Below the pieces are notes generated by a model that was not told the DNA's origin, made no database searches, and saw only the letters and a program-made list of their open reading frames with translations. Below are positions 1 to 24,000 of a DNA stretch of 24,000 bases, piece after piece. The first letter of the stretch is position 1. Every line of letters starts with the position of its first letter. The position numbers and the translations under genes were made by a program. The DNA comes from Opitutales bacterium. GTDB lineage: Bacteria > Verrucomicrobiota > Verrucomicrobiia > Opitutales > Oceanipulchritudinaceae. Location: positions 23,258 through 47,257 of the forward strand of contig SLLG01000074.1 in assembly GCA_007134215.1 (NCBI GenBank), written 5' to 3'.

Positions 1-26
1 GGAGCCGGTCCCGCGAAAGGCACGGC

Positions 27-1580
27 TCACGGGGTGCTCCGCCGCCGGGCGGCGCGCCAGCGGTTGAGGACGGCGCGGGCTTCGTCGCGGCTGGCGAGGG
101 CGACGCAGGCGGCGTAGACGACGATACCGCCGGGGACGAGCACGCCCACGCGCACAAAGGCGTCGAGTTTCTCCGCGTCGAACATCCCACGCAGCCAGCC
201 GTCGCCGATCCACAGCGCAGCACCCATCACCGCCGAGGCGGCGAAGACGGTGGCATAGACACCTCGGCGCGAGGCCGTCGGCTCAAGGCGGCGGCGCAGC
301 AGGATTTCCAGCAACACAGCGTGCAGAGCGCTCGCTGCGACATTCGCGAAAGCAAGCCCGGCCACACCGAACGGGAGCATGAGCACGAGGCTCAAGACAA
401 GGTTGACGGCGAGGTTGAGAGCCCCGAGGCGCACGGGCGTCTTCATGTCCTGAAAGGCATGGAAGCCGCGCACGGAGAGCCCCATCCACGCGTAAAACGG
501 AATACCGCAGGCCGAGATGAAGAGCGGCCACAGCGTGGCCGCCACCTCCGCCCCGCCGAAGCGTCCCCACGCAAAGAGAAGGCTGAGTATCGGCTCCGCG
601 AGCACGGCGAGTCCGACGGAGGCCGGCACCGTAATGAGAAAAATCATACGCAGCCCCGCACCGTAGGTCCGGGCGAGTCCGCCGTCGTCCGCCCGCGCGC
701 GCAGGCGCGACATCTCGGGAAAGAGCACCGTGCTCACCGCGATGGCAAACACGCCGAGGGGCAGCTCCACAAGCCGCGCCGAGAGGTAGAGAATGGCCGA
801 GGCATCGTCGTCGAGCGAAAACGCGAGAAGCCTTGAGACAAGGATATTGATTTGAAAAATAGCCGCTCCGAGAAGGCCCGGCACAAGCAGCTCGAACACC
901 CGGTCGAGACGCGGCGGACGCTCCCGGCGCAGGGACGGCCGCCAGCCCTGCCGCGCGAGGTCGAGCGCCGGGATGAGCAGTTGCAGCCCGCCCCCCAGCA
1001 ACACCCCGCCGCACAGCCAGAGCGCCCGCTGCTGCGCCTGCCCCTCCGGCAGAAACGCACCCGCCGCGAGCGCGCCGATCATTGCGAGATTCAGCCAAAC
1101 AGCGGAGAGCGCCGGCCAGAGAAAGCGCCGCTCCACGTTGAGCGCCGCTCCGAGGATGGCGGCAATGCAAATCAGCGCCACGTAGGGCAGGAGGATGGCC
1201 GAGAGCGTCGAGCCAAGGTAGAACCGCTCCGCCAGCCCGCCCACCGCGTGCACCGATAGGAACAACCCCCAGCCGGCGATGATGATCAGCCCGAGCATGC
1301 CCGCAAGGCGCACAAGCACTGCGTTGAGCAGAAAGAATCCCGCCTCCCTTCCCTCCGTCTCGCGCGCCTCCGCGAGCACGGGGATGAAAGCCGACGACAG
1401 CGCCCCCTCGCCGAGCAGGCGGCGGAACAGGTTGGGCAGCGTGAAGGCAAGGATGAACGCCGAGTTCACCGCCCCCAAGCCGAGCAGTGCAAAAAGAAGA
1501 ATATCGCGCAGCAGCCCGAGCACGCGCGAGGTCATAGTGGCGACCGCCACCAGCGACACGTTTCTCAGGATCCCAGCCAT
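27..1580 (-). CDS. murJ: Lipid II flippase MurJ (MviN family), 517 aa
   Basis: ORF 27..1763(-) trimmed to the internal ATG (plus-strand cat at 1578-1580). From there it reads MAGILRNVSLVAVATMTSRVLGLLRDILLFALLG...NSAFILAFTLPNLFRRLLGEGALSSAFIPVL, the conserved MurJ N-terminal signature, followed by many hydrophobic helices. The 61 upstream codons are Arg/Ala-rich and overlap the end of the upstream TPR gene, so I treat them as over-extension. Confidence 0.9.
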   Translation of the reverse strand: MAGILRNVSLVAVATMTSRVLGLLRDILLFALLGLGAVNSAFILAFTLPNLFRRLLGEGALSSAFIPVLAEARETEGREAGFFLLNAVLVRLAGMLGLIIIAGWGLFLSVHAVGGLAERFYLGSTLSAILLPYVALICIAAILGAALNVERRFLWPALSAVWLNLAMIGALAAGAFLPEGQAQQRALWLCGGVLLGGGLQLLIPALDLARQGWRPSLRRERPPRLDRVFELLVPGLLGAAIFQINILVSRLLAFSLDDDASAILYLSARLVELPLGVFAIAVSTVLFPEMSRLRARADDGGLARTYGAGLRMIFLITVPASVGLAVLAEPILSLLFAWGRFGGAEVAATLWPLFISACGIPFYAWMGLSVRGFHAFQDMKTPVRLGALNLAVNLVLSLVLMLPFGVAGLAFANVAASALHAVLLEILLRRRLEPTASRRGVYATVFAASAVMGAALWIGDGWLRGMFDAEKLDAFVRVGVLVPGGIVVYAACVALASRDEARAVLNRWRAARRRSTP

Positions 1581-1587
1581 TGCGCTG

Positions 1588-4212
1588 CTATTCGAAGCGC
1601 TCAAGGCGCGCCAACGCCGTCGCCCGGCCCGGCAGGCCGCCTTCGACGACCGCCGTGTAGAGACGCAGCGCCGCGCCCGCGTCTCCCGCCTCTTCCGCTT
1701 CCGCGGCGAGTTCGAGAAGCGCGCGCGCCAGCCAGTAGCGGCCCTGCCGCTCCAGCCGCACATCGGCGTTCAACGAGGGATCAAACCGCGTGCGCACCGT
1801 CCAGAGGGCGCGCCCGGCTTCGTCCTGCCGCCCGAGCAAACGCAGCGCCACGGCGAGCTTCACCCCCGCTTCCACCCGTGCGTCGTAGGGCGCGGACGGC
1901 ATATCGACGATACGCTCGTAGACGAGCGCGGCATCCTCCACACTCCCCTCGTCCACACTCCCGCGGGCGAGAAGGCAATCCGCCCGGCCCATCTCCACAC
2001 GGTAGCGCTCGGGATGGTCGGAATAGGCGCGTAGCATGCGTTCGTAGAGCATCAGCGCGCTGCCGAAGTCATTCAGCTTCCGGGAAATATCGGCCTGCTT
2101 CAGGCGGGCGTAGAACACCAGCGGATGTCCCGGATAGCGCTGGATGAGGTCCTCCAGTGTGGTCACGGCATCGCGCAGGGCGCTGTTCGTCCCGCGGCGC
2201 TCGGCGTAAATCGCGGTCTCCCACAGGGCGATAGGCGCATACTCACTTTCCCGGTACTCGTCCGCCAGCCGCCGTAGCGTCTGCTGGGCCGCCCCGAGGC
2301 TGTCCCCCGCCCCGAAGTCGCGCGCGGAAATCAAAAACGAGAGAATGGCCGGACCCGACGCCGGGTAGCGTACGCGCAGATCCTCAAACACGGCGTTGCC
2401 CGCCTCGGTGTCTCCCTGCGCGTAATACGCCTCGCCCTTGAGGAGCAGAACATGGCTGGCCACGGGAACGGGCTCCGCCTGGACGACGAGGGGCAACCCC
2501 TCCCGCCCGCCGCCGGGGGCGACCTCCCGCACCCTTTCCTCGGCCCCCTCAAGGTAGGCGAGCAACCCGTCGGCAAGCGCCACGGCGCGCTCCGTCTGTC
2601 CGGCGTCCAGCGCGAGCCGCGCCTCCAGCCAACGGAAACGCACGGCAAGACCGGACGGAATGCCCGCCTCCACCGCCTCGCCGACAAGATTCTCCACCCG
2701 CGCTAGCGCTTCGTCGCTGCGGCCCGCCCGGCGCATGGCGTCGATCAGGTTCCACTCCGCCCGCCAACGCACCGCCTCCTCCAGCCTCCCGGGCGCGGCC
2801 GCCTCGTCGAGCGTCGCCCGCGCCCGGTCGAACCGGCCCGAACGGATATCCGCCACGACCCACGGCAGAATCAGCCCCGGCCGTTCCTCCGCCGGAAGCT
2901 CGCGGTAGACCTCGGCGTAGACGTCGGATGCCGCCCCGTAGTCCCGGTTTTTGAAATAACAGTCGCCCATGAGCACGCCGAGGCGCGCGCGCTCCGGCCC
3001 GGGCTCCGTCTCCGCGCGCAGGCGGTTGAGGTAATCCGCCGCTGTGCGGTAGCGCGGCAGTTCGCGGCTCCAGTTCAGGTAGGCGAGGAGCCGGTGCGCG
3101 TGCCGGACGAGGGGCGAACCCGGGAATTCTTCGAGCAGCCGCATGGCGTCCGCCTCGGCCCCTTCGAAAGCACCCGCCGCGGCGCGGCGCAGGGCACGCA
3201 GCATCAGTACTTGGTCGCGCAAAGGATGCTCCGGATGCTCCTCCAGTAAATTCGTCAGAAAGGTGTCGAACTCGGGTCGGCTCCCGTCGGTCAGCGGGCC
3301 GCGGGCAAGAAGGTGAATCGCCGTTTCCCGCTGCGCGCGGTCGGCGTCCGCGAGGACGAGCTGACGCAGCGCGAGCCGACCCCGCCCGGTCTCCTCGCCG
3401 GAAATCATCCCCATGAGCAGCAGAAACGACGGCCGCAGGCCCGTCTCCGCAAGACCCGGCGAGCGCAGCTGCCGGTCCAGCACCTCGACCGCGTCCGAAG
3501 TCCGGCCCTCGGACTGCAAGGCGATGGCCAGCAACCGCGCGGCTTCGAACCCGCCGCGCTGCCCGCGCATCGAGCGTTCCGTCGCGCGCAGTTCGGAGAC
3601 ACTCGCCGAAGTGCCCGCCTCCATCTCCGCCCGCAGTCGCATGACTTCAAACTGCGTGCGAAGCGTCGGTGAAGCCGCGAGCTGGCTCGCCTGCTCAAAC
3701 CGAGACGACGCCCCGGACCCGTCCCCCGTCCGCGCGAGGAGCAGCGCTTCGAGGAGAAAATACCACGCCCGGTCGTCCGGCCCGAGACCGGTCGGCGGAA
3801 ACCGGCTGAGGATCTCGCGCGCGCCGTCGGTTTCGTCCGCGAAAAACGCCGTGAACGCCCGGCGGAGCAGCCATTCCGGTTCATCCTGCCGGGGATACGA
3901 CTCGAGAGCATCCGCCGCCTCCGCAAAGGCACCGAGCGCGATCAGTGCCGAGGCATAGGGCAGCAGAATCGCCTCCCGCGCCTCTTCCGCGAGATCCGCC
4001 GCAAGGGCGGCCTCGAAAAACCGCCGCGCCATGCCCGGAAACCCCTGCTCCAACGCGGCATGCGCCGATTCGAGGTCCCAGTAAATCCGCCCACGCTCCG
4101 CCGCAGCCTCCGCCGCGTCGGGCGCGCCGGGGTCGTCAAGGGGAACCGCCGCGGACACCGCCGCCGCCCACAGCCATCCCGACACCACCACAATCGCGGT
4201 CGCCTTCAACAT
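1588..4212 (-). CDS. Secreted/periplasmic tetratricopeptide-repeat (TPR) protein, 874 aa
   Basis: ORF 1588..4242(-). The track start is GTG (plus cac at 4240-4242), so I trimmed to ATG at 4210-4212, giving MLKATAIVVVSGWLWAAAVSAAVPL, a signal-peptide-like N-terminus. The body is Ala/Leu/Arg/Glu-rich with recurring helical-pair repeats (e.g. GDCYFKNRDYGAASDVYAEV, KGEAYYAQGDTEAGNAVFEDL, YARLKQADISRKLNDFGSALMLYERM) typical of TPR. Its stop lies 7 nt before the murJ start. Confidence 0.75.
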   Translation of the reverse strand: MLKATAIVVVSGWLWAAAVSAAVPLDDPGAPDAAEAAAERGRIYWDLESAHAALEQGFPGMARRFFEAALAADLAEEAREAILLPYASALIALGAFAEAADALESYPRQDEPEWLLRRAFTAFFADETDGAREILSRFPPTGLGPDDRAWYFLLEALLLARTGDGSGASSRFEQASQLAASPTLRTQFEVMRLRAEMEAGTSASVSELRATERSMRGQRGGFEAARLLAIALQSEGRTSDAVEVLDRQLRSPGLAETGLRPSFLLLMGMISGEETGRGRLALRQLVLADADRAQRETAIHLLARGPLTDGSRPEFDTFLTNLLEEHPEHPLRDQVLMLRALRRAAAGAFEGAEADAMRLLEEFPGSPLVRHAHRLLAYLNWSRELPRYRTAADYLNRLRAETEPGPERARLGVLMGDCYFKNRDYGAASDVYAEVYRELPAEERPGLILPWVVADIRSGRFDRARATLDEAAAPGRLEEAVRWRAEWNLIDAMRRAGRSDEALARVENLVGEAVEAGIPSGLAVRFRWLEARLALDAGQTERAVALADGLLAYLEGAEERVREVAPGGGREGLPLVVQAEPVPVASHVLLLKGEAYYAQGDTEAGNAVFEDLRVRYPASGPAILSFLISARDFGAGDSLGAAQQTLRRLADEYRESEYAPIALWETAIYAERRGTNSALRDAVTTLEDLIQRYPGHPLVFYARLKQADISRKLNDFGSALMLYERMLRAYSDHPERYRVEMGRADCLLARGSVDEGSVEDAALVYERIVDMPSAPYDARVEAGVKLAVALRLLGRQDEAGRALWTVRTRFDPSLNADVRLERQGRYWLARALLELAAEAEEAGDAGAALRLYTAVVEGGLPGRATALARLERFE

Positions 4213-4549
4213 CGTCACCACACAGTAGCCCGCGCCGCTCACCGGTCAATCCTCCCCCTCGCACGCCCCGGGTGAATCATGAGCCCGACAAACCGCTTCA
4301 CCGGTCCGGGCCCCGCCTGTTGCCTGCACCGCATGAACCCGCCGGGTGAATTTGGCAGACGTTCCCGCCTCCAGCCAGTTTTCGGGTCATCGTTGCGCGC
4401 TCGGTCGGATGGCCGTAGCTGCCTGGCCTCGCCTCGACCGCGCTCGTCGAAGGTGGGTCGGCAGCATGGTGCGCACGCTCGGCGGTGGCCCTGCCCACCC
4501 GGGCGTCGGTTGGCATTGCAGGTCGGGGCCGGGGCGGTAGGCTGGCGGC

Positions 4550-6454
4550 ATGATGACACCTCCTGCACCGGACTGGCGGGCCATACTGCGGCCCGGGAGC
4601 CACCTTTTCCTTGGCGGGGGCGCGGCGTGCCCGCTTGCGCTGGTGGAGGCGATGCTGCGGGAGGAGAAGCGGTTCAGCGATCTGGAGCTGATGCACGGGC
4701 GCATCCTCGGGCCGACACCATGGACGGAGGCCCGCTACCGCGACAACCTGCGGGTAAACGCCTTTTTCCCGTCCGGCCCGGGAACGGATAGCCCCGAGGG
4801 CACGTACGAAGACTACACACCCGCGCACACATCGGACATTCCCGCCCTTTTCGCGGAGGCGATTATCCGTGTGAACGTCGTCCTGCTCATGGTTTCCCCG
4901 CCTGACGATTACGGTTACTGTTCGCTCGGACCATGCGTGGATCTCACGCCCGCCGCCATGCGCTCTGCCCGGCTCGTCGTGGCGCAGATCAACCCGAAGT
5001 GTCCGCGCACGTCCGCCTTTGTCCATATCTCCCAACTGCACTACGCGATCGAGGCGGAGACGGAGCTACCGGAGCTGCCGGCCCCGGAGGTTACGGCGGA
5101 GTTTGAGAAGATCGGCGGCTACTGCGCGCAGCTCATCAACGACGGCGACACAGTGCAACTGGGCACCGGCCCCGAGGCGTTCGCATTGGCCCGAGTGTTA
5201 CGCGATCACCGTCAACTCGGCATCCACAGCGAGACCTTCGGCGACGCGCTCATGGATCTCTTCCGGCGGGGCGTGGTCGACAACTCGCGCAAGTCTCTCC
5301 TCCCGGGGCGCGCCATCGCCTCGAGCGTCCTCGGTTCCCAAGGTCTCTACAGCTTCCTCGACGGCAACCCGCACATCGACCTGCGGTCCGCCGATTTTAC
5401 GAGCAACCCGATCACCATCGCACGTAACGAGAACATGGTTGCGGTAAGCAGCGCGCTGAGCGTCGACCTTTCGGGGCAGGTCGTCATCGACTCCCTGCAC
5501 GGGCACACCCGCCGCGGGCTCGGCAGTCAGGTAGACTTCGCGCGCGGTGCGGGCATGAGCCGGGGCGGCCGCGCCATCGTCGCCATGCCGTCGACGGGCG
5601 TCGACGCCGAGGGCAAGCGGTATTCCCGCATCGTCGCCGAGCTGCCGGCGGGCGCCGGCGTCGGCCTCAACCGCGCCGATGTCTACTACATCGTCACCGA
5701 ACACGGCGTCGCCTCCCTGCGCGGCAGCACGGTGCAGGAGCGCGTCCTCGAACTCATCCAGGTGGCGCACCCCGACTTCCGCGCGGAACTCATCGAGTCG
5801 GCCCGCGCGCGGCACCTTGTGCCCGTGTATGTGCAATTGCCGCCGCCCCACGAGGAGGCCGCCGAGGCCATTCAGATCCGCAAGATCCGGCTGCGCGACG
5901 GGCGCGACTACATCCTCCGCCCGCTCAATCCTTCGGACGACCGCCGCCTCCAGGAATTCTTCTACAGCCACACCGAGGAGACGATCATCCGCCGTTACGG
6001 CTTCACCGTCACGCGCATGAGCCGGGAGCGCGCCTTCGAACTTGTCGGCGTGGACCAGAACCGCGACCTCGCCCTCGCCGTCATCGAGCTGCACGGACCC
6101 CGCCAGATCATCCATGCCGTCGGCCGCTACTACCTAGACCGGGGCGGCAAGAGCGCGGAGATGGCCTTCGTCGTCGGCGAGCAGAAGCGCCGCCTCGGCA
6201 TGACACGGCAGCTCCTCGAGCGCATGATCGAAATCGCCTCGTCGCGCGGGCTCGACCACCTCTGGGCGCAGGTCGACCGCGGCAATACGCCCATGCTCGC
6301 GCTCTTCCGCAAGTTCGAGATCCGCGAGAAACCGGGCGACGATGCCGGCACCATCCGCGTCGAGTTGCCGCTCAAGGCCGACCGGACGGGAAAAACCGGG
6401 AAAAACGGAGCGCGCTCATTTTTAGGATTTACCGGTTTGAAAAAGAAGCGCTGA
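4550..6454 (+). CDS. Bifunctional acetyl-CoA hydrolase/transferase-family domain fused to a C-terminal GNAT N-acetyltransferase, 634 aa
   Basis: ATG at 4550 (a second ATG at 4553). The N-terminal ~430 aa carry CoA-transferase family patterns (VDLSGQVVIDSLHGHTRRGLGSQVDFARGA, GGRAIVAMPST, SRIVAEL, RADVYYIVTEHGVASLRGSTVQERVLELIQVAHPDFRAELI). The C-terminal ~170 aa are GNAT-like (IRLRDGRDYILRPLNPSDDRRLQEFFY ... AEMAFVVGEQKRRLGMTRQLLERMIEIASSRGLDHLWAQV). Confidence 0.85.
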   Translation: MMTPPAPDWRAILRPGSHLFLGGGAACPLALVEAMLREEKRFSDLELMHGRILGPTPWTEARYRDNLRVNAFFPSGPGTDSPEGTYEDYTPAHTSDIPALFAEAIIRVNVVLLMVSPPDDYGYCSLGPCVDLTPAAMRSARLVVAQINPKCPRTSAFVHISQLHYAIEAETELPELPAPEVTAEFEKIGGYCAQLINDGDTVQLGTGPEAFALARVLRDHRQLGIHSETFGDALMDLFRRGVVDNSRKSLLPGRAIASSVLGSQGLYSFLDGNPHIDLRSADFTSNPITIARNENMVAVSSALSVDLSGQVVIDSLHGHTRRGLGSQVDFARGAGMSRGGRAIVAMPSTGVDAEGKRYSRIVAELPAGAGVGLNRADVYYIVTEHGVASLRGSTVQERVLELIQVAHPDFRAELIESARARHLVPVYVQLPPPHEEAAEAIQIRKIRLRDGRDYILRPLNPSDDRRLQEFFYSHTEETIIRRYGFTVTRMSRERAFELVGVDQNRDLALAVIELHGPRQIIHAVGRYYLDRGGKSAEMAFVVGEQKRRLGMTRQLLERMIEIASSRGLDHLWAQVDRGNTPMLALFRKFEIREKPGDDAGTIRVELPLKADRTGKTGKNGARSFLGFTGLKKKR

Positions 6455-6474
6455 CCCGTTTGCATCGCCACCTG

Positions 6475-7344
6475 ATGGAACCACAACAATACGCCGAATC
6501 CGACTGGCCGCCGAAGGCCTACAAAAACGCCGATTTCCTCAACAGCTCCGAAGCCCGCAAGGTGCGCGTCCTCTGCGAGATGACCGAGCCCGAATCGCGC
6601 TTCCGCGCGGAGAACGTCGAAGACACCATTGTCATGTTCGGGTCGGCCCGCATCCGGCCGGGGGAGGATGCGGAAAAACGCCTCAAGGCCGCCGAAGAAC
6701 GCGTTGCGGGCAATCCGGAGCCCACGAAGCTCGAGCGCGACGCGCTGCGTCAGGCCAAGGCCGCCGTGAAAGCCGCCCCCTACTACACTGCCTGCGTCGA
6801 ACTCTCCGAGGCGCTGACCCGCTGGTCCATGGGGCTAAAAGACCGCCGCCGCCGCTTCATCGTGTGCTCGGGCGGCGGCCCTGGCATCATGGAAGCGGCC
6901 AACCGCGGGGCGCGCCAAGCCGGCGGCTGCTCCATCGGCCTCGGCATCAGTCTGCCCTTCGAGCAGGGGCTCAACCCCTACATCACGCGCAACCTTCAGT
7001 TCGAGTTCCACTACTTCTTCGTGCGAAAATACTGGTTTGTCTACCTCGCTAAGGCGCTCGTCGTCTTTCCCGGCGGCTTCGGCACAATGGACGAACTCTT
7101 CGAGACACTCACCCTCGTGCAGACGCGCAAGATCAAGAAGGCCATGCCCGTCGTCCTCTTCGGCAGCGAGTTCTGGAACGACATCCTCAACTTCGACAAA
7201 TTCGTCGAATGGGGCGTCATCTCGCCCGAGGACCTTGATCTCTTCAAAATCTGCGACACAGTTGATGAGGCGAGGGAACACATTACCACCGCGCTCACCG
7301 AGCGCTACCTGAACAATGCCGCCCCTGCGAAAAGCCCTGCGTGA
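6475..7344 (+). CDS. LOG-family (TIGR00730-type, lysine-decarboxylase-like) Rossmann-fold protein, 289 aa
   Basis: The track ORF starts at TTG 6460; the first ATG is 6475 (MEPQQY...). LOG signatures are present: VMFGSARI, CSGGGPGIMEAANRGA, VVFPGGFGTMDELFETLTLVQT. The TTG start at 6460 cannot be excluded. Confidence 0.85.
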   Translation: MEPQQYAESDWPPKAYKNADFLNSSEARKVRVLCEMTEPESRFRAENVEDTIVMFGSARIRPGEDAEKRLKAAEERVAGNPEPTKLERDALRQAKAAVKAAPYYTACVELSEALTRWSMGLKDRRRRFIVCSGGGPGIMEAANRGARQAGGCSIGLGISLPFEQGLNPYITRNLQFEFHYFFVRKYWFVYLAKALVVFPGGFGTMDELFETLTLVQTRKIKKAMPVVLFGSEFWNDILNFDKFVEWGVISPEDLDLFKICDTVDEAREHITTALTERYLNNAAPAKSPA

Positions 7345-7774
7345 AACCGCCCGCGGCGCCACCGGAATCCTCTTCCTGAGCGCCCTCCTCGCTGTCGTCA
7401 CAGCGTGGATGCACCCGCGAGCGCCCGCCTACAGCGAGGGACGCCTCGAAGCGGGGGAGATCACCCTCTCCATGGCCCACCGCTTCGAGGGCAATGTCCT
7501 CTGGATCGACGCCCGCGCCGCCTACGAATACGAGGCGGGACACATCCCCGGCGCCGTCCTCCTCAATGAAGACGACTGGGACGAAGGCCTCTTCCGCTTC
7601 TTCGACGCCCATGCGGACGACCCCGACGCGCTCATCGTCGTCTACTGCGGGCAGGAGGGCTGCCAGTCGAGCAAAGCCGTGGCCGCGCGCCTGCGCCGCG
7701 AGGCCGGGCTCGAACAAGTCTACCACCTCCAGGGCGGCTGGGCCGCGTGGACCGAAGCGGAGGGCACACCATGA
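7316..7774 (+). CDS. Membrane-anchored rhodanese-domain protein, 152 aa
   Basis: ATG at 7316 overlaps the LOG gene 3' end by 29 nt. There is an N-terminal hydrophobic anchor (GILFLSALLAVVTAW), then rhodanese patterns: LWIDARAAYEYEAGHIPGAVLL, active-site-loop-like VVYCGQEGCQSSKAVAARL, and YHLQGGWAAW. Confidence 0.8.
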   Translation: MPPLRKALRETARGATGILFLSALLAVVTAWMHPRAPAYSEGRLEAGEITLSMAHRFEGNVLWIDARAAYEYEAGHIPGAVLLNEDDWDEGLFRFFDAHADDPDALIVVYCGQEGCQSSKAVAARLRREAGLEQVYHLQGGWAAWTEAEGTP

Positions 7775-8181
7775 GCGCCGCCCATGCCCTCCTCCGCCCG
7801 GTGCTGCGCGCCGCGCTCACGGCAGTCTTCCTCCTCTCCGGCGCGCTCAAGCTCGCCGCCCCCGACCGGTTTCTCTTCGACCTCCAGGCTTTCGGGTTCG
7901 TCCCCTACCCGCTCGCCTACACGACCGCCTTTCTTCTCCCGTGGCTCGAAGTCGTCGCCGCAGCCGCGCTCTGGTCGCCGCCCTTCCGGCGCGGAGGCGC
8001 GGGGGTGCTCGCCATTATGACCGCCGTCTTCATCGTCTTCATCGGCACCGCCGCCGCCCTCGGGCTCGACGCCGACTGCGGGTGCTTCGGCGACTGGTTC
8101 GTCTTCCCCAACCCCGCCGCCCACATCGCCTTCAACACCGCCCTCCTCGCCGCCCTCGGCTATACATGGTGGAAGCGGTGA
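7771..8181 (+). CDS. MauE/DoxX-family redox-associated membrane protein, 136 aa
   Basis: ORF 7747..8181 trimmed to ATG 7771, which overlaps the rhodanese TGA (ATGA coupling). It has four hydrophobic helices: VFLLSGALKLAAP, LLPWLEVVAAAAL and the family-typical DCGCFG motif. Confidence 0.7.
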   Translation: MSAAHALLRPVLRAALTAVFLLSGALKLAAPDRFLFDLQAFGFVPYPLAYTTAFLLPWLEVVAAAALWSPPFRRGGAGVLAIMTAVFIVFIGTAAALGLDADCGCFGDWFVFPNPAAHIAFNTALLAALGYTWWKR

Positions 8182-8387
8182 GGGGTGCCGGCACCGACGC
8201 CCGGCCAAGCCCGCGTGCCGTGCGGGCGCAGCCCGCCGTGGACTGCCTTTCGACAGGCCCGGACCCCGAGCTTTACTCACATCGTCTCCCGAAGGGACTC
8301 CGCAGCAAAGCGAAGGGTTGGCCGCCCAGGCCTGCCTTGGAATATTGTCGTCGATTCCACCCTACGCCGAAGGCGTTGCGCGGGTCC

Positions 8388-9608
8388 TTACGTGCTTCCC
8401 GCCGCCGCCCGCCACGCGCTACGGTAAAGCCCGTAGCTGAGGAGGGCCATGAGGGGCACGGCGACAATACCCGCACCCGGCACGATCTGTAGAGCGATGA
8501 GGAGAAGCAGCGCGATCTTGAGAAGGATTTTGAGGAGTAGGCTGCGCCCCGCCGGCAAATAGCCGATAAACGGTGCCACGAGCGCGATGCGGTAGTAGAT
8601 CACGCCGGGAATCAGCCCCAGCACCGGAACGAAGCTAAAGAGCGCGGAGATACCAAGCACCCTCGGCAAACGCGCCACAATACCGCTGTCGTAAGCCGCG
8701 ACAAAGGCAGCATCCGCGAAGGGCCGCCGACCGCAGGCGGAGCATTCCTGATCGGTGGCACGCTCCTTAAGCCGCGTCGCGCACCGCGGGCAGCGCTTCT
8801 TCTCCGCGAGGCGCAGGGCCGCCGCCGCGCGGTCCCCGGCGGGCCGGTCGAGCGCCTGGCCGAAAAACCCGATTGCCCGCGCCTCGTCGCGGGGAGCGTC
8901 GCACTCCGGGCAGTGCAACGCGCTCGGAAACACCGGCGCACCGCAGGCGGCGCAGGGGCGCTTTGTTTTTTCCTCCCGGCGCTCGTGCCATTTCGCCGTC
9001 GCCCACAACCCGGTCATCACGGCGACGATGAGGATCGCCATGCCCACAGGATACAGAAAGAGAAAGACCATCCCGATGCCCGCCCACACATCCTCGAACC
9101 AACTCAGGAGCGTGCGGATGCCGAGCACACCGTCCGGATCGGCCATCGCCACCAGCCCCATTACCCCGTTGCGCAGCGAAGCCAGCGTCCACACCACAGC
9201 CGCAAGGCACACGCTCAGCGCGGTATCGAAAAATCCCGCCTGCGCCACCGGGATCATATCCTCGATAAATTCAGCGTCGCCCGATTGGAGCACCCCCAGC
9301 ATAGTCAGCGCCGCCACCCCGCTCTTTGCCCACTTGTAGCCCGCCGCCATCCACTCGTCGAGATCCGGCGACTTGCTTGCCGCGATCTCGAGGAGAGCGA
9401 GCACTCCGAGCGCGAGGATCGTCCAGTTGCTCGTGAACCACGACGGCTCCCGCCCCGTCGCCTGCAGAAACTCCACCTCGCCGAGAAACGGCAGGCGGTC
9501 GCCGTAGCGCATCATCAGCGCCGTGAAAAAGGCTGGCAAAAACGCCCGCGCACTGAACAGCCCCGCCGCGCCGAGCGCGTAAAGAATCGCGTTGAGTTCC
9601 CATTCCAT
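8388..9608 (-). CDS. Polytopic membrane protein: DUF4126-like N-terminal domain + two zinc-ribbon motifs + C-terminal 3-helix membrane domain, 406 aa
   Basis: The track ORF starts at TTG 9704; I trimmed to ATG (plus cat 9606-9608), MEWELNAILYALGAAGLF. The DUF4126-like pattern is SARAFLPAFFTALMMRYG ... LALLEIAASKSPDLDEW. The soluble linker has CAACGAPVFPSALHCPEC (CxxC-x10-CxxC, aa 219-236) and CPRCATRLKERATDQECSAC (CxxC-x12-CxxC, aa 273-292). Hydrophobic helices span aa ~315-395. Confidence 0.7.
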   Translation of the reverse strand: MEWELNAILYALGAAGLFSARAFLPAFFTALMMRYGDRLPFLGEVEFLQATGREPSWFTSNWTILALGVLALLEIAASKSPDLDEWMAAGYKWAKSGVAALTMLGVLQSGDAEFIEDMIPVAQAGFFDTALSVCLAAVVWTLASLRNGVMGLVAMADPDGVLGIRTLLSWFEDVWAGIGMVFLFLYPVGMAILIVAVMTGLWATAKWHERREEKTKRPCAACGAPVFPSALHCPECDAPRDEARAIGFFGQALDRPAGDRAAAALRLAEKKRCPRCATRLKERATDQECSACGRRPFADAAFVAAYDSGIVARLPRVLGISALFSFVPVLGLIPGVIYYRIALVAPFIGYLPAGRSLLLKILLKIALLLLIALQIVPGAGIVAVPLMALLSYGLYRSAWRAAAGST

Positions 9609-9630
9609 AGTCGCTGCCTCCCGTTCCGCA

Positions 9631-9652
9631 GGCCGGCGAAAACCGCCCGGCC
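9631..9652 (-). other. GC-rich hairpin in the 129-nt gap between the extended-Hcp gene and the membrane-protein gene
   Basis: The plus strand reads ggccggcg-aaaa-ccgcccggcc: a 6 bp perfect stem plus 2 further pairs across a one-base bulge. On the minus-strand RNA the U-run sits in the loop, not after the stem, so it is not a canonical intrinsic terminator. Function is unknown. Confidence 0.3.
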
Positions 9653-9737
9653 CAATGACATGCGTGAAATCAACCCCCGTAACCGGGACAGCGCAACGCA
9701 ACAATATTCCTGCGGAGAACAGCGACGCTACACCGTT

Positions 9738-11018
9738 CTATTCGCCGCCGGAAACACGCACCTCGAAACGGAGGAAGATCGGTTCCGTGTCTTCCGTCGT
9801 GACGGCCGCCTCCACGCGCTCGAAGAACGGATTGTCCGTTTCGCGCACCGTCTCCTCATAGAGCGGGTTCTCTCGTCCGAGCGAAAACCACGATTGAAGG
9901 TCCGCCGATCCCCAGAGTCGGCCGTAGACATTCGGTTCGTCGACACGGCGCTCGTAGCTGAGGCGAAGGACGCGCGCTCCGTCACCGCCGGCCGCGTACC
10001 CACCGTCTTGGAGGCGGATCGGAGGCGCATTGGATTCGCGCGGATTCAACCCGAAAAAGAATGCCATGACAATAGGCAATCCGTCGCCAGACGCGTCGTG
10101 CAGCGGAGAAGACAGCCGGGGGTCTTCATCGAGTTGTTCCTGCGAAAAGTAGGCTTGGAGAAATCCTTCGTACGGCGTGCGGTCACCGCCGACAACGACG
10201 AGAAACGACATCGACCGCGTACCCTCCCCGTCTGTGAGGTCGACACGGACGGGCGCGGAGACATCCGAGAGCAGCGGAGACACCGTCAAACGGAGCGTCC
10301 AGGCGGTGCCCGCTCCGTCCAGCGAGACCTCCGGAAACCGCGCCGGGTCCGCCTCCACAGAGACCGAAAACGCATGATCTTCCGAAGGCAAATCAATGAT
10401 CGTAAGCGGAACGGTGAGGCGCTCGCCTGGCACGGCGGCCTGATGCGCGACCTGACGGACGGACGGCAACGGATCGGGCGGGGCGTCACTCTCCAGAATG
10501 CCACCGGTCTGTGCGGGGATGTCCCAGTAGGCTCCCGCTGTGAATCGCGGTATTCCGTCGGGGCCGGGAGAGCGGTAGAGCCAGTCCGCGCGCGCGAAGT
10601 GCAACCCGACCGACTCCGCAGCCTCGTCTTCCAGCGTACCCACGAGGTCCAAACTACGCACCATCACGTCCCGCAATCTGTATTCGAAGTACACATACGG
10701 ACCGTCGGGGCCGGCACGCCGCAACTCGAGGACGGCCTCCGGAAAGATGGCTCCGGTCGCGACCGCACGCGCGAAAAGCGGTGAAGCGGAGTCAACCGCC
10801 TTTCCGATGACCAAGTCGGAAAACGCTGCCGGACCGTCCAACGCATCGCGCACGAGGCCGGAAGAAACGGCACTGACGTCGATCCATCCCTCCCGGCCTG
10901 TTTCGGCGTGGTCGCCCTCAATCGAGTCGATCCGGAGCAGAAGGGAGTCCGGCGCGGCGAATGCCGACGCCGCGCAGAGAAACGCCGCGAACAACCGCAT
11001 GTGGAAGCGGATTGCCAT
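9738..11018 (-). CDS. Signal-peptide-bearing Hcp-fold protein with a ~250-aa C-terminal extension (Ig-like beta-sandwich + uncharacterised tail), 426 aa
   Basis: ATG at 11016-11018 lies 7 nt downstream of the preceding stop. The leader is MAIRFHMRLFAAFLCAASAFA/APDS (AxA-type site). The Hcp-like core spans aa ~25-172: LLLRIDSIEGDHAETGREGWIDVSAVSSG, GKAVDSASPLFARAVATG, VLELRR, YFEYRLRDVMVRSL, VGLHFARADWLYR, YWDI. No in-frame ATG lies between the leader and the core. Confidence 0.75.
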   Translation of the reverse strand: MAIRFHMRLFAAFLCAASAFAAPDSLLLRIDSIEGDHAETGREGWIDVSAVSSGLVRDALDGPAAFSDLVIGKAVDSASPLFARAVATGAIFPEAVLELRRAGPDGPYVYFEYRLRDVMVRSLDLVGTLEDEAAESVGLHFARADWLYRSPGPDGIPRFTAGAYWDIPAQTGGILESDAPPDPLPSVRQVAHQAAVPGERLTVPLTIIDLPSEDHAFSVSVEADPARFPEVSLDGAGTAWTLRLTVSPLLSDVSAPVRVDLTDGEGTRSMSFLVVVGGDRTPYEGFLQAYFSQEQLDEDPRLSSPLHDASGDGLPIVMAFFFGLNPRESNAPPIRLQDGGYAAGGDGARVLRLSYERRVDEPNVYGRLWGSADLQSWFSLGRENPLYEETVRETDNPFFERVEAAVTTEDTEPIFLRFEVRVSGGE

Positions 11019-11025
11019 GGCCGGC

Positions 11026-11598
11026 CTACACTTCCTCGTTCTTCTGGATGTCCCACCCCACGGGAACTGGCGCTCCGGCGCTACCGTCGTCCTCCGTCGG
11101 CTTGTAGGTGTACGTGAACCGCGCGAAATTCAGGGTGATCGTCTCTTCGGGTATCTCCGTCCGGGACCCGCTTGTTTGATAGGAGGTGACGATGACGTTC
11201 TCGAACTCGAAGACAAGATACGGCACCCTCTCGCCTGCGGCACTCTCTCGATAAACAGTCAATTTCGCCGAGGGGGCGTGCAATCCCGAAGCAGTACGTA
11301 ACGCCAATTTCGGCGATGCCTTGTCCGTTCGCTTTGTAATGGTAAAATCAGAAACGCTCACCTTGCCCGAACCGCCGCCTGTGGCGGTGTGGGTCGTGCC
11401 GGAGTTCCGCAGGCCCCACGACCACGAAAAGACTTCAATCTCATCGCGGTGGGCCTTGTCCTTCGACTCACCTTCGATGCCCTCGAACTTGAGAAAAGCG
11501 GCACCCTGCATCGGGACAGCGACCGCCAGACTCAAGGCCAAGAGCGGGAGAATCCGGACGATCCAGGCAGGCCGGTATGATAGGATCATTAGCTTCAT
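11026..11598 (-). CDS. hcp: Hcp1-family protein (T6SS tube-protein fold), 190 aa as drawn with a putative N-terminal Sec signal peptide; alternative leaderless start at 11511 (161 aa)
   Basis: A by-eye alignment with canonical Hcp1 runs over the whole length: AAFLKFEGIEGESKDKAHRDEIEVFSWSWG, GGGSGKVSVSDFTITKRTDKASPKL, AKLTVYR, YLVFEFENVIVTSY, ETITLNFARFTYTYKP, VGWDIQKN. The upstream 29 codons from ATG 11598 encode MKLMILSYRPAWIVRILPLLALSLAVAVP. An internal ATG (plus cat 11509-11511) would give MQGAAFLKF..., colinear with leaderless Hcp1. Confidence 0.85.
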   Translation of the reverse strand: MKLMILSYRPAWIVRILPLLALSLAVAVPMQGAAFLKFEGIEGESKDKAHRDEIEVFSWSWGLRNSGTTHTATGGGSGKVSVSDFTITKRTDKASPKLALRTASGLHAPSAKLTVYRESAAGERVPYLVFEFENVIVTSYQTSGSRTEIPEETITLNFARFTYTYKPTEDDGSAGAPVPVGWDIQKNEEV

Positions 11599-11607
11599 AA
11601 TGAAGCT
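11591..11607. repeat. 17-nt perfect palindrome (agcttcat-a-atgaagct) overlapping the upstream ATG of the hcp-like gene
   Basis: Read directly: 11591-11598 agcttcat, 11599 a, 11600-11607 atgaagct. On the minus-strand mRNA it can form a 7-bp stem with a 3-nt loop that includes the AUG at 11598. Alternatively it is a dyad operator. Confidence 0.4.
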
Positions 11608-11723
11608 GGATTAGCCCTTCGAATGCCCCGCGTCAAGAAAATCCCTGTTCGCCCCCAACGGGGATCAATAAACCGGAGAAACGCACGTGCCGTCCGCTTC
11701 TTTCACTGGCGCGGCGAAGTCCT

Positions 11724-12443
11724 TTAGAACGTGATTTCGCGGAACCAGATGTTGCGGAAGCCGACGAGGTCGCCGTGGTCCTGGAGCGAAAGCGGCAGCT
11801 TGGGCGGGTGCGGCTCGTAGGCGGCGAGCACCTTGTGCTGCGTGGGCCCTTGCAGGACGCGCGCGTGCTGCTGCACAACGCCGTTGAGCAAAACGGTAAC
11901 AACGGCGGGTGAGACAAGACTGCCGTCATTGAACACCGGCCCCTTCCAGATGATGTCGAAGACATTCCATTCGCCGGGCGGGAGGATCGGGTTGGCGAGC
12001 GGCGGGTACTGACCATAGACCGCGCCCACCGTGCCGTCGGCGTAGGTCGGGTTGTCGTAGTTGTCCAATACCTGGATCTCGTAGAGTCCCATGAGAAAGA
12101 TACCGCTGTTGCCGCGCCCCTGGCTTTTCCCCTTGATGATCTCCGGACTGCGGAATTCGACATGCAACTGGCCGTCGCCAAGCTCGCGGGTTGTGCGGAT
12201 GTCCCCTGTTCCGGGCACGACGGTCATGGTGCCGTCTTCGACCTTCCATTGCGCGGGCTCGCCGGTCTTCTTGTTCACCCAGCCGTCGAGCGAGCCGCCG
12301 CCGAAGAGGCGGACGGCATCGGAGGGGACGGGCGGATTCCCCTCGAAGCGGACGACGGGCGGCTGCGGGCGCGACTCATCGTGCACGCGGTAGCCGGAAT
12401 CGGGGAGAACGGGATTGTCGTTGGTGTCGGGCGGGTTGCTCAT
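11724..12443 (-). CDS. DUF1080 / 3-keto-disaccharide hydrolase-family protein, 239 aa
   Basis: ATG (plus cat 12441-12443). Family patterns are present: SLDGWVNKK, WKVEDGTMTV, GNSGIFLMGLYEIQVLDNYDNPTYADGTVGAVYG, EWNVFDIIW, LLNGVVQQ, LSLQDHGDLVGFRNIWFREI. Confidence 0.85.
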   Translation of the reverse strand: MSNPPDTNDNPVLPDSGYRVHDESRPQPPVVRFEGNPPVPSDAVRLFGGGSLDGWVNKKTGEPAQWKVEDGTMTVVPGTGDIRTTRELGDGQLHVEFRSPEIIKGKSQGRGNSGIFLMGLYEIQVLDNYDNPTYADGTVGAVYGQYPPLANPILPPGEWNVFDIIWKGPVFNDGSLVSPAVVTVLLNGVVQQHARVLQGPTQHKVLAAYEPHPPKLPLSLQDHGDLVGFRNIWFREITF

Positions 12444-12493
12444 TTTTCGGACTTCTTTCAGTTTATTTTTCGATCATCAGATAAAGTCTGCGG

Positions 12494-13558
12494 TCATAAG
12501 TATTGCAAAGCCTTGCCGACGAACTCCTCGACGACCACCTCGCGGCCGAGGCGAGCGCTCTCGTAAAGACAGTCGAGCACAATTTGCAGCCGTATGCCGT
12601 CTTCCGCAGAGGAGAGGTAGGGCTTTCCGGTGACAAGGCTCTCGATAAGCGCCTCGTAGGAGGTGGTGTCGCGGCCGGGCTGGACGAGGATGGAATTGAA
12701 GGCATGCCCCGCGATGTCGTGGCAGTAGTGCAGGGTGTAGTCGCCGTGCAGGCCGGGGCCGCCTTCGATGCTTCCCTTTTCGCCGAGGAGGCGGAGCGCC
12801 TGCTGTTCCTTGCGCACCTGAAAACCCGTCCACGACACCTCGAAGAGGATGGAGGCGCCGTTGTCCGTTCGGATAAAGCCGGAGGCGAGGTCCTCGACGT
12901 CAAAGGCCTTGCCCTGCGCCTTGCCGAGCGCGGAGCCGAGGCGGTGGTGCGTCGTGCCGCTGACGGTGACCGGCTTTACGCCGCCCATGAGCCAGAGCAC
13001 GAAATCCAGACGGTGCACACCGAGGTCGATGAGCGGGCCGCCCCCGGACATCTTCTTCTGGCCGAACCAGCCCCCGAAGCGCGGGATGCCGTCGCGGCGC
13101 GTCCACTGGCAGTAGGCGTGGTAGATGTCGCCGAGCCGCCCTTCGTCGACGAGCCCGCGTGCGGTGCGGGCAAACTCGCTGAACCGCTGGGAAAAGTTGA
13201 TGTAGAGCCGCTTACCCGAGGATTCCGCCTTGTCACGCATGCGCAGGGCGGATTCGACATTGAGACTCATCGGCTTTTCACAAAGGACGTTCGCCCCGGC
13301 ATCCAGCGCGGCGCAGGTGACTTCTTCATGAAGAAAATTGGGTACGGCCACGGACACAAGGTCGGGCTTTTCGGCGCGGAGCATTTCGCGGTAATCGGTG
13401 TAGGTGCGTACGCCCGGCACCAATTCCTTGATCTCGCCGAACCGGCTTTCATCCAGATCGACAACGGCCGCAACGTCAGCGGACGGATGGTTGAGATAGC
13501 CCTTGATATGGAACCTGCCCATACCGAGGCCTACGACGGCTGTCTTGATTGTGCTCAT
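12494..13558 (-). CDS. Gfo/Idh/MocA-family NAD(P)-dependent oxidoreductase, 354 aa
   Basis: The track ORF starts at TTG 13630; I trimmed to ATG (plus cat 13556-13558). MSTIKTAVVGLGMGRFHIKGY is a Rossmann GxGxxG, followed by PDLVSVAVPNFLHEEVTCAALDAGANVLCEKP (the family EKP motif). Confidence 0.9.
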   Translation of the reverse strand: MSTIKTAVVGLGMGRFHIKGYLNHPSADVAAVVDLDESRFGEIKELVPGVRTYTDYREMLRAEKPDLVSVAVPNFLHEEVTCAALDAGANVLCEKPMSLNVESALRMRDKAESSGKRLYINFSQRFSEFARTARGLVDEGRLGDIYHAYCQWTRRDGIPRFGGWFGQKKMSGGGPLIDLGVHRLDFVLWLMGGVKPVTVSGTTHHRLGSALGKAQGKAFDVEDLASGFIRTDNGASILFEVSWTGFQVRKEQQALRLLGEKGSIEGGPGLHGDYTLHYCHDIAGHAFNSILVQPGRDTTSYEALIESLVTGKPYLSSAEDGIRLQIVLDCLYESARLGREVVVEEFVGKALQYL

Positions 13559-13633
13559 TGGCTCTGGGGAAAACGTGGATAGGAATCTGCGACGATCAAC
13601 ACCCGGAGCGGTTAACCCGTCAACCCGCAAAGA

Positions 13634-15019
13634 TCAAAAATCCACATTGCCGGGGGTGCGCGCAAAGGGAATGACGTCGCGGATGTTGCCCACGCCGGTC
13701 AGGAACATAAGCATCCGCTCGAAGCCGAGCCCGAAACCGGCGTGCGGCACAGACCCGTAGCGGCGCAACTCGCGGTACCACCAATAATCCGCCGGATCGA
13801 GTCCGTGCGTGGCGATACCCGCGTCGAGCACATCAAGCCGCTCCTCGCGCTGGCTCCCGCCGATGATCTCCCCGATGCCGGGCACGAGCACATCCATCGC
13901 CGCGACGGTGCGCCCGTCGTCATTGGCGCGCATGTAGAACGGCTTGATCGATTTCGGATAATCAAATACGCTCACCGGGCACTGGCAGTGCTTTTCCGTG
14001 AGAAAACGCTCGTGCTCACTTTGCAGGCTCGCGCCCCACTCCACCGGATAGGTGAAGGCCTCGCCCGAGCTCTTCAGGATGTCCACCGCCTCCGTGTAGG
14101 GCAGGCGCCGAAACGGGCGGTCGAGGACGAAATGCAGCCTCTCAAGGAGCCCCTTGTCGACGAACTGATCGAAGAAGGCGAGGTCGTCGCCGGAGTGGTC
14201 GAGCGTATCCTGAATGAGCTCTTTGATGAAGGACTCGGCGAGATCCATGTCGCCGTGCAGGTCGCAGAACGCCATCTCCGGCTCGATCATCCAGAACTCG
14301 CTCGCATGCCGCGATGTATTGGAATTTTCCGCGCGAAAGGTGGGGCCGAAGGTGTAGACGTTGCTGTGCGAACAAGCGAAGATTTCCGCTTCGAGCTGTC
14401 CGCTCACCGTGAGGTAGGCGGGCCGTTCGAAGAAGTCTTCGCGGTAATCCACCTTGCCGTCCTCCGTGCGCGGCGGATCAGCGGGATCGAGGGTCGACAC
14501 GCGGAACATTTCGCCCGCGCCCTCGCAGTCGCTCGCCGTAATGATGGGCGTGTGCACATACAGAAAGCCGCGCTCCTGGAAGAACCGGTGCACGGCGAAG
14601 GACAACCGGCTGCGCATACGGAAGACGGCCCCGAACAGGTTGGAACGCGGCCGCAGGTGGGCGATTTCACGCAAGTATTCGAGGCTGTGCCGCTTTTTCT
14701 GCAACGGATAGCTGTCGTCCGCCGCCCCCACCAGCACCAGCGCCGCGGCGCGCAGCTCCCATGCCTGCCCCTTGCCCTGCGAGGCAACCAGTTCGCCCGT
14801 CGCCTCCACCGCGCTGCCCGTCGTGTATTCCGCTATGCGGCCGAATTGCGGGCAGTCCGCATTGACAATCACTTGGAGATTCGCGCGGCATGAGCCGTCG
14901 TTGACTTCGAGAAAGGAAAACCCTTTCGCGTCGCGCCGCGTGCGGATCCAGCCCTGCACCTTCATCCGAGGCACCGTGGACGGCGCGCCGAGGGCATCTT
15001 TGACCATTGTTCGTTGCAT
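13634..15019 (-). CDS. asnS: Asparagine--tRNA ligase, 461 aa
   Basis: ORF 13634..15514(-) trimmed to ATG (plus cat 15017-15019), [10 protein letters not shown]; another ATG lies at 15007. [25 protein letters not shown] is an OB-fold N-terminus. The class II core has [24 protein letters not shown] and [41 protein letters not shown]. The 165 upstream codons are Arg/Pro/Gly/His-rich over-extension. Confidence 0.92.
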
Positions 15020-15096
15020 AGTGCGCAAGGAAAGTCCGCCATCCCGTAAGTGCAAGCGCGCTTGCACATCGCCCCCCGCGACCGGATTGCCGACGC

Positions 15097-16053
15097 CTAC
15101 TTCAGAGCAGGCGACCTGACGCCCTGCAGGAGCCGGTAAAGCGCGGAGAGGCGCGGCATGGAAACGCACGCTGCCTCGCCCAGGCGCAGGGGCTCGCCGA
15201 AAATCGCCTCGACTTCGACCTCCTTGCCTTCGAGGAAGTCGACGAGCGAAGACGGCCGGTACGGCTTCATGCGGTCGGTGAATTCGAGGAGTTTGTCGGT
15301 GTATTCCGCCTCGATGGGATGGCCGAGCTTGCCCGCCGCCGTGCGGAGTTCCTCCATCAGCTCGCGCGCGTAGGTGCGGAGCGCTGGCGTGTTGACCACG
15401 TAATCCGTCGACACCCCGCCGGCGAGGATGGTGAGCCCGTTGAAGGGCACGTTCCACATAAGTTTGCGCCAGGTGGCCTCGCCGAGGGAGGGCAAGGTCT
15501 TCGTCCGGATACACGCACGATCGAAAAGGGCAGCCACTGCTTCAACCAGATCGCCGCCGGCCTCGTCGAGCGCCGCCAGCTGCACAAAGCCGCCGCCGGG
15601 AATGTAGTTGCGGATGACGCCCGGCGCGACACGGTTGACCCCGATCTGGCACAAGCCGCCGATCACAGGATTGTCCGGAAAGTGGCGGCGGAGAAACTCC
15701 GCGTTGCCCAGCCCGTTTTGCAGGGTGAGCAATACGGTCTGCGGGCGCATGAGCGGTCCGAGCGTCGAGGGCAGACAGGCGTTCTGCGTCGTCTTCAAGG
15801 CGATGAGGACGAGGTCGGACGGGCCGATGGCCGCCGTCGATCCGTGTGCCTCCGGCCGCGTGACCTTGTGCACGGTGCCGTCCTCCATCTCCAGCCGCAG
15901 CCCGCCGTAGCGCACGGCGGAAAGGTCGCTGCGCATCAGGAAACGCACACGGAAACCGGCCAGCGCAAAGCGCACGCCGAAGTAACCGCCGAGCGCGCCC
16001 GCGCCGACTATCGCGATAGTGGGATTCGTGGGTAACGTTGCTTTTGAACTCAT
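15097..16053 (-). CDS. panE: 2-dehydropantoate 2-reductase (ketopantoate reductase, ApbA/PanE family), 318 aa
   Basis: The track start at 16083 is TTG; ATG is at 16051-16053 ([11 protein letters not shown]). [24 protein letters not shown] is a Rossmann motif. The middle reads LKTTQN ... LQNGLGN, and the C-terminal region is ApbA_C-like ([23 protein letters not shown]). Confidence 0.8.
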
Positions 16054-16431
16054 CCGATCAAGCCGCGATTCCAAAGAAGACAAACGATGATGGCAAGCCT
16101 GTCCCTAAGCGAATGCTCCGCGGCAATCGCTTCAGCGGTAGACATCCGCCCGCCGGACGCGGCACCGCTGCGGCATCCCGTCTCGACCGGTCACCGGAAA
16201 GCTGTTACGGACCCACCGCCGCCGACTTTCCTCCCACGCGCGGACGGCGGGCACGACAGAGTTCCCCCCACGCCCCCAACCGCGGATCCGCGACAAAGCG
16301 GTCCTTTGCCTCCCCGTCGCCAAGCAGTCGGCCCTTGTTCACTTGTTCGCACACCGGCCGCAACAGTGGCAGTGGCAATGCGCCACTCGTACGCGGGCGC
16401 ACGCAGAGCCCCCGGATTTTTCTGCAAGCCT

Positions 16432-16460
16432 ATAATATCTAATTACTTACATTAAATCAA
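16432..16460 (-). promoter_or_regulatory. Sigma70-like promoter candidate TTGATT-N17-TATTAT reading toward panE
   Basis: The reverse complement of 16432-16460 reads ttgatt taatgtaagtaattaga tattat, checked base by base. It sits in the AT-rich island about 380 nt upstream of the panE ATG. There is no experimental support, and such matches arise easily in AT-rich DNA. Confidence 0.3.
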
Positions 16461-16467
16461 AATACGT

Positions 16468-16533
16468 GAAAAACTCATTGCTGAGTTAAAATAATTGACG
16501 CAAAAACTCATCTCATTAATAAATTATTTGACA
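16468..16533. repeat. Two tandem degenerate ~33-bp units with conserved ends (AAAAACTCAT ... TTGAC)
   Basis: Aligning 16468-16500 with 16501-16533 at offset 33 gives 21/33 identities by hand. This includes an exact AAAAACTCAT (16469-16478 and 16502-16511) and TTGAC (16495-16499 and 16528-16532). Confidence 0.6.
16469..16486 (-). terminator. Weak intrinsic-terminator-like hairpin downstream of the SSS transporter
   Basis: The minus-strand RNA is ACUCA-GCAA-UGAGU (plus 16473-16486) followed by UUUU (plus a-run 16469-16472), about 110 nt after the transporter stop and just upstream of the candidate promoter. The stem is only 5 bp and AT-rich. Confidence 0.2.
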
Positions 16534-16597
16534 GCAAAACCGCCTGCAATGCGGGCTTAACGCGCCGGTGGAAGGGATTTGCCGCTGCAAGGGCAGT

Positions 16598-18322
16598 CTA
16601 TCCGTGCGAGCTGGATTCCACGCCGCCGTCGCCGCGGCGGAGTTCGAGGAGGAGATGGGCACCGGTGGCGGCGAAGACCGTCGCGACGGCGGCGAACGCG
16701 CCCCACATGCGCAGGACGGCAAGCATGGGAAGCATGAAGGTGCTCACCTGCCAGACGAGAGCGACGGGCAGGCGGAGCAAATCGCCGCGCAGCTCGCGCC
16801 GGTGCGGTTTCTTCCAATCGGCGGGCCAGAAACCAAACGGGCGCACGCGCTTATAGAATTCCTCGAGCACGACGCGGTCGGCGGGCGCGGTGGCGTAGGT
16901 GCCCGCGAGCGAGCCGACGAAGGACACCAGCCCGACAAAAGCGAGCGTCTGCGCCTCGTTGAGGACGAGCCCGCCCAAGCCGAAGCTCACCGCCGTAGAG
17001 GCGGCGAACCCCGCCGCGATGCCCGCCGTGAAACCCGCCCCGTTGAACCGCGCCCAGAACCACCGCAGGGCAAACGGCACAAGAAAGGCGGGAAAGAGCT
17101 GGATGACGATCGTCGTCCACACGCCCAGCACGGAATCCGCGAGGGTCAGGGCGAGGAACAACCCGAGCGCAACGATGAGGACCGAGGCCGCGTAACCCGC
17201 AATAACGAGAGTCCGCTCCGAGGCGCGCGGACGCAGCGGCTGGAAAATGTCTTTCACCACGTAGGAGGCACCCGCGTTGATCGTGCTGTCGAAGGTCGAC
17301 ATGGAGGCGGCGAAAATCGCCGCCACGATCATCCCGCGCACGCCGGCGGGAAAGAATTCCGACTGGAGCACGAGCGGAAGGATTTGCTCGGGATTCTCCC
17401 GCCCCACGCCGAGGTGGATGGCGATAACCGCAAACCCTAGCACCATCGGCCAGCGGAAGGCGAAAAGCGCGCACCAGAGCATGGCCACCTTGCGTGTGGC
17501 GGCGGCGGACGGGGCGGCATAGAAGCGCTGCGCCATGTAGGCGGAGCCCCCGCTGCCGCCGAGTCCCTCGAGCACGCCCTTGCCCACCCAGAAGACGAGA
17601 AACACCCAGAACAGCTCATACGGGGCCAGCCCGCCGTCGGCGAGGCGCGGCAGAGGATCATTGAAAGCCGCCCCAGGCCATGCCGCGACCAGATCCGGGC
17701 TCACGAGCCCGGACGCCGTGACCGCGACATACGCCGCCGCCGCCGCGATGAGGAAGGACTGGAAGACATCCGTCCACACCACACCGTAGAGCCCGCTGAC
17801 AAGCGTGTAGGTCAGCCCGATGAGCGCCATGGCGACGGCGCAGGTGACCGGATCCCACGGCAGGAAGACGGCAAGAAACGTCCCCGCCGCGGCGAGAAAG
17901 AAAACCACCATCGCCACCGTGATGACGAGGTAGGTGAAGGCCGCCGTAACGCGCGCCGCCGTGCCCTGCGCGCCCGGCCCGAAGCGCAGGCGCATCCATT
18001 CCGCCGTCGTCACCACGCCGCTGCGCTGGTGCCACTTGCCCATGAAGGCGAGAAACACCGCAATCGGCAGCACCACCCCGCCGCGCATCTCGATGAAAAA
18101 CCCGTGCAGACCGTAGAGGTAGATCAGCGTGAGGATCGTCATCGTCCCGGCGGCGTCGAGATTGCTCGACATACCAGACGATCCCAGCGCCCACCACGGC
18201 AGTCGCCGCCCGCCCAGAAAGTAGTGGTCGCTCCCCTGCGCCGCCCGCCGCGCCAGCCACGCCGCGATCCCGAACAACCCCGCCAGATAAAGAACAAGGA
18301 TGGCGTAATCCACGAAAACCAT
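16598..18322 (-). CDS. Sodium:solute symporter (SSS) family transporter, 574 aa
   Basis: ATG (plus cat 18320-18322). [26 protein letters not shown] ... [30 protein letters not shown] is the typical SSS N-terminus. About 13-14 hydrophobic helices run throughout. Confidence 0.85.
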
Positions 18323-18483
18323 GCCCGCACTCTACCACACCCTCCCGCGCCGGGGGCAAGCCCAGCGGATTTTGTGATTTACGAATCGGGGGGCACGGAA
18401 AGGATTCGGGTTGTCAAGGGCGGGGGTTTGACCGAGTCTCCGCCGCTGTTGCGTATTGTTCCCGAAAATCAAAACAAGCGAAT

Positions 18484-20469
18484 ATGAACAAGGAGATCCT
18501 CTCAGAAGCCGCCACCCAAGCGCGCGGACTGGCCATTGACGCCGTGCACAAGGCGGGCATCGGCCACCTCGGCCTGCCCCTCGGCTGCGCCGAAATCGGC
18601 GCCGTCCTCTACGGCCACGCCCTGCGCGTGTGCCCGAATCATCCGCGCTGGCTCAACCGCGACCGCTTCGTCCTTTCGGCGGGGCACGGCAGCATGTTCG
18701 TCTACGCGTGGCTACACATGGCCGGCTTTGATCTGCCGATGGACGAGATCAAGAACTTCCGCCAGCTCCACTCGGCCACGCCGGGCCACCCGGAGTTCGG
18801 GGAAACCCCGGGCGTCGAGTGTACCAGCGGCCCGCTCGGGCAGGGCGTGGGCAACGCCGTGGGCATGGCCGTCTCGCTGAAGATGGCGGAGGCGCGCTAC
18901 AACACCACGGAGCACACGATTTTCGACAGCCACGTGGTCTGCCTTGCCGGCGACGGCTGTCTGCAGGAGGGCGTCTCGCGCGAAGCGACAGCCTTCGCGG
19001 GCCACTTCGGCCTCGACAACCTCATCCTCGTCTTCGACGACAACAAGGTCACGCTCGACGCGCAGGCCGAGGAAACACAGAGCGAGGACGTGCCCAAGCT
19101 CTACGACGCCCTCGGCTTCGACGTGACGGAAGTCGACGGGCACGACATGGCGGCTTTCCTCAAGGCGCTGGAAGACGCCCGCGCCAACGACAACGGCAAG
19201 CCCAAGCTCATCATCGCCAAGACAGTCGTTGGCAAGGGAATCCCCGAGGTCGAAGGCACATGGAAGGCCCACGGCGAGGGCGGCGCGAAGTTTGCCGAAA
19301 CCGCCCGCAAGGGCCTCGGCCTGCCGGAGGAAACATTCTACGTGAGCGACGAAGTGCGCGCCTACTTCGCCGAGCACCGCAAGTGCCTCGAAGCGGCCCA
19401 CGCCGAGTGGAACCAGACCTTCGAAGCATGGAAGAAGGCCAATCCCGAAAAAGCCGCCGAGCTGGAGACCGCCGCGCAAAGCGGCCGCCCCGCCGCCGAA
19501 GACCTCCTCGCCGCCGTGCCGGAGTTCGACGCCGACGCCAAGGGAGCGACCCGCGCCATGGGCGGCGAAGTGCTCCAGCACCTCGCCGAGGCAGTGCCCA
19601 CGCTCGTCACCGGCAGTGCCGACCTCTTCGGCTCGACCAAGAATTACCTGAAAAAGGGCGGAGACTTTACGCGCGAAGACCGCGCGGGCCGCAACTTCCG
19701 CTTCGGCATCCGCGAGCACGCCATGGGGGCCATCGTCAACGGCATCGGCTACGACGGGCTCTTCATCCCCTCGGGCGCGACATTCCTTACCTTCTCGGAC
19801 TATATGCGGCCGAGCCTCCGCCTCGCCGCCCTCGCCAAGCTGCCCGTCTTCCAAATCTTCACCCACGACTCCGTGGGCGTCGGCGAAGACGGCCCCACCC
19901 ACCAGCCCGTCGAGACAATCAGCGCCCTGCGCACGATCCCCGGCCTCGACGTCATTCGGCCAGCCGACGGCGAGGAAACCGCCGCCGCCTTCGCCGCCGC
20001 CATCTCGCGCACGGACGGCCCCACGGCGCTCATCCTCACCCGCCAGAACGTCCCGAATCTCCCGGAAATCACTGTCGCCGACCGCCGCAGCGGCGTCCTC
20101 AAGGGCGGCTACATCGCGAAAAAGGAGAGCGGCGACCTCGAATACATCCTCCTCGCCACCGGCAGCGAGCTGCAGCTCGCCCTCTCCGCCGCCAAGGAAC
20201 TCGGCGACGGCGCACGCGTTGTCTCCATGCCCTCCTTCGAGCGCTTCGACCGGCAGGACGCCGCCTACCGCGAGACCGTCCTCCCCGAGGCATGCCGCAA
20301 GCGCGTCGCTGTGGAAGCGGGCGTCACCGGCCTGTGGTGCAAATACACCGGCCTCGACGGCGCCATCGTCGGCATCGACCGTTTCGGCCTGAGCGCTCCG
20401 GGCGCGCAGGTCCTCGAACATCTCGGCATCCACGCCAAGGCCGTCGTCGACGCGGCCAAAGCCCTTTGA
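18484..20469 (+). CDS. tkt: Transketolase, 661 aa
   Basis: ATG at 18484. Motifs: [98 protein letters not shown]. Confidence 0.95.
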
Positions 20470-20492
20470 ACCCACCGCCCTCCCCTGCCATA

Positions 20493-21023
20493 ATGCACGA
20501 CGCATCCAGCCCCCTGCCGGCGGAGTCTTCCGGAGTCGAACCCGATTCCGGGTCCGCCTCCAAGATCATCGGCAACGCCGAGGCGATGGAAGCCTACCTG
20601 TACGCGCACATCCCCCTCGCCGCCGCGATGGGCGTGCGCGTGCGGGAGGCGGGCATCGGGTCCACCGTCCTCGAAGCCCCCCTCGAGCCCAACCGTAACC
20701 ACCGCGCCACCGCCTTCGGCGGCAGCCTGTCGGCCCTCGCCATCCTCGCCGGGTGGACGGTCGTCAACTGCGTTCTGCGGGCGCGCGATATCGCCGGAAG
20801 CATCGTCATCCAGCGCAGCCGCCAGCACTTCGCCGAGCCGGTCGCAGAGGCCTTCCGCGCCGTCTGCGAGGGGCCCACGCCCGCCGCCATGGCGCGCTTC
20901 ATCGAGGGCGTCGAACGCTACGGCAAGGGCCGCATCCGCCTGCGCGTGGCCATCCACACCGCCGACGACCGGCGCACCGGCACCTTCGAGGGCGATTACG
21001 TGGTCGACGCCACCGGCGCCTGA
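20493..21023 (+). CDS. YiiD_C-like hotdog-fold putative thioesterase, 176 aa
   Basis: This is the last 176 codons of track ORF 18819..21023, from ATG 20493; the upstream part of that ORF is an out-of-frame shadow of tkt. [19 protein letters not shown] ... [29 protein letters not shown] ... [14 protein letters not shown] matches my recollection of the YiiD C-terminal domain family. The start could instead be the internal MEAYLY Met. Confidence 0.7.
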
Positions 21024-21046
21024 GCGCGAGTCCGCCCAATCTCCGG

Positions 21047-22405
21047 ATGAAACAACGCACCATCCTTCGCGAAGCCAGCACCCACGGCAAAGCCCTGCAC
21101 ACCGGCCAGGAGGTCACCCTCACGCTCAAGCCCGCCCCGGAAAACCACGGCATCGTCTTCCGCCGCGTCGACCTCTACGGAAAGCCCGAAGTCAAGCCCG
21201 CCATCGAACTGGTCAACGAACAGCTCGTGCGCAGCACCGACATCACCGCCGGTCACACCAAGCTCCACACCATCGAGCACGTCCTCAGCGCCCTCGTCGG
21301 CTGCGGGGTCGACAACGTCATCGTCGAGCTGAACGCCTCCGAGCCCCCCATCCTCGACGGCTCCGCGAAGCACTTCGTCAACCTCATCCAGCGCGCCGAG
21401 CCCGTCGAACAGGAGGCCGAGCGCGAGGTCTTCGTCCTGCAAGATCCCATCTCCGTCACCGACGGCAACCGCTCCATCATCGCCCTGCCCTACGACGGTT
21501 TCAAGGTCACCTGCACAAGCGCCGACGACCGCGGCATCCACACGCAGCACCTCTCCCTCGACATCGATCCCGAGACCTACATCGCGGACATCGCCCCCGC
21601 GCGCACGTTCACCGTCTACGAGGATATCGAGCCCCTCCTCAAGATGGGCAAAATCCAGGGTGGCAGCCTCGACTCCGCCATCGTCATCAAGGGCAACCAG
21701 ATTCTCTCCAAGGAACCCCTGCGCTTTGAGGACGAGTTTGTGCGGCACAAGATCCTCGATATTGTCGGCGACCTCGCCCTCCTCGGCACGCGCCTTAAAG
21801 CGCATATCGTCGCCGTGCGCACCGGACACAAACTCAACGCCGACCTCTCCAAGGCCATCTACGCGCGCATGCGCGCCAAACCCGAGCCCAAGGCCCTCGA
21901 GCCCATCCGGCGCGACCGCCGTCCCAAGGGACCGCGCATCATCGGCCCCGACGAAACGGAAGTCATGATCCGGCGCATCCTCGACATGCTGCCGCATGCC
22001 TACCCTTTCGTCATGATCGACCGTGTGACGAAGATCGTCAGCGACACCGAGCTGTTCGCCATCAAAAACGTCACCATCAATGAACCCTTTTTCGTCGGAC
22101 ACTACCCGGGCAACCCCGTCATGCCCGGCGTCCTCCAGATCGAATCCATTGCCCAGGCTGCCGGCATTCTCATGCTCCGCCAAGTCGACGCCGAGGGCAA
22201 GGTCGCCCTCTTCATGAGCGCCGACCGCGTCAAATTCCGCCGTGCCGTCGTTCCCGGCGACCGCCTCGACATCCACGTCAAACTTACCAAAGTCCGCGGC
22301 AAGCGCATCGCCGTGTGCGAGGGCGTGTGTACCGTGGAAGGGCAGCTCGCCTGCTCCGGCGAACTCATGTTCACGATCATGGACATCCCCGAAGAAGGCC
22401 TCTGA
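21047..22405 (+). CDS. lpxC/fabZ: Bifunctional UDP-3-O-acyl-GlcNAc deacetylase / 3-hydroxyacyl-ACP dehydratase (LpxC-FabZ fusion), 452 aa
   Basis: ORF 20753..22405 trimmed to ATG 21047 (MKQRTILRE). LpxC motifs: [67 protein letters not shown]. FabZ motifs: [42 protein letters not shown]. Confidence 0.93.
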
Positions 22406-22410
22406 ACGCC

Positions 22411-23193
22411 ATGGAAGACGCGGCCCGCATTCATCCAACCGCCCATATCGAACCCGGAGCGCGCCTCGGCCCCGGCACGGAGGTCGGTCCCTTCGCCTAC
22501 ATCGGCCCGCGCGTCTCCATCGGCGCGGGATGCCGCATCCACCACCACGCCACCGTCGAGGGCAACACCACCCTCGGCGACAACTGCGAGGTGTTTCCCT
22601 ACGCCTTCATCGGCGGGCGCACGCAGGACAAAAAATGGACCGGCGACGAGGCCCCGGTCCTCATCGGCAACCGCAATATTTTCCGCGAGTTCTGCACCGT
22701 CCACCCCTCCACCTTCGCCGACAGCGCCACCCGCATCGGCGACGACAACCTCTTCTGCGCCTACGCCCACATCGGGCATGAGAGCACCGTCGGCAGCCAC
22801 TGCGTCTTCTCCAACAACGCCACCCTCGGCGGCCATGTCGCGGTGGGTGACTACGCCGTCATCGGCGGGCTCACCGCCGTGCACCAGTTCTGCCGCGTCG
22901 GCGAGAGCGCCATGCTCGCGGGCTGCGCCAAGGTCGTGCAGGACGTCCTCCCCTTCATGACCGCCGACGGCCACCCCGCTGTCCACCGCACCATCAACAA
23001 AGTCGGCATGCAGCGCCGCGGCTTCCCGCCCGAGCGTGTCCAGCTCGCCGCGCGCGTCTTCAAACACCTCTTCCGCTCCGGCCGCAACCACGGCCAGGCT
23101 CTCAAAGACCTCAAATCCGGCGCCCTCGGCCAAGACCCCCTCATCGACACCGTCGTCGCCGCCATCGAAGCCTCCACGCGCGGATTCTCCTGA
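22411..23193 (+). CDS. lpxA: Acyl-ACP--UDP-N-acetylglucosamine O-acyltransferase, 260 aa
   Basis: ORF 22315..23193 trimmed to ATG 22411, 5 nt after the lpxC/fabZ stop. It has left-handed beta-helix hexapeptide repeats (IHPTAHIEPGARLGPGTEVGPFAYIGPRVSIGAGCRI ...) and an LpxA-type C-terminus (NKVGMQRRGFPPERV ... KHLFRSG). Confidence 0.93.
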   Translation: MEDAARIHPTAHIEPGARLGPGTEVGPFAYIGPRVSIGAGCRIHHHATVEGNTTLGDNCEVFPYAFIGGRTQDKKWTGDEAPVLIGNRNIFREFCTVHPSTFADSATRIGDDNLFCAYAHIGHESTVGSHCVFSNNATLGGHVAVGDYAVIGGLTAVHQFCRVGESAMLAGCAKVVQDVLPFMTADGHPAVHRTINKVGMQRRGFPPERVQLAARVFKHLFRSGRNHGQALKDLKSGALGQDPLIDTVVAAIEASTRGFS

Positions 23194-23295
23194 ACACCAG
23201 GCACGGTCTCCTCCTCTGTCCGGACACCGCATCCCCCGCCCCTCGCCGGTCAATCCGTCAGCCCGATCCCTTTCGTCTCCGGCTCAGCAGTGGTG

Positions 23296-23600
23296 AGCTA
23301 CTACCTAATTCACTTAGACGCTTTACTGTTCCGTAATGAAACATCGGGCAAAATTACTTTCTATGAAAAATTACTGCTCAGTGGTAAATAGACAGCAAAG
23401 ATAGCGCAATCTTTATTTGTCTCATAGGATAGGATATACGGTCAAAGGTGGAATTTGTTTTAACTCTGAGAAATAACCTTAACAATGGTAAACAAATATA
23501 TTTAGCGGAAAAATCCAATTTTATCTCTAGGATGCACTGATCTGCCGGGGGCAAAATAGACTATAGGATTGAGCTTTATTTTGAATGAACGTCGAAAAAC
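23296..23600. other. AT-rich non-coding island (27-35% G+C) between lpxA and the DUF748 gene
   Basis: Hand counts are 21/60 G+C for 23401-23460 and 16/60 for 23461-23520. The longest ATG-initiated ORF I found is 22 codons (23336-23404). Repeated short motifs are described in the findings. Confidence 0.9.
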
Positions 23601-23652
23601 CGGCTTTCTCCTTGCGGGAAATGCGTAAGGCCGAAAGCTTACCTATTCGCCT

Positions 23653-24000
23653 ATGTCTGCATCGTCGCGTCCGAAACGGTTTTGGCAGCGCTGGATTTTC
23701 CGGATTCCGGCGGCACTGTTCCTCCTATACCTGTTACTCGGCTTCGTCATCGTGCCGCTGGCGGTGAAAGTGGCGGCTCCGCGGGTTGTCGACACCACCC
23801 TCGCGGGCAGCCTGCGGCTCGGGTGGGTGTGGATGAATCCGCTGACCTTCAGCGTGACCTTGCGGGGGGTGGAACTCAGTGACGCGGGGGGCGCGCCCGT
23901 TCTCGCGGCGGAGCGGCTGCACGCGAACGCCGATCCGGTCGCTTCGCTTTTCACGGGGGAGCTACGCGCGGCGGAGTTATCCGTCCGCGGGCTGGTCCTG
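23653..24000 (+). CDS. DUF748 / AsmA-like membrane-anchored protein, N-terminal 116 aa (3'-truncated by window end)
   Basis: It is absent from the supplied track because it has no stop in the window. My hand translation from ATG 23653 (in-frame stop upstream at 23626-23628) is MSASSRPKRFWQRWIFRIPAALFLLYLLLGFVIVPLAVKVAAPRVVDTTLAGSLRLGWVWMNPLTFSVTLRGVELSDAGGAPVLAAERLHANADPVASLFTGELRAAELSVRGLVL. The layout is a basic N-terminus, one TM helix, then the DUF748-type pattern (NP.TFS.TL.G.EL.D..G.P.L..ERL..N....SL). Confidence 0.65.
   Translation, partial: MSASSRPKRFWQRWIFRIPAALFLLYLLLGFVIVPLAVKVAAPRVVDTTLAGSLRLGWVWMNPLTFSVTLRGVELSDAGGAPVLAAERLHANADPVASLFTGELRAAELSVRGLVL

Follow-up and report, generated by a model that had tools for sequence, protein, structure and literature searches.

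Two adjacent genes on the minus strand of an Opitutales genome, designated ORF1 and ORF2, likely encode an exported ring module that is built from Hcp, works independently of a type VI secretion system (T6SS), and bears a tether or adhesion domain on ORF2. The genes lie in a stretch of 24 kb (24,000 nucleotides), the whole of which was analyzed and is called the window. In the proposed mechanism, each protein would be synthesized with a cleavable Sec signal peptide that directs it through the inner membrane. Folding into the Hcp beta-barrel would take place in the periplasm or on the cell surface, where hexameric rings, either homomeric or mixed, would probably form. ORF1 would supply the plain ring subunit. 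The contribution of ORF2 would be an Ig-like domain, a TSP3-like motif, and a C-terminal beta-sandwich by which the ring is tethered or presented. The ring would act as an oligomerizing scaffold for extracellular or adhesive domains. Proteins exported across the inner membrane would not be subunits of the cytoplasmic T6SS tube. We infer the export and cleavage, the assembly of rings and hetero-oligomers, and the role in tethering or adhesion. Similar Hcp pairs with predicted export leaders are present in other bacteria, and at the loci covered none adjoins genes of the T6SS machinery, which points to an undescribed second use of ring-forming Hcp.

The gene pair, its predicted leaders, and the ORF2 extension

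ORF1 (11026-11598, minus strand, stop codon 11026-11028) encodes 190 amino acids and ORF2 (9738-11018, minus strand, stop codon 9738-9740) encodes 426. Both belong to the T6SS_HCP family PF05638, whose whole profile is covered by residues 35-165 of ORF1 (E = 3.4e-38, 131.3 bits) and which matches residues 28-148 of ORF2 (E = 1.7e-18, 67.6 bits); each passes the Pfam gathering threshold of 23.5 bits. ORF1 also aligns, from its residue 34, with Hcp1 of P. aeruginosa (PA0085, PDB 1y12; E = 1.3e-39). The NCBIfam model of the TssD tube protein subfamily, TIGR03344, has a cut-off of 58.9 bits that neither protein reaches, with ORF1 at 58.8 bits (0.1 short) and ORF2 at 35.0 bits. A PHROG of unknown function, phrog_27303, is matched by the Hcp-pair proteins as well. 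The two genes are separated by a 7-nt spacer, GCCGGCC (11019..11025, minus strand), read as TAG-GCCGGCC-ATG from the stop codon of ORF1 to the start codon of ORF2, and they probably constitute one two-gene operon. Since ORF1 and ORF2 have the Hcp fold and family in common, ring formation is likely, and by analogy with Hcp the assembly would be hexameric. The fold was assessed by AF2 and Foldseek for ORF2 and by sequence against 1y12 for ORF1.

The mature Hcp domain of ORF1 (residues 33-190, 11029..11502, minus strand), delimited with PF05638 and 1y12, follows a predicted leader, MKLMILSYRPAWIVRILPLLALSLAVAVPMQG, that occupies codons 1-32 (11503..11598, minus strand). The heuristic signal-peptide scan finds a basic n-region of net charge +3, a 13-residue h-region (ILPLLALSLAVAV), and a P-x-x-G c-region (PMQG), with cleavage predicted before AAFLKF. 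This c-region (P-M-Q-G) places Met at -3, where signal peptidase I sites seldom have it. The leader has the coding pattern GC3>GC1>GC2, and its third position is G or C in 24/32 codons (0.75) versus 0.72 in the gene body. Codon 30 is an in-frame ATG (Met30; 11509..11511, minus strand) placed exactly at the canonical Hcp start (MQGAAFLK versus MAVDMFLK), and may be either an alternative start or a relic of an ancestral leaderless start. No Shine–Dalgarno-like sequence is found upstream of this ATG.

The predicted leader of ORF2, MAIRFHMRLFAAFLCAASAFA, spans codons 1-21 (10956..11018, minus strand). In the heuristic scan it has a net charge of +2, the h-region LFAAFLCAASAFA, and an A-F-A motif ahead of the predicted cleavage site, before APDS. 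ORF2 has only three start codons, M1, M7, and the TTG of codon 9, all of them inside the leader, and no start codon occurs between the leader and the Hcp core. On the basis of a basic n-region, an h-region of 7-15 residues, and small residues at -1/-3, both ORFs are predicted to carry Sec signal peptides by a heuristic that is lenient, its false positives being cytoplasmic Rossmann-type N-termini in the window. A lipoprotein reading of ORF2 was rejected, as the context of Cys15, A-F-L-C, is unlike a lipobox.

The initial annotation of this DNA had described tandem Hcp-fold genes with a 7-nt gap, and both the PF05638 search that it had proposed and the spacer itself agree with that description. 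Its internal ATG of ORF1 at 11509-11511 is confirmed as codon 30, and its estimate that the third-position G+C of the leader resembles that of the gene body holds at 32 codons. It had read both genes as appearing to carry Sec signal peptides, which the scan and the conservation of leaders in a syntenic orthologue support. The absence that it had noted of an in-frame ATG between the leader and core of ORF2 is likewise seen, and a non-ATG start past that leader, which it had named as evidence against its reading, was looked for and not found.

A divergent Hcp domain of ORF2 occupies approximately residues 22-175 (10494..10955, minus strand) and was identified by PF05638, AlphaFold modeling, and Foldseek. 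From the single sequence, AlphaFold gave a pLDDT of 37.6, which is unusable. A 42-row alignment rescued the Hcp domain, with a pLDDT of ~85-97, and the two C-terminal domains reach only moderate confidence; residues 1-20 have a pLDDT <50. The top Foldseek matches of this AF2 model are all Hcp structures. Its target-normalized TM-score is 0.93 on Hcp 4tv4, with an rmsd of 1.6 Å, and 0.85 on 1y12. The modeled fold of ORF2 is the Hcp beta-barrel.

Beyond the Hcp core, ORF2 has a C-terminal extension of ~250 aa that the initial annotation had missed. The middle domain (approximately residues 196-277, 10188..10433, minus strand; AF2 strands E200-276, pLDDT 55-75) is predicted to be an all-beta, Ig-like sandwich; it has no Pfam match, and the Opitutales orthologue is its sole homologue. 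The motif DASGDGLPIVMAFFFGLNP at residues 308-326 (10041..10097, minus strand) was compared with the long partners of other Hcp pairs (P0061/L007 and L040) and, by eye only, resembles their calcium-binding TSP3-type motif, D-x-D-G-[LM]-P...G-[LT]-N-P. A C-terminal beta-sandwich (approximately residues 333-426, 9741..10022, minus strand; AF2 strands E335-422, pLDDT 60-86) ends in FLRFEVRVSGGE, and its layout matches the ‘...FYRV’ C-terminal domains of other long partners, whose C-termini are RRFYRVQVLPVN in L040, RVFRVEAVIP in L007, and GFYRIRID in L009. When the extension is queried alone, the Opitutales orthologue is the only homologue found, which makes a deep alignment impossible. Searches of the extension against Pfam, NCBIfam, and PADLOC families, toxin families included, gave no match.

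Leaders in the orthologous locus and among relatives

The same Hcp pair, in the same gene order, is present in the Opitutales MAG GCA_020831525.1 (locus L001). The leader of its ORF1 orthologue, MKLITAFLHSGRRVHIVPLCAMAAVFALSAPLHG, has the architecture seen in the window with a different sequence and is equally hydrophobic. The orthologue retains the upstream ATG and ATGAAGCTAAT and has no ATG beside the Hcp core; a Met30-type ATG is absent from it (LHGSLAAFLK) and from the relative P0009 (LVQGAAFLK). Indels between the two ORF1 leaders are 6 and 9 nt, both multiples of 3. Judged from the aligned sequences, the leader is conserved as a leader, in its physicochemistry, frame, and start codon. 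The ORF2 orthologue has the leader MSTRFHMRVCAAFLCAVAASA, with cleavage predicted before SP, and an AxA-type site occurs in both species. The cross-species comparison favors genuine leaders. The window and L001 are orthologous loci and count as one observation, not as two independent ones.

Purifying selection acts across leaders, cores, and C-terminal extension (dN/dS 0.23-0.52 versus L001). Both Hcp cores and the extension of ORF2 have a ratio of 0.24, and the leader of ORF2 has one of 0.23. Constraint on the ORF1 leader is only weak, with a ratio of 0.52 from its 32 codons, where dS is nearly saturated. The only well-conserved intergenic stretch between the window and L001 is a block, GGGATTTTCTTGACGCGGGGCATTCGAAGGGCTAATCCAGCTTCATT, that ends at the ORF1 ATG (11599..11650, minus strand) and runs directly into the common ATGAAGCTAAT. 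This block is a possible promoter, which would leave a very short 5′ UTR; a sigma-70 consensus scan of the block gave no call, so that we infer its promoter function.

N-terminal extensions are found in 10 of the 120 closest homologues, and all 10 are hydrophobic and Sec-like or twin-arginine; among these, the gene call of P0002 is truncated at its 5′ end and P0004 was judged by eye. Among the best 150 representatives of a profile search, single-domain Hcps comprise 35 with Sec-like leaders, 2 with Tat-like leaders, and 28 without a leader, and a further form, with exactly six Hcp domains per chain, accounts for 48 and indirectly supports the assembly of hexameric rings. Many of the leaders end in ...A-x-A followed by AVDMFLK, the canonical Hcp N-terminus minus its Met, and in some relatives a lipobox-like leader stops immediately ahead of the canonical N-terminus. 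Among P0003-5, P0216, and P0220, a T-R-R-N-A-M-K motif can be seen ahead of an Ala/Gly-rich h-region; TIGR01409, with a cut-off of 16.7 bits, gives 13.4 bits for P0004 and 14.3 bits for P0005. P0177, a fusion of Hcp1 to paramyxovirus F with a eukaryotic-style leader, was judged a synthetic construct and left out.

In the metagenome loci, an ATG stands at the start of the core in 82/84 leaderless Hcp ORFs and in 0/10 leader-bearing ORFs. Where leaderless Hcps of these loci have a long in-frame upstream region, none resembles a signal peptide (0/18). A neighbor-joining tree of 287 Hcp cores places ORF1 in a clade of 7, all of them leader-bearing; in this crude tree the leader-bearing Hcps as a whole are not one clade and fall into 30 pure groups with 23 parsimony changes.

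The pairing of a short with a long Hcp recurs at 9/11 leader-bearing loci, where the long one has an extracellular-type C-terminal extension. The tandem arrangement of the window is also seen in L001, L007, L009, L015, L040, and L056. A scan of a genome collection with ORF1 returned two loci, one of them informative (L009). The extensions of relatives include TSP3, cadherin, Ig-like, Big_9, and MG2-type domains, types that belong outside the cytoplasm, and PF18884 (TSP3_bac) is matched by P0061 and P0222. The chances appear evenly balanced that the pair represents a widespread class of Hcp rings exported by Sec, by Tat, or as lipoproteins in Verrucomicrobiota, Kiritimatiellota, probably Planctomycetota, and possibly some archaea. 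Such a class would have two forms, one of short and long pairs and one of single chains with six Hcp domains and cadherin, Ig, dockerin, or RTX modules, and its ring would be an extracellular hexameric scaffold, adhesin hub, or fiber and not an injection tube. A search of the open-access full-text literature turned up no paper that describes Hcps with signal peptides or with multiple domains, which is weak evidence of novelty.

Genomic context and alternative explanations

The remainder of the 24-kb window consists of housekeeping genes. These encode MurJ, a TPR protein, acetyl-CoA hydrolase, LOG, a DUF4126 protein, a 3-keto-disaccharide hydrolase, a GFO/IDH/MocA protein, LysRS, PanE, SSF, transketolase, YiiD, LpxC-FabZ, and LpxA; the gene next to ORF2 is that of the DUF4126 protein, a membrane protein of 400 aa. 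T6SS families are absent from these other genes, HMMs built from the T6SS genes that adjoin other Hcps have no match in the window at E<=1, and defense-system models also have no match. Coverage comprises the 24 kb of this genome, ~20 kb of a contig (L011) that is 99% identical, and 21 kb of the relative. No T6SS core is present in those 21 kb of the orthologous contig (L001) or in 9 other leader-bearing loci. T6SS core genes, counted as TssC, TssF, TssE, TssG, TssA, ClpV, VgrG, and TagJ, flank 52/75 leaderless Hcp loci versus 0/11 leader-bearing loci from the same scan (p = 1.2e-5). Restricted to loci of 4 kb or more, the comparison is 32/35 versus 0/7 (p = 4.5e-6).

A passage of PMC8262886 describes the T6SS sheath and Hcp tube as assembled in the cytosol. 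A working subunit of that tube would be leaderless and cytoplasmic, translated from the first beta-strand; ORF2 and the ORF1 orthologue appear to carry leaders, and ORF1 is ambiguous in this respect owing to Met30. The initial annotation had recognized no T6SS machinery in the 24 kb, as the family annotation and the HMMs bear out. Its core idea of a Sec-exported Hcp that does not serve a T6SS gains support from the leaders of the orthologue, the leaders and extensions of relatives, and the 0/11 loci with T6SS flanks.

The principal alternatives concern the start of ORF1. The pair could be ordinary orphan hcp genes, with ORF1 translated leaderless from the ATG at 11509-11511 to feed a T6SS elsewhere and the 29 upstream codons merely a 5′ UTR left open by chance. 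It is common for hcp genes to occur as orphans at a distance from T6SS clusters, 29 open codons are not improbable at 65% GC, and the core of ORF1, with an ATG at the exact canonical position, is strongly similar to that of a working T6SS Hcp1 (PA0085). This account is nevertheless unlikely, given that the orthologue lacks the core ATG and yet keeps the upstream ATG, the conserved block, a hydrophobic leader, and indels of 3n. Leaders in every member of the ORF1 clade also speak against it, as do the 0/18 upstream regions of leaderless Hcps that resemble a signal peptide, the absence of T6SS neighbors from all 11 leader-bearing loci, and ORF2, which, 7 nt downstream, cannot avoid its own leader. 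Alternatively, ORF1 might have a dual start: a long form would be exported, and a short form lacking the leader would stay in the cytoplasm, where it might serve a T6SS. Two in-frame ATGs, each at a functional boundary, would suit such an arrangement, which is highly improbable because the second is not kept in the orthologue or close relatives and has no Shine–Dalgarno-like sequence ahead of it, and no T6SS gene is present in the 24-kb window.

Other alternatives accept the leaders and differ in the fate of the proteins. The leaders could be uncleaved signal anchors that hold the Hcp domains at the inner membrane, on its periplasmic side, and the unusual Met at -3 of ORF1 is in keeping with this. 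We consider such retention very unlikely, for h-regions of ~13-15 residues are short for a membrane-spanning helix, and textbook A-x-A sites directly precede the first Hcp strand in ORF2 and many relatives. The rings might also be a periplasmic decoy or sink that protects the cell by binding Hcp-dependent effectors or the incoming tubes of a neighbor's T6SS. Hcp is a receptor and chaperone of T6SS substrates, with small effectors bound in the lumen of the ring, and the location would suit the interception of toxins that act in the periplasm. A protective role of this kind is an extremely slim prospect, however, with no supporting context, no match to defense-system models, and long partners that bear domains of adhesion or tether type and nothing that points to neutralization. 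An exported, T6SS-independent ring module is the reading that we prefer to these four.

Hcp counts as a hallmark of the T6SS, and an hcp gene is routinely taken as evidence for one; in public pipelines the proteins described here receive the name “type VI secretion system tube protein Hcp”. Should Sec or Tat export many Hcps to a role outside the cell, the T6SS is overcounted in censuses of PVC bacteria and metagenomes. The tail-tube fold would then have been recruited for an extracellular role so far uncharacterized, and two things that protein engineers make by hand, a covalent Hcp ring of six domains and an Hcp scaffold for display, would already exist in nature.

Comparison with known systems

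ORF1 and ORF2 share family and fold with Hcp/TssD (PF05638; Hcp1 PA0085, 1y12). Canonical Hcp has no signal peptide, starts with MAVDMFLK, assembles in the cytoplasm, and is flanked by T6SS genes (tssB/C/E/F/G/clpV/vgrG) in 52/75 sampled loci, whereas the pair has predicted N-terminal export leaders, no T6SS neighbors, and a fixed short-plus-long arrangement. The tail-tube proteins of contractile phages and extracellular contractile injection systems have a distantly related tube-protein fold. Their tubes also assemble in the cytoplasm from proteins without signal peptides, and, unlike these systems, the window has no sheath, baseplate, or spike genes near the pair.

The layout of ORF2, an Hcp domain at the N-terminus followed by a C-terminal extension, is shared with the Hcp-ET type, the specialized effectors of Enterobacteria in which extended Hcps carry C-terminal toxin domains. 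ORF2 differs from these in that it matches no toxin family, has a predicted beta-sandwich extension and a predicted signal peptide, and is not followed by an immunity-like gene. The extensions of its relatives are also unlike Hcp-ET toxins, being TSP3, cadherin, or Ig-like. Engineered Hcp1 fusions are found among the sequence matches, namely GspE-Hcp1 (PDB 4ksr), Vps4-Hcp1 (6ap1), and TrwK-Hcp1 (7o42). Those are laboratory constructs of cytoplasmic ATPases, whereas the partners here are natural and of extracellular type, in proteins with predicted export. In the constructs the Hcp ring imposes sixfold oligomerization on the attached domain, the same principle that is proposed for ORF2 and for the natural six-Hcp chains.

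The Hcp pair and its surroundings

The two adjoining Hcp-fold genes run head to tail along the minus strand, with ORF1 at 11026-11598 (190 aa) and ORF2 at 9738-11018 (426 aa), separated by a 7-nt spacer (TAG-GCCGGCC-ATG). Both match the Pfam family T6SS_HCP (PF05638) well over threshold, ORF1 with 131.3 bits at residues 35-165 and ORF2 with 67.6 bits at residues 28-148. P. aeruginosa Hcp1 (PDB 1y12) aligns with ORF1 from residue 34 to the end (E=1.3e-39). The AlphaFold model of ORF2, computed from an input alignment of 42 sequences, has a pLDDT of ~85-97 across residues 21-180 and overlays solved Hcp structures (4tv4: TMt 0.93, rmsd 1.6 Å). The remaining genes of the window are housekeeping: MurJ, a TPR protein, acetyl-CoA hydrolase/GNAT, LOG, a DUF4126 membrane protein, 3-keto-disaccharide hydrolase, GFO/IDH/MocA, LysRS, PanE, an SSF transporter, transketolase, YiiD, LpxC-FabZ, and LpxA. 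The initial annotation of the pair was accurate in each checkable detail, including coordinates, spacer, Hcp identity, and surroundings. It described ORF2 as a leader and a divergent Hcp core, both of which are present, and overlooked ~250 residues past the core.

Immediately downstream of ORF2 (8388-9704, minus) is a gene for a multi-pass membrane protein of ~400 aa with weak matches to DUF4126 and a double-zinc-ribbon. It is kept beside the pair in the related Opitutales MAG and in a near-identical contig (405-406 aa) and is absent from more distant pair loci. The GC content is ~58% for ORF1 (11029-11598), ~64% for ORF2, and 65.4% for the window. The nearest non-orthologous relative of ORF1, P0009, is on a 37% GC contig of the same ENA sample (ERZ27301263) and has the ...QG/AAFLK.EGIEGES junction in common with it; together with the low GC of ORF1, this likeness could indicate horizontal transfer. 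Elsewhere in the window, one long ORF (20753-22405, plus) matches both LpxC and a FabA/FabZ-type dehydratase and is followed by LpxA (22315-23193). Many long antisense ORFs, such as 8913-10784 on the plus strand (623 aa), are artefacts of 65% GC.

Leaders and the start of ORF1

A 29-kb metagenome contig matches the window at 99% identity, and the one clear relative is the Opitutales MAG GCA_020831525.1, which holds the same pair between the same neighbors with protein identities of 63% and 62%. The ORF1 orthologue opens with the same ATGAAGCTAAT, and the ~45-nt block 5' of it is the sole conserved intergenic part. The residues of the orthologous N-terminus, MKLITAFLHSGRRVHIVPLCAMAAVFALSAPLHG/SLAAFLK, are unlike those of the window leader, and indels of 6 and 9 nt separate the two; common to both are a basic n-region, a hydrophobic stretch of 13-15 residues, and P-x-x-G. 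With GC of 0.59, 0.41, and 0.75 at codon positions 1, 2, and 3 (0.53, 0.49, and 0.72 in the body), the ORF1 leader is coding-type in composition. The ORF2 leader, MAIRFHMRLFAAFLCAASAFA/APDS, is conserved as MSTRFHMRVCAAFLCAVAASA/SP in the orthologue, with A-x-A-type sites in both. An earlier observation that the window has no in-frame ATG between this leader and the core extends to GTG and TTG.

Nei-Gojobori dN/dS between the window and the MAG, calculated with dS of ~1 and thus near saturation, is 0.24 for the ORF1 core, 0.52 for the ORF1 leader, 0.23 for the ORF2 leader, and 0.24 for both the ORF2 Hcp domain and extension. Both genes, extension included, are therefore under purifying selection.

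One alternative considered is a mis-called start of ORF1, with a T6SS encoded elsewhere. Met30 (ATG 11509-11511) sits exactly at the canonical Hcp start (MQGAAFLK vs MAVDMFLK), and a leaderless product is possible from the window sequence alone. However, this methionine is missing from the orthologue and close relatives, and is for that reason read as a probable relic of an ancestral start. The orthologue has no ATG beside the core, and its sole internal ATG would leave a 16-residue extension. Two further alternatives considered keep the leader and differ in its use: ORF1 may have dual starts, for which Met30 would be the obvious second site, or the leaders may be uncleaved signal anchors, a reading to be set against the A-x-A-type sites of ORF2.

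Leader-bearing relatives and their loci

Among the 120 closest ORF1 homologues, ~110 are leaderless Hcps of 156-164 aa. The other ten carry N-terminal extensions, all of them hydrophobic leaders, seven Sec-like and three twin-arginine (T-R-R-N-A-M-K, then an Ala/Gly-rich stretch); this count allows for P0002 as a 5'-truncated gene call and P0004 as read by eye. Scores from the Tat model TIGR01409 (13-14 bits) fall below its cut-off of 16.7 and are no more than suggestive of Tat signals. Twin-arginine leaders (TRRNAMKAGAALAG) occur in P0003, P0004, P0005, P0216, and P0220. A profile of leader-bearing sequences gave 19,983 matches among 1.84 billion representatives. Within the best 150, a simple heuristic assigned the single-domain proteins a Sec-like leader in 35 cases, a Tat-like leader in 2, and none in 28. 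Many leaders in this set end in A-x-A with AVDMFLK next (...NADA/AVDMFLKIDDIE, ...FASQA/AVDMFLKLDGIA), so that the signal peptide replaces only the initiator methionine of a canonical Hcp. Lipobox-like sites are found in at least two relatives, P0194 (LLPG/C) and P0220 (Tat motif and AAG/C), so the one fold seems to be served by as many as three export routes.

Given that the heuristic is lenient, also flagging Rossmann-type N-termini of cytoplasmic enzymes in the window, reliance was placed on a within-family contrast among the Hcp ORFs of 80 metagenome loci. An ATG lies within three codons of the core start in 82 of 84 leaderless ORFs and at the core in none of ten leader-bearing ORFs. No signal-peptide-like stretch was found in the 18 leaderless ORFs with at least 20 in-frame upstream codons. 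Where a source is named, leader-bearing Hcps come, among others, from Verrucomicrobiota and Limisphaerales MAGs and from Pontiellaceae bacterium B12219; automatic annotation labels all of them T6SS tube protein. One candidate was rejected: P0177 (440 aa) joins a eukaryotic-style signal peptide, an Hcp1 like that of P. aeruginosa, and part of the paramyxovirus fusion glycoprotein F0. A synthetic origin, as a vaccine or nanoparticle construct, is almost certain, and this sequence is a contaminant when leader-bearing Hcps are searched for.

The ORFs on either side of the Hcp genes were all clustered, and recurrent clusters named by Pfam. TssC/VipB neighbors 39 of 75 leaderless loci, TssF 28, TagJ/ImpE 26, TssE 23, TssA 21, TssG 17, ClpV 16, and VgrG 6, and each neighbors 0 of 11 leader-bearing loci (effectively ten independent loci, as the window and L001, the MAG locus, are orthologous). 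Any of these neighbors is present in 52/75 leaderless vs 0/11 leader-bearing loci (Fisher p=1.2e-5), and in 32/35 vs 0/7 loci of at least 4 kb (p=4.5e-6). Six-frame translations of leader-bearing loci gave no match at E<=1 to the T6SS-cluster HMMs, and the claim that the 24 kb of the window hold no recognizable T6SS genes stands.

Two Hcp genes, both with leaders, are found in nine of the 11 non-redundant leader-bearing loci (the window, L001, L007, L009, L015, L040, L052, L056, and L083), in divergent orientation in two of the nine. Such loci combine a short Hcp (180-200 aa) with a longer one that bears a C-terminal extension; the unit is the pair. The extensions differ by lineage, and every type is extracytoplasmic: TSP3 calcium-binding repeats and a C-terminal beta-sandwich ending ...FYRV (L007/P0061, L040, L009), aspartate-rich repeats (L015), an MG2-like domain with repeated P-x-W-x-K-N-N-A-x-W-W-A motifs (L056, L052, L083), or cadherin/Big_9 (P0193). 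The ~250-residue extension of ORF2 has the layout of other long partners, with a predicted Ig-like sandwich at its start (residues ~196-277), a DASGDGLP...GLNP motif (308-326), and a C-terminal sandwich (~333-426) ending FLRFEVRV; its sole detectable homologue is the Opitutales orthologue.

Several leader-bearing loci (among L005, L052, L056, and L083) are AT-rich, with 35-37% GC. L005, the context of P0009, also encodes a Trm5/TYW2-type tRNA methyltransferase of the archaeal/eukaryal kind, and the long partners of the other three end in repeated P-x-W-x-K-N-N-A-x-W-W-A-x-G-x-I-x-D-x-D-F motifs. These contigs may be archaeal, which would place Hcp in organisms not known to carry a T6SS.

A proposed exported ring and known Hcp systems

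T6SS tubes polymerize inside the sheath in the cytosol (PMC8262886), and a Sec- or Tat-exported protein is consequently barred from tube assembly. This is the ground for proposing an exported Hcp ring. ORF1 and ORF2 would be co-transcribed, exported, and processed, and would fold into Hcp rings in the periplasm or at the surface. An appendage for tethering or adhesion would come from ORF2, with ORF1 occupying the other ring positions or forming rings of its own. An anti-T6SS decoy was considered as another role for exported Hcps.

Domain counts bear on the ring. Among the best 150 of the 19,983 matches, 68 proteins have one Hcp domain, 15 two, 3 three, 7 four, 2 five, 48 six, 2 seven, 1 eight, and 1 eleven. 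The six-domain chains (P0123-P0135 and others from the profile search) are 1000-3650 aa long, and Pfam confirmed six T6SS_HCP stretches in 6/6 proteins tested. The chains are fused to modules of the Big_13, Big_9, cadherin, RTX, and dockerin types. Each resembles a hexameric Hcp ring made naturally as one polypeptide, and the 48 chains with exactly six domains support the ring, not an injection tube, as the functional unit. A basic stretch followed by L-E-x-R-x-L-L-[SA] opens 22 of 54 proteins with at least five Hcp domains, e.g., MSSPMLARRRLFLEQLEARRLFA (examples are P0123, P0125, P0127, P0129, and P0139), and no single-domain Hcp; it may be a lineage-specific, perhaps planctomycete-type, export or sorting signal.

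The sequence-level evidence on the Hcp pair is solid; export, cleavage, ring assembly, and a tethering role are inferred. Full-text searching of open-access papers turned up no account of Hcps that bear signal peptides, occur in pairs, or have six domains, which is weak evidence of novelty. By sequence and fold, ORF1 and ORF2 belong to the Hcp/TssD family, with ORF1 scoring 0.1 bit under the NCBIfam TssD cut-off. A working T6SS tube subunit, however, is leaderless, cytoplasmic, and T6SS-linked, and the pair differs from it in both its leaders and its neighborhood. Toxin-extended Hcps resemble ORF2 in layout only. A parallel in use is engineered: Hcp1 has served as a forced-hexamer scaffold (PDB 4ksr, 6ap1, 7o42), the same use as is proposed here for the Hcp ring.
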